Shown here: positions 1 through 64,000 of the stretch, piece by piece
Layout of the letters: every line of letters begins with the position of its first letter
Numbering within the stretch: the first letter of the stretch is position 1
DNA from: Leptonemataceae bacterium
GTDB taxonomy: Bacteria; Spirochaetota; Leptospiria; Leptospirales; Leptonemataceae
Direction: 5' to 3'
Length of the DNA: 64,000 bases
NCBI GenBank assembly: GCA_965227295.1
Contig: OZ245742.1
Location: forward strand, 768,001 to 832,000
Translations under genes and position numbers: made by a program
Notes under the pieces: generated by a model
Databases searched by the model: none
Told to the model about the DNA's origin: nothing
Seen by the model: the letters and a program-made list of their open reading frames with translations, nothing else

Positions 1-156
1 GTCGGTCGGTGATTGTAGTTGCAAACGTAGATTGCGTATTGCATACTTGCTGAAATGTGCTCAACAGGCACGCCGAAATATCTGCTGCAATGGCAGCGTT
101 TCGGATGAGATCAGAGGATCTTTAACAGGCACGCAGTGATAGTCTGAACGGACTCA

Positions 157-2667
157 TTGCGGCGAGATAGGTTGGCAGAGCTTAGTCTCTGCCGAAGCGA
201 TATGCTGAATTCCGCACACGTGTGCGGAATTCGCGCTCCGGACTACGGGGCCGTTCGGTTCGTTGCAACTAACGTTGGATTCGCGAGCGTTAGGGATGCG
301 GAGGGTCGCGAAGCGAGTCTTCGCGCAGCGAAGACCGAAGCCGAAGGCGGAGCCCGTAGCAGCCCGACGGCCGGCGCCTGGGCCTGGCGCCGGCCGGAAC
401 GCCCAAGGGAAAAAATCACGGCTCACATCACAGCCGGCGTTACGTTCCAGGAGCACCAGGGCATGGGTGCATACGCCGGTGCGAATGTCGGCTTCGACGG
501 CTTTGGACTCAGTGGTGGATTCAGCTATGATCCGGGCAACGGCCTCGGTGTGAATGCGGGCCTGGATCTTGGCGGCGGCAATGGCCGCTCCGGACTCGGC
601 CTTACGATTTCCGGCAGTCAGCGTGGTGGCACTACGATGGGCCTGTCGTACTCTCGCACGAATGCAACGGGAACGCAGAGTGGCAGCCTGGGTATCTTTC
701 ACAATAACTTAGCGGGAGTGGGACTTAACGCGAGCGTGACCGGTTACGGACGTCAGTACGGGGACGGTTCGCGCTTTGGCGCGACGAGCGGATTGACGCA
801 CTGGATAGAATCGGGCGCGACTTCGGCGGACATCGGCCTGCTTTACAAACCGCCGGAACTGGTGGGCGAAGCGAGCAATCCAGGCGATCCCGTGGACACT
901 CCGCGCGAGAAGGGCCTTCTCGATATTCTGCTTGCGAGCAGTGAAGCCACACGGCGGCGCATGGAAGGCGCGTGGAACAATCTTTTCGGCAGCGGTGCTC
1001 AAACCAGTGCGACGGGTCTTGCTTCGAGTAGCGCCGCCGCTGCCGCTGCAGATGCGGTGGCCGCGGATCAGAAGAAAAACATTACGCAAAACGACGCCAC
1101 GGACTGGTTGTTCGCAGCATTGCAGGCGAGTGGTCTGATTGAAGGCACAAACGCGGAGCGCGAAGCGATCGGCGAGATGATGTACAAAGATGCGAACGAC
1201 AAAGGTTTCGTGTCCGCCGCGGATATGCAACAGGTGTTGCTCGATGCGAACGGCGGCGACCCGCTGAATATTCCGGAAGGCGCTCTCGAAGCGGCTTACG
1301 TTGCAGAGATGCAACGTTACGAGGGTGTGCTCAAAGCGCGTCGCGAGAAGTTCGACGGCCTGTCGCAGAAGCTCTTCGGCATGAGCATCGATGAACTGCA
1401 ATCCGCGCAGCCGGGTGACTTTGCCGGCGAGACGTTGCTTGTGCGTGATGTGTTGATCCAGCAGGGCGTGGGTGCGTATGATTCAATGGCCGGCACGAAT
1501 CACAGTGCGAACTTGCAGAACGCTTATAACCAGGCGGGTTTGATCGGTTATGATCGCGTAACGACGCAGGCGTATAACTCGGCCGCGGCCGGGTTGAGCA
1601 ATAGCGCGAGCAATGCGTATCAGTTCTTTGCGGACAACGGTCTGGATTCCGTGCCGCTGCTGCACGCAATGGCCGCACGGGGCGCCGGCGAGTTCGCTTA
1701 CAATGCCGGTTCACAGATGGTAACTGATACTCAGAAGTACTTTGCGAATATGGGCACGGCCTACAGCGGCATGAGCGGCTGGCAGGCCGCCACCTCAACA
1801 GTAGCCGGCGTGAACCAGTGGGCTTACAATACGTCCATGGAAATGGTCATCGCCGGTATGACCGGTGTGTTTATGCCGCTTACGTTGATGGGTCTGAAGA
1901 TGGGCAACGTGAACTTCTTCGATGCGATGGGCGGCCGTGATGCCTTCAAGCGGGACTTCGTGGGACCGATGTCCGCGGAACAGGATGCGTACTGGAATAC
2001 GTGGAGCGACGGTACGGATGCGGCGACGGAGTTCGGCGCGGATCTGTTCGCCGGTGGCGGTGGTGTTGCGAAGAGTGGGGGGAAGAATGCGCTCAGTCGG
2101 ATTGTGAATCGGGTTTCGTCGCAGGCGAAAGGCATGTTCCGTTCCTCTGGCTGGAATAAAGCAGTCGCAGATCTTGCAGATGATATCTGGGACGCAGGAC
2201 GACTATCGGGAATCGATGGGCGGCCTGTTAGAGATGTCGGCGCCCACCCACTAGCTGGATGGACACCACAACAAATTGTGGCCCATGTGAAGGCTCTAGG
2301 ACTCAAAATTCCGCGTGATTCAACAGTTCTGTGGTCTGGTCTGGGCCGAGGCGGCGTTGCTCGATCGCAGGCATATGCGAAAGCCAACGGTGGCATGACT
2401 TTAGAAATGACTCCCGGAGGCCAGTGGCTTGACAGCATGGATCTCTTTGGAAAAAACTCGCCAATGACACCAGCCGAAGCAATCAAAGTTTGGGCCGAGG
2501 TCTCTCGCTCAATGGCTAATCAAGCCAGCGGTCATGTGAGAGCGGTGCTGGGGAGTATCCGACCAACCAGCGTTTATCGCAATATTGAGCTCCCGGAACT
2601 GGCAGCGAATCCCAATGTTATCGGCATAGAGGAAATTTTTCTTAAGCCTAAAATAGGATTAAAATAG
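157..2667 (+). CDS. Polymorphic toxin, probably a 5'-truncated/orphan C-terminal module; Gly-rich repeats plus C-terminal ADP-ribosyl cyclase-like (Tox-ARC) domain
   Basis: Gly-rich repeats from about nt 420; C-terminus has LWSG, TLEMT, W-x3-S-x2-MA-x2-ASG-x-V and S-x4-IELP motifs resembling CD38/ARC NADases. The first ~85 codons cross a dispersed repeat, so the true start is uncertain (about 410-463). Confidence 0.7.
287..406 (+). repeat. Multi-hairpin dispersed repeat, copy 1
   Basis: Conserved linkers AGGGATGCGGAGGG, GCGGAGCCCG and ACGCCCAA around variable hairpins; related copies at 9585, 9706, 27097, 29257. Confidence 0.8.
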
Positions 2668-2676
2668 CAGCGAGGT

Positions 2677-2973
2677 TTGAACATGTTCAAGCGACTTAAT
2701 AATCAAGGAGTACGGAGTGAGAGAGGATTCATTGTTCAAGTTAAAGATCGCTTCACAGTCGAATACAGTGAAGGATCGCGCAGGATGGATATAGAGGTTG
2801 AATTCGGCATTTTGGCAAACGGCAATCCTTGTGTGAACATCGATCGCTCTGCCACGTCCAGATGGAACGGACACAGCACGGACATACCAATAAGTGAACA
2901 AGATCGAATCAGGGAGAATTTTATAGATGCAATGAAGTACATGGATCTAACAACCGTAGTCTATGGTAACTGA
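2677..2973 (+). CDS. Putative cognate immunity protein (Imm74-like)
   Basis: Small ORF 9 nt after the toxin stop, lower GC; the family label is by recall of Tox-ARC/Imm74 pairing. Confidence 0.6.
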   Translation: MNMFKRLNNQGVRSERGFIVQVKDRFTVEYSEGSRRMDIEVEFGILANGNPCVNIDRSATSRWNGHSTDIPISEQDRIRENFIDAMKYMDLTTVVYGN

Positions 2974-3149
2974 AACGAAAATCAAGCACATTTGCCTGTC
3001 TATGACTCGCCAGACAAGCCTTTCGCTCTCTGCAAACATTCGCTTAACTTCCCCGCCAAGGAGAATCTTACAGTAGTTTTGGAATTTTAGTATATTACTA
3101 TTGTTTAATACGAAAATTGACTCGCTACCCTTTCATTGAATCAAACCTG

Positions 3150-3740
3150 CTACTCGTTTCCACAATCCAGCCTCTTCTCCAGAACAACGAACGCTTCCGC
3201 CTGATGCAAATTTTCAAAGATCCAACCAAGCAGTGACTCCAAATCAAGCTTATCGGGGCCTGAATGCCGCCCGTGATTGCCTTGCGAAACGTAAAGGCCG
3301 TCACCACGTTTCGTGACAAAGCAATACAGACCGGCTTCGTCAACGAACGTACTACCTGATCGAAACTTGAAGAAACTCAGTTCCCAGCCAGAGGGCATGC
3401 ATTGGAGCACAGTCCGGACTGCTTCCCTTGTAAGGCTCGCCGGCAGTAGATGAATTCGTTCAACGCTCTCATAGTGCCTTACGTGGGGTAGAGCGGACTC
3501 AGGTATCCACTCAGGCAATGCGGTGCGCTCCATTCTATTTTTAGTAAGGATGAAACCATCAAAGCGCAAGTAAGTTATTGAAGACTGGCTGCAAACTCGT
3601 GCAATACTCTTCTCGCACGCACCCGGCGGCAGACCACCAACAGGAGGACAAACAACGCCAAAAACCGCCATCCGCAGGACATATCCTGCCTGCGAATTCC
3701 ACAAAATCACTGGCGCCCTTAACGGTAGTCCTGATTCCAT
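3150..3740 (-). CDS. Hypothetical protein; start may be at MERTALPEW (about 3533)
   Basis: 196-aa ORF in the lower-GC island. Confidence 0.4.
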   Translation of the reverse strand: MESGLPLRAPVILWNSQAGYVLRMAVFGVVCPPVGGLPPGACEKSIARVCSQSSITYLRFDGFILTKNRMERTALPEWIPESALPHVRHYESVERIHLLPASLTREAVRTVLQCMPSGWELSFFKFRSGSTFVDEAGLYCFVTKRGDGLYVSQGNHGRHSGPDKLDLESLLGWIFENLHQAEAFVVLEKRLDCGNE

Positions 3741-3747
3741 TCATCGA

Positions 3748-4026
3748 ATGCCCTTTGGAAGCCGGATTACATACCACAACTCCAGTCGGCCAGTGCAAAC
3801 CGGCGATCGCGTGCGTATCAGGCGCCGCCTGCTACCGGATTTATTTTGCGAAGTCACGCATGTATATGATCCCGGCCTGCCATCGTTAATGAAAGGCGAA
3901 AATGAATTCGGCTTTACGCTCAAGCTACCGAACGGCACATACAGATGGTATGGATCTCAGCCTCCGAAAGAAGTGATTCTTATGGAAAAGCCCGGCTTAT
4001 TCGCCTCCAATCGAGCATCGCCATAA
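3748..4026 (+). CDS. Hypothetical small protein
   Basis: 92-aa ORF with protein-like composition. Confidence 0.5.
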   Translation: MPFGSRITYHNSSRPVQTGDRVRIRRRLLPDLFCEVTHVYDPGLPSLMKGENEFGFTLKLPNGTYRWYGSQPPKEVILMEKPGLFASNRASP

Positions 4027-4052
4027 TTGATCCTTCGTACTGATCGTAAGAA

Positions 4053-4385
4053 ATGCAATCTTCCGAGAATCCTCAGAATCTCACTCCGCAACTCGCCACC
4101 CTTCGCGCCCATCTTGTATTCATCCGAAGTATAATGATAACGGAATCCGAAACGAACTGGATTCCGGGCATTGAAACACTTCTCGGAGAGATCGATGCAG
4201 TCGGTGTTGAGCTCACCGATAAAGAGGCGCTCAATAATTTAAAAGATACTTACGCTGCAATGACCCGTGGAAAAGAGAGTTTCGCGGAATTCTTTCTCTG
4301 GAGCGAGGACTTTGAGGAACGCAAGGCACTGAATGAAGTCCTGGAGTATCATGTGGGCTATCTCAATCGAATACTCAAAAGGTGA
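4053..4385 (+). CDS. Hypothetical helical protein, possible orphan immunity protein
   Basis: 110-aa acidic ORF downstream of the toxin-immunity pair. Confidence 0.55.
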   Translation: MQSSENPQNLTPQLATLRAHLVFIRSIMITESETNWIPGIETLLGEIDAVGVELTDKEALNNLKDTYAAMTRGKESFAEFFLWSEDFEERKALNEVLEYHVGYLNRILKR

Positions 4386-4822
4386 CGCCTTTGCTGCAAT
4401 CTCAAGGGTCCCCTCCCCCTCCCATCACCCGCTCCGGTCGCATCCTTGTCTCGCCCGGATTCACCATCGGCCCGGAACTCACGCGCACACTCTTCCTGCA
4501 AGTCATGCCCCAGGCTGAACCTTTCGTGATCAACGGCAAGCATCACAGTTACAAGATCGAACTACGATGGCAGCAACCGTATATCGGCGTCCTGTTCTTC
4601 ACGGAAGAGAAGCTGAAGTTCATCACGCTCGGTCCGGACCTGGCGGACGAAGAACTGAGCTACGAATCTGCCATGCGCGAACGCGCCATCAATGATCGCA
4701 TGCTGAACGAGTGGTTCGGCAAACGCAACTGGCATCGCTCGCGTCGATATCGCTGGGGACGCATCGTCTCGTCCTTCGACCCCCGCAGCCTCCAATCATC
4801 CATCATCCTCACGTACCGCTAA
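4382..4822 (+). CDS. Hypothetical protein, possible orphan immunity protein
   Basis: GTGA overlap with the previous stop; ends YRWGRIVSSFDPRSLQSSIILTY. Confidence 0.55.
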   Translation: MTPLLQSQGSPPPPITRSGRILVSPGFTIGPELTRTLFLQVMPQAEPFVINGKHHSYKIELRWQQPYIGVLFFTEEKLKFITLGPDLADEELSYESAMRERAINDRMLNEWFGKRNWHRSRRYRWGRIVSSFDPRSLQSSIILTYR

Positions 4823-4864
4823 AAAACCACTTCCCGTACCACTCCCCCCTGCCCAACATAACCC

Positions 4865-5680
4865 ATGCGCCCGCTCGCCATCCAGCGCACCCGACACATA
4901 CGCAACATCCTGCGCGCCAGTGTCGCGGCGCTCTTCGTATACCACGGCCTCGGCGGCGGCGCCTACGGATTCGCGGGGGCCGGGCCGTACACGCACATCG
5001 GCATCACCACGGAAGCGCTGGATCGCTACGCCGTGGAGTCCGGGAACAGTGTCGCGCTCTACTGCGCGGAAATCTTACTCCAGGCGTCGGTGGTCTCGGA
5101 CAACGCGAACAACATGCCGCAGTTCACCTATCACTGCGACAACAACGACCTGGCCGGCTGTTCGTATCGCCTGGATCAATTCAAGGGCGAGGCGAACAAG
5201 GCCACGAGCCGTGAGGAAAGTCTCATCAAGATGGGACAGGCCCTGCACATCGTGCAGGATTTCTACTCGCATTCGAACTGGGTGGAGATCTTCGGCTTTA
5301 CGATGATCCGGGCGCCCCTCGAACAATTCAAGGACCTGCGCCCGCCGCCGGACATCCAGTCCGGGAACTTTCCGGACATCTTCCCCGACTTCCAGGCGCA
5401 GTTCGCGTGTTACCTGGTGCCCGAGGAACAGTGGGGCACCTACATCTACGGGGCCACCCACGGCTGCATGAACAAGGACTCCAACCAGACCTTTCGCGGC
5501 GGGCGAATCTATCCCAACAGCGGCCTCACCTATCACCAGCTCGCCGGCATGTACGCCGTGAATCACAGCGTGGAGTTACTCAAGTACTACGGGCGCAAGA
5601 ACCCCTGGTTCAAAACGTGCTTTTTGCCGCGCTCCCTCACCGGCGGCTGCAACAAACGAGTGCTTGACTGGGTACACTAA
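4865..5680 (+). CDS. Secreted HET-C/VWA7-like Zn-dependent phospholipase C/nuclease-fold protein
   Basis: Signal-like N-terminus; TH-x2-IT, HCDN and LHIVQDFYSHSNWVE motifs. Confidence 0.65.
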   Translation: MRPLAIQRTRHIRNILRASVAALFVYHGLGGGAYGFAGAGPYTHIGITTEALDRYAVESGNSVALYCAEILLQASVVSDNANNMPQFTYHCDNNDLAGCSYRLDQFKGEANKATSREESLIKMGQALHIVQDFYSHSNWVEIFGFTMIRAPLEQFKDLRPPPDIQSGNFPDIFPDFQAQFACYLVPEEQWGTYIYGATHGCMNKDSNQTFRGGRIYPNSGLTYHQLAGMYAVNHSVELLKYYGRKNPWFKTCFLPRSLTGGCNKRVLDWVH

Positions 5681-5701
5681 GCCGTCAGCCTGAGCCCTCC
5701 C

Positions 5702-7288
5702 ATGCCCGATTTTCTCGCCGCCCGCCGTCGCGAAATCCTCCTCGTCGTCGCTGTTGCCTTTGCGTTCTTCGCGGGCATCGGTGACCTTCCCCTCTTCGAT
5801 TGGGACGAGGGCGCCTTTTCCGAGGCCAGCCGGGAAATGCTCGTCAGCGATCCGCCGGATTGGACCACCGCGTACATGAACGGCGACCTGCGCTTCGCCA
5901 AACCCATTCTCATCTACTGGCTGCAGGCCCCGTCCATGGCTCTCTTCGGCGTGAACGAATTTGCCGCCCGCCTGCCCTCGGCCCTGGCCGCGGCTTTGTG
6001 GGCCCTGGCCCTCTACAGCTTCACCCGGCGCATCTTCGACGCCGGGATCGCGTTCTACGCCACGTTCTTTTTCGCCACCGCGCTGCAAATCGGCGTCATC
6101 GCCCGCGCCGCCATCTCCGACGCGGTGCTGAACCTGTTCATCGCCTGCGCCATGTTCAGCGTCTTTCTGTACTGGGAGTCCCGGCAGCGCCGCTGGATCT
6201 ACGCGGCCTTCGCCGCCATCGGCTTCGGCACGCTGACCAAGGGCCCCATCGCCATCATGATCCCGGGCTTCGCCTCGTTCGTGCTCTTCTTAACCTTCGG
6301 CGAGTTTAAGTTATGGTTGCGCACGTTGCTCAATCCCATCGGCATCGTCATCTTTTTGCTGATCACCGCGCCCTGGTACATCGTCCACTACCTGGAACAC
6401 CAGGATAAGTTCATCGACTCGTTCTTCTTAACACACAACATCGGCCGTTTTACCGGCGCCATGGAAGGCCACGGCGGCCCCGTCTTCTACTACATCCCGG
6501 TCATGTTACTCGGTTTTCTGCCGTTCACCAGCGTGCTGGTGCGTGCTTTCGAACGACTGCGCTCCGAGTGGCGAGACGATCATAACGTCTTCTTCCTGGC
6601 CTGGTTCGGTTTCGTCTTCGTCTTCTTTTCCCTCGCGGCCACCAAGCTGCCGCACTACGTCATCTACGGTTACACCCCGCTGTTCATCCTCATGGCGTTG
6701 TATCTGCCCAACGTAAAAAGCAACGCCTGGCTGTTCGGGCCGCCCCTCGCGCTCTGCCTGCTGTTCGCTCTTTTGCCGCAGTGGATCAGCCTGGCGCACA
6801 CCTACGTGCAGGACGACTTCGCCCGCATCATCCTCGCGGAGGCGCGGCCGTTTTTTACCGGTTGGTTCGTCTACGCCTTCTTCGGCTCCGCACTCATCTA
6901 CGCCGCCCTCATGTTCGTGCCGGCGGGCATGCTGGCCCGGGAGTGGCGCATCGTCATCGCGGGTTTTTTGCTCTCCGCACTCATGACCTTCGTCGCCTTC
7001 CCCACGTATGCGCAGGTCACGCAGGTGCCGGTGAAAGAGGCGGCGCAACTGGCAAAAAAAGAAGATTGGCCGGTCGTGCAGTGGCGCTTTCATTGGCCCA
7101 GCTTCGTGTTTTATCTTGAGAAGATCGTGCCGCAAAAAATACCGCAGCCCGGCGAAATCATCCTGGTAAAAGAAACGGAGCTGGAGTATTTCCGCGAGTA
7201 CGAGGTGCTCTATCGCAAGCGCGGCGTGGTGTTGATTCGCCTGCTGCGCATGGAGCAGTTGGACTACGCGCGCATGTTGTTGAACTAG
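5702..7288 (+). CDS. ArnT/PMT-family (GT-C) glycosyltransferase
   Basis: DWDEGAF, RFAKPILIYW, LTKGP and TKLPHY motifs; many TM helices. Confidence 0.9.
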   Translation: MPDFLAARRREILLVVAVAFAFFAGIGDLPLFDWDEGAFSEASREMLVSDPPDWTTAYMNGDLRFAKPILIYWLQAPSMALFGVNEFAARLPSALAAALWALALYSFTRRIFDAGIAFYATFFFATALQIGVIARAAISDAVLNLFIACAMFSVFLYWESRQRRWIYAAFAAIGFGTLTKGPIAIMIPGFASFVLFLTFGEFKLWLRTLLNPIGIVIFLLITAPWYIVHYLEHQDKFIDSFFLTHNIGRFTGAMEGHGGPVFYYIPVMLLGFLPFTSVLVRAFERLRSEWRDDHNVFFLAWFGFVFVFFSLAATKLPHYVIYGYTPLFILMALYLPNVKSNAWLFGPPLALCLLFALLPQWISLAHTYVQDDFARIILAEARPFFTGWFVYAFFGSALIYAALMFVPAGMLAREWRIVIAGFLLSALMTFVAFPTYAQVTQVPVKEAAQLAKKEDWPVVQWRFHWPSFVFYLEKIVPQKIPQPGEIILVKETELEYFREYEVLYRKRGVVLIRLLRMEQLDYARMLLN

Positions 7289-7289
7289 T

Positions 7290-8270
7290 ATGGCCAGAAA
7301 GCAGACAACCCAACGCGGCGGCGGCAAATCAAAGGCGCCGCAGTTCTCGTTCGTCATCCCCGTATACAACGAAGAAGAGAGCCTGCCCGAACTCTACGAA
7401 CGCATCGTCGAGAAAATGAAGGCCATGCGCTCCACGTACGAGTTCGTCTTCGTCGACGACGGCTCCACCGACGGTTCGTACGACGTCCTCACATCGTTGC
7501 ACAAACGCGACAGCAAGAACGTGCGCGTGATTCGTTTTCGCCGCAACTTCGGCAAGAGCCCCGCGCTGCGTGCCGCCTTCGAACTGGCGCGCGGCGAGTA
7601 CGTCTTTACCATGGACGCCGATCTGCAAGACGACCCCATGGAAATCCCGGCGTTCTTTCTCAAGATCAACGAGGGCGTCGGCTACGATCTGGTGAGCGGC
7701 TGGAAACGCAAACGGAACGATCCCTGGCACAAAACGTTTCCGTCGCGCATCTTCAACGGCACCATCTCCCGGCTCTTCAGCCTGGACCTGCACGATTTCA
7801 ATTGCGGCTTCAAGTTGTATCGTCGCGACGTCGTCAAGGACCTGGATATCTACGGCGAAATGCATCGTTTTCTTCCGGTCCTCGCCCACGCCCGCGGCTT
7901 TCGCGTCACCGAAATTCCGGTGCATCACAATCCGCGGCGCTTCGGCGTTTCGAAATTCGGCTGGCGTCGCTTCTATCGCGGCTTCTTCGACGCCCTCACG
8001 GTTCTCCTGCTTACAAAGTATCTCAAACGCCCGCTGCATTTCTTCGGCGGCGTCGGCATCCTCATGGGCCTGGCCGGCGGCGCCATCATGGCGTATCTCC
8101 TGGTCGAGAAAATCATCGGCCACGACATCGGCGGCCGGCCGTTGTTCATGACGGGCATCCTGCTGTGTCTCGGCGCATTGCAAACGCTGACGATCGGACT
8201 CATCGGCGAACTGTTGATCAATCGCAGCAGCAAACCCGACGACTCCTACAGCATCGAGTCGATACTTTGA
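7290..8270 (+). CDS. GT2 polyprenol-phosphate glycosyltransferase (ArnC/GtrB-like)
   Basis: VIPVYNEE, VDDGSTD, RNFGK and MDADLQDDP motifs; two C-terminal TM helices. Confidence 0.92.
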   Translation: MARKQTTQRGGGKSKAPQFSFVIPVYNEEESLPELYERIVEKMKAMRSTYEFVFVDDGSTDGSYDVLTSLHKRDSKNVRVIRFRRNFGKSPALRAAFELARGEYVFTMDADLQDDPMEIPAFFLKINEGVGYDLVSGWKRKRNDPWHKTFPSRIFNGTISRLFSLDLHDFNCGFKLYRRDVVKDLDIYGEMHRFLPVLAHARGFRVTEIPVHHNPRRFGVSKFGWRRFYRGFFDALTVLLLTKYLKRPLHFFGGVGILMGLAGGAIMAYLLVEKIIGHDIGGRPLFMTGILLCLGALQTLTIGLIGELLINRSSKPDDSYSIESIL

Positions 8271-8343
8271 AATCGTGGCGTTGAGTTACGCGGCGTTTGC
8301 CGTGAAAAACATAAAGTACGTCGCGGAATAGTTAAGGGGTTTG

Positions 8344-8524
8344 TATGGTTACGGCACCTGGAGAGTTGCGGTGAGTCGTTTTGCAAAGAATGTTGGCTTC
8401 GGCCCGGAACGCTGGTTGTGCAACTCAGCGACTGTAAGATGACAGTGACTCCCAAACGTTCCGGGCCGAAGAAACCGTTCGCCACCCCATAACATTCCGC
8501 AACTCTCCAGGTGCCGTACCCATA
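8344..8524. repeat. MITE-like nested inverted-repeat element
   Basis: Perfect 22-bp IR 8350-8371/8497-8518 and perfect inner 15-bp IR 8397-8411/8457-8471. Confidence 0.75.
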
Positions 8525-8597
8525 AAAGTCCTGATTTACATTGGCCGCAACTTATCCCACGATTCGGGGCGGCCGTGAAAGAAACGAAAGATCAGCC

Positions 8598-9524
8598 GTG
8601 AACAAGAACACCGCTATATACATAAAAAACGCGCTCGCGATTCTCTTTTTCGCGGCGGTCGCGTATTTTCTGTACCGCTACATCCAGAACCTGCGCTTCG
8701 ATCGTCTGGCGGAGGCGGAGCTGCATTGGGGCTACCTCGCCCTCGGCCTCGCTCTCGGCGTCGGCCATAAGTTCTTGTTTCCGCAAGTCTGGAAGGCGAT
8801 CCTCACGGGCAGCATGAACGCGCGACTCACCGGCTGGCGGCCGTTGTACTTCGTATACGCCGCGTCCTGGATCGGCCGCTACGTACCCGGCAAGGTCGCC
8901 ATGGTCGGGGCGCGGGTGCTGTACGCGGAGCGCGTGGGTGTGAGCCGATCCCAGGCGGCGGTATCGTTCCTGGTCGAGATGGGCGTGCAGATGCTCGTAT
9001 GGGGCACCGGCGCACTGATCTTTTTCGCGCTAACCGGCGGCGGGGAAATCTTAGAGCGTGAGCTGGGAATCTTCGCGTGGGCGCCGCTGCTGTTCCTGGT
9101 GGCGCTGTATCCGCCGCTGCTCAACTTCGGCCTGCGCCTGTTGTTTCAGCTCATGCGCAAAGAAGCCGTGGACGTCTTCATCGATTTTCCCACGATTCTC
9201 AGCGCCGCCTCGGTGCATCTAACGATCTTTCTGCTCTACGGCCTCTACAACTACAGTCTCGCCCTGGCCATTTTGCCGGCGGACGTTAATATCTCTTTGC
9301 TGTACGTTACGGCCGTCTTCGGCGGTTCGTTGCTCGTGGGCATGCTGGTGATCTTCATGCCCGCCGGTCTGGGCGCCCGGGAGTCCGTGCAACTGGCCCT
9401 GCTCGGCGCAATTATCGATCCCGCCTTCGCCCTCGTGATCGTGGTGCTACACCGGGTCATGGACGTCGGCTCGGACTTGATCTACTTTGCCGTGTGTTTC
9501 ACGGCGGGGCGGAAGAGCGGGTAA
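8598..9524 (+). CDS. Flippase-like membrane protein (lysylphosphatidylglycerol synthase TM/UPF0104)
   Basis: GRYVPGK and PAGLGARE motifs, multi-TM; GTG start at 8598 chosen (ORF open from 8541). Confidence 0.8.
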   Translation: MNKNTAIYIKNALAILFFAAVAYFLYRYIQNLRFDRLAEAELHWGYLALGLALGVGHKFLFPQVWKAILTGSMNARLTGWRPLYFVYAASWIGRYVPGKVAMVGARVLYAERVGVSRSQAAVSFLVEMGVQMLVWGTGALIFFALTGGGEILERELGIFAWAPLLFLVALYPPLLNFGLRLLFQLMRKEAVDVFIDFPTILSAASVHLTIFLLYGLYNYSLALAILPADVNISLLYVTAVFGGSLLVGMLVIFMPAGLGARESVQLALLGAIIDPAFALVIVVLHRVMDVGSDLIYFAVCFTAGRKSG

Positions 9525-9584
9525 GACGGGGCGTGGTTCGTGAGAGCTGAAAAGCCCGTGCAGGTTCGGAGACAGGATTTAGTC

Positions 9585-9686
9585 GGGCGCGTCGGCGCTT
9601 CGCGCCGACCGGGCTCCTCCGGGCTCCGCTATCGCTTCGGTCGCGCTACGCGCGACGGCCTTCGGCCCCCTCCGCATCCCTCGCGC
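9585..9686 (-). repeat. Multi-hairpin dispersed repeat, copy 2
   Basis: Reverse-strand copy with the same linkers; loops GAA, GTA, GAA. Confidence 0.8.
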
Positions 9687-9705
9687 GAAGAGCTGCGATA
9701 CACGA

Positions 9706-9818
9706 GCGTGAGGGACACGCAGGGTGGCGCGCAGCGCCAGTCTCGCGCATGCGCGAGACCGCAGCGCAGCGGAGCCCGGAGTGGCCCGACCCCGCGCACA
9801 GCGCGGGGGCACGCCCAA
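9706..9818 (+). repeat. Multi-hairpin dispersed repeat, copy 3 (divergent from copy 2)
   Basis: GCGTGAGGGA...GCGGAGCCCGGAG...ACGCCCAA. Confidence 0.8.
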
Positions 9819-9937
9819 AAGAATCGACGCGTTTGTAACTTTTGTTCACCGAAACTTACACACCGATTCGGGGCGTCGGCGATCACACAAGATTTTGCTG
9901 GCCCGCCCGCGCAAAGCGCGGCACACTGCCTGAAAAC

Positions 9938-11116
9938 ATGAACGGCACGTACGACGTCATCATCATCGGCACGGGGCCGGCCGGAACCTCGACGGCCCTG
10001 CACCTGTACCAGCGCGATCCAGCCTGGGCCGGGCGGGTGCTGCTGATCGACAAAGCCGTGCATCCGCGCGAAAAACTCTGCGGCGGCGGCGTGACGCACT
10101 ACGGAGAGGATCTCTTAACTGATCTTGGTCTAAAGTTTGAGCCGAGGCACTTCGATGTTCGTGAGGTGCGTCTGGACTACGAGGGCGAATCCTACAGCTT
10201 TCGCGGCTCGCCCGTCTTTCGCATCACTCATCGCGCGGAGTTCGATCACTGGCTGCTCGGCGAGGTTCGCAAACACGGCTTCACGATTCGCGAAGGCGAG
10301 GGCGTGACGGCCATCCACATCGCCGACGATGATAACGCCGCGGTCGATGCTGCCGCGCCGGTTACGGTCACCACGGAACGCGGCAAGTATCGCGGCAAAG
10401 TCTTGATCGCCGCCGACGGATCGAAGAGCACCGTGCGCCGATTGCTCGCCTGGCCGGAGCGGGAGGCGCCGCATCTGTCGCGCCTGGTCGAAACGTTGAC
10501 CGACGAAGACGAACGGCAGGCCGAGTTCGCCGACGGCCGGGCGATCCTGGACTTCAGCCGCATGACCGATCGCCTGCAAGGATACTACTGGGACTTTCCG
10601 AGTTATGTCGACGGTCGCCCGCGCATGAATCGCGGCCTCTTCGACAGCCGCATCCAGGCGCAGCGCCCCCGCGCCGACCTCAAAGGCAACCTGAACGATT
10701 TCTTAAGTCAACGCGAACGTAAGTTAGACGAAGGCGGCCTAAAAGGTCATCCCATCCGATGCTTCGATCCGCGGTCAACGTTCGCCCGGCCGCACGTCAT
10801 CCTCGCCGGCGACGCCGCGGGCGCGGACCCGTTGTTCGGCGAGGGCATCTCGTTCGCGCTCGCCTACGGCAAAATCGCCGCCGAAGCCGTGGCCGCCGCC
10901 TTCGATCGCAACGACTTCACGTTCGGCGATTACCGGCGCCGCATCTTACGGCAACCGCTCATGCGGCAATTGAAGCTGCGCGTGCGATTGGCGCGCATGG
11001 CGTACGTGTTGCACCGGCCGTGGTTCGTGCGAATGATGTGGCGGATTGCGGGAGCCGTGGTGCGGTGGACGCCGTGGTCGAAAGAGAGCTTTCGGCCGGC
11101 GAAGCGGGTGGGGTGA
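9938..11116 (+). CDS. FAD-dependent oxidoreductase, geranylgeranyl reductase family
   Basis: DVIIIGTGPAG, PREKLCGGG, AADG and GDAAG-x-DPLFGEGI motifs. Confidence 0.88.
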   Translation: MNGTYDVIIIGTGPAGTSTALHLYQRDPAWAGRVLLIDKAVHPREKLCGGGVTHYGEDLLTDLGLKFEPRHFDVREVRLDYEGESYSFRGSPVFRITHRAEFDHWLLGEVRKHGFTIREGEGVTAIHIADDDNAAVDAAAPVTVTTERGKYRGKVLIAADGSKSTVRRLLAWPEREAPHLSRLVETLTDEDERQAEFADGRAILDFSRMTDRLQGYYWDFPSYVDGRPRMNRGLFDSRIQAQRPRADLKGNLNDFLSQRERKLDEGGLKGHPIRCFDPRSTFARPHVILAGDAAGADPLFGEGISFALAYGKIAAEAVAAAFDRNDFTFGDYRRRILRQPLMRQLKLRVRLARMAYVLHRPWFVRMMWRIAGAVVRWTPWSKESFRPAKRVG

Positions 11117-11162
11117 TGCATCTGCTCACGCGGACTTGATCGGCGCCGGCTAATGATGTGGT

Positions 11163-11780
11163 TTATTTGAACTGAATCGTCAGGCGTTTGAAGTGAGTGT
11201 CCTTTAGTTCGAAGGGTGCTTCGAACATATCCATGTAAGCCTCATCATAGAAGTAGACCAGGAATATCGAGTCGTAAGGGAAGTCTTCGATTCGATACAC
11301 CTGGTAGCTGTTGAAGTAAATTTCAGAGATGTGCCATGCGACTCTCAGGCGCTGCTCTGTTTGGTCGAGCAGCTCTACACTGCGCATTTCCGGATAGGTC
11401 AGGCTATAGACGATTGCGCCTGGTGCCAGATCGGAAACGACCAGGGGAGCATTCATATCCCCGACTGCCAGTGCCCCTCCATGTGCGAAAGGCAGATCCT
11501 CTGTCGATACTCCCGGCCTTACCGAGTTATGGATCGATTGCTCCGTAGACGCGACAATGGAGGGAGAGTTGCCACAGTCTGCTTCGGTCGGGCAAAGGGG
11601 GATTTCGATAATTAGAGTAAAGGGTTCTCTGGCGAGGACCAGTCGGGAGCTATCTTCGTATTTCGTAATATGTATGGTTTGGTTGAAATGATCGGTTCCC
11701 TGGCAGCCAGGAAGGAAGGCGCCCACAATCGCAAATACGGCTGAGGTCTGCCAGGCTCTGAATTGAATGGGGAAAGACAT
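11163..11780 (-). CDS. Hypothetical lipoprotein
   Basis: Hydrophobic N-terminus ending LPGC; start MSFPIQ at 11780. Confidence 0.5.
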   Translation of the reverse strand: MSFPIQFRAWQTSAVFAIVGAFLPGCQGTDHFNQTIHITKYEDSSRLVLAREPFTLIIEIPLCPTEADCGNSPSIVASTEQSIHNSVRPGVSTEDLPFAHGGALAVGDMNAPLVVSDLAPGAIVYSLTYPEMRSVELLDQTEQRLRVAWHISEIYFNSYQVYRIEDFPYDSIFLVYFYDEAYMDMFEAPFELKDTHFKRLTIQFK

Positions 11781-11791
11781 AAGGTTGCCAC

Positions 11792-12295
11792 ATGGCGAAT
11801 CGATATGAGCAGGTACCGGACCGATTGTGGCAGCTGATCGAACCACTGATGCCCGCGGAAGAGCCGAAGCCGTACGGAGGCCGTCCCCGGAAGAGCTGGC
11901 GCGCGGTGATGAATGGGGTTCACTACAAGTTATGGACGGGGCGTCAATGGGAAGCGATTCCCTCGTCGATCATCAACGGCAAGACGTGTCATCGAAGATA
12001 TCAAGAACTGGTCGAAGCTGGTGTATTCGATCAGATTCTTGAGCTGATGCCACAAGAAGAAAGGTCTTCGATACCAATGGGCGACGCTGGATTCTTCGAT
12101 GGTGAAAGCGCCGAAAAAAGGGGGCTCACCGGTCCGAATCCGACTGACCGTGCTAAATCCGGCGTAAAACTGCACGTTTTGACGGATGAACGCGGCATCC
12201 CGTTGTCCGCCGGTATCACGGCCGCGAACGTTAACGATATTTTTCTCGTGGCTGCTGCCCTCGATCATGTTCGCATGCGCGCTCCCCGCGGGCCA
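11792..12295 (+). pseudogene. IS5-family transposase remnant, 3'-truncated
   Basis: GGRPR, WTGRQW, TCHRRY, GPNPTDR and KLHVLTD-x2-GIP motifs; A6G5 slippery run near 12114-12125; the DSSMVKAP segment lies in another frame, implying an extra indel near 12048; sequence breaks into a CRISPR repeat before DKGYD. Confidence 0.85.
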
Positions 12296-12296
12296 G

Positions 12297-12426
12297 GGGG
12301 ATGGACCGTTTCGCTTCGTCTTTACAAAATTGTATCACCGGTATTCCCCACGCGTGTGGGGATGGACCGACGTAGGCTATATCCCCGAGGACGTCGTCGA
12401 GGTATTCCTCACGCACGTGGGAATCC
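12297..12426 (+). CRISPR. Type I-E array 0 (remnant: half repeat, full repeat, degenerate terminal repeat; 2 spacers)
   Basis: GGGGATGGACCG at 12297-12308, full repeat at 12341, degenerate repeat at 12402. Confidence 0.85.
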
Positions 12427-12556
12427 TCTAATATTCATTGGAGTGCGATTAGCAGCCACAGCCAGATAGAACGTCACCGATCTGGAGGACACCCGACTCA
12501 TTCTTCCTTTTCCTCGTTGACTTGACATGCGGTAAAATACTAAACAGGTTGTTAGA
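12427..12556 (+). promoter_or_regulatory. CRISPR leader, type A
   Basis: Near-identical to 16562-16693; ends TTGAC...TACTAAACAGGTTGTTAGA. Confidence 0.85.
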
Positions 12557-13073
12557 GTATTCCCCACGCACGTGGGGATGGACCGTCGAGGCCGACTTGC
12601 GCGTCAGGTTCGGCGATGTATTCCCCACGCACGTGGGGATGGACCGAACGCAGCGCCCGCTTCCCGGGCATTACCAAGGTATTCCCCACGCACGTGGGGA
12701 TGGACCGGTGAGTACGGAAAAGAGTACAAAGACCAGGAGGTATTCCCCACGCACGTGGGGATGGACCCAATTCTGCTCGCCGGGACGCGGTTGTGTCCTG
12801 GTATTCCCCACGCACGTGGGGATGGACCGCCGCGTATAGGTGCTTCAACTGATCCCCGATCGTATTCCCCACGCACGTGGGGATGGACCGCCTTCAGGCC
12901 CATTCCGCCGTTGATTGCATCCGTATTCCCCACGCACGTGGGGATGGACCGGTGAACCTGAACCCGGTAGAGGCTGTCCGCCGGTATTCCCCACGCACGT
13001 GGGGATGGACCGTTTCCAACGAGCGTTTGAACGAAGTCGATATCGTATTCCCCACGCACGTGGGGATCTATCG
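12557..13073 (+). CRISPR. Type I-E array 1: 9 repeats, 8 spacers
   Basis: GTATTCCCCACGCACGTGGGGATGGACCG at a 61-bp period; last repeat degenerate. Confidence 0.98.
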
Positions 13074-13204
13074 CTAATATTTATTGGAGTTTGATTAGCA
13101 ACCTCATTCAGATAGGAACGCGTCACCTATCCGGCGGACATCCGAATCATCGTTCCTTTCCTTGTTGACTCGCAATGCGGGAAAATACTAAACAGGTTGT
13201 TAGG
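13074..13204 (+). promoter_or_regulatory. CRISPR leader, type B
   Basis: Highly similar to 15791-15922. Confidence 0.85.
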
Positions 13205-14332
13205 GTATTCCCCACACGCGTGGGGATGGACCGCCGTAGTGCCGAGAAGAATTGCGGACGAAAGAGTATTCCCCACACGCGTGGGGATGAACCGGGGAGC
13301 TGACGCTCCGCAACCCGTCCGAAGAGAGTATTCCCCACACGCGTGGGGATGGACCGACTGGTGGTAGGACTAATTTATTAATAACTCAGTATTCCCCACA
13401 CGCGTGGGGATGGACCGACAGTGGCGGGGCCACGACTTCGGCCCCGAACGTATTCCCCACACGCGTGGGGATGGACCGGGGTCAGATTACAGGTCAATTC
13501 AGGGGTCGCCGTATTCCCCACACGCGTGGGGATGGACCGATCACACCCTCTATTTGCGGCTGGCTCGTGAGGTATTCCCCACACGCGTGGGGATGGACCG
13601 TGGGTCAGCATGGCTGAGATCTTTTTGAGCCTGTATTCCCCACACGCGTGGGGATGGACCGGACGTGGGTGAGATGGTGGAACCACTCAACGCGTATTCC
13701 CCACACGCGTGGGGATGGACCGGTTCACAGCCTCGCCTCGCAAACATCTTTCGCGTATTCCCCACACGCGTGGGGATGGACCTGCTCTACAAGACTCCGC
13801 GTGTGCTCATCCAGCGTATTCCCCACACGCGTGGGGATGGACCGAAACACGCCGCCGAGAAGCAACGCCGCGCCTAGTATTCCCCACACGCGTGGGGATG
13901 GACCGCAGGGTGAAGCGGACTTCACTGAAGAACCACGGTATTCCCCACACGCGTGGGGATGGACCGCGAAGGCGCTCGCTCATTCTTGTTCTTGCGGCGT
14001 ATTCCCCACACGCGTGGGGATGGACCGGGCGGAAGCGTGATCGTCGGCAGGTTGCGCGGGTATTCCCCACACGCGTGGGGATGGACCGATCGTGTAGAGC
14101 AGCCCGTTTTGTGACGGTGTGTATTCCCCACACGCGTGGGGATGGACCGACAAGGTCTGCGACGGCGATCGTCTTCGGACCGTATTCCCCACGCGCGTGG
14201 GGATGGACCGAAAGAAGTGAAGGTTAGAACATCCGGGGATAGGCATTCCCCACGCATGTGGGGATCGACCGGCTCGATCCATAGCGCGCAGACATGCCAT
14301 GTCGCATTCCCCACACGCGTAGGGATCTCCCC
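13205..14332 (+). CRISPR. Type I-E array 2: 19 repeats, 18 spacers
   Basis: GTATTCCCCACACGCGTGGGGATGGACCG; degenerates at the 3' end. Confidence 0.98.
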
Positions 14333-14488
14333 TTCTCCCACTAAAGTACTACAAAACCAACCTAAGACCCCGCAATGACCGACCATCCAATCCAATAACC
14401 CCTCATAAATGCCCCGGAAAACCAGGGTCTCCACTCAAACCCACTCAAGGCCGCCAACTCCCGCACCGAAGACAAAACGAGGCCACAC

Positions 14489-15367
14489 ATGAACCGGGAC
14501 TTACAGGAAATACCGCGCTTCGATCATAACTGGTCGTTTCTATATTTCGAAAAAGGTCGCATCCAACAAGAACTGCAAACCGTTGCATACTGCTATCTCG
14601 AAAAGAAGATCCCCGTTCCCATCGAAACGTTGTCGCTGCTCATGCTCGGCCCCGGCACCAGCATCACGCACGAGGCCGTCAAACGCATCGCCGATTCCCG
14701 CTGCCTGCTCGCCTGGGTCGGCGAAGAAGGCATTCGATTCTATGCCGGCGGTTCTCCCGGAACGTACTCCTCGCGCCATCTGTTGCAACAGGTCTACAGC
14801 TACGCGAACGACATCGAGCGCATGAAGATCGTCCGGCGCATGTATCAGATGCGCTTCGATGAAGTCGTCGACACGAACGTTACCCTCGAACAACTCCGCG
14901 GCATGGAAGGCGCACGCGTACGCAAAGCCTACGCGGCCGCCGCCGAAGAATTCGGCGTCGAGTGGACCGGACGCAGTTACGACCAGAACGATTGGCGCGC
15001 CGGTGATCCGGTCAACCGCGCGCTCTCGGCGGCGAACTCCTGCCTCTACGGCCTCTGCCACGCGGCGATCCTGTCGCTCGGCTGTTCCCCCGGCATCGGC
15101 TACATTCATACCGGCAAACAACTATCGTTCGTCTACGACATCGCCGATCTCTACAAAACCGAGATCACCATCCCCATCGCGTTCCAGGAAGGCCAGGCAC
15201 CGGCAGCCGTAGAATCGCGCACCCGCCACGCCTGCCGGGATCGCTTTCGCGAAACACGTCTCATCAAACGCATCATCCCCGACATCATGGAGGTTCTGTA
15301 TGGTAATCGTCGTGCTGGAGAACGCGACACCGGGACAGAGGGGCGTGATGTCGCGGTTAACTATTGA
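14489..15367 (+). CDS. cas1: Type I-E Cas1
   Basis: LMLGPGTSITHEA, QLRGMEGARVR, HTGKQLSFVYDIADLYK. Confidence 0.97.
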   Translation: MNRDLQEIPRFDHNWSFLYFEKGRIQQELQTVAYCYLEKKIPVPIETLSLLMLGPGTSITHEAVKRIADSRCLLAWVGEEGIRFYAGGSPGTYSSRHLLQQVYSYANDIERMKIVRRMYQMRFDEVVDTNVTLEQLRGMEGARVRKAYAAAAEEFGVEWTGRSYDQNDWRAGDPVNRALSAANSCLYGLCHAAILSLGCSPGIGYIHTGKQLSFVYDIADLYKTEITIPIAFQEGQAPAAVESRTRHACRDRFRETRLIKRIIPDIMEVLYGNRRAGERDTGTEGRDVAVNY

Positions 15368-15641
15368 ACTCAAGGCCGGTGTCTTTGCCGGCAATCTCAA
15401 TCGCCGCATCCGCGACAAACTCTGGGACCGCATCGTCCACAAATGGAACGCGAACGCCTTGCTGATCTACACCACGAACACCGAACAGGGCTACGCGGCC
15501 CGTTCACACGGCGACACCAGCCGCGAACTTGTCGAGATCGAAGGCATGGTTCTTACGCAGTTCACCCGGCGTAAACATCGTAAGTCGAATGATGATGATG
15601 CGGTTGATGCGGATCATGTCGGCGGGGCTGGGGGCATGTAA
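15300..15641 (+). CDS. cas2: Type I-E Cas2
   Basis: MVIVVLE...ELKAGVFAG...IRDKLW...EQGY; overlaps the cas1 3' end by 68 nt. Confidence 0.95.
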   Translation: MVIVVLENATPGQRGVMSRLTIELKAGVFAGNLNRRIRDKLWDRIVHKWNANALLIYTTNTEQGYAARSHGDTSRELVEIEGMVLTQFTRRKHRKSNDDDAVDADHVGGAGGM

Positions 15642-15700
15642 GGCGCGGTTCCTTTTGTTCGTTGACTTGTGATGTGCGAAACTACTTAACAGGTTGTGTC

Positions 15701-15790
15701 GTAGTCCCCACGCATGTGGGGATGGACCGCGCCTGCGGCCCCCACTGCCCGCCCGGACTGTGTATTCCCCACGCGTGTGGGGATCCATCG
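15701..15790 (+). CRISPR. Type I-E array 3: 2 variant repeats, 1 spacer, short leader 15642-15700
   Basis: GTAGTCCCCACGCATGTGGGGATGGACCG and GTATTCCCCACGCGTGTGGGGATCCATCG. Confidence 0.9.
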
Positions 15791-15922
15791 CTAATATTTA
15801 TTGGAGTTCGGTTAGCAACCACATTCAGATAGGAACGCGTCACCTATCCGGCGGACATTCGAAGCATTGTTCCTTTTCCTCGTTGACTTGACATGCCGGA
15901 AACTACTAAACAGGTTGTTAGA
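15791..15922 (+). promoter_or_regulatory. CRISPR leader, type B
   Basis: Paralogue of 13074-13204. Confidence 0.85.
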
Positions 15923-16561
15923 GTATTCCCCACGCACGTGGGGATGGACCGGAGTCCCCCGCCATGGGAGAAGAAGATCAGCAGTATTCCCCACGCACGT
16001 GGGGATGGACCGGAGGCGCGGGCTCAAGATGAAAGCAGAGATTGCGTATTCCCCACGCACGTGGGGATGGACCGGTCACCTGGAATTCGATCCGGCACAC
16101 ATGGGTGTATTCCCCACGCACGTGGGGATGGACCGCCGTCGGAGGTAAAGGAAGATGAAAGCTAAAGGTATTCCCCACGCACGTGGGGATGGACCGCACA
16201 CCTACATCCGCCGGTCCCTAAAGATTGAGTATTCCCCACGCACGTGGGGATGGACCGGAGCACACAAGCGCATGAGGACTCAAGAAATCGTATTCCCCAC
16301 GCACGTGGGGATGGACCGATGCGCACTCAGGTTCCATCACAATTCTCTGCGTATTCCCCACGCACGTGGGGATGGACCGGGGCCCTGCCCGGTTACGCTG
16401 GCGGGGGTGGCGTATTCCCCACGCACGTGGGGATGGACCGTCGGAGGCGCGCCCGGCGGGTTGCTATACTTGGTATTCCCCACGCTCGTGGGGATGGACC
16501 GCTGAGCGATCGGCGCTACAACGAACTCCGTAAGTATTCCCCACGCACTGTGGGAATACCG
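15923..16561 (+). CRISPR. Type I-E array 4: 11 repeats, 10 spacers
   Basis: GTATTCCCCACGCACGTGGGGATGGACCG. Confidence 0.98.
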
Positions 16562-16693
16562 CTAATATTCATTGGAGTGTGATTAGCAGCCACAGCCAGA
16601 TAGAAACGCATCACCGATCTGGAGGACACCCGACTCATTCTTCCTTTTATCCGTTGACTTGACATGCGGTAAAATACTAAACAAGTTGTTAGA
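16562..16693 (+). promoter_or_regulatory. CRISPR leader, type A
   Basis: Paralogue of 12427-12556. Confidence 0.85.
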
Positions 16694-17637
16694 GTATTCC
16701 CCACGCGTGTGGGGATCGACCGATTACGAATCCATTCGGGCCGATTTTGTCGGGGTATTCCCCACGCGTGTGGGGATCGACCGGTGGCTGCACGGAAAAT
16801 GGAAGCAGATTTACTGTATTCCCCACGCGTGTGGGGATCGACCGTGACCCTGGAGGACGGCAACGTCCACGAGGGGGTATTCCCCACGCGTGTGGGGATC
16901 GACCGTATTCTCAGGCGTCTGATTGACGTCATTTGGTGTATTCCCCACGCGTGTGGGGATCGACCGGGTTGCCTGGTAGTCGAGGATTGGGGCGGCGAGT
17001 ATTCCCCACGCGTGTGGGGATCGACCGCGCCTGGAGCCTGCCATTCGTCCACTCATCGCGTATTCCCCACGCGTGTGGGGATCGACCGCAGGCCGCTATC
17101 GATAAGGCCCGGGAAGAATCGTATTCCCCACGCGTGTGGGGATCGACCGCCCGAGAAGATCGAACATGGGTAGGGTATTGAGTATTCCCCACGCGTGTGG
17201 GGATCGACCGCTGTGGGCGCACTTCGTGATCCTCTTCTGCCAGTATTCCCCACGCGTGTGGGGATCGACCGATCCCGCTGAGCGAATACCGCGAAGCCGT
17301 TGCGTATTCCCCACGCGTGTGGGGATCGACCGCCCCGACGCAGCCTCGTTGACGGAGTGTATGGGTATTCCCCACGCGTGTGGGGATCGACCGGTGCGGT
17401 CATCGTCGAGAATGCCGGCACACAAGTATTCCCCACGCATGTGGGGATGGACCGTGCTACCACGGGGACGGCGGTCGCGATCTTCAGTATTCCCCACGCA
17501 CGTGGGGATGGACCGCCGATTTTCGTGATGATTTCATGTTCCTTTAAGTATTCCCCACGCGCGTGGGGATGGACCGCCCCGAGACCCGGCTTCCACGCTC
17601 CAGGGTGAGTATTCCCCACGCGTGTGGGGATTAGCCG
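16694..17637 (+). CRISPR. Type I-E array 5: 16 repeats, 15 spacers
   Basis: GTATTCCCCACGCGTGTGGGGATCGACCG; distal repeats switch to ATGGACCG. Confidence 0.98.
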
Positions 17638-17784
17638 CTAATAAACATTTAGGAGTTGTTAGTATCGTTGATCTTCGATGCGCCTCTTGCAAAACAACAC
17701 GTCTCCTGATTGGTAGACATGCGAAGCACGACTCCTATTAATCGTTGACTTGCAATGCGCAAAAATACTAAACAGGTCGTTAGA
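17638..17784 (+). promoter_or_regulatory. CRISPR leader, type C (divergent)
   Basis: Starts CTAATA, ends GTTGACTTGCAATGCGCAAAAATACTAAACAGGTCGTTAGA. Confidence 0.8.
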
Positions 17785-18300
17785 GTATTCCCCGCGTATG
17801 CGGGGATGGACCGGTCGGGCGGGAGAAGAGCTACCACGCCGTCTTGTATTCCCCGCGTATGCGGGGATGGACCCAGCCGAACCCTACTACAGGCACTGGC
17901 GGAATCGTATTCCCCGCATACGCGGGGATGGACCGCCGTCGCGCCCGGACAGCCCGTTCGTGTCCGCGTATTCCCCGCATACGCGGGGATGGACCGCTGC
18001 TGACCAATTGATTGTCACTGTAGGCCAGTATTCCCCGCATACGCGGGGATGGACCGTCCACGGCCTCGCCGAGCTTCGGATTGTACGGGTATTCCCCGCG
18101 TACGCGGGGATGGACCGTGGACACCCTGGATCGGAACTTTGAGCTGGCGGTATTCCCCGCATACGCGGGGATGGACCGAACCAGTCACGCCGGAGGAGTA
18201 ACCAGAAAACGTATTCCCCGCGCATGCGGGGATAGACCGTCGATTTCGTCGTCTACGCCTTCGCCCTGGACGTATTCCCCGCGCATGCGGGGATCGGCCG
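17785..18300 (+). CRISPR. Type I-E array 6: 9 repeats, 8 spacers
   Basis: GTATTCCCCGC(GTAT/ATAC)GCGGGGATGGACCG. Confidence 0.97.
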
Positions 18301-18486
18301 CACGGCAATCACAGACCGGAAGCGCTCCTGCTCTTTTCCTCACGACGCGGGGCCGCGCAGCACGCCCCGCTTCCTACTCCCCAACGCTTACATGATGACA
18401 ATCATCCAACCCGTCCCCCCATCAGATAGAACGCCCTCCTCCGGAAAATCCTCGACACCCCTCCCCCGCCGCCCCTCCGTCAAACC

Positions 18487-21477
18487 GTGCTCACCTACAA
18501 CCAGTACTGGGGCAAAGCCCGCCCGTCTTCGAAACAGAAGGCCTCATACCACCTCCTCCCCCACCACTCCCTCGACGTGGCCGCATGCGGCGCGGTGCTC
18601 CTCGAACAGCGCCCGCGCCTCCTCGAACTCCTCGTCCACCAGAGCGATCTCCCCGCAAACGTCATCCGCGAACTAATCCCATACTATCTAACCATACACG
18701 ACCTCGGCAAATTCGCCCTCCCCTTCCAGGCCCTGGCACCGGATACGCTGCAAACCCTGAGCAATCGACAAACCGACCGCAAATACACCGTCCGCCACGA
18801 CCACCTCGGCTTTCTCGTCTGGCGCAAACGAATCCGCAAACTACAGCTCGCTAACTGGCAGCAAAAAGAAGTCTGCACCGCAGAAAACGCAAGCATCCTG
18901 CGCAACATCATAGACCCCGCCGTCATCGCGGTCACCGGCCACCACGGCCGCCCGTCGAACTACCCGCACAATTCTCAGGGGGAAGCATTCCTCGAAGACC
19001 ACTTCACCACCGAAGACATCGAGGCCGCCCTCGCATTCACCCTCGCCGCGTCCGACCTGCACCTCGACGCCACATACGAATACTTCCGAACAACGCTGCG
19101 CAACCACGCATCACAACCCGAAGCCATCCAACGCCGACACCGGCGACTCTCGCACTGGATCGCCGGCCTCGGTGTGCTGTGCGATTGGCTCGGCTCCCAG
19201 GCCGACGCATACTTTCCCTACAACGCGCAGGCCGCGTCATCTCTCGCCGAATACTATCACGAAGACGCCCTGCCCCGCGCCCGTGATGCCGTCCCGCACG
19301 CCGGCCTCGCCCCGGCTCCGGCGCGCGCGCTCACTTCGTTTGCGTACCTGTTTCCCGCGCTCCGGCGCCCCACCCCGCTCCAGCACGCTGCCGAAACCAT
19401 CCCGCTCCCCGCGGAACCGCAGCTCTTCGTCATCGAGGACAGCACCGGCTCCGGCAAAACCGAAGCGGCCGGCATGTTCATCCATCGCCTGCTCGCCGCC
19501 GGACTGGCCGACGGCCTGTACTTTGCCCTGCCCACCACCGCCACGGCCGATGCCATGTACACGCGCTTTACCGGCGCCGACGAATCCCTGCATAGTTTCT
19601 ATCGCAAGCTGTTTGCCGATGAAAGTTACCCGTCGATCGTCCTGGCACATAGCTGGAGTCGCCTGCATTCGGGCTTTCTCAGAACGATCATCACCCCGCC
19701 GGAGAATCTGCTCGCCGACCAGGGCGAAACCTACGGTGCCGACGACACCGGCGCCACGGCGTTCTGCAACATCTGGTTCACCGACCAGCGTAAGAAGGCG
19801 CTCCTGGCCGACGCCGGCATCGGCACCGTCGACCAGGCGTTGCTCGCCGTCCTGCAGGCGAAGCACCACGCCCTCCGTCTCATCGGACTCACCCGCAAGG
19901 TCCTCATCGTCGACGAGGTCCACGCCTACGATCCGTACATGCACCACACGCTCCGTCGACTGCTCCACTTTCACGGAGCCGGCGGAGGATCGGCCATCCT
20001 GCTCTCGGCCACCCTGCCCGCCCGCGACCGGAACGAGTTAATTGAAAGCTATCAAAGCGGACTGCGCATCTACCAGGAACTTCCGGAGCAGGAAGATGAT
20101 CCCGCCGATCCGCAAGACGATGCGGCCACCGCCGCTAAACATCCGGCGAGCGTACCTTACCCGCTGCTCACGCGGGCCGGCGCGTCCGGAATTCGCGAGT
20201 ATGCCGTAGAAACCACGTCGCGCAGTCGCCGCCGCGTGCGCATCAGGCGTATCCCCAATGCCGACGCGGCGCTCGATCACGTCCTCGAACAGGCCGCCCA
20301 GGGCAAATGCGTCTGCTGGATACGCAACACCGTCAACGACGCCATCGAAGCCTACGAACAACTACGCGCCCGCACGGAAAGAGCCGCACACACCACGGCC
20401 TTCCATACACCACCGGACATCCTCTTTCACGCGCGCTTCGCTCTCGGCGATCGACTCGCGATCGAACGCCGGGTCCTGGCATCCTTCGGCAAGACGAGCA
20501 CGGCCACAGCACGCCGCGGACGCATCGTCATCGCCACGCCCGTGGTCGAACAATCCCTCGATCTCGACTTCGACGTCCTGCTTTCCGATCTCGCGCCCAT
20601 CGATCTACTATTACAACGCCTCGGCCGCTTGCGCCGGCACCAACGCGACGCAGGCGGCAACCCACTCGCCACGGACAGCGACGACGGTCGCGGCGAAATC
20701 GAGTTCGCCGTGGTATCACCCGACCCGATCGACGAACCGTCGCCCGCATGGTACAAAGCCGACTTTCCCCGCGCCGAATACGTGTATCGCGACACGGGCC
20801 GCTTATGGCTCTCCGCCCGCGCCCTCTTCGAGCGCGGCGAACTACACATGCCGGACGATTCGCGTGCGCTCATCGAAGAAGTCTACGGACCCGGATCGCA
20901 CGAACGCATCCCGCCAGGCTTACGTGCGGCATCCGAAAAGGTACGCGGCAAAGCCGCCGCGGATCGCAGCACGGCCGATCACAATACCCTCGATCTGGAT
21001 ACCGGCTACAAAGTTGCGTACGGCGAAACTTACGCGGACGACTACCGCTCCCCCTCGCGTCTCGGCGAACCCACCGTGCGACTCTACCTCGCGCGCTACG
21101 ACAGCAAACAGCGGCGCCTGGCACCGTGGATTCAACCGGAAGCAGTGGATGATTCACAAACAACACAGCAAGATGCGGCAACCCAACAACGCCTCGCCGC
21201 GCTCCATGCGTGGGAGTTGAGCACGGTAACGGTGGCCACCCGCAAAATCGCCGGCCAGGCGCAGCCGGAACATCCCGAACATGCGCAGGCCCTGGCCGCG
21301 TGGAAAGAGTCCCGCCCGGATCGCGGTCGCTACAGCCCGGTCATTCTTCTTGAACCCGATGTCGCCACAAATCCCACCGCGGACCCGACCGGCGAATGGA
21401 CCGGCCAGGCCCGCAATGAAAAAGGCAGCCTGGTCCAGGTCCGCTACTCGGCGGAACTGGGGCTGCGGGTAGATTGA
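18487..21477 (+). CDS. cas3: Cas3 HD nuclease-helicase
   Basis: YWGKA, HSLDVAA, HDLGK, TGSGKTEA, DEVHAYD, LSATLP, QRLGRLRRH. Confidence 0.97.
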   Translation: MLTYNQYWGKARPSSKQKASYHLLPHHSLDVAACGAVLLEQRPRLLELLVHQSDLPANVIRELIPYYLTIHDLGKFALPFQALAPDTLQTLSNRQTDRKYTVRHDHLGFLVWRKRIRKLQLANWQQKEVCTAENASILRNIIDPAVIAVTGHHGRPSNYPHNSQGEAFLEDHFTTEDIEAALAFTLAASDLHLDATYEYFRTTLRNHASQPEAIQRRHRRLSHWIAGLGVLCDWLGSQADAYFPYNAQAASSLAEYYHEDALPRARDAVPHAGLAPAPARALTSFAYLFPALRRPTPLQHAAETIPLPAEPQLFVIEDSTGSGKTEAAGMFIHRLLAAGLADGLYFALPTTATADAMYTRFTGADESLHSFYRKLFADESYPSIVLAHSWSRLHSGFLRTIITPPENLLADQGETYGADDTGATAFCNIWFTDQRKKALLADAGIGTVDQALLAVLQAKHHALRLIGLTRKVLIVDEVHAYDPYMHHTLRRLLHFHGAGGGSAILLSATLPARDRNELIESYQSGLRIYQELPEQEDDPADPQDDAATAAKHPASVPYPLLTRAGASGIREYAVETTSRSRRRVRIRRIPNADAALDHVLEQAAQGKCVCWIRNTVNDAIEAYEQLRARTERAAHTTAFHTPPDILFHARFALGDRLAIERRVLASFGKTSTATARRGRIVIATPVVEQSLDLDFDVLLSDLAPIDLLLQRLGRLRRHQRDAGGNPLATDSDDGRGEIEFAVVSPDPIDEPSPAWYKADFPRAEYVYRDTGRLWLSARALFERGELHMPDDSRALIEEVYGPGSHERIPPGLRAASEKVRGKAAADRSTADHNTLDLDTGYKVAYGETYADDYRSPSRLGEPTVRLYLARYDSKQRRLAPWIQPEAVDDSQTTQQDAATQQRLAALHAWELSTVTVATRKIAGQAQPEHPEHAQALAAWKESRPDRGRYSPVILLEPDVATNPTADPTGEWTGQARNEKGSLVQVRYSAELGLRVD

Positions 21478-21565
21478 TCCCCACTTACGTGGGGAAGGAA
21501 AACGCACACGGAACACGTATGCGGAACATTCCCGGTGGATTCCCGAGAATGGACATGTTTTCTCG
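21471..21565. repeat. CRISPR repeat-like mini-array (pseudo-repeat, 33-nt pseudo-spacer, partial pseudo-repeat)
   Basis: Stem CCCCAC-TTAC-GTGGGG at 21479-21494; minus strand reads ...GGGAATCCACCG [33 nt] TCCTTCCCCACGTAAGTGGGGATCAATCT. Confidence 0.65.
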
Positions 21566-21642
21566 ACCAGGCCCAAAGCTCAATTCATCGTCCTTGGGCA
21601 CGTCCTTCATTACACAGAACACATATGCTTTGATTTTTTTCA

Positions 21643-21671
21643 TTGACATTGCCGACAAGGCGGGTTAATAT
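21643..21671 (+). promoter_or_regulatory. Sigma70-type promoter upstream of the small ORF and Cascade operon
   Basis: TTGACA-17 bp-TAATAT with an AT tract upstream. Confidence 0.75.
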
Positions 21672-21699
21672 CCCCGAAAGAACCGACAAGGAGCGCTCC

Positions 21700-21825
21700 A
21701 TGAAAATCGAATCCGATGTATATTCCTTAGTAAGGCTTCCGGAACGAGGAATTATTCTCATCATTAGACAAAATCAGATAGTAGTGCTAAGGGACTATCG
21801 TATCGTGCGCCACATTAACCTGTAG
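21700..21825 (+). CDS. 41-aa small ORF ahead of cas8e
   Basis: AAGGAG RBS at 21688-21693, ATG at 21700, AT-rich; stops 6 nt before the cas8e GTG. Confidence 0.55.
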   Translation: MKIESDVYSLVRLPERGIILIIRQNQIVVLRDYRIVRHINL

Positions 21826-21831
21826 TCGACC

Positions 21832-23508
21832 GTGTCCCAACTATCCTTCCACTTACTCGATGACCCCTGGCTCCCCGTCCGCCGCAGCAGCGGCGCCGAG
21901 ACCTGGATCACCCCCGCGGACATCACGTCCAATCCCGGCAATGATCCGGTCGTCGCCCTGGCGAGTCCGCGGCCGGACTTCGACGGCGCGCTGCTACAGT
22001 TTCTAATCGCACTGCTGCAATCCACCTGTGCGCCGACGTCATCCCAGGAGTGGCTCAAACGATTCGTAGATCCGCCCTCCCCCGGTGAACTACGAGAACT
22101 CTTCGCCGTAGACGAATCAGCCTTTGCCTTCGCGGGCGAAAAACTACCCTCGCGCTTCTTACAAGACGTCGAACTCGCCTTCGATCCCGACGACGCCGTG
22201 CCCATCGCCGGCCTGCTCATTGATTCCCCGGGCGCGAAGACCCTCAAGGACAACGCCGATCATTTCGTAAAGCGCGACCGCGTGAACGGACTGTGCGCGG
22301 CCTGCACAGCGACAGCCCTGTTCACGTTGCAAACGAACGCACCCTCCGGCGGCGTCGGCCATCGCACCTCACTGCGCGGCGGCGGACCACTGACGACTCT
22401 GCTCACTCTCGATCCGGCAACGACCTTACCGAACACACAGCGCCCCACACTCTGGCACGATCTCTGGTTGAACGTCCTGCCGCTGGCCCCCAGGGATGCG
22501 GGCCGGCGCACATCCAAAACGAAACGCGCAGACATCTATCCCTGGCTCGCTCCCACGCGCACCAGCGACAAGAGCGGCGTGCTCACCACGCCCGATGATG
22601 TCCACGCTCTACAAATGTACTGGAACATGCCCCGGCGCATCGTCTTCGATCCGGAGACGACGCCCGGCGATTGCGATCTCTGCGGGCGCAAAGATGAACT
22701 CTATACACGTTACGCGACGAAAAACTACGGCACGAACTACAGCGAAGGTTTTCGACATCCGCTCAGCCCGCACTACAAAGACGAGAAGACCGGCGCCACA
22801 TCACCCCTGCACCCCCAGCCGGGCGGCATGACGTATCGCTACTGGCTGCGACTCATGCTTCCGACAAAAGAAGCCAACAATCTGCCCGCGCATGTCGTCA
22901 CGGCCTTCGAAGGCCGGCGGCAGGACGGTGATCTGGAGGACATAGACGATCTCGATTATCTGCTCTACGCCTTCGGCTACGACATGGACAACATGAAAGC
23001 CCGCGCATACTACGAGGCGCGCATGCCGGTCCTGTTTGTATCCAAAGACGTTCGTGAAGTATTCGCGCGTCTGGTCGCGGACATGTTGAACGGAGCGAAT
23101 CAGTTCGCCGGCAATACCCGCAACGCCGTAAAGCAGGCCTGGTTTCGCCGGCCCCAGGACGTCCGCGGCAATGCCGACTTCATTCGCGATGAATTCATCC
23201 AGGCTACCGAAACCGGATTCTACGATCATCTCCACCGGCTGAAGCAGCAGGGCGAAGATGGCCGAACGGTCCTCACGGAATGGCACGCGCATCTACATCG
23301 CGCGTCTCTCGCGACGTTTCACAAATACGCTCCGCCGCCCCAGGCCCGCTCCCGGCACATGCAGCGCTACGTCGAAGCGATCCGCTTTCTCTTGATGTGC
23401 AACTATTCGAAGAAGCTCAAAAACTTGCTCAACGTTCCCGAGAAAAAGTTCGTCCCACCGGAGGACGCAATCGAAGGCATCGCACGGGAGGACGCATTAC
23501 ATGCATAA
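21832..23508 (+). CDS. casA: Cascade large subunit Cas8e/Cse1
   Basis: LLDDPWLPV, RPDF, NADHFVKR, APSGGVGHRTSLRGGGPLTTL, WNMPRRI. Confidence 0.95.
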   Translation: MSQLSFHLLDDPWLPVRRSSGAETWITPADITSNPGNDPVVALASPRPDFDGALLQFLIALLQSTCAPTSSQEWLKRFVDPPSPGELRELFAVDESAFAFAGEKLPSRFLQDVELAFDPDDAVPIAGLLIDSPGAKTLKDNADHFVKRDRVNGLCAACTATALFTLQTNAPSGGVGHRTSLRGGGPLTTLLTLDPATTLPNTQRPTLWHDLWLNVLPLAPRDAGRRTSKTKRADIYPWLAPTRTSDKSGVLTTPDDVHALQMYWNMPRRIVFDPETTPGDCDLCGRKDELYTRYATKNYGTNYSEGFRHPLSPHYKDEKTGATSPLHPQPGGMTYRYWLRLMLPTKEANNLPAHVVTAFEGRRQDGDLEDIDDLDYLLYAFGYDMDNMKARAYYEARMPVLFVSKDVREVFARLVADMLNGANQFAGNTRNAVKQAWFRRPQDVRGNADFIRDEFIQATETGFYDHLHRLKQQGEDGRTVLTEWHAHLHRASLATFHKYAPPPQARSRHMQRYVEAIRFLLMCNYSKKLKNLLNVPEKKFVPPEDAIEGIAREDALHA

Positions 23509-24133
23509 CGACAACCCATTCGAACGCCTGGAGGTCGCCAGGCAATTCGCCGGGCTGCTTGAGCGCGTCAACGAATCACGCGGTGATCGTGCGATGCTCC
23601 GGCGCTGTCGCGATCCGCACGAAGTTCTCGGCACGCGCATGTTCGCGGAATACTCGCGCCGTCTTCTCGGCAAGGAATTCCCGGAACTCATCAACAATCC
23701 CCCCGAGGACCACCAGCTCGGCATGGCCGCCGCTATCGGCCTGCTGGGTCATGTACGCCGAAACCGTGTCGTTCGGTTTTCGTACGCTGTGGACTTTCGC
23801 TCCCGCTTCGCCGCACAGTTAGGGAAAGGACCGGAAGATTCACGACCACGCCTGAGCGAATTGCGTTTCCGCCGTCTGGTAGCCTGCCAGGACCGCATCA
23901 CCCTCTATCCTCAAATCATTCGCGCCATCCATCAACTCGGCGATAGCGTCGACCTCGTCAGTCTCGCCGGGGCCCTGTACGACTGGCGACCGGGTGCGAC
24001 CGGTGATCCGCTGCGGCGACGCTGGTCATACGCATACTACAGTACCTTCACCGAAAACTATCCCACATCCTTCCAGGAAGGCAGCCCCGGACCTGCCGGA
24101 AATACAACGGACTCAACGGAGAACACCGAATGA
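23501..24133 (+). CDS. casB: Cascade small subunit Cse2/Cas11
   Basis: RGDRAMLRRC, LSELRFRRL, RRWSYAYY. Confidence 0.93.
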   Translation: MHNDNPFERLEVARQFAGLLERVNESRGDRAMLRRCRDPHEVLGTRMFAEYSRRLLGKEFPELINNPPEDHQLGMAAAIGLLGHVRRNRVVRFSYAVDFRSRFAAQLGKGPEDSRPRLSELRFRRLVACQDRITLYPQIIRAIHQLGDSVDLVSLAGALYDWRPGATGDPLRRRWSYAYYSTFTENYPTSFQEGSPGPAGNTTDSTENTE

Positions 24134-25257
24134 AACGCTTCTTACAACTACACATCCTCACGAGCTATCCGCCATCGAACGTCAACCGTGACGATCTCGG
24201 CCGGCCGAAGACCGCCGTAATGGGCGGCCGGGAGCGGTTACGCATATCCTCACAAAGCCTCAAGCGCGCGTGGCGGACCTCGGAAGTCTTCGAAGCGGCG
24301 GTCGCGCAGGAGCATCGCGGTGTGCGCACGAAAGAACTCGGCAAGCAGGTATACTCTAAGCTTCTCGAAGAAGGCGTCAAAGAAAAGGACGCGCGCGAGT
24401 GGGCCCGAGACGTCGCCGGAGTATTCGGAAAGCTGCGTAAGCCCGCGGAATCGAAAAAGTCAAAGAAAGACGATTCCGAAAAAACGAGCCAGCGCAAAGA
24501 ACTACAGGACCTGGAGATCGAACAACTGGTGCACGTCGGCCAACCCGAACTGGACGCCATCGCGGAACTCATCAACGAATTGGTGAAGCGCGGCAAAGGA
24601 CCGACGGACGAAGACCTCGAGTTACTGCGCAAAGAGACCCACGCCGCGGACATCGCCCTCTTCGGACGCATGCTGGCATCCTCGCCTAACTACAACGTCG
24701 AAGCGGCGGCCCAGGTCGCCCACGCGCTCACCGTGCATTCGGTCGCCGTCGAGGACGACTTCTTCTCCGCGGTCGATGATTTGAATCGCGGCGACGAAGA
24801 CAGAGGCGCCGGCCACCTCGGCAGCACCGAATTCGCGGCGGGTCTGTTCTATCTCTACATCTGCATCGATCGCAATCTATTGCAAGACAACCTGCGCAAC
24901 GACGGCCAGGTAGACCCCACCGCTGCGGAACAGGCCATCCGCGGCCTCGTCGAAGCCGCCGCCACGATTCCGCCCGGCGGCAAACAGAACTCGTTCGGCA
25001 GCCGCGTCTACGCCTCGCGTGTGCTCGCCGAAAAAGGCGACGGCCAGCCGCGCTCGCTATCGGTGGCGTATCTTCGTCCCGTAAACGAGGCGGCCCATAA
25101 CGAAGATCTTCTCGCCGACGCAATACAGGCCATGGACCAAACGCGAGAAGATTTCGAACGCGCCTACGGACCTACCACCGCCGCACCCTACAATCTCGAC
25201 GTGCCCGGCCGCAAAGGTACGCTCGCCGAACTCTTAGACTATTGCGTAAGCGAATGA
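24130..25257 (+). CDS. casC: Cas7/Cse4
   Basis: YPPSNVNRDDLGRPKT, RISSQSLKRAWR, DIALFGRMLA. Confidence 0.97.
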   Translation: MKRFLQLHILTSYPPSNVNRDDLGRPKTAVMGGRERLRISSQSLKRAWRTSEVFEAAVAQEHRGVRTKELGKQVYSKLLEEGVKEKDAREWARDVAGVFGKLRKPAESKKSKKDDSEKTSQRKELQDLEIEQLVHVGQPELDAIAELINELVKRGKGPTDEDLELLRKETHAADIALFGRMLASSPNYNVEAAAQVAHALTVHSVAVEDDFFSAVDDLNRGDEDRGAGHLGSTEFAAGLFYLYICIDRNLLQDNLRNDGQVDPTAAEQAIRGLVEAAATIPPGGKQNSFGSRVYASRVLAEKGDGQPRSLSVAYLRPVNEAAHNEDLLADAIQAMDQTREDFERAYGPTTAAPYNLDVPGRKGTLAELLDYCVSE

Positions 25258-25276
25258 GCACAGCAGACGATCATCG

Positions 25277-26059
25277 ATGAGCAAGAACCGCGCATATCTA
25301 CTCTTTCGTCTCTATGGACCGCTCGCCTCGTTCGGAGACACGGCCGTCGGAGAGTACCGTCCGACCTACGACCGCCCCTCGAAGTCCGCGGTGCTGGGCC
25401 TCGTCGCGGCGGCGCTGGGCATCCGTCGCGACGAGATCGGTGTTCACGAAAGCCTGGAGCGACAGTTAGGCTTCGGCGTGCGGGTGGAATCCGCCGGCAT
25501 GTTGATGCGTGACTTTCACACCAGCCAGGTCCCGCCGGCACGACTGCATCGCATCTATCCCACGCGACGCACAGAGTTGCTTTCATCGGATCTTACAACC
25601 ATCCTGTCCACGCGCGACTATCGCTGCGACGCGCTGTATCACGTCGCACTCTGGCACGTGCCCGGCCAGACGAAAAAACTCGTGGCATCACTCGAAGACA
25701 TTCAGCAAGCGTTACGGCAACCGAAGTTTACACTCTATCTCGGACGCAAATCATGTCCGCTCGCCTTCCCGCTCGCTCCGCAACTCGTCGAAGCACGCAA
25801 TCTTCGATCGGCTTTCCACAATGCCGGGACAAAGAATACGGCGGACTCCGCACAAGAACAGCTCCTGCAGCAATTGAAGCGCGGTCTGCGCATTCGCAAT
25901 AGCGAACGAGCACGAATCTATTGGGAAGGCGACGACTCGGGTTTCCAGGCGCATACCGCGGCACAGCGCCGCGACCGCGTCACGAATCGACAACGCCAGC
26001 AGTTCGGCAACCGCACGGAGTACCAGGGCCTCGACGACACCGCAGGGGACGCAGACTGA
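25277..26059 (+). CDS. casD: Cas5e
   Basis: LYGPLASFG, PSKSAVLGLVAAALG, LYLGRKSCP. Confidence 0.96.
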   Translation: MSKNRAYLLFRLYGPLASFGDTAVGEYRPTYDRPSKSAVLGLVAAALGIRRDEIGVHESLERQLGFGVRVESAGMLMRDFHTSQVPPARLHRIYPTRRTELLSSDLTTILSTRDYRCDALYHVALWHVPGQTKKLVASLEDIQQALRQPKFTLYLGRKSCPLAFPLAPQLVEARNLRSAFHNAGTKNTADSAQEQLLQQLKRGLRIRNSERARIYWEGDDSGFQAHTAAQRRDRVTNRQRQQFGNRTEYQGLDDTAGDAD

Positions 26060-26748
26060 TGTACTTCAGTAAGATCGAAGTTCCGCCCCCCGGCTTCGGC
26101 CGTCCTCTGCCGTTGGGAGATCCCTACAGCGTCCACCAATCGATGTGGGCCCTCTTCCCCGAAGATCCCAATGCGCAGCGCGATTTTCTGTATCGCCAGT
26201 TGGATGATTCCGCGCGATCTTTTTACGTAGTCTCCGCACGTCGCCCGCAAGCTACCAGCGCACTCCCGTGGCAGATCCGCACAAAACAATACGATCCTCG
26301 CGTCTCGTCCGGACAACGACTCTGGTTCGAAGTCCGCGTCAATCCCACGGTGACACGCTCAGACGGCAGCCGACAACAGCGCCACGACTACGTCATCGAT
26401 TACAAAAAACGCCTGGAAAGCACGGCCGAAGCCGAACTCCCGTCCCCCGGCCGATTGCTACACGACGCCGCGTGTGAGTGGTTGGACAAACGCTGTGAGT
26501 CTCACGGCTTTACGTTCGAATCGCACGCGCTACGCGTACAAGATCGCGATTATCTTAAGTTTAAGAAGGGCTCAGCTTCGCCCGAAGTCACCATCGGCAC
26601 ACTCGATCTGGCCGGCCTGCTCACGGTCCAGGACCCGCAGCGCTTTCGCGAAACTCTCTATAACGGCATTGGTCGCTCTCGTAGCTTCGGCTGTGGTTTG
26701 CTGCTGGTCCGGCGTTCGGGGGGCCCGGGGATACACTCTTTACTTTAG
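26059..26748 (+). CDS. casE: Cas6e/Cse3
   Basis: Start MYFS at 26059; HQSMWALF, RDFLYR and the Gly-rich loop GIGRSRSFGCGLLL. Confidence 0.95.
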   Translation: MYFSKIEVPPPGFGRPLPLGDPYSVHQSMWALFPEDPNAQRDFLYRQLDDSARSFYVVSARRPQATSALPWQIRTKQYDPRVSSGQRLWFEVRVNPTVTRSDGSRQQRHDYVIDYKKRLESTAEAELPSPGRLLHDAACEWLDKRCESHGFTFESHALRVQDRDYLKFKKGSASPEVTIGTLDLAGLLTVQDPQRFRETLYNGIGRSRSFGCGLLLVRRSGGPGIHSLL

Positions 26749-27096
26749 CGGGGGCGTTGTTGGTCGGCGAATACGGCAGTCCCGACGATCAGCCGGCCAC
26801 CGAACCGCCGCGGTCCGTCTTTTTTCCGGCGGGATATGTCACCGATCCCCGGGAGGATTTGAATCCGGAGACGAGCGTGCGGTTACATTTTTTTTGGCAT
26901 AGATTAATGTAGCGAAGGTGAATTGCGTCTTACAAAATGTGGAGCTTTCTGCCGCCGCCCCGAAAACCAACGCAACCGCCCCGCCCCACAAGCGTCAGCG
27001 ATTGGAGCGATGGCCGAAGGCCAGGGGGTGACTAAAAAGTCCGCGGGAAATACAACGTGCCATATTTTGACAGTTTTGCGGCGAAGCCGCTCTTGG

Positions 27097-27256
27097 CGCC
27101 AGGGATCGGAAGGGTTGCGCCGACAGGCGCAAGTCCGGAGCACAGCGGAGGACCGCAGGCGAAGCCGGACGCCGACAAGGCTCCGCTCGTCGGAGCCGCG
27201 TCAGTTGGCTTCCCCTCTGGAGAGCCCGGTCGCCGCGCAAGCGGCGAGGCGCCCAA
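27097..27256 (+). repeat. Multi-hairpin dispersed repeat, copy 4 (expanded)
   Basis: GCCAGGGATCGGAAGGGT...AGCCCGG-hairpin-GCGCCCAA. Confidence 0.65.
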
Positions 27257-27372
27257 AAGAGCATTTCGGTTTTCTCATGTTTTTCAGTGAGAAATCAATG
27301 TGTTAACTTAAAATAAAACAATATTTGTATGGGCGTTCCCCTCCGTGCTTCGCGCTCGGTGGGGAAGAGAAG

Positions 27373-27404
27373 GAAAGCCGCCCCGACAAGCGGGGCGGCT
27401 TTCC
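27373..27404 (-). terminator. Probable intrinsic terminator
   Basis: GAAAGCCGCCCC-GACAAGC-GGGGCGGCTTTC hairpin at the STAS gene end. Confidence 0.55.
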
Positions 27405-27775
27405 TACCCCTGCACGGACATCACCGCTTCTTCTTCGCTGTCATACACTGCAAAGAACGAAATCAGCTTCGTCAACGTGAGCACGTGCCGGGTGGCCGGG
27501 GAGAGACACGCCAGAGCCAGGCGGCGGTCCTTCTTGCCTAACTGCTGAGAAAATGAAATTAAGGCGCCGACGCCGCTGGAGTAGATCGTCTCGACGTTTT
27601 CCATGTTGATGACGACGTGATTATCCGAAGTTTCGAGACAATCCTGAAGGATGTCGCGCAGGGCCGGCATGTTGTAGATGTCCATGACACCCCAGACCTC
27701 GAAGATCGTGACGCCGTCCTGTTGTCGCTGCTCAATGTCCATGAGTTCGTCGATACTTCGCGCAGTAGACCGCAT
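27404..27775 (-). CDS. STAS-domain anti-sigma factor antagonist (start 27775 or 27742)
   Basis: G-x-MDIYN, VVINMENVETIYSSGVGAL. Confidence 0.85.
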   Translation of the reverse strand: MRSTARSIDELMDIEQRQQDGVTIFEVWGVMDIYNMPALRDILQDCLETSDNHVVINMENVETIYSSGVGALISFSQQLGKKDRRLALACLSPATRHVLTLTKLISFFAVYDSEEEAVMSVQG

Positions 27776-28722
27776 CAGTACAATCGCGTCAAAACAAAAC
27801 CGCGATTTTCGAGCAGTTGCAGCACGCCTTCCTTGCCGGGCAAATGCAGAGCCCCCACGGCCACGAAGGCCCCGCCGGCACGCATGTAGCCGTCCATGCG
27901 ATTGGTCATAACGTGATTGCGATTGTTCAGGAGACGCCGGTGCACGCGGGCCAGCAACGGATTGCCCCGCTCCTGATCCGTCAGGGATTGGACGATGCGC
28001 GCAAGATTTCGTTCGCTGTACGCGCGGATGAGGTCGTCGAGATCGAGATTGCCGCGATTGTCGAGGTCCTGCACGGCCGCGCGGATCAGTGCGACCTGAT
28101 CTTCCCGGGAAAGGCCGTCAAAGATGGCGACCTGTTCATCCACCGTCTCCAGTTCCACCACGAGCATTTCCCGTTCCAGGGCGCGGCGGTAGAGCATGAC
28201 GTCCAGAACCTCGGCTTCGCCCTCGCCCAGGAGGGCGCCGCGTAACACGGCCGATTGCGGCGGCGTGCTGAGGATCATGATCACGGCCCAGGGTTGCATA
28301 AACCGCGCCGCGTCCTCCGGAATGCCGTAATCTTCGAGCAGGTCTTCCGTGCTTTCGTAGAGCGACGGCCCCAGGGCTTCTTCCAGGGTGCGACCGTCCC
28401 GATAAAACATGCGCATGGACAGCCGCGCGAGATTGGCCGGATCCATGGCGATTTCGGGATGAAAAGATTGCGAAGATGTGAAGGCCTGCTCCACCACCGG
28501 CGGCAAATTCGTGACCCGCGGATCGTCCACGTGAATGGTGCCGAAGACAAAGGCCGGTGAAGATTGGCCCGGCGCTTCGATCTTCCAGAGCAGGCCCTGG
28601 CCGTAGGGAATATCCGGTACCGGGGCGGGAACCGGCCGCGGACGTTGCTGCCCGGCGCAGGCGCCCAGAAGAACGAGCGCAAACAACAGCGCGGATCCGG
28701 AAGACGCAAGCCGGCGAGTCAT
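27775..28722 (-). CDS. TraB/GumN family lipoprotein
   Basis: LGAC lipobox; LLWKI, FGTIH, LETVDEQ, RNHVM, VAVGALHL. Confidence 0.92.
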   Translation of the reverse strand: MTRRLASSGSALLFALVLLGACAGQQRPRPVPAPVPDIPYGQGLLWKIEAPGQSSPAFVFGTIHVDDPRVTNLPPVVEQAFTSSQSFHPEIAMDPANLARLSMRMFYRDGRTLEEALGPSLYESTEDLLEDYGIPEDAARFMQPWAVIMILSTPPQSAVLRGALLGEGEAEVLDVMLYRRALEREMLVVELETVDEQVAIFDGLSREDQVALIRAAVQDLDNRGNLDLDDLIRAYSERNLARIVQSLTDQERGNPLLARVHRRLLNNRNHVMTNRMDGYMRAGGAFVAVGALHLPGKEGVLQLLENRGFVLTRLY

Positions 28723-28771
28723 TGGATGAGAATAACAGGTTTCATTCGAACGTCAATTGCTATTGTAGAAG

Positions 28772-29212
28772 ATGATCCTCAAGCTGATCTTTCTCGCTCA
28801 TCTCGGAGCGACGATCTACATGACCGGACTCATCTGGTTCGTGCAGTTGGTCCACTATCCCCTCTTCGCCCACGTCGGCACCGATGGTTTCGTGCGCTAC
28901 GAGGCACTGCACACACGATGGACCACGCTCGCCGTCGGCCCCATGTTCTTTGAAGCATTGACTCTACCGGTGCTGTTTTTGTACGCACCCGTGGCTCAGT
29001 TCAACGTAGCGGTCTGGATCGCCGCGGCCCTGGTGCTGATCAACTTCGCGTCGACGGCGTTGCTACAGGTGCCGCAACACACCAGGCTGACCCAGGGCTT
29101 CGATGCCGCGGCGCACCGATTTCTGGTGCGAAGCAACTGGATTCGGACCAGCGCCTGGTCGTTGCGGAGCGGGATTTTGCTGGCGCTGCTCTGGGCGATG
29201 CTACCGGGATGA
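28772..29212 (+). CDS. Conserved 4-TM membrane protein
   Basis: GLIWFVQLVHYPLF, QVPQH, NWIRT. Confidence 0.8.
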   Translation: MILKLIFLAHLGATIYMTGLIWFVQLVHYPLFAHVGTDGFVRYEALHTRWTTLAVGPMFFEALTLPVLFLYAPVAQFNVAVWIAAALVLINFASTALLQVPQHTRLTQGFDAAAHRFLVRSNWIRTSAWSLRSGILLALLWAMLPG

Positions 29213-29256
29213 TTTCTTGTTCAAAATATGCCCGAGGTGATAAGGTAATATTTTTT

Positions 29257-29372
29257 TTGGGCGCGTCGCCTGCGGCGACCGCGCTGCTCCGGGCTCGCTG
29301 TTCGCTCGTTCCTGCGTTCGCTTCGCTCGCTACGGAATTGCGCTTGCGCGCAACCCTCCGCATCGCTCGCGC
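29257..29372 (-). repeat. Multi-hairpin dispersed repeat, copy 5
   Basis: TTGGGCG...CTCCGGGCTC...ACCCTCCGCATC on the + strand. Confidence 0.75.
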
Positions 29373-29530
29373 GAAGAAACGAACTCAAACATCGCCCACC
29401 AACTCACCAACCACGAAACCCCTCCCACTCTTCCCTCGGCGCCTCGGTGTAAATCTTCCTCTTCGACCTCGTACACGAAAAACCCGGGACGCCTTGCGAC
29501 GCCCCGGGAGCTACGTGACAGACTTCCGAC

Positions 29531-29722
29531 TTACGCCGTGAAGTCGACGGAGTGGCCGGATTCGGGGTTTTGTACCTTTGCTTCGACGTTGACTTTCAGA
29601 AGCTTCGAATCCATGGACTGGCCGGCATCGACGATTTTTTGATTCAGCTGATTGAGCTGATCCACCGATCGTGAGACCTGGGCCATTGCCTGGCCGGCGT
29701 TGAATGCCGATCCTACTTGCAT
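29531..29722 (-). CDS. Small protein, YjfB/motility-protein-like
   Basis: 63 aa ending GHSVDFTA; followed by a CCCGGG hairpin and T-run (about 29478-29508). Confidence 0.6.
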   Translation of the reverse strand: MQVGSAFNAGQAMAQVSRSVDQLNQLNQKIVDAGQSMDSKLLKVNVEAKVQNPESGHSVDFTA

Positions 29723-29862
29723 ACTTCTACCCCCGGAGTGTAGTGTTATCAGATACGGAATTCCGGGGGCTCAACCTTAGGCCGGAGGAGCGGTTTTTTC
29801 GTGGATAACCGGGCGAAATCCGGCTTTACAGCGGTCCAATCAGGAGCAGACTCCCATTCAAC

Positions 29863-30814
29863 CATGCTCGGTTCCGCTCATCGCTCGCCGGCCCCGTTCC
29901 CGTGGTTCCTGCTTGCCCTGCTCCCGGCCGCGGTCCTGCTTTCCGGCTGCGCCCTTTTGCCGAACGCCTGCCTGCTCAACAGCTGTCCGTGTCGGAGTTC
30001 CTACACCATCTACGAACCGGAGAATCCGACGCGCATCGTCGTCCGGCAGTCGCCGGGCTACGACAAACTCTTCGACTCCTGCTCGTGCCGCAAACGCCTG
30101 CAGCCCTACGGGGCCCGGGTCGCCCTCATCTACAACAGCGATCTTACGAACGAATGCCGGCCCATGGCCGCTCTGGAAGCCGGCATCTACGAACCGGTGG
30201 AGGGCCATGAGGCCCGCAACATTCTGCGCAACGCCGCCGGCCAACTCGGCGCCAACGCCGTGGTCCTCGACAGCTTCGAACCGGGCCTGGGCGTCACCGG
30301 GCGCGCCCTGCACTGCTCCGATGATTTTCTCACGAAGTTCGGTTACGGAACCATCCGCCGCAAAGAGCCCGGGCCTAAAAAGAAAGACGAACCGGACGAG
30401 CCGCAGACCAAACTCGCCTGGCAACGTTGTTCCTACGGCCAGGGCGCCGCCCGCGAAACCTGCACGGGCGACGCCCTGAGCAGCACATACATCGAAGCCC
30501 GCAGGTACTGCGAGAACCTCGACGCCGACGGTCGCACCTGGCGCCTGCCCGCCGTCGAAGAACTGCGCCGCCTCCTGGACGCGAAACAGCCGGACACCGC
30601 GGCGCAAATCGATCCGCAACGCTTTCCGAATACGCGACGCCACGTCTACTGGACCGCCACGCCGTACCGCAAGGAACCGAACACCATGTGGGTCGTTGAC
30701 TTCGAGACCGGCGAGGCCTACGGCTACGCCGACGACAATCCCGGCTTCGTGCGCTGTGTTTCCGAGGAAAAACCGGACGACGGTCCGGGCCGCGGCGTGG
30801 CGAAGCGACCTTAA
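29863..30814 (+). CDS. Lipoprotein with C-terminal DUF1566 (Lcl) domain
   Basis: LSGC lipobox; LAWQRC, WRLPAVEEL, YWTAT, VRCV. Confidence 0.85.
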
Positions 30815-30855
30815 CGCGTATCGCAACTTACGGAACGCAGAACTGAAAGTCTAAG

Positions 30856-31992
30856 CTACCGAAGCAGCCCGCGCACTTCGGCCAGCAGCGCCTGCGTATA
30901 CTGCACCCGCCCCTCGAAGTTCATGTGCGAGCCGTCGAAGTACAATTCCGCCTCGCTCTCGAAGACTTCCGGCGCGAGCCGCACATACTTCACGTTTTCG
31001 TATTGATCCGCCGCCTCACGAAACACCGCGCGCACGTGCTCCTCAAAGCCCGCGTCACGTTCCGGAAAGAGCAGAATGTTCGGCGTCTCCAGCAACACGA
31101 ACGTCGTCTGTGGATGCTGCTGCGCAAGCGCGATGATGCGGCCGAACTCCGCCACGTCTCCGGCACTAATCTTCTCCGGCGAGTACTTAGCGTACTGCTC
31201 GCGCCAGAGTTGCAGGCGCGGGTCTTCGCCGGGGACCGTTGCCGGAGCCTCTTCTGCGTTCGGCCCGTCTCCGACATCGTCCTCGCCGTCATCCGCCGGC
31301 GTCCCGGGCGCGCCGCTTGCGTCGACCGGCGCGCCGCCGCCCGCCGGGGTTCCGCCTAAATCGAAGATCGGCGTATCATCCTGCGACTCCCACTCAACGC
31401 CGAAGACCTTCGCGATCTGTTTACCGATGGCCCCCGCACGATTATAGATCCGCGCGCCGATGAAGTAGCTCACGCCGTTCAGGCTGCACGTGCGAAAGAT
31501 ACGTTCTACGTATAAATCCCGGGCGGCCATTTTTTCCGCCAGGTACTCGCGCAGTATGCCTTTGTGATAGTAACCGATCAACGGCCGGAAGGCCCCGGCA
31601 GGATAACGCTCCGCATGAAACGAGTACTTATCCGTTTCCAGAATGATCAGCGCGGGCGGTGACTCGCCGTGGCGTTCGAAGTATTCCTCAACCAGGTGCC
31701 GGCGTATTTCCATGTTGCCGCCGGGCACGCTGAGCATCGCAAACTCACGGCCGGTGGCCTGGCTCAGAAATTTCACGTCGATGTCCCAGAAGACGTGCGA
31801 CGAGCCCACAACCACGGCGTCGCTGCGTTCTTCAATCGCGCCGAGTTTGTGCAGATCGTTGAACCACGGATACACCGCGAAGTAAATCAAGGCGTCCATG
31901 AGAAAGACGCTCACGAGAAAGATCAACGCGCGCAGCGCAAAGCGCGGCCAGGGCGTCGCCTTAGAACTGGAAGTAGATGAAACTCTGTCCAT
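30856..31992 (-). CDS. SGNH-like partner of MBOAT (AlgJ/DltD-like)
   Basis: N-terminal TM, VGSSH, DGSHMN; overlaps the MBOAT gene. Confidence 0.75.
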   Translation of the reverse strand: MDRVSSTSSSKATPWPRFALRALIFLVSVFLMDALIYFAVYPWFNDLHKLGAIEERSDAVVVGSSHVFWDIDVKFLSQATGREFAMLSVPGGNMEIRRHLVEEYFERHGESPPALIILETDKYSFHAERYPAGAFRPLIGYYHKGILREYLAEKMAARDLYVERIFRTCSLNGVSYFIGARIYNRAGAIGKQIAKVFGVEWESQDDTPIFDLGGTPAGGGAPVDASGAPGTPADDGEDDVGDGPNAEEAPATVPGEDPRLQLWREQYAKYSPEKISAGDVAEFGRIIALAQQHPQTTFVLLETPNILLFPERDAGFEEHVRAVFREAADQYENVKYVRLAPEVFESEAELYFDGSHMNFEGRVQYTQALLAEVRGLLR

Positions 31993-33451
31993 AGAACGCT
32001 CCCAGTAAAAGAATCGCCGCGCACAAGAACGCGTAGTACGCGTAGTTCAAACCGAATCGCCGCATGCCCGGCAGGCCGCGCTCCACGAAAGAGCTGGCCC
32101 GCAACGCTTCGAACAGAACTAGCAGCACAATCACCACGACACCGGTTTTACGATAAAAAACCTCCAGCGGGAAAATGTGCAGCGCGACCCGGTCTTCGGC
32201 AAAAAGATGCGTGAGCACATACGCGGCGTCTTCGAAGCCCGGCGCCCGAAAGAAGACCCACGCCAGCACGGCGCAGTGAAAAACGAAAATCATCTTCAAG
32301 CAAGCAACAGCCGTCGCCGCCCGGCTGCCCTCCGCGAAGAGCGGGCCGCCGTACACGCGCACCCACAAACCGCTCGCAATCCGCTCCAGAATCAAGAGCG
32401 CGCCGTGAATACCGCCCCAGATCACGAAGTTCCAGCTTGCCCCGTGCCAGAGCCCGCTCACGACGAACACGATCATTAAGTTTACATAAACGCGCATTAG
32501 TCCGGCCCGGGAACCGCCCAGAGGAATGTAGAGGTAGTCCCGAAACCAGGTGGACAGCGAAATGTGCCAGCGCCGCCAGAAGTCCGCGAAGCCCGTGCTG
32601 AAGTACGGCGTGCGAAAGTTCGTCATAAGCCGCACGCCGAGAACGCGAGCCGCGCCGATGGCAATGTCCGAGTAACCGGAGAAGTCGCAATAAATCTGAA
32701 ACGCGAAGAAGTAGGTCGCAACGATCAGCGGCCAGCCGGAAAACTCGCCGGCGTTGTTGTAGACCGGATCCACGTACATCGCCAGACGATCGGCCACCAC
32801 GAGTTTCTTGAAGAAACCCCACAGCATCAGCTTGAGTCCGCTCACGGCCTCGTCGCGGTCGAAGAACCGCCGGGCCTGCAATTGCGGAATGAGATTCGCC
32901 GGGCGTTCGATGGGCCCGGCCACAAGCTGCGGAAAAAACATGACGAACAGCGCGAGCATCTGCGGATCCTGCTCGGCATGCTGATCGCCGCGATAGACTT
33001 CGATCAAATAACCGGCGGACTGGAACGTATGGAACGACAACCCGATCGGCAGAATTAACTGCAGCGCCCAGGGTTCCACGGCGACACCGAAGAACTGCGC
33101 TACGGCGTCCACGTTTTCGTTGAAGAAGTTGAAGTATTTAAAGACAAACAGCACGCCGAAGTTCGCGATCAACGAAAGCACCAGTACAATGCGCGCGTTC
33201 TTCTTGCTGATGCCCGCGGCCGCCACGCCGTCGACGGCCGGGCCGGCGTGGCGGCGTTCCAGGTACAGCGCGGCCGCGTAATCCACGGCGATGGTCGCGA
33301 GCAAAATGAAAATGTAGTACCACACGAAGAACATGTAGAACACGCAGCTCGCGATCAAGAGCAACGTCTTCCGCCAGGCGTGGGGAATCGAGAAGTGCAG
33401 CAGGACGACGGCGGGGAAGAAGATCAGAAAGTGCCAGGAGTTGAATAGCAT
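31961..33451 (-). CDS. MBOAT O-acyltransferase (AlgI-like)
   Basis: MLFNS, LPIGLSFHTFQ, QIYCDFSGYSDIAIG, FWRRWHISLS, SGLWHGA. Confidence 0.95.
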   Translation of the reverse strand: MLFNSWHFLIFFPAVVLLHFSIPHAWRKTLLLIASCVFYMFFVWYYIFILLATIAVDYAAALYLERRHAGPAVDGVAAAGISKKNARIVLVLSLIANFGVLFVFKYFNFFNENVDAVAQFFGVAVEPWALQLILPIGLSFHTFQSAGYLIEVYRGDQHAEQDPQMLALFVMFFPQLVAGPIERPANLIPQLQARRFFDRDEAVSGLKLMLWGFFKKLVVADRLAMYVDPVYNNAGEFSGWPLIVATYFFAFQIYCDFSGYSDIAIGAARVLGVRLMTNFRTPYFSTGFADFWRRWHISLSTWFRDYLYIPLGGSRAGLMRVYVNLMIVFVVSGLWHGASWNFVIWGGIHGALLILERIASGLWVRVYGGPLFAEGSRAATAVACLKMIFVFHCAVLAWVFFRAPGFEDAAYVLTHLFAEDRVALHIFPLEVFYRKTGVVVIVLLVLFEALRASSFVERGLPGMRRFGLNYAYYAFLCAAILLLGAFYGQSFIYFQF

Positions 33452-33598
33452 GGTGCCGGTCGAGAACTCAGGGAACTATAGATCCGGGACGGGGAGCGAA
33501 AGCAACAGGAAAAGCGCGGCGATTTCACGACGGGAAAAACCCCTGCACAGCCGCGGAATCGATTGACCGATCCAGGCGCGCCGTGCAAAGAAGGGCAT

Positions 33599-34948
33599 AT
33601 GATGCAACCAGCGAGCCTCCGCCGCGAACGCGCCCCGTGGTACGAAATCCTCGGATTCGCCATCTTCGACTTCGCGAACTCCGCGTACACCACCGTAATC
33701 ATCACCGTCGTTTATTCCGTCGTCTACCCCAAGTACATCGTCCAGGACCTGCAGTACGGCAACTTCATGTGGTCCGTCGCCCTGGCCATTAGCTACTGCT
33801 TCGTCGTGATTACGGCCCCCATCTTCGGTGCGATCATGGACTTTTCCGGCTCCAAGAAAAAGTTTCTGCTTGTCACGTATCTCATCACGGTCGTAGCGTC
33901 GGCGGCACTGTTCTTCGTCGCCCCGGGCGCGCTCTTCCTCGGCGCATTGTTCATCGGCATCTCCAACTTCGGTTTCGCCAGCGGGGAGAACATCGTCTCG
34001 GCCTTCCTGCCGGAACTCGGCCCGCCGGAGTCCCTGGGAAAAATCTCCGGCTACGCCTGGGGCCTGGGGTACTTCGGCGGCATCGCCTCGACGCTGCTCG
34101 TGATGGGCGTCACCGGCAGCCCCGGCGAAGGCGACTTCTACGAAAGCGGCAAACAATGGATCGGCCCCATCACCGGCATCTTTTTTCTCATCGCCGGCAT
34201 CCCCACGTTCCTTCTAATGAAAGAACGTGCCGTTAAGCACAGCCTCCCGGCCGGCGAGTCTTACGTCAGCATCGGCTTCAAGCGGCTCAGCAAAACGGTC
34301 TCCGAACTCGGCGCGTTCAAAGATCTCATAATCTTTCTGGTTTCGTACTTCTTCGCGTACTCCGGCCTGGCCATCGTCATCAGCTTCGCGTTCATCTACG
34401 GCGACCAGGTCATCCAGTGGGACGAGGGCACTCCGGCATTGATGTTCGCGCTCACGAACATCTCCGCGGCCATCGGCGCCGTCATCTTCGGTTTCATTCA
34501 GGATCGCATCGGCGACAAACTTACGTACAACATCACCTTAGGAATCTGGGCGGTAGCCGTCTATCTCATCTACGATGCGGTAAACGTCACGCTCTGGATC
34601 AACGGCGCGCTGGGCGCCGACTACGAAACCCAGACGGTCTTTCTGTTCATCGGTTCGCTGGCGGGCCTGTGTCTCGGCGCCACACAATCGGCGTCCCGCG
34701 CGGTCACGGGGGTCTTCAGCCCCACGTCGAAGTCCGGGGAATTCTTCGGCTTCTGGGGCATCTCCACGAAACTCGCCGCGGCCATCGGCATCTTCAGCCT
34801 CGGTTTGTTGCAGTACAACGTCGGCCTGCGGAACGCCATCCTGCTCTGCGGGGCGTTCTTCCTGATCGGCCTCTTCATCAATCTCTTCACGGATGAAGAA
34901 CGCGGACGGCGTGCAGCCATCGAACACGACGAACGTCCTCCGGCGTAA
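33599..34948 (+). CDS. MFS transporter (UMF1/Atg22-like)
   Basis: FDFANSAY, ISGYAWGLGYFGG, QSASRA, EFFGFW. Confidence 0.92.
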   Translation: MMQPASLRRERAPWYEILGFAIFDFANSAYTTVIITVVYSVVYPKYIVQDLQYGNFMWSVALAISYCFVVITAPIFGAIMDFSGSKKKFLLVTYLITVVASAALFFVAPGALFLGALFIGISNFGFASGENIVSAFLPELGPPESLGKISGYAWGLGYFGGIASTLLVMGVTGSPGEGDFYESGKQWIGPITGIFFLIAGIPTFLLMKERAVKHSLPAGESYVSIGFKRLSKTVSELGAFKDLIIFLVSYFFAYSGLAIVISFAFIYGDQVIQWDEGTPALMFALTNISAAIGAVIFGFIQDRIGDKLTYNITLGIWAVAVYLIYDAVNVTLWINGALGADYETQTVFLFIGSLAGLCLGATQSASRAVTGVFSPTSKSGEFFGFWGISTKLAAAIGIFSLGLLQYNVGLRNAILLCGAFFLIGLFINLFTDEERGRRAAIEHDERPPA

Positions 34949-34957
34949 GAATTGTCC

Positions 34958-35100
34958 ACTCCGAGGACCGAGGCACCGAGGGGAAAGAAGAAGAGAAGAA
35001 AGTCTTTATTCTAAACAGCTAACGCGCGCATTCTTAGCCCGATTGCACAAAGGCTACGATTGCTCTCCCCAAAAAACCTCGGTCCCTCGGTCCTCGGAGT
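34958..35100. repeat. Element with 24-bp terminal inverted repeats made of 8-mer units
   Basis: ACTCCGAGGACCGAGGCACCGAGG versus CCTCGGTCCCTCGGTCCTCGGAGT (23/24 match). Confidence 0.7.
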
Positions 35101-36026
35101 CAAATCTTCATCTTCGCAGTTGCTTCACGATCCAAACGCAACTGCTCCACCAACTCCTCCACCGAATCGAACTTCACCTCGTCCCGCAAACGATCCCGGA
35201 AGAACACCCGCAGCTCCTGGCCGTAGAGATCCTCGTCAAAGTCCAGCAGATGCGCTTCGATGCTCAACTGCTCCTGACCGAACGTCGGATTGTAGCCGAC
35301 ATTCACCATCGTCTTGAAACGCCGGCCGCCCCACTCGGTGACGGCCGTGTAGACGCCGCGACCGGGCACGGTCTTCGTCGGCGATACGTCCAGGTTCGCG
35401 GTGGGAAAACCGAGGTCCGTGCCGCGTTGTTTGCCGCGCACCACCAGCGCGCTGATGAAAAAATCGTGGCCGAGCATGCGGTTCGCCCCGGCCACGTCGC
35501 CGTCCTCAATCCGTCGGCGAATCTTCGACGTGGACACCACCTCGCCGCGAAACTTCACCGCGCCGATCTGCTCCACGCGAAAATCGTAGCGTCGGGACAT
35601 CTTCTTTAAGAACGCATAGTCACCCTTACGCCCCCGGCCGAAGCGCTGGTCGTAACCGATGATGATGTGTTTCGCATGCAGCTTTTCGAGTAAGATTTCT
35701 TTTAAGTATCGCAGGGCGGACATTTGCGCCAGCTCGCGCGTGAACGGCAGAAAGATGACCGCGTCCAAATCGAAGCGCTGGTACAGGGCGATCTTTTCGT
35801 TGTAGGTAAACAACTCCGAACGCCCCGCATCACGTTTGCCCAGGACCAGGTCCGGATGCGGATGATACGTCACCAGGATGCGCGCGTGCGCGTCGCCACG
35901 GCTGCGCTTCTGCACCCGGGAGATCAGCGCCTGGTGACCGCGATGCATGCCGTCAAAGACGCCCAGGGTCAGCGCCGAGGACTGCCAGCCGGCCTGAAAA
36001 TCGTTGAGATCGTGAATGATGTGCAT
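35100..36026 (-). CDS. ribF: Bifunctional riboflavin kinase/FAD synthetase
   Basis: GVFDGMHRGH, VSTSKIR, LGFPTAN, EAHLLDF. Confidence 0.97.
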   Translation of the reverse strand: MHIIHDLNDFQAGWQSSALTLGVFDGMHRGHQALISRVQKRSRGDAHARILVTYHPHPDLVLGKRDAGRSELFTYNEKIALYQRFDLDAVIFLPFTRELAQMSALRYLKEILLEKLHAKHIIIGYDQRFGRGRKGDYAFLKKMSRRYDFRVEQIGAVKFRGEVVSTSKIRRRIEDGDVAGANRMLGHDFFISALVVRGKQRGTDLGFPTANLDVSPTKTVPGRGVYTAVTEWGGRRFKTMVNVGYNPTFGQEQLSIEAHLLDFDEDLYGQELRVFFRDRLRDEVKFDSVEELVEQLRLDREATAKMKI

Positions 36027-36067
36027 ACCGATACTAAGAAGGGGACCAACCCCGGAGACGCCGAACT

Positions 36068-36649
36068 ATGCCAGGACCCTTTCTCTCAGCCCCGCGCCTC
36101 ATCGTCTACTGTATGATCATCCTCAGCGCCGGTACGCTCCACGCCGACGCCGCCCTGCGCTTGCCCTACGAACACAATTTCGGCACCGATCCGCAGCATC
36201 GGGACTATCTACCGGACCGCGAAATCGAGCTGTGGGCCCGCAATCAGAACCTCATCCTCGTCCCCGATGATCCCGGCTACAATCTCCAGGACTTCGAAGC
36301 CGAGACGATCCCGCCCTACGGCAAGACCTTTGAGCTCGGCGCGCCGGGGGACGGCCGGGTCTATCTGCACCTGGACCTGGTGGCCTTTCGGCCGCTGGAA
36401 AACGGAGATATCCCGCGGGTGCGCTGGTTACAGGTCTTCGTCAACGACCACCTGCTGGCCACGCTGTACCGCGGCGGAGGCGCCTTTCTGGAATCCCCCC
36501 AGGTCATCCTGGTGGAGCGAGAGCATACGATGGACCGGCGTCTGCAGGTCTATTTGCGGCCGTCCCCGGGGGACGGCTACTTTGCCATCTGGGATGCGTA
36601 CGTGACGAAACGCGGAACGCCGACGCTCAGCCCGCCACGCGATTTTTGA
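36068..36649 (+). CDS. Hypothetical secreted protein
   Basis: Signal peptide-like N-terminus, 193 aa. Confidence 0.65.
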   Translation: MPGPFLSAPRLIVYCMIILSAGTLHADAALRLPYEHNFGTDPQHRDYLPDREIELWARNQNLILVPDDPGYNLQDFEAETIPPYGKTFELGAPGDGRVYLHLDLVAFRPLENGDIPRVRWLQVFVNDHLLATLYRGGGAFLESPQVILVEREHTMDRRLQVYLRPSPGDGYFAIWDAYVTKRGTPTLSPPRDF

Positions 36650-36962
36650 AATCTTCGGGCGAGAGGATTTCAAAGTACGAGGTGAGCCCGCTGACCTTGA
36701 AGACCTTTTCGATGGCGGGCTTCAGGTTGGCGACGCTGAGTTTGCCTTTGAGCCCCTGCACGTAGTTGAGGGCCTTTATGAGAATGCCGATGCCGCTGGA
36801 GTCGATGTACGTAAGGCGGTCCATGTCGATGATGACATCCAGGTTCTCGTCCTTCACATGTTCCTCAAGCGCGGCCTTGAGATCGAGGGATGTGTAGATG
36901 TCGAGACTGCCTTCCAGTTCGTAAATAATCTGATTTCCGTTTTTTTTGACGTTGATTTCCAT
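36627..36962 (-). CDS. STAS anti-sigma factor antagonist
   Basis: GSLDIYTS, YIDSSGIGILI, VFKVSGL. Confidence 0.9.
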   Translation of the reverse strand: MEINVKKNGNQIIYELEGSLDIYTSLDLKAALEEHVKDENLDVIIDMDRLTYIDSSGIGILIKALNYVQGLKGKLSVANLKPAIEKVFKVSGLTSYFEILSPEDFKNRVAG

Positions 36963-37165
36963 ATACAGGACGTGCAGGATGAGGAAGTGCGGGTGCTCCC
37001 GCTGCAAGGCACAGGATCGGGGGCTTCAGTCAAAATTCAATGAAAAAAAATAATGAAAATGAACCCTCCGCCCGCCGGAATTTAAGCCCCACCCGGCTCG
37101 ATTTTAGGGCGGCTTCCGCCGATATTCGCAGAGACCGTCCTTATCCTCGAAGCTGAGGCCCGGAT

Positions 37166-37951
37166 ATGAACACCATGAATTTTCGTCGAATCGCACTCAT
37201 CCTCATCGCGCTGCTGATCAGCGGCCTCTTCGGCCTCGCCGCGACACCGGAATTTTCCGGCGTAAGGAAGCCGGACCCGGACCAGCTCCGGGTCATGAAG
37301 ACGCTGAACCGCCAGATCGCCATTGAGCAAAAGGAGATCGCCGCCTATCACGAAGACCTGCAGGAACGTGAATGTACCGCCACCCACGGCGGCGAACAGA
37401 TCTTTTGCTCCTACTACCAGATCGACGAAAACGGCGAGTCGCTGATCCCGCTCAATGCCGTCATCGAGACCTATTACGGCCAACGCCAGCGCTTCGTGCG
37501 CAACGAACTGGCCAGGGTCCGCTGGGAAAACGAGAAGCCCGTCTTCTTTCAGTTCGAGGTCCGTCGCGGAGCCATCGGCAAGGGCGCCGTCCTCATCAAA
37601 CGCATCTGGGGCAATACCATCGCCGAACAGGCCGAAGCCGACGAAAACGAAGTCACCACCCAGGCGCCCCTGGACCTGGTCGTGAACGAGCTGCTTTCGT
37701 CCGGCAAGGGCGACTTTGTGAACTTCCGCTTCCCCACCGAGGAAGTGGTCCGGGACAGCGTGCAGGAAGTCGAAATCGACGGCAAGAAGACCGAAATCCA
37801 GGTCATCTACGTTCGGGATCCGGCGCAGAAAATCAACATCATGAAAGAGTATCTGCGCATGCTCCGCCTGCTGAACCGTCGCCTCGACTGGACCGTGCGT
37901 TCCAAGAATGCCCGTCAGGCCGCCGACATCGAGCGCATGCTGCGACAGTAA
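37166..37951 (+). CDS. Hypothetical exported protein
   Basis: Signal peptide, 261 aa, typical codon usage. Confidence 0.75.
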   Translation: MNTMNFRRIALILIALLISGLFGLAATPEFSGVRKPDPDQLRVMKTLNRQIAIEQKEIAAYHEDLQERECTATHGGEQIFCSYYQIDENGESLIPLNAVIETYYGQRQRFVRNELARVRWENEKPVFFQFEVRRGAIGKGAVLIKRIWGNTIAEQAEADENEVTTQAPLDLVVNELLSSGKGDFVNFRFPTEEVVRDSVQEVEIDGKKTEIQVIYVRDPAQKINIMKEYLRMLRLLNRRLDWTVRSKNARQAADIERMLRQ

Positions 37952-38009
37952 CGGCCCCGAACACATGCGAAGTGCTGGATTTCCCGGCGGGGATTTGGTA
38001 GCGTTACCT

Positions 38010-38699
38010 GTGAACGCAACCGGCGCTCAACACCAGGTCTTCGTCGATCACTACGCGAGTCTCGGCATCAGCGTCGCGGCCTCGCTGGACGAAATCAAAC
38101 GCTGCTTCCGCCGCCTGGCCAAACAACACCATCCGGACCTCACCGGCGGCGACGGCTTTCGTTTTCACGAGATCTACACCGCGTATCGCGTCCTCGCCGA
38201 TCCGCAGGCCCGGAGCCTTTATAATCGGCAATACCGCAATTATCTGCTCGGTCTGGCCCGCCGCAGTCAGGACCTGGTTCCGCGGATCCAGGTGCCTGCG
38301 ACGCGCTTGAAATTTCCGGGTGACATCAAGAGCCTGGCAAAACTCGGCCTGCTGCGCAAACGCTGGAGCAGCCGGCGCCGACACTACTTCTTGAATATCG
38401 ACTACGACATCGAAGTCCTGCTTTCCCGCCGCGAGCTCATGTCGCGCATTCGGGTGAGCGTACCGGTCATCGCGCGGAGCGTTTGCCCGGACTGCCTGGG
38501 CAGTGATCCCGACTGCTACGCCTGTTACGGTCGCGGTTCATACAAAAGCTCGCGCACGATTCACCTGGACTTCGAAGGCGGTCTCACCAACGGTCAAATC
38601 ATCGAAGTCAATTTGCGCGGCCTCAAACCGGCACCCATGAGTCATTACAAGCGCCGTCGGCTGCGTTTGAAAATCAGCGAACTGGTTAAATCTGCATGA
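38010..38699 (+). CDS. J-domain (DnaJ-like) protein with Zn-finger motifs
   Basis: DHY-x2-LG, HHPD, CPDCLGS, CYACYGRG; start uncertain. Confidence 0.85.
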   Translation: MNATGAQHQVFVDHYASLGISVAASLDEIKRCFRRLAKQHHPDLTGGDGFRFHEIYTAYRVLADPQARSLYNRQYRNYLLGLARRSQDLVPRIQVPATRLKFPGDIKSLAKLGLLRKRWSSRRRHYFLNIDYDIEVLLSRRELMSRIRVSVPVIARSVCPDCLGSDPDCYACYGRGSYKSSRTIHLDFEGGLTNGQIIEVNLRGLKPAPMSHYKRRRLRLKISELVKSA

Positions 38700-40441
38700 A
38701 AAAAATCGTCATCATTCTCATCGCGGCGCTGGTACTTGTGCCGCTCCTCGGTGTGGGAGCCTGCCTCGTGGCCCAAGAAATCGAAGAGCGTCGCCTGCAA
38801 ACGCTGCTCGAACAAACCCCGAAGGACATCGTTTCCCGGATGTCGCTCGAAGAAAAGGTCGGCCAGATCATTCACATCGGCATGCGCGGCAAACGTTTGA
38901 ATCCGCTCGTGCAACGTGAGATTAAAGACTACAAGGTCGGCGGCGTCATTCTGTTTGCCGCGAACTTCGGCAACGCGAAAGAAATTCAAAAGCTCTGCGA
39001 AGATCTTCAGGAGAAGTCCCTGGAAGCCACGGGCATTCCGTTGTTCATCAGCACGGACCAGGAAGGCGGCCGCGTGGTGCGTGTGGACGAAGACGGCACG
39101 GTGCAGTTTCCTTCGGCCATGGCGCTCGGGCAAACGGGGAATCCGGAGCTGGCCGAAGACGCCGGCCTCGTCACCGGCTACGAACTGCGCAAGATCGGCA
39201 TTAACCTGGTGCTCGCCCCGGTGCTGGACGTGAACAATAATCCGAAAAACCCGGTCATCAACGTACGTTCGTTCGGCTCGCGGCCGGAGCTGGTGAGCGA
39301 GATCGGCACGGCCCATGCCCGCGGTTTGCGGCGCTCGCTGTCCGTGCCGGTCATCAAACACTTCCCCGGACACGGCGATACGGACACGGACTCGCACCTG
39401 GCGTTGCCGCGCATCCCCCGCGACCTGGACGCCCTGGAAAAAACCGAGCTGGTTCCGTTTCGTAAAGCCATCGGCGAGGGCGCCGAGGCGGTCATGACGG
39501 CGCACATCCTGTTCGACTCCCTCGACAAAGAAAATCCGGCGACACTATCCCGTGAGATTATCGAAGGTTTACTGCGCAAGAAGTTAGGCTTCGACGGTTT
39601 GGTGATGACCGACGCCATGGAGATGCACGCCATCTCGAAGCGTTATACGAACAAGGTATCCGCGAAGAAGGCCTTCGCCGCCGGTGCCGACGTCATCCTG
39701 CTGACCAGCGATGGTCCCATCGTCACGGAGATGTACGATTCCCTGCTGGAAGGATTTCAGAGCGGCGAGCTTTCGGTGGAACAGTTGGATCGGGCCGTAG
39801 AGAGACAGGTTACGTTAAAGTTTCGCCGCGGCCTGTTTCATAAGTGGCAGGCGCCGCGCACGCCGACGGACGCGCAGTTGAAAGAGTACTTTGCGAACCT
39901 GGAAGATCGCGCGCGCCAGGCCTACGAGAACGTCGAGGCGAAGTATGCGAAGCGGGGCGTTACGCTGAACGAAACCATCTCCCGCGCCGGTGTCGCATCG
40001 CTGCGCAAGGCCTTCGAGGGAATCCCGGCGGCCGAACGCGACAATGTACACGTGATCTTTCGGAGCGGCATCATGCGCGCCGAGGCACGGAACCTCGGCA
40101 TCGCCCCCGCGAATATCTACACCGCGCGGCGCAGCAGTGATCTGTATCTCGTACTAAAAAAGCGCAAGGCCGGGGAAATCTGGATCGTCGAAACGGATAA
40201 CGCCTGGCTATCCTCGTACAATCGTCTCGTGCGCATCCTGGAAGCGTCGGCCCTGGATCGTTACAAAGGGCAGTTGATCGCGCTGCACGTCGGCAACCCG
40301 TTTCTGCCCATGCGCGTTCCCGCGAACGGCGCGGTGCTCGCCTCGTTCTCGCCGACGATTGAATCGCGCAAGGCTCTCGTCTTTCGCGCCCTGAACGGCG
40401 AGTCGGTGCCCGCCGCGGACCTGACGTTGCCGGAGGAATAA
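38696..40441 (+). CDS. GH3 beta-N-acetylhexosaminidase (NagZ-like)
   Basis: DQEGGRV, APVLDV, RSFG, KHFPGHGDTDTDSH, TDAMEM. Confidence 0.93.
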   Translation: MKKIVIILIAALVLVPLLGVGACLVAQEIEERRLQTLLEQTPKDIVSRMSLEEKVGQIIHIGMRGKRLNPLVQREIKDYKVGGVILFAANFGNAKEIQKLCEDLQEKSLEATGIPLFISTDQEGGRVVRVDEDGTVQFPSAMALGQTGNPELAEDAGLVTGYELRKIGINLVLAPVLDVNNNPKNPVINVRSFGSRPELVSEIGTAHARGLRRSLSVPVIKHFPGHGDTDTDSHLALPRIPRDLDALEKTELVPFRKAIGEGAEAVMTAHILFDSLDKENPATLSREIIEGLLRKKLGFDGLVMTDAMEMHAISKRYTNKVSAKKAFAAGADVILLTSDGPIVTEMYDSLLEGFQSGELSVEQLDRAVERQVTLKFRRGLFHKWQAPRTPTDAQLKEYFANLEDRARQAYENVEAKYAKRGVTLNETISRAGVASLRKAFEGIPAAERDNVHVIFRSGIMRAEARNLGIAPANIYTARRSSDLYLVLKKRKAGEIWIVETDNAWLSSYNRLVRILEASALDRYKGQLIALHVGNPFLPMRVPANGAVLASFSPTIESRKALVFRALNGESVPAADLTLPEE

Positions 40442-40499
40442 CCGACTTTCTTTTGATATATTGAGATATCTGCATATCTCAACAGGCGGATATCTCAAT

Positions 40500-41720
40500 A
40501 TGCGGATACATCGAAACTCCGATGCCACCGGCATCTACATCCATTATCCGTACTGCATCCGCAAGTGCGCGTACTGTGATTTCTACTCGGTGGGCCTCGA
40601 AGAGTCCGGACATTACGAACGCGGGCGCGGCGTTGCTCCGGAGTTGCAGCGGGCGTATTACGACGCCCTGGTCCGGGAACTCATCACACGCGCGCCGGCC
40701 TTTCAGCGCTGCGGCCAGGTGAACACGATCTTCTTCGGCGGCGGCACCGCGTCGCTGCTCCCGCCGGACATCATCGCGGACATCCTCGCGCGGATTCGCG
40801 AGCACTTCGAAATCACCGCGGACGCCGAGATCACCCTCGAAGGCAACCCCGAAAACTTTCACTCATCGTACCTTAAGCAACTGGAAGACATCGGCGTCAC
40901 TCGCGTAAACGTGGGCCTGCAAACATTTCGCGAGGATTTGTTAGATCTGGTGAATCGATACTATGATCCGGGCCGCTACGACGAGGTCCTCGCCAACCTG
41001 GCGAACAGCAGCATCGCGGCGGTGGGCGGCGATCTCATCTACGGCTTTCCCGGACAGAGCCGCGACGACTTCGAACACGATCTGCAACGTGTACTGGAAC
41101 ACCAGGCCATCAACCATCTTTCGATCTACAGCCTTACGGTAGAACCGGGCACGCCGTACGCCGCGCAGCTCCGGCAGCGCAAGATCGCCGCGCCGTTGGA
41201 AGGATTACAGGAAGAAGTCTTCCGCGATCTGCCGGCGATCCTGCGCGCGGCCGGCTTTGATCATTACGAGGTCTCGAACTACGCGCGACCGGGCTTCGCG
41301 TGCCGGCACAATCTACGCTACTGGTTGTACGAAAGTTACATGGGCCTCGGTCCCGGCGCCCACGGCTTCGACGGCCGGTTTCGCTACGGCAATCCGCGCA
41401 ACGTGGCGGCCTGGCAACGCAATCCCGCGGGGGCGGAGCAAAGCGAGCACGAGCCGTTGAGTGATCTGCCGCTCATGTATTTGCGACTGTGCTCGGGAAT
41501 TCGCGCGGAGGTGTTTGAGCAGGTGCTGCAAGATGAGCAGTACACCGGACGCCGCGATATTGCGCGCCTCGTAACGGAACAATTCCAGCGCTGGGCATCC
41601 CGGGGCCGCGGCCTCTTCGCGGACGATCAGTTTTCCTGGAGCATGAGCGGACTGCTGAACCTCGACGAACATGTCCTCGAAATGAGCGCGGCCCTGGAAG
41701 CCGTCGCATCGACGACGTAA
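40500..41720 (+). CDS. hemW: Radical SAM heme chaperone HemW/HemN-like
   Basis: YIHYPYCIRKCAYCDF, GGGT, HYEVSNYA, HNLRYW, GLGPGAH. Confidence 0.9.
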   Translation: MRIHRNSDATGIYIHYPYCIRKCAYCDFYSVGLEESGHYERGRGVAPELQRAYYDALVRELITRAPAFQRCGQVNTIFFGGGTASLLPPDIIADILARIREHFEITADAEITLEGNPENFHSSYLKQLEDIGVTRVNVGLQTFREDLLDLVNRYYDPGRYDEVLANLANSSIAAVGGDLIYGFPGQSRDDFEHDLQRVLEHQAINHLSIYSLTVEPGTPYAAQLRQRKIAAPLEGLQEEVFRDLPAILRAAGFDHYEVSNYARPGFACRHNLRYWLYESYMGLGPGAHGFDGRFRYGNPRNVAAWQRNPAGAEQSEHEPLSDLPLMYLRLCSGIRAEVFEQVLQDEQYTGRRDIARLVTEQFQRWASRGRGLFADDQFSWSMSGLLNLDEHVLEMSAALEAVASTT

Positions 41721-41745
41721 CCGAGGGCCAGGCCGGAGCCGGGGC

Positions 41746-43374
41746 TCAATTGCGAGACATGGACAGCATGCCCACGATCATGGGCGTAATCTCCACGTTA
41801 AACATCTTACTGCGCATGGGCTCCGGCGCCTGCTGCTTTCCCCACTTAATGACCCGCAGCATTTTATCGATGTTCAGATCCACGCCCCTGGTCTTCGGCG
41901 AATGCAGCGCGACGATGTCCCGCGGCAGGTACTCCGCTTCACCGAGGATTTCAAAGATGCGTGCGGCGCCGGCCTGAGGCGGCATCGCGCCGCTTTCCAC
42001 CTGATCCAGCACCTCGCCGGCCTGCATCACCAGTCGCTTCGTAAATTCGGAGTAGGCACTGCTGTCCCGGAACATGGGCACCAGCTCTTGATTGCGGGTG
42101 GTAATGTACTTGATGACCAGGCCGAAGGCCCACAGGTCCTGGATCATGCCGAGGGCGGTCCAAACCATGATCATCGCGTTCCACAGCTCAGGATGTACCG
42201 TGGATCGATACATGTCGGCGATAAAGGCGTCCGTAGCATCCAGCGACTGCGCCAGTTTGTTCAGTCCGGCGAAGTCATCTTCCGAAAAGCGATTTTGCTT
42301 TAGAGCAGTATCCAGGCGATCCGCAATGAAGTGCACGAAATTCAGCGAGCTGATGAGCCCGGTGGAGAACAGGGGATCCACAAAGCCGTAGACGTTGCTC
42401 ATTAAGGCCCAGCGTTTACCGGCCGCGTTCTTTGCCGAGTACTGCAAACGTCCCGTCGATACAAAGGGACGCGTGGACTCCGCGTGACGCAGGTGTTCGG
42501 CGACGCTGGGAAATTGCTTCACGTATTTGAAGAACTCTTCTTCCGGACTCAGATCCGTGGGCGGATGCACGTTCCCGTCCAGAGTCACGCCCACGCTGCA
42601 CAGCTCGTTGCTTCCGTTGCGTCCGTCCTCGTTGTTGAACGGAATGATCCAGAACCAACCGCCTTCGAAGACGTGATGCATGGTACCTTCGTGCAAACTA
42701 CGCGACAATCCCTCGGAGGGGCCGATCTCATCGTACGCGGGGATATTCTTAAAGTGCGTGAAGATCGTGCGGGAGTTCGTCTTAAAACGAGTGGGCTCCT
42801 CCCGAAGATCGAGCATCTGGACGAGCTTCGAATTTTTTCCGGTACAATCGACGAAGAACTTTCCGGTAATCGTCCCTTTATCTTTCAGGCTTACCGTAAC
42901 CCGGTCATCGTCCAGATCAATGTCGGTAAGCTCCGTTTCTTCCATGTAATCCACGCCGTAGGATTGCGCGGTTTGTACCATGAAGTGATCGACCTGCTCG
43001 CGAAAGAAATGGCTCTCGCGGATGACGGGAAGCTCCGGCGGAATGAGTTGCCGGCCGTGATCCGCCAGTTGTGCCTGGCCGGGCTGATGGTAAGCGAAAC
43101 CGAACGAACGTTTGATGCCGCAGGCCTTCGCGAAGGCATGACGAGAGCGCGGCGGATTGGCCAGGTCCACCAGTTCCGGAATGTTGTAATGCTCTCCCAG
43201 GATCCACAACCAGATGGTACTCTGGGGTTGCATGGCTTCTCCCAGGGCGAACCGCGGATGGCTGCCCCGCTCGATCATGCTTACGGCATGGCCCTGCTTT
43301 GCCAGAATCGTGGCCAGAACACTGCCGGCCAGGCCCGAGCCGAGGACAATCACATCGGTTTCTCTATTCATCAC
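41746..43374 (-). CDS. Flavin-dependent halogenase, PrnC-like
   Basis: GSGLAG, HPRFALGE, GIKRSFGF (candidate catalytic Lys), GWFWIIPF (WxWxIP), FVDPLFSTG. Confidence 0.88.
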   Translation of the reverse strand: MMNRETDVIVLGSGLAGSVLATILAKQGHAVSMIERGSHPRFALGEAMQPQSTIWLWILGEHYNIPELVDLANPPRSRHAFAKACGIKRSFGFAYHQPGQAQLADHGRQLIPPELPVIRESHFFREQVDHFMVQTAQSYGVDYMEETELTDIDLDDDRVTVSLKDKGTITGKFFVDCTGKNSKLVQMLDLREEPTRFKTNSRTIFTHFKNIPAYDEIGPSEGLSRSLHEGTMHHVFEGGWFWIIPFNNEDGRNGSNELCSVGVTLDGNVHPPTDLSPEEEFFKYVKQFPSVAEHLRHAESTRPFVSTGRLQYSAKNAAGKRWALMSNVYGFVDPLFSTGLISSLNFVHFIADRLDTALKQNRFSEDDFAGLNKLAQSLDATDAFIADMYRSTVHPELWNAMIMVWTALGMIQDLWAFGLVIKYITTRNQELVPMFRDSSAYSEFTKRLVMQAGEVLDQVESGAMPPQAGAARIFEILGEAEYLPRDIVALHSPKTRGVDLNIDKMLRVIKWGKQQAPEPMRSKMFNVEITPMIVGMLSMSRN

Positions 43375-43383
43375 GGATCCTGC

Positions 43384-44217
43384 TCAGTTCGAATGATCGT
43401 AAGTTTCGATGACGACCGCGTGTTCGTGCTGTCCGCCCATCTGAGAACGGAAGCGATGAACGAATACGATCTCATCCGTTCCTTTACGCAGTTCGGTTTC
43501 AATCGTGAAGTCATCGTACAAATACAAGGGCCGGCTGAATTGCAGGTCGACCTTCGTAATGGAACGACCGAGCAGACCCTGGAGTTCCGGATGCCCTTGC
43601 AGCCCGGCGCCCATTTCGAGCAGAAGCTTCTCTCGCGCGGACGCCGCGAACACGCCGGCTTCGATGTACGACCATTGATCGGCCGCTTCGCAATCATGAC
43701 GATAGATGCGATGACTGACCGAAGAAGTCGCCACTAACTCGTGATTGCGCAGTTTGGCGATCTGCGGTTTCAATCTCCAGCTCACAATGCGTTTGGTGAT
43801 TTTGTCCGGCGGAAAGTAGTCCAGCACCGGCGAACCCACCGGTTCCGGTGAGGCGGCCCACTGGCCGTCTTCCAGTCGCAAAGGACAGCCCAGCATTTCC
43901 AGCGAGGCGAAATGACCCTGGCCGTTTCCGAAGAAGGCTTCCCCCCAGATCACCGTGCGTTTGTTTACGAGTTCCATTTCCGTGCTTACGTTAAAATCTT
44001 CGCTGTCAAAAAACGTGTGCGGCTTTAAGTAGCGAATCCGGGCCCCGAGCACGGCAATGCCGAACTGATCTTCAGTCAGCAGCTTCGGAAAACTCTTCAG
44101 ATGCGCCTTCACCGTCTGGGCCCAACTGCGCATGCCGATTTGCAGCACCGCCCGCGGTTGCATTTGATGCGAGTCGAACAGACTCGTGTCGTGGAGAACG
44201 TTCAGTGTAGTTTGCAT
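43384..44217 (-). CDS. Putative double hot-dog (thioesterase-like) protein
   Basis: Two similar halves with 'I-x-Y-x2-P' and 'LQFSRPLYLYD' strands typical of 4HBT-like folds. Confidence 0.55.
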   Translation of the reverse strand: MQTTLNVLHDTSLFDSHQMQPRAVLQIGMRSWAQTVKAHLKSFPKLLTEDQFGIAVLGARIRYLKPHTFFDSEDFNVSTEMELVNKRTVIWGEAFFGNGQGHFASLEMLGCPLRLEDGQWAASPEPVGSPVLDYFPPDKITKRIVSWRLKPQIAKLRNHELVATSSVSHRIYRHDCEAADQWSYIEAGVFAASAREKLLLEMGAGLQGHPELQGLLGRSITKVDLQFSRPLYLYDDFTIETELRKGTDEIVFVHRFRSQMGGQHEHAVVIETYDHSN

Positions 44218-44484
44218 TCAGCCCCCCGCGATCGCGGTAATAATGTCCAGCCTGTCGTTCGGCCCGACTCGATTCAGCAAGGCATCTTCCTGGATCTGCT
44301 CGCCGTTCAAGAACAGCCGGTGAATGGAACGTACGGTGCCGTCCGCCTCGAACAGAATCTTCTTCAGCTCCGGATACGTCTCCGAGAGCATCTCCAGACC
44401 CTGGGCGACGTTGTCGGCCTCGGTCATGTGGTTGCGTTGATAGTTGGTAAAACGCTGCAAAGTGCCTGTTACGGTGATGTTCAT
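44218..44484 (-). CDS. MoaD/ThiS-family sulfur carrier protein
   Basis: 88 aa, LFLNGE, C-terminal AIAGG. Confidence 0.92.
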   Translation of the reverse strand: MNITVTGTLQRFTNYQRNHMTEADNVAQGLEMLSETYPELKKILFEADGTVRSIHRLFLNGEQIQEDALLNRVGPNDRLDIITAIAGG

Positions 44485-44524
44485 ATACTTGCTTCTCCCT
44501 GTGATCTTATGGTTGATTACTTCG

Positions 44525-45685
44525 TTAAATGAAATCGAAGAGTGTTTGCACGCCGGTATTGACTTCCAGTACGTCCTGCGCCCCGGCCCCGGGGATCATG
44601 CCGTAGCAATCACGCACGTAACGTTCAATGGGATTCGAGCAGAGATACGCGTTGCCGCCCATCAACTCAAAGGCCCACCGGGTTACATTCACGACGGCTT
44701 CCGTGCATTTGTACTTGGCGATGGACGGCGTATCATCAAAGGTCCCGTTCAACTCCGCCCCGGTAATCGCATCCAACGAGCCGTAGATCAGAGACTTCGC
44801 GGCCTCGTACTCCACGCGCATGCGGCCCAGCTTCGCCTGGACGGATCCCAGGGCCGAGATGGGCTGGCCGTGACGCACCGTTCGATTCAGGTGATCCACG
44901 CAGAGATGGATCGTGCGGGCCATGCGTCCCAGGGAAGCGGCGGCCAGCAGCGTGCGGCGCGGGTTTAAGAATTTCTGGACGTGCGTTAGTCCGCCGTCCG
45001 GAGCCAGAATTCTGTTTTGCGGAACTCTAACATCTTCCATGACGATCTTAGCGAGTCCGGCGGAGCGAAAGCCCATGGTTTCCAGCGGCACCAGACGCAT
45101 CCCCGGATCACCGGGTTCGAGCATGACCACGCAGAGTTCATCCGCGGCTTCATCGACGACGTAGGTCATGAAGGCGTCGGCGAGCATGCCGCCCGTCACC
45201 ATCACCTTCTCGCCGCGCACGACGAGGTCGTCGCCGTCTCGCTTCGCGACGCTTTTCAGATTCAGCCCGTCCGCGTTTTCGGTATAAGCGAACGAGGCCA
45301 GGGTATCGCCCGTAGCCAGGCCGCGAACGTAACGATCGATGAGATACTCATTGCCGGAGGAATGGATCATGTTCGCCACGGCGGGAAAGAGACTGATCGT
45401 CAGTCCAAACGAACCGTCATCGCAAATTCGTCCCATCCGCTCCAGCACACGCCCCCACTGCGCTGCCGTACAACCGCGGCCCCCCACTTCCACGGGCAAC
45501 GAGGCCCGTAACAGCTCGCAGGCTTCCGGCGTTTTTAACAGCGCGCGATCGAACGTTTCGCACTTTCGGTCCCGCTCCGCGCATGTGCGGGATACCTCCG
45601 CCAGGAAACTACCCGCAACGGAGTCTACCCACATGGGAATATCCTCTAACTGCTCGCCGATCGACTCTTGCATCTTAACGTTCAT
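44525..45685 (-). CDS. Acyl-CoA dehydrogenase family protein
   Basis: SFAYTE, GEK-x2-VT, TMGFRSAG, VQAKLG, MGGNAY, ERYVRD. Confidence 0.88.
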   Translation of the reverse strand: MNVKMQESIGEQLEDIPMWVDSVAGSFLAEVSRTCAERDRKCETFDRALLKTPEACELLRASLPVEVGGRGCTAAQWGRVLERMGRICDDGSFGLTISLFPAVANMIHSSGNEYLIDRYVRGLATGDTLASFAYTENADGLNLKSVAKRDGDDLVVRGEKVMVTGGMLADAFMTYVVDEAADELCVVMLEPGDPGMRLVPLETMGFRSAGLAKIVMEDVRVPQNRILAPDGGLTHVQKFLNPRRTLLAAASLGRMARTIHLCVDHLNRTVRHGQPISALGSVQAKLGRMRVEYEAAKSLIYGSLDAITGAELNGTFDDTPSIAKYKCTEAVVNVTRWAFELMGGNAYLCSNPIERYVRDCYGMIPGAGAQDVLEVNTGVQTLFDFI

Positions 45686-45890
45686 TTGCGGCTCCCATCC
45701 GAACGATGGCGCCGCGGTGTTGCTTTGCGAGAAGATTTAGCCGGACATAGTCGGAATCCGGAGAAACACTCCCCAAAGGAGAGAGTGTCGCGCGATTTGC
45801 TGCACCGGCAACGATTTAGATGCTGACGATTTCGGTGACCGGGGCGGAATACTGGCTGTAAAACTATATATGGAAGCAGGTTGGAGTAAC

Positions 45891-47051
45891 ATGAAATCAC
45901 AAACAGTCAACAAACCACTCATTGCGAGCGAGAGCCTGCCGGAACTGGAGCCCGCGGAGGTCCGCCGTTACGACCGGCACATTATTCTTCCGAACGTTGG
46001 CCGCGAAGGACAGCAGAAACTCAAGGCCGCGCGCGTACTGATCATCGGCGCCGGCGGCCTGGGCTCACCCATCTCCCTGTATCTGGCCGCGGCGGGAGTG
46101 GGAACGCTCGGCCTGGTTGACTCCGATACCGTGGACGAATCGAATCTCCAGCGCCAGGTGCTCTACGGTTCCCAGGACCTGGGACTTTCCAAAGTAGACA
46201 GAGCGGAAGCCCGTCTCAATCAATTGAATCCCCGGACGGAAATCGTAAAGTTCAAAGACAGACTGAGCTCGGCCAACGCCCTCGATATCATCGGGGACTT
46301 TGATCTGGTCGTGGACGGTACGGACAACTTCCCCACGCGCTACCTGGTCAACGATGCGTGCGTCATGCTGGGCAAGCCCTTCTGTTACGGCAGCATCTAT
46401 CAATTCGAAGGGCAGGCGTCCGTCTTCCATCACGCAGACGGGCCGTGCTATCGCTGTCTGTATCCGGAACCGCCGCCGCCGCACCTCGCCCCTTCCTGTT
46501 CCGAGGGCGGCGTGTTCGGTGTTTTGCCTTCGATCATCGGTTCGATCCAGGCCACGGAAGCGATCAAGCTCATCCTCGGCCAGGGAGATGTCTTGAGCGG
46601 ACGTTATCTACTCTTTGACGCGCTCTCCATGGACTTCCGGGAGCTCGCCATCAAACGTAAGTCGGACTGCGCCGTATGCGGGGATGCGCCGACGGTGACC
46701 GACCTCATCGACTACAATCAATTTTGCGGCCTGCCCCCGGTTAACACGGACCCGGGTTACAAAGAAATTACCGGCGCGGATCTCAGGACCCTGCTCGCCG
46801 AAACGAATCCACCGGTGCTGTTGGATGTTCGGGAAGACCATGAGCGCGCCGTGGCTCTCATTCCGGAGTCCATTCACATTCCCATGCACGACGTCGCGTC
46901 TCGCCTGAGCGAGCTGGACGCGCAGCGACCCACCGTCGTGCATTGTAAGATGGGCGGACGTTCCGCGAAGATTTGCGGTACGCTGCTGGCCGCCGGCTTC
47001 ACCGACGTCAGTAATCTCAAAGGTGGAATCGACGCGTACTACGCCGGGTAA
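45891..47051 (+). CDS. moeZ: MoeB/E1-like adenylyltransferase-rhodanese fusion (MoeZ)
   Basis: RYDRHI, GAGGLG, SNLQRQ, PCYRC, C-terminal rhodanese DVRE...HCKMGGRS. Confidence 0.93.
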   Translation: MKSQTVNKPLIASESLPELEPAEVRRYDRHIILPNVGREGQQKLKAARVLIIGAGGLGSPISLYLAAAGVGTLGLVDSDTVDESNLQRQVLYGSQDLGLSKVDRAEARLNQLNPRTEIVKFKDRLSSANALDIIGDFDLVVDGTDNFPTRYLVNDACVMLGKPFCYGSIYQFEGQASVFHHADGPCYRCLYPEPPPPHLAPSCSEGGVFGVLPSIIGSIQATEAIKLILGQGDVLSGRYLLFDALSMDFRELAIKRKSDCAVCGDAPTVTDLIDYNQFCGLPPVNTDPGYKEITGADLRTLLAETNPPVLLDVREDHERAVALIPESIHIPMHDVASRLSELDAQRPTVVHCKMGGRSAKICGTLLAAGFTDVSNLKGGIDAYYAG

Positions 47052-47077
47052 CCGGCGGTACGCGAGCCGCTCCGTGT

Positions 47078-48517
47078 TTAGAACTGAAAATAAATAAACT
47101 GCCCGCTCGCGTCGCCGTAGACCGTCACCAGGTAACCGACCACGAACGTGCCGACGAACACTAATACGTAACGAAGCACAGTTTGCCGGCCGAGCCATTC
47201 TTTGATGCCCGGGTAGTACTGCGGAATGTTAAACAACAACGCCGTAAGACTCAAGAGCAACGTGCCGTCGAAGGACCCCACGGGATTCGCGCGCTGGAAC
47301 GTGAAGATGCCGTAAAAGAGATCCATGGCCTTATCGAAACCCGGGGCCGCGAAGAACACGGCGGTGTAAGCAAACAACAGATACGTACGCGCGCCGCGCA
47401 AAAAGTTCGCCCAACGGGCGTCATCGGGTAGAATCTGCCAGCCGCGTCCCACCGTAAACTGTTCCCAACATAATATTAAGCCGAGCAGCACGCCCCATAC
47501 GAACATCGTCCAGGTGGCCCCGTGCCAGAGGCCGCCCAACGCCATAGTGATTAACACGTTAACATATACCCGGGACGGCCCGACCCGCGAACCGCCCAGC
47601 GGAATGAAGATGTAATCGCGCAACCACATGGTGAGCGTGATGTGCCAGCGTCGCCAGAGCTCGCGCATGGACTTCGCGAGGAACGGACCCGCAAAGTTTT
47701 CGGGAATCTCGTAGCCGATCATCTTCGCCATGCCGCGGGCCATGTCCGTATAGCCGGAGAAGTCGCAGTAGACCTGTGAGATGAAGGCAATCGGAGCGAG
47801 GATCAGGGCCGTGGCGTCGTACTCGGCGGGGTTTTGCCAGAGCGGCGTCATCACCATGCCGATGCGATCGGCGATCAGCACTTTCTTAATGACGCCCTGT
47901 AAAACCAGCAACGAACCGTTCAGCATCTTATCCCGGGACGGCTGCGGATTGTCGATCTGCGGAATGAAATCCGAAGAACGCATGATCGGCCCGGCGATGA
48001 ATTGCGGAAAGAACAGAATGAAAATGACGTACTTGCGAAAGGAAACGCCGGAACTAACGCCGTCTACCTCGGTCTCTTTGATCTCGCCGCGATACGCGTC
48101 GACGAGAAAGGCGACGATCTGGAACGTATAGAACGAGATGGCGATGGGCAACTCGATGCCGAAGTCGTAGTCTTCGATCCAGTTGCGCCGCAGGTCGGCG
48201 ATGTAAGGATCCCCGATGAGCACGCCGGCGGATTCTGCGAAGAAATAAAAATACTTAAAGAATGCAAGGTTCCCGATGTCTATGACCAGGCCCACGATCA
48301 ACGGCCACAGCATCTTGCGTTTCATAAGCAAGGCGCTGAGATAGTAGTTTATGCAGATCAGCAGTAGAAAAACGCCGAGGAAAAAGGGGCTATACCAGGC
48401 GTAGAAAATAAAGCTTGTCAGGATGATGAGAAGCTGCTTTCCTCGAACCGGCAACGGCCAGTAGAGCAGATAAAAAACAAAAAAGAGTACGAGAAAAACT
48501 GCCGAGTTGAACAGCAT
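47078..48517 (-). CDS. MBOAT O-acyltransferase (second copy)
   Basis: MLFNS, LPIAISFYTFQ, YCDFSGYTD, WRRWHI, GLWHGA. Confidence 0.95.
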   Translation of the reverse strand: MLFNSAVFLVLFFVFYLLYWPLPVRGKQLLIILTSFIFYAWYSPFFLGVFLLLICINYYLSALLMKRKMLWPLIVGLVIDIGNLAFFKYFYFFAESAGVLIGDPYIADLRRNWIEDYDFGIELPIAISFYTFQIVAFLVDAYRGEIKETEVDGVSSGVSFRKYVIFILFFPQFIAGPIMRSSDFIPQIDNPQPSRDKMLNGSLLVLQGVIKKVLIADRIGMVMTPLWQNPAEYDATALILAPIAFISQVYCDFSGYTDMARGMAKMIGYEIPENFAGPFLAKSMRELWRRWHITLTMWLRDYIFIPLGGSRVGPSRVYVNVLITMALGGLWHGATWTMFVWGVLLGLILCWEQFTVGRGWQILPDDARWANFLRGARTYLLFAYTAVFFAAPGFDKAMDLFYGIFTFQRANPVGSFDGTLLLSLTALLFNIPQYYPGIKEWLGRQTVLRYVLVFVGTFVVGYLVTVYGDASGQFIYFQF

Positions 48518-48576
48518 TCTGCCAGAAAGGGCGCCGGGACATCGATGTCAATCAGGACCGCCTCTCCCCCACTTCC

Positions 48577-48876
48577 ATGCAAATCAAAAGAGAAGGTGAC
48601 ACAGTACACATTCGTTTCGAAGGCCCCGCCACCACGGAACTGGACCGCAACGAGCTGGATTTCCCCGACGACGGCAGCGTCCGTGAATTCAACCTGGAAT
48701 TCCGCGGCGTGAAACTCATCTCGTCCATGGTCCTGGCCAGCATGATGTTCCTCATGGACCGCCACCGCGGCAAAGCGAAGATCCGTCTCATGAATCTGGA
48801 GCCGGAAATGCGCAATTTGCTCACCCGCACCGGCCTGGGCTCCTGGCTGGAGATGGCGGAAAGCTCAGACAAATAA
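48577..48876 (+). CDS. Small STAS-like protein
   Basis: LEFRGVKLISS...LLTRTGL pattern. Confidence 0.65.
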   Translation: MQIKREGDTVHIRFEGPATTELDRNELDFPDDGSVREFNLEFRGVKLISSMVLASMMFLMDRHRGKAKIRLMNLEPEMRNLLTRTGLGSWLEMAESSDK

Positions 48877-49045
48877 TTCCCCGACTCACTACAAAAAAGC
48901 TGGTTTTCCCGGGCTGGAGTCCCATACTCTTCTCCACCGATATTGCAACATGGCGTAAGTCGACCGGTAATGAGACGCGTTCTCAGAAAAAATCTTGCCG
49001 CGAGCACGCTTTCAGGCTAACGTAGAACTATAGAGAGGATCAGCC

Positions 49046-49462
49046 ATGCACAGGGGAATCTTCGGAAAGACCAGACGGGAGATAGCCGCCATCCTGAGAC
49101 AATGCGGGGTAAACCCGACTACGCAACGTGTAGAAATCGCACATTTTCTTCTGCGTCAGCCCCAGCACCTTTCGGCAGATGAGGTACTTCAAGGCCTGAA
49201 CACCGAGTACGAATGCGTCAGCCAGGCTACGGTTTACAATACGCTCCGTCTGTTCGTGGAACGAGGTGTCATCCGCGAGCTGGTCATCTCACCGGATCGC
49301 ATCTATTACGACTCGAACACCTCGCTGCATCACCACTTCCTGGACGTCGAGACTGGCAGCATTCACGACGTCGACGCCGGACAGATCGCCCTGCCGGAGA
49401 TTTCCCTCGATGCGGAGATCGACGAGGTATCGGTGCTGATCAAAGGCCGGTTCAAGAAATAA
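49046..49462 (+). CDS. Fur-family regulator (Irr/PerR-like)
   Basis: TTQR, HLSADE, SQATVYNTL, YDSNTSLHHHF. Confidence 0.92.
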   Translation: MHRGIFGKTRREIAAILRQCGVNPTTQRVEIAHFLLRQPQHLSADEVLQGLNTEYECVSQATVYNTLRLFVERGVIRELVISPDRIYYDSNTSLHHHFLDVETGSIHDVDAGQIALPEISLDAEIDEVSVLIKGRFKK

Positions 49463-49495
49463 GGGCCGGACGACGGAAGTACTGCACGACCTCAT

Positions 49496-49714
49496 ATGCT
49501 CCAGAACATAGGCATCGATGGCGGCGATCTTGCCCGCGTCTTTCGCGCCCTCGCGAATCCGGCGCGTTTAAAAATTCTACGCATCCTCGGCGAAATCGAA
49601 GGCACGAAGTCCTGCTACTGCCTGAACTACGGTACCCTGCGCCAGTTTCGCGGCTGGATGAATACGTATCTTGCCGATCTCCCGGACGGCGACGACGATC
49701 CGCACTGCTGTTGA
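49496..49714 (+). pseudogene. ArsR/SmtB regulator with an internal in-frame deletion of the HTH
   Basis: FRALANPARLKIL joined directly to GEIEGTKSCYCLN; C-terminal CC. Confidence 0.65.
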
Positions 49715-49734
49715 GCCGGGGCAGCTAACTTACA

Positions 49735-50367
49735 GTGAACGCATCCTTACGAGAGTATCTGAACGCCCGCGCCGCGGAGTTCGACAAGATTCCCGAGGAA
49801 CGCCGCTCGATTCTGGATCGCCTGGGCACATTCGCGCGCGAGCGTATTGCGGCCGGCGAAACGGCACAGTTGATCTTTATTTGCACGCACAACTCCCGGC
49901 GCAGTCACCTCGCCCAGGCCGCGGCGCTGTCCGCGGCGGAGTTCTCCGGATACAACCAGGTCGGCGCTACGCAAAACGTCGCGGCCTACTCCGGCGGCAC
50001 CGAAGCCACGGCGATGTTTCGTCGTTCCGTGGACGCACTGCGCGACGCGGGCTATCATATAACAGACGGTGACGGCGGCACCGATGAGAATCCGGTCTAC
50101 GTGATTGCCACGGGCGAGGACGACGCGGGCGTGCGTTTCTTTTCGAAGCGTTTTAATGACGCGGCGAACCCGCAAGGAGGCTTCGCCGCCATCATGACCT
50201 GTTCCCAGGCGGATGCCGAGTGCCCCTTCGTGCCCGGCGCCGCGGCGCGCATCAGTCTGCCGTACGAAGATCCCAAACTCTTCGACGGTACGCCGCGGGA
50301 GTTAGAGAAATACCAGGAACGCTGTCGGGATATTCATCGGGAGATTTTGTACGCGCTGCGAGTTTGA
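49735..50367 (+). CDS. LMW-PTP/arsenate reductase-like protein
   Basis: FICTHNSRRSH, YSGGTE, TCSQAD-x2-CPFVPGA, YEDPK. Confidence 0.88.
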   Translation: MNASLREYLNARAAEFDKIPEERRSILDRLGTFARERIAAGETAQLIFICTHNSRRSHLAQAAALSAAEFSGYNQVGATQNVAAYSGGTEATAMFRRSVDALRDAGYHITDGDGGTDENPVYVIATGEDDAGVRFFSKRFNDAANPQGGFAAIMTCSQADAECPFVPGAAARISLPYEDPKLFDGTPRELEKYQERCRDIHREILYALRV

Positions 50368-50416
50368 AGCATTAACTCCGAAGACCGGGGCCCCTCGGTC
50401 CCCGGAGTAATCATCT

Positions 50417-50971
50417 TCACCCCGGCAAATACATCGGCGCGGCTACTTTCTCGCGAACCTCTTTGCCGCAGAGTTGTTCCACTAACTCCAGCGCAAATTC
50501 GAACGCACTCCCCGGCCCGATGCTCGTAGTAATCTTTTCATGGCGCATGAGCCGGGCGTTCTGCACGTACTTGCCGCCCTGGCCGTCTTTCAACGTCGCC
50601 GGATGCAACACGAACGGAACGTCCCCGCTGACGATGCCGTGATTTCGCAGCACGTTCGGTGCCGCGCAAATGGCGCCGATGTAACGATCCTGGTCGCGCA
50701 TCTTTTGCAGGAGTTCCGTAACGACGGGATGCGCTTCCAGATTGCGCGCGCCCTCGGCGCCGCCGGGCAGGACGATCATGTCGAAGTCCTCGCCGGCAAC
50801 ATCGTCAATGAGCGCGTCCGCCACGTGTTTGGTTCCGCGGCTGGCAGTGATGGGTCCGGCATGCAGACCGGCGGCAATGACTTCGAGGTTCGCCCGGCGC
50901 AGGACGTCGATAATGATGATGCCCTCCATCTCTTCGAATCCGTCGGCGAGGGGGACGAGCACTCTCGGCAT
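50417..50971 (-). CDS. DJ-1/YajL family glyoxalase
   Basis: GFEEME, LPGG, AICAAP, GPGSAFEFAL. Confidence 0.93.
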   Translation of the reverse strand: MPRVLVPLADGFEEMEGIIIIDVLRRANLEVIAAGLHAGPITASRGTKHVADALIDDVAGEDFDMIVLPGGAEGARNLEAHPVVTELLQKMRDQDRYIGAICAAPNVLRNHGIVSGDVPFVLHPATLKDGQGGKYVQNARLMRHEKITTSIGPGSAFEFALELVEQLCGKEVREKVAAPMYLPG

Positions 50972-50998
50972 GTAAGTTCCTCCAATATAAAGTTAAGA

Positions 50999-52084
50999 TC
51001 AGGAGACGGGTTCTGCCACGTAGTCTTCCAGGTAGAAGATGCGCGTGTCTTCCCGTTTGCCGCGCAGTTTGTTCACGCGCAGGCGTTTTACCCTGGCATG
51101 CGCGCCCAGGGCGTCGCGGGTAGCACCGTCTATGAGTATATCGAGGTTCGCGCGCTTGGTCAACATTTCCAGGCGGCTGGCCACGTTCACCGGATCGCCC
51201 ACCACGGAGTACTCGATGTGCCGGACCGAGCCGATGTTGCCCGCGAAGACCCGACCCGTGGCGATGCCCATGGCCGCTCGCAACGGTTCCGTAAGGTACT
51301 CGGGGCGGACGTCGTTGTACGTGCTGAGGTACTCGCGGATCTGCAACGCGCAGCGAACGCAATTCGCAGCGTCCTCCGGCGAAGAGACCGGGCAACCGAA
51401 TGTCGCAAAAACACCGTCGCCGGTCATCTTGTTGACCGAGCCGTGATTGCCGTATACCAGGTCCATAATGTCCGTAAAAATCTCCGAAAGAAATGAGGAG
51501 AACTCTCGCGGCCCGAGGCTTTCGCCGATCCCGGTACTGTTTCGCAGATCGAAAAACATCAATGAAGCCGTGACGTTGGCGCCGGCCATATCCGCGTCGT
51601 CGTCGTTCAGAATTTTTTCGATGAGTTCGTCCGAGAAGTAACGGGCGAGCCGGTTGCGTTCGCGGGCCAGTTTATCGTTCTCCGCCTTCATGTACTGGCG
51701 GTAGTGCTTGAGCTCGATGAGGTTGCGCAGGCGAATGGCCATCTCCGCCAGATTGAAGGGTTTTTGAATGTACTCGTCCGCGCCGTGCCAGAGCGATTTG
51801 ATCTTCACCTTTTCGCTCTCATCGTCCGAGATGATCATGATCGCTGTTTCTTCGGGACGGCGGGCCTCCTTTACGCGATCGATGAGCTGAAGATTGTCCG
51901 GCCCGGGGTTCTCCATGCCCAGGAGCACGACGTCCGGACGCACATCGCGAACGAGCTCTTCGATCTGCTTCGCACTCGAACTGGTTTCAATGACGTAGCC
52001 GAGTTCGCGGACAGCCTGTTCCAGCAGCGCCAGGGTTTTCGTATCTTCATCCACGGCCAGCAGGCGATGGTTCTCGGTGCCCAT
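50999..52084 (-). CDS. Receiver domain plus class III adenylate/guanylate cyclase
   Basis: REC (VDED, PDVVLLG, GADEYIQKPF); cyclase FFDLRNST, KMTGDG, GDPVNVASRLE. Confidence 0.92.
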   Translation of the reverse strand: MGTENHRLLAVDEDTKTLALLEQAVRELGYVIETSSSAKQIEELVRDVRPDVVLLGMENPGPDNLQLIDRVKEARRPEETAIMIISDDESEKVKIKSLWHGADEYIQKPFNLAEMAIRLRNLIELKHYRQYMKAENDKLARERNRLARYFSDELIEKILNDDDADMAGANVTASLMFFDLRNSTGIGESLGPREFSSFLSEIFTDIMDLVYGNHGSVNKMTGDGVFATFGCPVSSPEDAANCVRCALQIREYLSTYNDVRPEYLTEPLRAAMGIATGRVFAGNIGSVRHIEYSVVGDPVNVASRLEMLTKRANLDILIDGATRDALGAHARVKRLRVNKLRGKREDTRIFYLEDYVAEPVS

Positions 52085-52149
52085 AGGCGACCAGAGTTGC
52101 AGCTCCAGGCGATGATTGTCTACAAAGAAAGAATGCGCCGATGCTAAGG

Positions 52150-54885
52150 CTACAGCGGCAGTTGAATCGAAAACTCGGTAAACCGTCCCGGGGCGAAGCT
52201 TGTGCGAATCTTACCGCCCAGGTCCTGAATCCCTTTTTTAATGATGTCCATGCCGACACCCCGGCCGGCGAGCTTATCCGATTCATCGGCCGTAGAAAGG
52301 CCTGGCATGTAGATGAGCCGGGCAATCTGCGCCTCGGACCAGGCGTTGATTTCGTCGGCGCTCCACCGGCCGGACTCCAGGGCCAGGCGCCGCAGCTTAT
52401 CGATGGCCAGGCCGCGACCGTCGTCCCGGATCGTAAGATTCAAGCGCCGCTGATCGTTGTCTTCGAGGATCTGCGCCGCGAGCTGAATGGTACCGCAGGC
52501 CGCCTTGGCCGCACCCACGCGCTCGTCCGGTGTTTCGATGCCGTGCGACAGGGAGTTGCGCACTAACTGCACCAGAATGTCCTTTAGCGGCTTACGGAAT
52601 TTCTGCGGAATCATTTCGGCTTCGAAAGCGGCGTGATCCAGGACGCACTCTTTGCCCAGCTCCGTGCTGAGTTTTTCCACGACTCCGGCGAGGCTCTTCA
52701 GGAAGGCTTCGCGGAAACCGCCGACATCCCGCCCGTCGCCCGCGGTGGCGCTGCTGTAATCGGTGAGGCGGCGACTCAGTCCGCCCAGTTCGTCCAGGAG
52801 TTCCTGCATGCGACTCATCATAAAAACCAGCGGCAAAAAATCCGTGCGGCCCAGTTCCGGATTGGCCTTCATTTCCGAGAGACGCTCCTCGAACTCGTGG
52901 GCCTGGTCCGCCACGAAATTCAGTTCCAGGAGTGACGCGTTGCCTTTGATCGTATGCATGGCCCGGTAGATCGCGTCGAGCTTATCGGGAAGGGATAGCG
53001 ACGGGTCGTCGGTACGCAGAATGGTGTTGATGTTTTTAACTTCGGCATTGGAGTCTTCGATGAACTCCGCCAGCGTGGCGGGCTCCACGTGCAGCACGCT
53101 GAAGAGGCGCTCCATTTGTTGTTTGTTCTTTTCTTCGTTGGCCCGCAACTGCCGGGTGAGCATCACCTGTTCGGTTACGTCTTTGACGGCGCCCATCAAG
53201 TGCGTGATCGCCTTGCCGTCGTAGATGCGGCTGAACTTGCACTGTAAGATTTTCGTCGTCGCGCCGCGCACGGTATCGTCGAAGTGAATCTCGAACTCCT
53301 GCATGGGATTCAGGTCGCGCACCCACACGACGTCCATGTCCGGCTTGAGCATAAGTTCCAGGTAATCCTGAATAGCCTGCTGTTCTTCCGGAGTCACCAG
53401 GCGACCGATCATGGTGCCGAAATTTTCCTGGGCCAGGCTCTCGCGCTGGAAGATGCGTTCCAGGGCCTTACTGTACTGCGCCCCGATGATCATATCCGGC
53501 CCCATGAGAAACAGGCCCTCGTCCACGTTTTCAAAGATGGCGTCGCGTTCCTTGAGCGTGGCCTCGAGACTCGACATGACCGTGTTGTAGCGATACGCGA
53601 TCTGGCCGACCTCGGTGAACGGCTCCACGGGAACACGAATGCTCAGATCCCCGCTCCGCGCCTGAGCGTCCATGGCCTGAAACAAATCGATGAGTTCGGT
53701 AGTGGCCCCGTGCTCGGCGACGTTCAGGCCGATCTTCTCGTCCTCGGCACTAACTCTCAGCGGGATTATCTTATCGATCGTCCACAACATGAGGAACCCG
53801 ATGCCGAAGGCCCACACCGCACACGTACCCACACCGAGGGCCTGCGCGCCGAGCTGCTCCCACATGCCAAGGCCGGTACCGAGAATTTCCGGATCGCCGA
53901 AGAGCGCGACCGCGAGCGTCCCCCAGATACCGGCAGCGGCGTGCACCGGGAAGGCGCCCACCGCGTCGTCGATGTGCAGGCGCTCCAGTAACTCTTCAAC
54001 GGCGAACATTACCAGACCGCCGATGCTGCCGATGAGCACGGCGTACGGAGCGGTGACCGCATGACAACTGGCCGTGATGGCGACGAGCCCGGCCAGGCTG
54101 CCGTTAATAATGAACGTAACCTCGGCAACACGTTTGATGGACCAGCCGACGAGCAATGCGGCGACGCCGCCGGCGGCCCCGGCGAGCACGGTGTTGGTAA
54201 TGATGCGCGCAACGCTCGCGTCCATGGCCAGGGTCGAGCCGCCGTTGAAACCGAACCAACCGAACCACAGAAGCAACGAGCCGAGAATCGCGTTGGGAAT
54301 GTTGGAACCGGCAATGTCCCGGGTGGTACCGTCGTCGCCGAAACGTCCGCCCCGGGGTCCGAGTTGAATGACCGCGGCGAGTCCGACCCAGCCGCCGACA
54401 CTATGCACGACGGTGGAACCGGCGAAGTCCACAAAGCCTTCGCCGCCGAGCCAGCCGCCGTCACCCCAGACCCAGTGACCGAAGAGCGGATAGATCAGAC
54501 CGGAGACGACCAGGGTGGCGATGAGATAACTGGAGAAGCGCATGCGTTCTGCCGCGGCGCCGGAGACGATGGTGGCGGCCGTGGCACAGAACATGGCCTG
54601 GAACAAAAAGAACGAGGTATGCCACATCTCGCCGGCGGTATCGAGGAGAAAGGAGTCCGTTCCAACCCAGCCCTTGTAGGTGGCACCGAACATGAGAGCG
54701 AAACCGAAAGCCCAGAAGAGCAGAATCGAGAAGCCGAGGTCGCTCATGTTCTTCATGGCGACGTTGATGCTGTTTTTCGAACGCGTGAAACCGGATTCGA
54801 GCATGGCGAAGCCCGGTTGCATGAGGAATACGAGTCCGGATGCGAGCAGCACCCAGAGAATGTCAGTCAGGCTTTTCTCCGGCAT
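52150..54885 (-). CDS. Ammonium transporter fused to a PAS-like region, HPt and CheA-like HATPase
   Basis: Amt: FQAMF, DFAGSTVVH, WFGFNGGS, DDAVGAFPVH. Kinase: HTIKG, RNSLSHGIE, DDGRG, GRGVGMD. Confidence 0.93.
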   Translation of the reverse strand: MPEKSLTDILWVLLASGLVFLMQPGFAMLESGFTRSKNSINVAMKNMSDLGFSILLFWAFGFALMFGATYKGWVGTDSFLLDTAGEMWHTSFFLFQAMFCATAATIVSGAAAERMRFSSYLIATLVVSGLIYPLFGHWVWGDGGWLGGEGFVDFAGSTVVHSVGGWVGLAAVIQLGPRGGRFGDDGTTRDIAGSNIPNAILGSLLLWFGWFGFNGGSTLAMDASVARIITNTVLAGAAGGVAALLVGWSIKRVAEVTFIINGSLAGLVAITASCHAVTAPYAVLIGSIGGLVMFAVEELLERLHIDDAVGAFPVHAAAGIWGTLAVALFGDPEILGTGLGMWEQLGAQALGVGTCAVWAFGIGFLMLWTIDKIIPLRVSAEDEKIGLNVAEHGATTELIDLFQAMDAQARSGDLSIRVPVEPFTEVGQIAYRYNTVMSSLEATLKERDAIFENVDEGLFLMGPDMIIGAQYSKALERIFQRESLAQENFGTMIGRLVTPEEQQAIQDYLELMLKPDMDVVWVRDLNPMQEFEIHFDDTVRGATTKILQCKFSRIYDGKAITHLMGAVKDVTEQVMLTRQLRANEEKNKQQMERLFSVLHVEPATLAEFIEDSNAEVKNINTILRTDDPSLSLPDKLDAIYRAMHTIKGNASLLELNFVADQAHEFEERLSEMKANPELGRTDFLPLVFMMSRMQELLDELGGLSRRLTDYSSATAGDGRDVGGFREAFLKSLAGVVEKLSTELGKECVLDHAAFEAEMIPQKFRKPLKDILVQLVRNSLSHGIETPDERVGAAKAACGTIQLAAQILEDNDQRRLNLTIRDDGRGLAIDKLRRLALESGRWSADEINAWSEAQIARLIYMPGLSTADESDKLAGRGVGMDIIKKGIQDLGGKIRTSFAPGRFTEFSIQLPL

Positions 54886-54936
54886 GGGATGGTCCTGTGG
54901 TTGTAGAGTGGCGGCTTAAGAGATAGCGAATGGAAC

Positions 54937-55380
54937 TTACTCGATGCCGGCGACGATGAACGACTTGTGCCCCTTCCAGATGACGGGAATGACGTAGGTC
55001 GGAATACGGACCGGCAGATTGATGCTGGGTTTGCCCACGATGACGATGGGCACCGAGATCATGAAGTTGCTGCCGAAAGACTTGCGCGCGTTGCCGGAGA
55101 TGGTGTTGGCGATTTCACCGACCATGTCCTTCATGGCGTCTTCGGTGGCGTTGCCTTCGCCCAGTACCACTTCCACGATAGCCGTGAGCATGTCCCTGCC
55201 CGTGGTGAAGTAGACGCACCCCTTGCGTTCGCCGGAAATCCCGATGGCCCCGGTATAATCGAGGATGACTTCTTCTTCGCCCTTGAGATACGGGAGGCCG
55301 ATCTCCGGCTCAGAGCCGCCGACCTCACTGAAGTAGTTCAAGGTACCGTTAACAAAAACCTGTACGTCCTGTTCCTGCAT
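54937..55380 (-). CDS. cheX: CheX phosphatase
   Basis: IGISG, DMVGEIANTISGN, ISVP. Confidence 0.93.
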   Translation of the reverse strand: MQEQDVQVFVNGTLNYFSEVGGSEPEIGLPYLKGEEEVILDYTGAIGISGERKGCVYFTTGRDMLTAIVEVVLGEGNATEDAMKDMVGEIANTISGNARKSFGSNFMISVPIVIVGKPSINLPVRIPTYVIPVIWKGHKSFIVAGIE

Positions 55381-55381
55381 C

Positions 55382-55744
55382 TCAGGCGCCCTCCATCAGC
55401 CGGTCGAAAGCTTCTTTGAGTTTGTCTTCGGTGAAGGGTTTGCCGACGAAACCCTTTGCGCCGAGCTTCAATGCTTTGAGGGCCGTGGCCTGATCGCTCA
55501 GGGCGCTGATCACCAGGATGCGCGCGGAACCGTCGATCTTCAGCATCTCTTCGAGAGCGCTGAGACCGTCCATCTCGGGCATGGTGATATCCATGGTCAC
55601 GAGTTCGGGCTTTTTCTCCTGAAACATTTCGATGGCCGTCCGCCCGTCGCCGGCTTCGCCGACCACTTCCAGCTTGTACTGTTCGAGATATTTCTGGATC
55701 GCTTTGCGGATGATGCTGCTATCATCCACGATGAGTATCTTCAT
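55382..55744 (-). CDS. cheY: CheY-like response regulator
   Basis: VDDS, MDITMPEMDG, SA, KPF. Confidence 0.9.
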   Translation of the reverse strand: MKILIVDDSSIIRKAIQKYLEQYKLEVVGEAGDGRTAIEMFQEKKPELVTMDITMPEMDGLSALEEMLKIDGSARILVISALSDQATALKALKLGAKGFVGKPFTEDKLKEAFDRLMEGA

Positions 55745-56066
55745 GAGCCACCTGCGCCGTCGGGTTCCATTGCAAATGTTATACCAGGGTTAAATCGGCC
55801 TATTCTGATGATATCAAGCCGAAAAAACAGGCAGGTTGTTAAAAAAACGTGAGGGGTGCTGTTTCCACGCTCAGGTTCTGGGCGGAGAATTCGCGATAGC
55901 TGAGTCGCAAACCGACGTCCGGGTCGAGGCGGACAATGTTAACAAAACGACTTACCACAACTCCCGCGAGCCGTAGCATAAAAATCCCCGCCAGGGTTTC
56001 GCAACTTACTTCATGTTTCCCACGGCAAACGCCGCGAAGTTCGATGCTACGAAACCCCGGGCTCGT

Positions 56067-57080
56067 TTATAACAACTCCGCAATCTGCACGGCATTCAAC
56101 GCGGCGCCCTTGAGAATCTGATCCCCGCAACAGAACAGATCGATCTCGCGGCCGTCTTTAGAGTTCGCGGCCTTGCGCAGCCGGCCCACGAACACCTCGT
56201 CCACGCCGGAGGATTCCAGAGGCATGGGAAAGTAGTTCTTCTCACGATCGTCGATGATCTTCACCCCGGGCATCTTCGCGAGGGCGTCTTGAATGGCACC
56301 GAGGTCCGCCGGGTTTTCCAGTTCCAGGTGCACGGACTCAGCGTGCGCGCGAAACGTGCCGATGCGAATGCACGTCGGAGAAACGCCGATGTCCTCGGTG
56401 TGGAGGATCTTGTGCGTCTCTTTGATCATCTTCGTCTCTTCCTGGTTGTAGCCGGTATCCGGGTCCATCGGTGAATTGTGCGAGAATGCGTTAAACGCGA
56501 TGGGAAACGGAAACGCCTCGGGTTTGATCTCCTTGCCGTCGAGGTAGTCCCGCGCCTGGTCTTCGAGTTCCTGCATGGCCGCGGCGCCGGCGCCGGAGGC
56601 CGCCTGGTACGTCGAGACGACGATGTTCTTCACGGGATTGATGCGATGGATCGGAAACACCGCCATGAGCATGATGATGGTCGAACAGTTGGGATTCGCG
56701 ATGATTCCCTTATGCAACTTCACGTCCTCGGGGTTGATTTCCGGAACGACGAGCGGCGTGTTCGGGTCCATGCGAAACGCCGACGAGTTATCGACGACGA
56801 CGGTACCGGCTTCGACGGCGAGCGGGCCGAACTTCTTGCTTATGGAACCGCCGGCGCTGAAGAGCGCAATGTCGATGCCGGCATCTTTGAAAGACGTCTC
56901 CGTGAGTTCCTGCACGGTGTACTCGGTGCCGCGAAACGTCTGCTTCTTCCCGGCGGAGCGCGCGCTGGAGAGCAACGTCAGTTTGCCCAGGGGAAAGTTG
57001 CGTTTTTCGAGGACCTGCAGGAGCTCCACGCCGACAGCGCCGGTGGAGCCCACGATGGCTACGTGCGGAGAATCTTTCAT
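56067..57080 (-). CDS. asd: Aspartate-semialdehyde dehydrogenase
   Basis: GSTGAVG, DNSSAFRM, ANPNCSTI, KGAALNAVQIAE. Confidence 0.97.
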   Translation of the reverse strand: MKDSPHVAIVGSTGAVGVELLQVLEKRNFPLGKLTLLSSARSAGKKQTFRGTEYTVQELTETSFKDAGIDIALFSAGGSISKKFGPLAVEAGTVVVDNSSAFRMDPNTPLVVPEINPEDVKLHKGIIANPNCSTIIMLMAVFPIHRINPVKNIVVSTYQAASGAGAAAMQELEDQARDYLDGKEIKPEAFPFPIAFNAFSHNSPMDPDTGYNQEETKMIKETHKILHTEDIGVSPTCIRIGTFRAHAESVHLELENPADLGAIQDALAKMPGVKIIDDREKNYFPMPLESSGVDEVFVGRLRKAANSKDGREIDLFCCGDQILKGAALNAVQIAELL

Positions 57081-57130
57081 AGTATAACCACAGATTCGCG
57101 GGGCTTCCTGTACGTAAACGCAATCGAAGG

Positions 57131-58195
57131 CTAGCGGCGAGCAGCAATCTGCTTCCGAAACGCCCCCGGGGAAACCCCGGTCTTGCGCCGAAAGGCTTCG
57201 TAAAACACGGAGTTGGTGTTGAATCCCGCTTCAAAACCCACGGCAGTCACCGAAAGCTCCGGCCGCTCCGCGAGCAACTGCCGCGCATACTCCACGCGGT
57301 ACTCATTCACGAAACCGTAGAAGTTCGTATCGAAGCGCGTGTTGATCAGCTCCGACAACTGATGCGCACTCAGGTCCAGGCGTTCCGCGAGGCCGCTCAA
57401 ACTCAGCGAATCATCCTGAAACAGACGCTCGGCTTCCATTATAGAACGGAGTCGTTCCGCGAGGTCGTTCACAGGGAGACCGCGAAGCCGGGACTGTGCG
57501 TAGCGCGCACGTTCGGCCTCTTCCCGCAGAATTTCGAGAAAGGCCGGATGGCGATTGCCGGTCCAGTAGAGCAGAATCAACATTACGGTCACAAAGGCGT
57601 TCAGGATGTCGTGGGGCGCGAAGATTTCGGCCAGGCCGAGGAGGCCGACGGGGATGGCCAGCAGCAGGGCGGCGCGGCGGATTTCCGGGGGCAGGCTCGC
57701 GGATGAATGCCACAGCCCGGCAAACTGATACAACACGGCCAGGGTATACACGACCATCAGGATCGCGGAGGCGTAACCGACGAGGATGACCTGCGGCGGC
57801 ATAAGGAAGTCCGGATCGTTCCACTGCGAGCGACGGAGGACCGCGTAGACGATGAAACTCGCGCCCGCCAGCAGACCGGGAACGAACAACCAGAACGAGC
57901 GGCGGCGTCCTTCCTCGGAATCACCGGCCAGGCCCTGGGTGAAATAGAGATAGAGGAGCGGCCCGGTCCAGAGATACGCCGTGATGGCTCCCAGGTGCAG
58001 GAGATGGGCCGCGGGTCTCTGTCCGTGTTGGACCAGTACCGGATAGAGGCCGCTCGCGCACTGCCAGCCCGCCACCGAAGCCAGCAGGGCCGGCAGGTAT
58101 CGGCTGCCCCGGCCGCCGCGGACGAGCTGCCCGCCGGCCAGGACGGCCGCCAGAAAGCCACCGAACAGAATCCACGCGCTGAACCAGTGAATCAT
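57131..58195 (-). CDS. Membrane-anchored AraC-family regulator
   Basis: Multi-TM N-terminus; HQLSELIN...VNEYRV...GFNTNSVFY; start MIHWF at 58195 chosen. Confidence 0.88.
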   Translation of the reverse strand: MIHWFSAWILFGGFLAAVLAGGQLVRGGRGSRYLPALLASVAGWQCASGLYPVLVQHGQRPAAHLLHLGAITAYLWTGPLLYLYFTQGLAGDSEEGRRRSFWLFVPGLLAGASFIVYAVLRRSQWNDPDFLMPPQVILVGYASAILMVVYTLAVLYQFAGLWHSSASLPPEIRRAALLLAIPVGLLGLAEIFAPHDILNAFVTVMLILLYWTGNRHPAFLEILREEAERARYAQSRLRGLPVNDLAERLRSIMEAERLFQDDSLSLSGLAERLDLSAHQLSELINTRFDTNFYGFVNEYRVEYARQLLAERPELSVTAVGFEAGFNTNSVFYEAFRRKTGVSPGAFRKQIAARR

Positions 58196-58231
58196 AATGA
58201 AAAAGTTCTCCGGATGTATCCAGACGGATGC

Positions 58232-58260
58232 AATGAGACTGAGAATGAGATTAAATCCCA
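58232..58260. promoter_or_regulatory. Fur-box-like hexamer array
   Basis: AATGAG-ACTGAG-AATGAG-ATTAAA between the divergent AraC and PepSY/TonB genes. Confidence 0.45.
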
Positions 58261-58297
58261 AAAAGAATTCGGGGCCGGCCCCGGCCAGTCAAAATTC

Positions 58298-59446
58298 ATG
58301 CAACCGCGCACGATTCGCAAACTCCACACCTGGCACGCCTGGACCGGGCTCATCTCCGGCGTCAACGTTCTCATTCTGAGCCTCACCGGCTCCGTGCTCG
58401 TTTTCGTCCATGAACTGCACGAGGCCCTCGGTCCGGAAATTCCCGTCACCATCGACGCCGATCCCGGACTCTACGCCGACCTCCCGCTCCAGCCCCTGGT
58501 CAGCGCCATGCGGGCGGAGTACCCGGACGCCCTGCCCGGCACCGTGGGCATCCCCGATCCGGTGGCGGCCGTGGAGGAGCCGGACGAGTTCCTCTACTTT
58601 TTCGAAGTGTTTCCGCGGGCAGGCGGCGAGGAGATCGAGTTTTTCTTTGATCCCCTGGACGGTCGGTATGCGCAGGCCTCGGACGAAATCGACATCCCCG
58701 CATGGATCTGGCATCTGCACGCGGATCTCTTCGCCGGTCTGCCGGGGCGCATCTTCCTCGGCTTCGTGGGTCTCGCCCTGCTCTTTTCCACCGTAAGCGG
58801 TCTGTTGCTCTACGCCCCGTTCATGAAGGGCCTCGCCTTCGGGACGATTCGCCGGGGCGTCGCGACCCGACTCGCCGTCGCCGACGTGCACAAACTCGTC
58901 GGCATCGTGGCTCTATTCTTTAACATGTTAATGGCAACGACCGGCATCCTGCTTACCCTGGGGCAGCTGCTCATCAATCTCTACAGCTACCAGGTCATCC
59001 GCACGCTCGAACCCGTGGACGTTTCCCCGGGCACCGCCCGGGTGGACGTGGACCGGGTGCTGGCCTCGGCGCGGAGCAACTTTCCGGAGAAACATGTTCG
59101 CTGGATCACCTTTCCCGGCGGCATCCAGGGCGAGCACCACTACGTGGCCTTTGCGTACGAGCGCACGTTCTTTCTTTCGCGCATCCCGTACGTTTGTCTC
59201 ATCAACGCCTACGATGCAGAAGTCGATCTCACCGTGGACCTGCCCTGGTGGATTACGATGATCTACGTCGCCGTGCCGCTGCACTTCGGCGACTTCGGCG
59301 GTCTGGGCCTGCGCCTCGTGTACTGCGTCTTCGGCCTCGCCACCGGAGCCCTGAGCATTACCGGGTTCGCCATGTTTTACCTGAAGCGCCGCCGCAAGAA
59401 CGCCCCGGCACAAGATTACTCTGAAAGGAAGTTAGAGAAAGTATGA
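58298..59446 (+). CDS. PepSY-associated TM helix protein
   Basis: RKLHTW, LTGS, WHLHADL, DVHK, PLHFGDFGG. Confidence 0.92.
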   Translation: MQPRTIRKLHTWHAWTGLISGVNVLILSLTGSVLVFVHELHEALGPEIPVTIDADPGLYADLPLQPLVSAMRAEYPDALPGTVGIPDPVAAVEEPDEFLYFFEVFPRAGGEEIEFFFDPLDGRYAQASDEIDIPAWIWHLHADLFAGLPGRIFLGFVGLALLFSTVSGLLLYAPFMKGLAFGTIRRGVATRLAVADVHKLVGIVALFFNMLMATTGILLTLGQLLINLYSYQVIRTLEPVDVSPGTARVDVDRVLASARSNFPEKHVRWITFPGGIQGEHHYVAFAYERTFFLSRIPYVCLINAYDAEVDLTVDLPWWITMIYVAVPLHFGDFGGLGLRLVYCVFGLATGALSITGFAMFYLKRRRKNAPAQDYSERKLEKV

Positions 59447-61794
59447 CTCGATTTCTTAAGATTGCCGTGATTGCGCTGCTGATCGCCGCGCCTGCCGCCG
59501 GCCTGCGCGCTCAGGAACAGGAGCCCGAACCGCAACCGAACGATGAAGACATCATCATCGAAGCCGAGTCGGATTCCGGGAAGTACATTCGCAAGCGCGC
59601 GCCCGGGGTGCTCAAGTCCGACGTGCCCATCATGAACACGCCGCAGAGCGTGCAAATCGTTCCGGAGCAGGTGTATCGCGATCAGCAGGCGCAGGATCTC
59701 AGCGAGGCCACGCGCAACGTGAGCAACGTAACGACGCTGTTTCCGAGCGTCGGCGTGCGCGACTCTCTGGCCATCCGCGGTTTTCAGGTAACGTCCATGT
59801 TGATTGACGGCCTGCCGAACATTACGACCAGCGCCGGCTTCGCTCGACGCGAACTATTGATGTACGAACGCCTGGAAGTTCTGAAAGGTCCGGCTTCGGT
59901 CACGTTCGGCGCCATTGAACCGGGGGGTGCGTTGAACCTGGTAACGAAACGCCCGCAGGGGGAAGCGCGACGTGAGGTGGAGCTGTCCCACGGACGCTGG
60001 GACAACAACGCCGCCACCGCCGATCTGACCGGCCCGCTGAACGAAGACCGCACGTTATTGTACCGCGCCCTGGGCGCCTTTCGTTCCTCACTGAGCTATC
60101 GCGACGAAGTGGAGTCCGAGCGTTACTTTCTCGCGCCGTCGCTTTCCTGGCTCGTGACGCGCGATACGACGATCACGCTCTTCGGTCACTATCAGCGCGA
60201 CAGCGTCGTCAACGATTGGGGCAGCCCGTCCATTCGCGATCCCTATACCGTGGCGTCCCGCGATGTTTATAGCGCGTTGGTGCCGGACCTCATCGAACAG
60301 GCGTACCCGGCGAGCGAGGCCTTTCCGGAAGAGTTTCGCGTGGATGAAAACATCTACACCGAACGTTTCTTCGGAAACGAAAACAACAATCGCAACGAAC
60401 AGGACCAGGGCAGCGCCGGTTATCTCTGGGAAACCGACTTCGGCAACTGGGTCTTCCAGCATCGCAGCCAGGGCGAAAGCGCGTCAACTCACGAGGGACT
60501 GACCTACAATCTAAGTACCATCGAAGATGACAACCGCACGGTGCAACGCGGCTTCGCGAAGCGGGCCTACTACATCGGCACCTACAGCACGCAGTTCGCG
60601 CTGAGCGGCGAGCTGGAGGACGGCTCCGTAACCCATCGCCCGCACATCGGCGTGGACTTCACGCATACGTTTTACCAGGTGAACATCAGCGAGAGCTACC
60701 TCGACGCCGGCACGAACGACATTTACTTAACTGAAAGTGAGCGTGCCTTTGTCGACAACCTGGCGGCGCCGAACCTGGAATTTCTGTGGCTGCACGAGTT
60801 CGACAAACCCATCAACCTGGCGTCGGGGCAGCTACTGCCCGTGGAACAGAAGTTGCGCGCGAATTACGGTGCCGTGTACGGCCGGCATCAGGTTTCCTTC
60901 GGCGACCTGCTGCACGTGAGCGCGGGCGCACGGTTCGACCAGGTGCGCGGCAAGATTCGCGATCAGAACTACGGCATTCGCGAACAGTTGTTCTTTGTGC
61001 CGTCGATTTTTCCCACGCTCTTTACGAACCCGCGGGAGCGTTCGTTAAACGGGGACTTCATCAGTCCTCAGGGCGGCGTGGTGCTGCGGCCCATCAAGTA
61101 CGTTTCAATTTTTGCCAGCGCGTCGGAATCTTACAACCACGACTTCAGCGCGCTGACCCACGGCAATCTCACACCGAAACCGATTCGCTCCGTGGGCTAC
61201 GAGGGCGGGCTGAAGTTCGCGTTCTTCGACGAAAACCTCATCGCCACCACCACCGTGTTTGAAATTACGAAAACCAACGTCTTGATCGACGACCCGCTTC
61301 AGGCGAATCGCCTGCTGCAAAGCGGGGAACAACGCCACCAGGGTTTCGAGTTCGACCTGCTCGCGACACCGGTGGAAGGTCTGAACATGATCGCTTCGTA
61401 TGGTTACATCGACGCAAAGATCACGAAAGACGACACCCGCGATCCCGAAACCGGTCGCAAACTCATTGAAGGCAAACGACCGAACCTGGTGCCCGAGCAC
61501 AACGCCAACGCCTGGATCGTCTACGAACTTCAGGGCGGCCCGTTGCGCGGCCTGGGCTTCGGCGGCGGCGTGTATCACAACTCGTCACGCTACGCCACCG
61601 CGAGCAACGATCTGGTACTGCCGGAGTACACGATCGGCACGGGTCTGATCTACTACAAGATCTACGACGCGAAGCTCTCGGTAACCGCGAAGAACATCAC
61701 GAACAAACGTTACTATGAATCGGCGAACTCCCGCAACGGCATCATTGAGGGCCGGCCGTTCGAGGTCATCGTCGCGCTGAACGCGAAGTTTTGA
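59443..61794 (+). CDS. TonB-dependent siderophore-type receptor
   Basis: TPQSVQIV, IRGF, ERLEVLKGPAS, C-terminal Phe. Confidence 0.95.
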   Translation: MTRFLKIAVIALLIAAPAAGLRAQEQEPEPQPNDEDIIIEAESDSGKYIRKRAPGVLKSDVPIMNTPQSVQIVPEQVYRDQQAQDLSEATRNVSNVTTLFPSVGVRDSLAIRGFQVTSMLIDGLPNITTSAGFARRELLMYERLEVLKGPASVTFGAIEPGGALNLVTKRPQGEARREVELSHGRWDNNAATADLTGPLNEDRTLLYRALGAFRSSLSYRDEVESERYFLAPSLSWLVTRDTTITLFGHYQRDSVVNDWGSPSIRDPYTVASRDVYSALVPDLIEQAYPASEAFPEEFRVDENIYTERFFGNENNNRNEQDQGSAGYLWETDFGNWVFQHRSQGESASTHEGLTYNLSTIEDDNRTVQRGFAKRAYYIGTYSTQFALSGELEDGSVTHRPHIGVDFTHTFYQVNISESYLDAGTNDIYLTESERAFVDNLAAPNLEFLWLHEFDKPINLASGQLLPVEQKLRANYGAVYGRHQVSFGDLLHVSAGARFDQVRGKIRDQNYGIREQLFFVPSIFPTLFTNPRERSLNGDFISPQGGVVLRPIKYVSIFASASESYNHDFSALTHGNLTPKPIRSVGYEGGLKFAFFDENLIATTTVFEITKTNVLIDDPLQANRLLQSGEQRHQGFEFDLLATPVEGLNMIASYGYIDAKITKDDTRDPETGRKLIEGKRPNLVPEHNANAWIVYELQGGPLRGLGFGGGVYHNSSRYATASNDLVLPEYTIGTGLIYYKIYDAKLSVTAKNITNKRYYESANSRNGIIEGRPFEVIVALNAKF

Positions 61795-61833
61795 AATCGT
61801 CGGGCTCGCTCGATCGGCCGACAATCAACATGT

Positions 61834-62676
61834 ATGGCCGATCCTCGCGATTCGCAGGCAAACCGCCCGGAGTTTTCCGATCCGGACAACGGCGATTTTC
61901 GCGCGGCGCTCACCTGGTCATTGCTGCAGCCCGCCGCGCGCCGGGAGATTGCGAAACATCTTACGCTGGAAGAACTCGAACGCCTGAATCACGCCTGGAA
62001 GATTTTCCAGAAACTGCCGCGCGCGGACCGGCTGCGCATCGAACGTCAGGTGCATCGCGCCACGGCGAACAAGAACAGCCCCTGGCCCATGGCGTTGTCG
62101 CTGGCCGTCGGCATTCTTTCGGTCGGCCTCATGCTGATCCACACGGCGCAGGTCCCGCTCATGGCCTGGTCCAATCGCTCGTTGTTGTTCGCGCCGCTGC
62201 TACTTGCCACGATCGCCCCGCTCACGCTGTACCTGTTGCCGCGTTATCGTTTATCCGCGCTGTTTCTGCCGCGCTTCGATCCGCAGTCGCTCATCGCTGC
62301 TGTGTTGTGTTACGTCGGTTTGATCTGGATTTTGTTTTTTATCGGCGAGGAGCAGACCGGCGGCCAGGGTTTCGTGCGCCTGGATACGCTGTCGTTGCTC
62401 GTGTACTCCGTCGGCGCGTTCTTTGCGCCGTTGCTCGAAGAGATCGTGTATCGCGAGTTTTTACCGTCCATCGACGGCCGCCCGCCGCATTACATCGGTC
62501 ACTTCATCGGCGCTCTGTTGTTCGCGGCTTCGCATCTGCCGGATACGCCCGAGCTGTTCGTGCTGAATCTGAGCGCGGCGTTGTTGTTGTCCGGCGTGCG
62601 TTTGTTCTCCGGCGGTTTGCTCTGGTGCTACCTGGCCCACGCCGCGGCGAATGTGACCGTCCTGTGGATCGGCTGA
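61834..62676 (+). CDS. CPBP (CAAX/Abi) intramembrane protease
   Basis: EEIVYR, FAASH, HAAAN. Confidence 0.85.
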   Translation: MADPRDSQANRPEFSDPDNGDFRAALTWSLLQPAARREIAKHLTLEELERLNHAWKIFQKLPRADRLRIERQVHRATANKNSPWPMALSLAVGILSVGLMLIHTAQVPLMAWSNRSLLFAPLLLATIAPLTLYLLPRYRLSALFLPRFDPQSLIAAVLCYVGLIWILFFIGEEQTGGQGFVRLDTLSLLVYSVGAFFAPLLEEIVYREFLPSIDGRPPHYIGHFIGALLFAASHLPDTPELFVLNLSAALLLSGVRLFSGGLLWCYLAHAAANVTVLWIG

Positions 62677-62843
62677 AAGTATCGTGCCACGCGCCGGTTT
62701 TTCGCACGCGTCCCGAATCGTAGTGTAAGTAGCGGTCAGTGTACATTAAGCCTTTATTGGTCACGACTGGTTCCAGCTGACGAACGGAGGTCATGTCGGG
62801 GAATGTGGTAGGGCGGACCGGAACGGCGTCTTCCAGCCCCGCT

Positions 62844-64000
62844 CTATTTACGGGGCGGAGCGTCGCGCCTTCGCGCTGCTGCGAGCGTTCCGGTGACCTT
62901 CCATTTTTTCTCGAAGCCGAAGTGCTGCATCTTTTTCACGCCGTGCTTCGGCGGGATCAACGACATGGCCCGTTCACTCAGCGCCGTGATCGAAAGACTC
63001 GGATTCACGCCCGGGTTCGCCGGAATCATGGAACCGTCGCAGACGAGCATGTTCTCGTAACCGTGCACGCGGTTCTCCAGATCAATGACGCCTTCGTCCG
63101 CGCTCGCTCCCATGCACGCCCCGCCCAGGATGTGCGCGGTCGTGGGAACATCGAGCAACACTTCATTGTAGGAACTCCGCGCATAACCGCCGGTGCGTTC
63201 GGCCAGGCGGCGGGCGAAGTCGTTCGCCTCGGGAATGTACGTCGGAATGTGATCGCTGCCCTCGCTCGCATCGCTGGTGAGCGTCTTTTGAAACGGCCAG
63301 ATCCAACGCCGCTTGCGCACAAGATGAATGCTGTTGTCGAGCGACTGCATGACCAGCAGGATGATGGACTTCTGCGCGAAACCGAACGGAATCAACGTGC
63401 GCAAAAACGTAACGGGGTTGCGAAAAATGTTCAGCAAGAAACGCAACGGCCGCGGAATGTTTCCCCCGCCGTCGGTCATGATCGTTGCGAGCGATCCCAT
63501 GGCGTCCTGGCCCTTTGCGTAACGTACCGGTTCGATGTGCGTGTTTTCGTCGATGTGCACGCTCGAGGTGATGGCAATGCCGCGCGAAAAATCCGTCTCG
63601 CGCTTCGGCACCGTCACCCCGACGATGGACTCGCTGTTCGTGCGCACCGTCGACCCCAGACGATGCGAAAGACGGCTTAGATGATTGCGCTGCTTCAGCT
63701 TCGTAAGCAGACCCACGGTTCCCAGAACACCCGCCGAGAATACGACGCCCCGCGTGCGAAACTTGCGTCGCGGCGTACCGAACCAGCCCGTCGTGGATTC
63801 GGTACGAATCTCGTAACCGTGACTGCCGTCCGCATCGACGTCGAACTCGCCGTTCGCGTCGAGCGGCAATACATCGACGACTTTGGTTTCGGGAATGATT
63901 CTCGCGCCCAGTTGTTCGGCGAAGTAGAGGTAGTTTTTGTCGAGGGTGTTCTTGGAATCATAACGACAGCCGACCATGCAGCCGCCGCAAAAATTACAGC
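62844..64000 (-). CDS. GMC oxidoreductase/cholesterol oxidase (5' end outside the window)
   Basis: [28 protein letters not shown]-x2[20 protein letters not shown]. Confidence 0.92.

Follow-up and report, generated by a model that had tools for sequence, protein, structure and literature searches.

The locus comprises four genes on the minus strand, spanning positions 55744..50999 of the window, as we call the whole 64-kb stretch of DNA analysed: cheY, cheX, a 911-residue Amt fusion and a class III cyclase with a receiver-like domain. This gene content agrees with the original prediction and was confirmed by open reading frames and Pfam matches. The first gene (55382..55744) encodes a stand-alone, 120-residue CheY-like receiver (D7, D8, D52, S80 and K102; Pfam Response_reg, E 1e-30), and the second (54937..55380) a 147-residue CheX, a CheY-P phosphatase with E89 and N92 (Pfam CheX, E 5e-19; 68.6 bits, cut-off 27). 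The third gene (52150..54885), delineated by its reading frame and by Pfam and NCBIfam matches, encodes a putative Amt-HAMP-PAS-HPt-P4 receptor kinase. It is followed on the same strand, after a gap of 65 nt, by the gene for a 361-residue protein with a pseudo-receiver and a class III adenylate-cyclase-like domain (50999..52084; Pfam Response_reg and Guanylate_cyc). As the original prediction held, no MCP, cheW or glnK is adjacent: profiles for MCP, CheW and P-II have zero matches inside the window (G000:C1:768001-832000), all of the genome's matches lying outside it, with the nearest MCP at 843322.

The fusion occupies an uninterrupted reading frame of 911 codons in an assembly consisting of a single 5.94-Mb contig. 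A domain-architecture search, proposed at the outset, recovered Amt, Hpt and HATPase_c together in proteins of the same length class in 118 of the 120 best database relatives, and the fusion is carried by 19 other genomes among 401 sampled in the phylum. One contig from sequencing run X1 spans the whole stretch with zero differences, and a contig from run X2 reads across the Amt/linker junction (53563-54401), also with zero differences; X1 is possibly the assembly's own source, and both runs come from one study. Nothing in these data speaks for an assembly or annotation artefact or for a decaying gene, a reading to which we give practically no weight. An assembly artefact, named beforehand as what could overturn the fusion, is ruled out by the relatives, the other genomes and the second-run contig.

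A sigma-54-type −24/−12 element (TGGTATAACATTTGCA; GG-N10-GC) is located 26 nt upstream of the cheY ATG (55771..55786, minus strand). The pattern TGGYAYN5TTGCW has a single match in the window, where 0.10 is expected, and at least one match in 10 of 100 shuffles; genome-wide, the strict sigma-54 motif is not enriched (16 found versus 15.6 expected from base composition). Of 18 loci, 11 have an element scoring at least 9 of 11 ahead of cheY, compared with 1.4% of 4000 random 270-nt stretches from the same loci; in the other 7 the element is weak or missing. The genome encodes rpoN and at least nine strong sigma-54 activators. Judging from this sequence evidence, a sigma-54 promoter probably drives the operon, which would then require an enhancer-binding activator; a nitrogen-status regulator is a plausible candidate. 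The promoter, the HAMP-like linker and the missing P3 domain did not feature in the original prediction.

The Amt module and cytoplasmic linker

The Amt membrane module spans residues 10–395 (53701..54858; Pfam Ammonium_transp, E 2e-122). Among solved chains it is closest to Sd-Amt1 (8qj3, E 3e-118), followed by Ks-Amt5 (6eu6, E 2e-97), with transport Amts matching more weakly (Af-Amt1, E 3e-60; Escherichia coli AmtB, E about 4e-41). The pore and recruitment residues W138/W140, D153, H161, F213, S217 and H315, which we take to be equivalent to E. coli AmtB positions, are invariant in 16 of 16 aligned relatives; the intact twin His, Phe and Trp/Ser motifs noted earlier are thus upheld. The fusion matches 6 of 7 positions of the N1/N2 signature published for Sd-Amt1 and Ks-Amt5, with L50 in place of F/T (the residue after D49 is Phe in Sd-Amt1), and the full signature is present in 3 of 121 family members scanned, so ammonium binding at the N1/N2 site is not assured. 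For uptake the genome has a separate, canonical amtB accompanied by two glnK genes; it also encodes another, stand-alone Amt. The signature sorts these three proteins, being absent from the amtB beside glnK, complete in the stand-alone Amt and present at six of seven positions in the fusion. The Amt module is most likely of the receptor type, binding NH4+ rather than serving bulk uptake.

Sd-Amt1 of Shewanella denitrificans (PDB 8QJ3/8QJ4/8QPF) is described as an ammonium receptor in the excerpts of its report (PMC11152129). Like the fusion, with which it aligns from residue 9, it joins an Amt C-terminally to a cytoplasmic transducer; its output is a GGDEF cyclase, whereas that of the fusion is PAS-HPt-P4, with CheY and CheX as partners. 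The alignment continues past the Amt core through the HAMP of Sd-Amt1, to about residue 444–452. This region of the fusion forms a HAMP-like two-helix linker (residues 397–452; 53530..53697) with the conserved motif GDLSxRVPxEPFTEVGQIAxRYN and AF2 helices at 397–411 and 425–452. Pfam HAMP has weak matches in 17 of 51 family members and no match in the window's own fusion protein.

The region described earlier as PAS-like has a true PAS fold in our models (residues 456–569; 53179..53520). For the AF2 model of residues 450–600 (pLDDT 82.7), all 50 VIA-align matches listed are PAS or LOV domains (Z 9.6–12.7, 92–137 aligned residues), with rmsd values mostly of 2.4–4.4 Å and two at 5.0 and 7.8 Å; 9 of 51 family members have a Pfam PAS_9 match. 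The PAS domain is followed by a long linker helix (residues 571–598; 53092..53175), which is helix 176–203 of the AF2 fragment.

Amt proteins are trimers. Two copies of residues 396–715 gave a dimer model with a score of 0.50, versus a best of 0.13 among three controls; this score is reached by 20 of 30 one-chain pairs and by 1 of 23 single-chain solved proteins, counts that apply only roughly here because we supplied our own alignment. At least 79% of contacts recur between runs, with partner pLDDT values of at least 81, and the predicted interface is formed by the HAMP helices at its core, the PAS edge and the long helix 571–598. The model supports, but does not establish, dimeric pairing of the cytoplasmic region, and it may owe its pass to memory because HAMP and PAS-kinase dimers have already been solved. 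The predicted pairing and the trimeric Amt differ in stoichiometry, a mismatch that counts against the explanation we favor. The same mismatch, with predicted cytoplasmic pairing under a trimeric membrane part, appears in the excerpted account of Sd-Amt1 (PMC11152129).

The kinase core and its relatives

The HPt domain is a CheA P1-like four-helix bundle (residues 602–714; 52744..53082; Pfam Hpt at residues 605–700, E 2e-10; four AF2 helices) containing the predicted phospho-acceptor H644 (52954..52956) within the HTIKG motif (H644–G648). H644, K647 and G648 are invariant in 16/16 and 51/51 aligned relatives, as are E666 and the N, G1 and G2 boxes in the 51. The CheA-type ATP-binding domain, P4 (residues 723–911; 52153..52719; Pfam HATPase_c at 769–911, E 5e-12), has the invariant residues N777/H781/G782/E784, D821/G823/G825 and G874/G876/G878. 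It aligns with residues 338–507 of 654 in E. coli CheA (phmmer, E 4e-27), the HPt aligns with P1 residues 31–103, and the NCBIfam model of E. coli CheA is matched solely at 355–523 of 670. The P4 model resembles the Thermotoga maritima CheA P4 structures with TM scores of 0.85–0.87 and rmsd values of 2.1–2.6 Å over 186 columns, and the C-terminus of the fusion coincides with the end of P4.

The H-x-x-K-G HPt, the P4 fold and the accompanying CheY and CheX are shared with the CheA systems of E. coli and T. maritima. Unlike CheA, the fusion has no P2, the sensor is fused directly, and CheW and MCPs are missing from the neighborhood. No Pfam match to H-kinase_dim (P3), CheW (P5) or HisKA/DHp was found in the fusion, whereas the same search on this genome's true CheA recovered Hpt, P2, H-kinase_dim, HATPase_c, CheW and CheC. 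Since HPt and P4 are its sole CheA domains and P3 and P5 are absent, the kinase is not a CheA; in the excerpts of a 2023 survey, every CheA contains Hpt, P3, P4 and a CheW domain (PMC10782961). Pfam, NCBIfam and phmmer bear out the predicted HTIKG-containing HPt, CheA-type HATPase and end without CheW/P5. For the accompanying claim of previously known P5-less CheA-like class III kinases our literature searches turned up no source, nor did they find a paper describing an Amt-PAS-HPt-P4/CheY/CheX system.

The precedent cited in the original prediction, the ammonium sensor histidine kinase Ks-Amt5 of Ca. Kuenenia stuttgartiensis (PDB 6EU6; PMC5764959), is on record and carries a classical two-component kinase module, according to the excerpts of PMC10433425 and PMC11152129. 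Both proteins are Amt–histidine kinase fusions, but here the phospho-His lies on a separate HPt with a CheA-type ATP-binding domain and no HisKA/DHp, and CheY and CheX take the place of a transcription regulator as partners. Other Amt fusions end in PAS-HisKA-HATPase-REC, PAS-GGDEF-EAL or SpoIIE, the last in Leptospira ainazelensis. They share the receptor-type Amt and juxtamembrane linker (residues 1 to about 450–620, 42–57% identity) and differ in their outputs; an HPt directly precedes the ATP-binding domain in none of 11 checked.

Of the best 150 cluster representatives, nearly all match the PAS-HPt-P4 cassette (residues about 439–911) right up to its C-terminal end. P5-less kinases of this type are abundant in databases, with 1428 clusters matching at E 1e-30 or better. 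These kinases have the same C-terminal cassette behind other inputs, which include Reg_prop/Y_Y_Y (20/51), ROK (6/51), GAF, PAS, HAMP, 7TMR-DISM, MASE6, PilJ, REC and Pkinase-AAA_16-GAF. In the non-Amt loci examined, cheY and cheX adjoin the kinase gene in seven of seven.

CheY, CheX and the variable fourth gene

The cheY–cheX pair lies directly upstream of the Amt-kinase gene in all 16 orthologous loci that are complete, which represent 11 families of the phylum, and also in two loci truncated by contig ends; the genomes are related and the loci hence not independent. The catalytic motifs of all three proteins are conserved: D52 in all 11 operon CheYs aligned, that of the window among them, and CheX E89 and N92 in 27 of 27 CheX proteins encoded beside cassette kinases. 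CheX matches the solved structures 3h4y and 3hm4 at E 7e-14. The evidence for a putative kinase–CheY–CheX circuit is this synteny. In NCBIfam the operon CheY best matches the models for haloarchaeal CheY and the CheB receiver. Within the genome it is most similar, at 47% identity, to the CheY encoded in the canonical cheW-cheA-cheB-cheY operon, a weak hint as to its target.

The cyclase contains the catalytic residues D179, K219, D223, S293, N300 and R304 and looks competent to make cAMP. Its receiver retains D12, E13, S86 and K108, and Gly56 (51917..51919) aligns with D52 of CheY in place of the phospho-acceptor Asp. This position is Gly in the seven closest homologues (52–91% identity) and Asp in 75 of 121 sequences scanned (the query plus 120 homologues); the counterpart at locus L139 carries Ser instead, with neither the acidic pair nor the Lys. 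With Gly56 in this position the receiver cannot be phosphorylated at its canonical site, and a link to the kinase, if there is one, must take another route. Among 17 loci, the window counted, the gene downstream of the kinase encodes a CBS/SpoIIE phosphatase in four and a PAS-cyclase or cyclase fragment in four, is unrelated or unrecognised in eight, and is a REC-like cyclase in the window only; in three orthologous operons the cyclase has PAS rather than a receiver. Adjacency is all that links the cyclase to the kinase; its gene is the variable member of the cluster, in a genome with about 30 cyclase paralogues.

Proposed pathway and alternatives

We consider an ammonium-receptor kinase pathway, with conserved cheY, cheX and Amt-kinase genes and a lineage-specific fourth gene, to be the probable function of this locus. 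A conformational change would travel from the last transmembrane helix to the HAMP-like unit, PAS and long helix, which would pair two chains in place of the P3 dimerization domain of CheA. P4 would bind ATP and phosphorylate H644 on the adjacent HPt, and the phosphoryl group would move to D52 of the operon CheY. CheX, through E89/N92, would quickly dephosphorylate CheY-P, making the signal fast and resettable. No receptor array, CheW or methylation enzyme would be needed, and hence no classical adaptation of the response would be expected. More tentatively, the likeliest role of CheY-P, though at less than even odds, is to act on the flagellar switch or the canonical chemotaxis pathway and so give an ammonium-dependent swimming response; failing that, its target would be a non-motility one.

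The fusion could instead be a transceptor that transports ammonium at a useful rate, its kinase reporting pore flux rather than occupancy of a dedicated site. Every transport-Amt pore residue is intact and invariant, the receptor signature is imperfect at L50, and plant Amt1 proteins bearing the signature do transport, according to the excerpts of PMC11152129. Yet the genome already has a canonical amtB, its two glnK genes and an extra Amt, the two characterised receptors are the nearest solved relatives, and the authors of the same excerpted report state that translocation is not completed in Ks-Amt5; we judge the transceptor reading unlikely. The original prediction of a receptor-free chemosensory-like system holds for its Amt sensor, its P5-less HPt and P4 and its own CheY and CheX, but its proposed ammonium-to-cAMP link is weakened by Gly56 and the variable downstream gene. 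For the kinase to phosphorylate both CheY and the cyclase receiver, so that ammonium directly drives cAMP, the same-strand proximity, complete catalytic residues and retained receiver residues are favorable, but Gly at the acceptor position here and in the closest homologues, the degenerate L139 counterpart and the PAS domains of three orthologous operons leave this highly improbable reading close to refuted at the sequence level.

A real pathway in which CheY-P acts away from motility, for example by docking to the cyclase pseudo-receiver or by cross-talk with CBS-SpoIIE proteins, is a less doubtful alternative, though we would not expect it. In 9 of 17 loci, the window counted, the next gene after the kinase encodes a signalling enzyme (a cyclase in five, a SpoIIE phosphatase in four), cyclases also adjoin non-Amt cassette kinases in L139 and L164, many cassette inputs (Pkinase-AAA_16-GAF, ROK, Reg_prop/Y_Y_Y) are unrelated to taxis, and the cassette is unaccompanied by methylation genes. 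Against this, 8 of 17 loci have no such downstream gene or an unrelated one, whereas cheY–cheX is constant, some cyclase adjacency is expected by chance given the number of paralogues, and the closest paralogue of the operon CheY belongs to the che operon. CheX and a stand-alone CheY are typical of motility pathways, and both are present here. Were CheY-P to act away from motility in this way, ammonium would set the cAMP or partner-switch state. Under the receptor-kinase pathway that we favor, the Amt-fused HPt–P4 kinase would represent a common yet unstudied route for ammonium signalling without chemoreceptor arrays.

The gene cluster and its fusion gene

Four close-packed genes were called on the minus strand between 55744 and 50999. 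The first encodes a CheY-like stand-alone receiver of 120 residues and is followed one base later by the gene for a 147-residue CheX. The gene for the 911-residue fusion protein (54885..52150) lies beyond a 51-nt gap, and that for a 361-residue receiver-like cyclase (52084..50999) follows after 65 nt. Pfam and NCBIfam profiles underlie these assignments and confirm every domain named in the original prediction; its statement that no MCP, cheW or glnK gene is adjacent also holds, with zero MCP, CheW or P-II matches within the window. The aspartate-semialdehyde dehydrogenase gene (asd) is located 322 nt upstream of the cluster on the same strand. A DJ-1/PfpI gene (50971..50417) begins 27 nt past the cyclase gene; it was considered as a member of the system and dropped because it is absent from every orthologous locus.

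Between 57131 and 61794, plus-strand genes for a PepSY-TM protein and a TonB-dependent receptor face one for an AraC-type regulator on the minus strand, probably an iron or siderophore uptake unit; the 579-residue PepSY ORF was called with too early a start, since its Pfam match begins only at residue 208. The neighbours between 44525 and 50367 are ordinary: an acyl-CoA dehydrogenase, a ThiF/MoeB-rhodanese protein, an MBOAT acyltransferase and a Fur-family regulator, together with a weak match to low-molecular-weight phosphatase/ArsC-like proteins.

The fusion is real and not an assembly artefact, the outcome that would have undone the original prediction. The window is contained in a single 5.94-Mb contig. 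In a domain-architecture search of 5.8 billion proteins, 118 of the 120 best relatives combine Amt, Hpt and HATPase_c. Their length is ~880–1055 residues in almost every case (one partial record has 639), and those that are named belong to the Spirochaetota, e.g. Treponema brennaborense and Spirochaeta thermophila. At least 19 further genomes from 11 families, among 401 sampled from the phylum, match the fusion over essentially its whole length; this count is a lower bound because two candidates were scored per genome, and three of the 19 are cut at contig ends. The genomes behind the orthologous loci are related, and the loci do not count as independent observations. For each of two sequencing runs, independently assembled contigs cover this region with zero differences, and the Amt–linker junction is spanned by a contig of the second run; the runs belong to the same study, and the assembly may itself derive from the first.

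An Amt sensor joined to a CheA-type catalytic core

Residues 10–395 of the fusion form a complete Amt domain. PF00909 matches with 409 bits (cut-off 23.2) over profile positions 1–397 of 399, and TIGR00836 with 424 bits (cut-off 343). His161, His315, Phe99, Phe213, Trp138/Trp140, Ser217 and Asp153 are invariant in all 16 relatives compared; we equate these residues with the twin histidines, phenylalanine gate, Trp/Ser recruitment site and conserved aspartate of AmtB. The nearest solved structures by sequence are both of characterized ammonium receptors, Sd-Amt1 of Shewanella denitrificans (8qj3; E = 3e-118) and Ks-Amt5 of Ca. Kuenenia stuttgartiensis (6eu6; E = 2e-97), and transport proteins match far more weakly (Af-Amt1, 3e-60; Escherichia coli AmtB, ~4e-41). 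The Amt core is joined at its C-terminus to the transducer through a HAMP-like linker of the Sd-Amt1 type, as in the ammonium receptors (AmR).

For the site in AmR that binds two ammonium ions (N1/N2), the authors of the Sd-Amt1 paper proposed the signature QX6EX15NX2D[F/T]X54-60TX2[S/T] (Pfluger et al. 2024; PMC11152129). The fusion fails the strict pattern, having Leu50 where Phe or Thr is required, and satisfies six of the seven positions (Gln23, Glu30, Asn46, Asp49, Thr105 and Ser108). Only three of 121 family members pass strictly, and leucine is the commonest residue at the residue-50 position (47 sequences). As controls from the same genome, an Amt followed by two glnK genes (amtB) fails and a stand-alone Amt passes. 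Overall similarity to Sd-Amt1 and Ks-Amt5 thus places the module in the receptor branch, and it is at most a putative member of the class that the signature defines. That the fusion also transports ammonium seems rather unlikely.

Sequence alignment with 8qj3 extends through the HAMP region to residue 452. The AlphaFold2 (AF2) model of residues 396–911 (pLDDT 86.4) contains two HAMP-like helices (397–411 and 425–452) that flank a strongly conserved segment, GDLSxRVPxEPFTEVGQIAxRYN, followed by an α/β domain (456–569), a long helix (571–598), a four-helix bundle containing His644 (602–714) and an α/β ATP-binding domain (723–911). Pfam HAMP matches are weak and occur in 17 of 51 family members. 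The first α/β domain, originally described as PAS-like, has a PAS fold: all 50 VIA-align matches listed are PAS/LOV domains, with Z-scores of 9.6–12.7. Some family members, such as P0016 (1052 residues) and P0015 (1055 residues), carry an additional canonical PAS domain (PF13426) after the HAMP-like linker.

Two copies of residues 396–715 gave a dimer score of 0.50, against a best of 0.13 in three controls, with at least 79% contact agreement between runs and a partner pLDDT of at least 81. That mark was attained by 20 of 30 proteins solved as same-chain pairs and by one of 23 solved as single chains, counts that hold only roughly for the fusion because a custom alignment was used for it. The predicted interface comprises the two HAMP-like helices, the edge of the PAS sheet and the long helix; the HPt domain is not involved. 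The model supports, and does not show, pairing of this region, and the score may owe something to its likeness to solved HAMP and PAS-kinase dimers.

The HPt and ATP-binding domains resemble those of CheA. Pfam identifies Hpt, and His644, invariant in the relatives, lies within the segment aligned to P1 of E. coli CheA. Similarity to that protein is confined to P1 (residues 31–103) and P4 (338–507 of 654); the fusion stops short of P5, as the original prediction had it. The last domain superposes on the P4 domain of Thermotoga maritima CheA with a TM-score of 0.85–0.87 (rmsd 2.1–2.6 Å). No Pfam match to the P3 dimerization domain (H-kinase_dim) was found in the fusion, and the 25 (of 32) families listed for 51 members do not include it; the genuine CheA of the same genome yields H-kinase_dim (E = 5e-17), CheW and P2 by the same means. 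According to a 2023 CheA survey (PMC10782961), P3 is often missed by HMMER, so the structural reading counts most: in the AF2 model, HPt helix D is connected to the first P4 strand by one 20-residue helix rather than the two-helix hairpin of P3. CheW (P5) likewise has no Pfam match in the fusion or among the families listed for those 51 members.

The survey describes Hpt, P3, P4 and CheW as present in every CheA (PMC10782961). Lacking both P3 and CheW, the fusion is not a CheA but a sensor kinase built on the catalytic core of CheA, with a P1-like Hpt and P4 in common. It also differs from Ks-Amt5, whose transmitter is a classical HisKA/DHp kinase with the H-box on the DHp domain: Pfam gave no hit to HisKA in the fusion at an E-value of 0.01 or below, and HisKA is readily detected in Amt fusions of other phyla. 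If the predicted dimer holds, the linker would stand in for P3, and the fusion would share the mismatch between trimer and dimer that PMC11152129 describes for Sd-Amt1. We had considered the loss of P3 as a way round this mismatch and dropped the idea, as the predicted pairing runs through HAMP, PAS and helix.

CheY, CheX, a candidate promoter and the downstream cyclase

Genes for CheY and CheX lie directly upstream of the kinase gene in all 16 complete orthologous loci and in two more whose kinase is cut by a contig end; in a distant Amt-kinase (30% identity), cheX and cheY are downstream rather than upstream. By sequence and alignment, the receiver residues Asp7, Asp8, Asp52, Ser80 and Lys102 are all present in CheY. 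CheX matches PF13690 with 68.6 bits (cut-off 27), and its Glu89 and Asn92 are invariant in 27 of 27 proteins; following the T. maritima CheX work, we take these to be the catalytic Glu/Asn pair. A canonical cheW–cheA–cheB–cheY operon is located elsewhere on the same contig (G000:C1:2933220-2938332; positions 3220–8332 of fetched locus L166), and its CheA has a C-terminal CheC-like part. PMC10782961 reports a CheA–CheC-like fusion for the class Leptospirae.

The element TGGTATAACATTTGCA, 26 nt upstream of cheY, is of the −24/−12 sigma-54 type, with the −24 GG and −12 GC spaced by ten bases within the pattern TGGCAC-N5-TTGCA, and is the sole match in the 64-kb window. In 11 of 18 loci cheY is preceded by an element that scores at least 9 of 11, a level reached in 1.4% of random stretches, and the same pattern occurs closely before many ordinary amt genes in the loci fetched. 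RpoN is encoded in the genome, as are at least nine strong activators. Strict motifs show no enrichment genome-wide (16 found, 15.6 expected), so the case for a promoter rests on position and conservation, which together point to a putative sigma-54-type promoter before cheY. Generic scans of 50200–56300 yielded nothing above chance, with one sigma-70 promoter-like site (1.4 expected) and three terminator-like sites (5.7 expected). A sigma-28-like GCCGAT noticed by eye upstream of cheY was dropped for want of a −35 partner.

The fourth gene varies. Among 17 loci, the window counted, the kinase gene is followed by a SpoIIE phosphatase (PP2C) gene in four (L122, L123, L124 and L136, three with CBS), by a PAS-cyclase or cyclase fragment in four, by an unrelated or unrecognized gene in eight and by a receiver-like cyclase in the window only. 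Taken with the Amt–SpoIIE fusions, the SpoIIE neighbours suggest that ammonium sensing is repeatedly coupled to PP2C. About 37 kb past the window (G000:C1:868863-872178; L167 863–4178), the gene for a 607-residue GAF–SpoIIE–TPR protein lies 54 nt behind a strict sigma-54 motif and overlaps that of a stand-alone Amt with the strict N1/N2 receptor signature; this pair may be a split counterpart of Leptospira Amt–SpoIIE fusions.

The window's cyclase has a complete catalytic set: Asp179 and Asp223 (metal), Lys219 and Ser293 (substrate), and Asn300 and Arg304 (transition state). We read Lys plus Ser as adenine-specific, and the catalytic set indicates a probable adenylate cyclase; among solved structures, the Cya2-derived cyclase 6fht/2w01 matches it best. 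In its receiver, Gly56 aligns with Asp52 of CheY, such that the phospho-accepting aspartate expected where strand 3 ends is missing. The seven closest homologues (52–91% identity) also have glycine, and aspartate occupies the position in 75 of 121 sequences scanned, the query included. One close glycine-bearing homologue shares a contig with a close relative of the kinase. The original prediction linked ammonium to CheY-P and possibly to cAMP; with glycine in place of the acceptor, a route to cAMP by phosphotransfer from the kinase to this receiver is very improbable, and any kinase–cyclase link would take another route or be merely transcriptional. The cyclase is one of many: a tblastn search with its cyclase domain finds ~30 stretches at E = 1e-8 or better, pointing to ~30 class III paralogues. 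The genome also has 20 MCP-domain, 11 CheW-domain and five CheX matches, and its signalling repertoire is unusually large.

The cassette family and a proposed signalling route

The C-terminal PAS–HPt–P4 cassette extends well beyond Amt proteins. Residues 396–911 gave 1428 matches at E = 1e-30 or better among 1.84 billion cluster representatives; among the best 150, almost every match begins near residue 439 and runs to the C-terminal end, and the N-terminal parts ahead of it range from 0 to ~1200 residues. The inputs in 51 cassette relatives scanned are Reg_prop/Y_Y_Y (20), ROK (6), GAF, PAS, HAMP, 7TMR-DISM, MASE6, PilJ and REC, with one Amt fragment; CheW and H-kinase_dim occur in none of them. 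For 10 cassette relatives, Leptospiraceae is the sole organism name given. None of five named genomes outside the Spirochaetota (MAGs of Bacteroidetes, Chitinophagaceae, Ignavibacteria, Desulfovibrionaceae and Bryobacterales) contains the full cassette, and P4-only matches were seen. In other phyla, Amt and the same linker are joined to HisKA kinases, GGDEF–EAL or SpoIIE, and none of the 11 such fusions checked carries the cassette.

CheY and CheX accompany the cassette too. Their genes adjoin all five non-Amt cassette kinases found in 121 phylum genomes as well as that of locus L139, and seven of seven such loci overall, so the conserved unit is sensor–PAS–HPt–P4 plus CheY and CheX, with Amt one sensor among many. 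At L139 (G399:C1:3394223-3407662), an 862-residue protein has a HAMP–PAS–HPt–P4 part at 43% identity behind 400 N-terminal residues that match no Pfam family; next comes the gene for a cyclase whose receiver lacks the aspartate, and cheY and two cheX genes lie 1.4 kb beyond. Elsewhere in the window's own genome, a second operon (G000:C1:2969415-2982371; L151 2415–15371) encodes a receiver, CheX and two giant kinases of 2005 and 2030 residues (Pkinase–AAA_16–GAF–Hpt–HATPase_c) that end in the cassette.

We found no description of an Amt–HPt–P4 fusion or of P5-less CheA-core sensor kinases in the literature; Tremblay and Hallenbeck (2009), who are said to have noted widespread sensor Amts, may list such fusions. 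Term look-ups in the accessible portions of PMC5764959, PMC11152129 (text and two supplement files), PMC10433425 and PMC10782961 returned neither the fusion nor the cassette family.

Beyond anatomy and conservation we infer the following route, which we consider reasonably probable. Expression would require sigma-54 and an activator. Ammonium occupancy of the Amt module would alter HAMP/PAS/helix pairing and thereby raise or lower P4 activity; His644 would be phosphorylated and hand its phosphate to Asp52 of CheY, and CheX would reset the CheY-P signal. As for the target of CheY-P, the flagellar switch or canonical pathway is possible at somewhat short of an even chance; the only hint of switch binding is the 47% identity of the cluster's CheY to its closest paralogue, the che-operon CheY. 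A different target for CheY-P is somewhat unlikely.

The fullest reading, which we hold to be improbable as a whole, is that PAS–HPt–P4 kinases with adjacent CheY and CheX constitute a distinct chemosensory class without array or CheW, in which the sensor is fused covalently to the CheA core and HAMP, PAS and helix dimerize in place of P3. Through the Amt member, spirochaetes would adjust their steering or speed directly to ammonium, with expression under sigma-54 (nitrogen-status) control, and in the window's lineage CheY-P would also dock on the Asp-less cyclase receiver and so tie ammonium to cAMP.

To our knowledge, work on Amt-based ammonium receptors has been limited to two, one with a classical histidine kinase as output and the other with a diguanylate cyclase. 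A third type of output would connect ammonium, with no chemoreceptors, CheW or methylation in between, to a CheY/CheX circuit, the kind of rapid signal on which bacterial behaviour runs. The fusion would be a simple system in which to study how a kinase that works as a dimer is driven by a trimeric sensor in the membrane. More broadly, it directs attention to a large family of ‘one-piece’ CheA-core sensor kinases that has no name and that, because the current definition of CheA requires a CheW domain, falls outside that definition and outside chemotaxis censuses.
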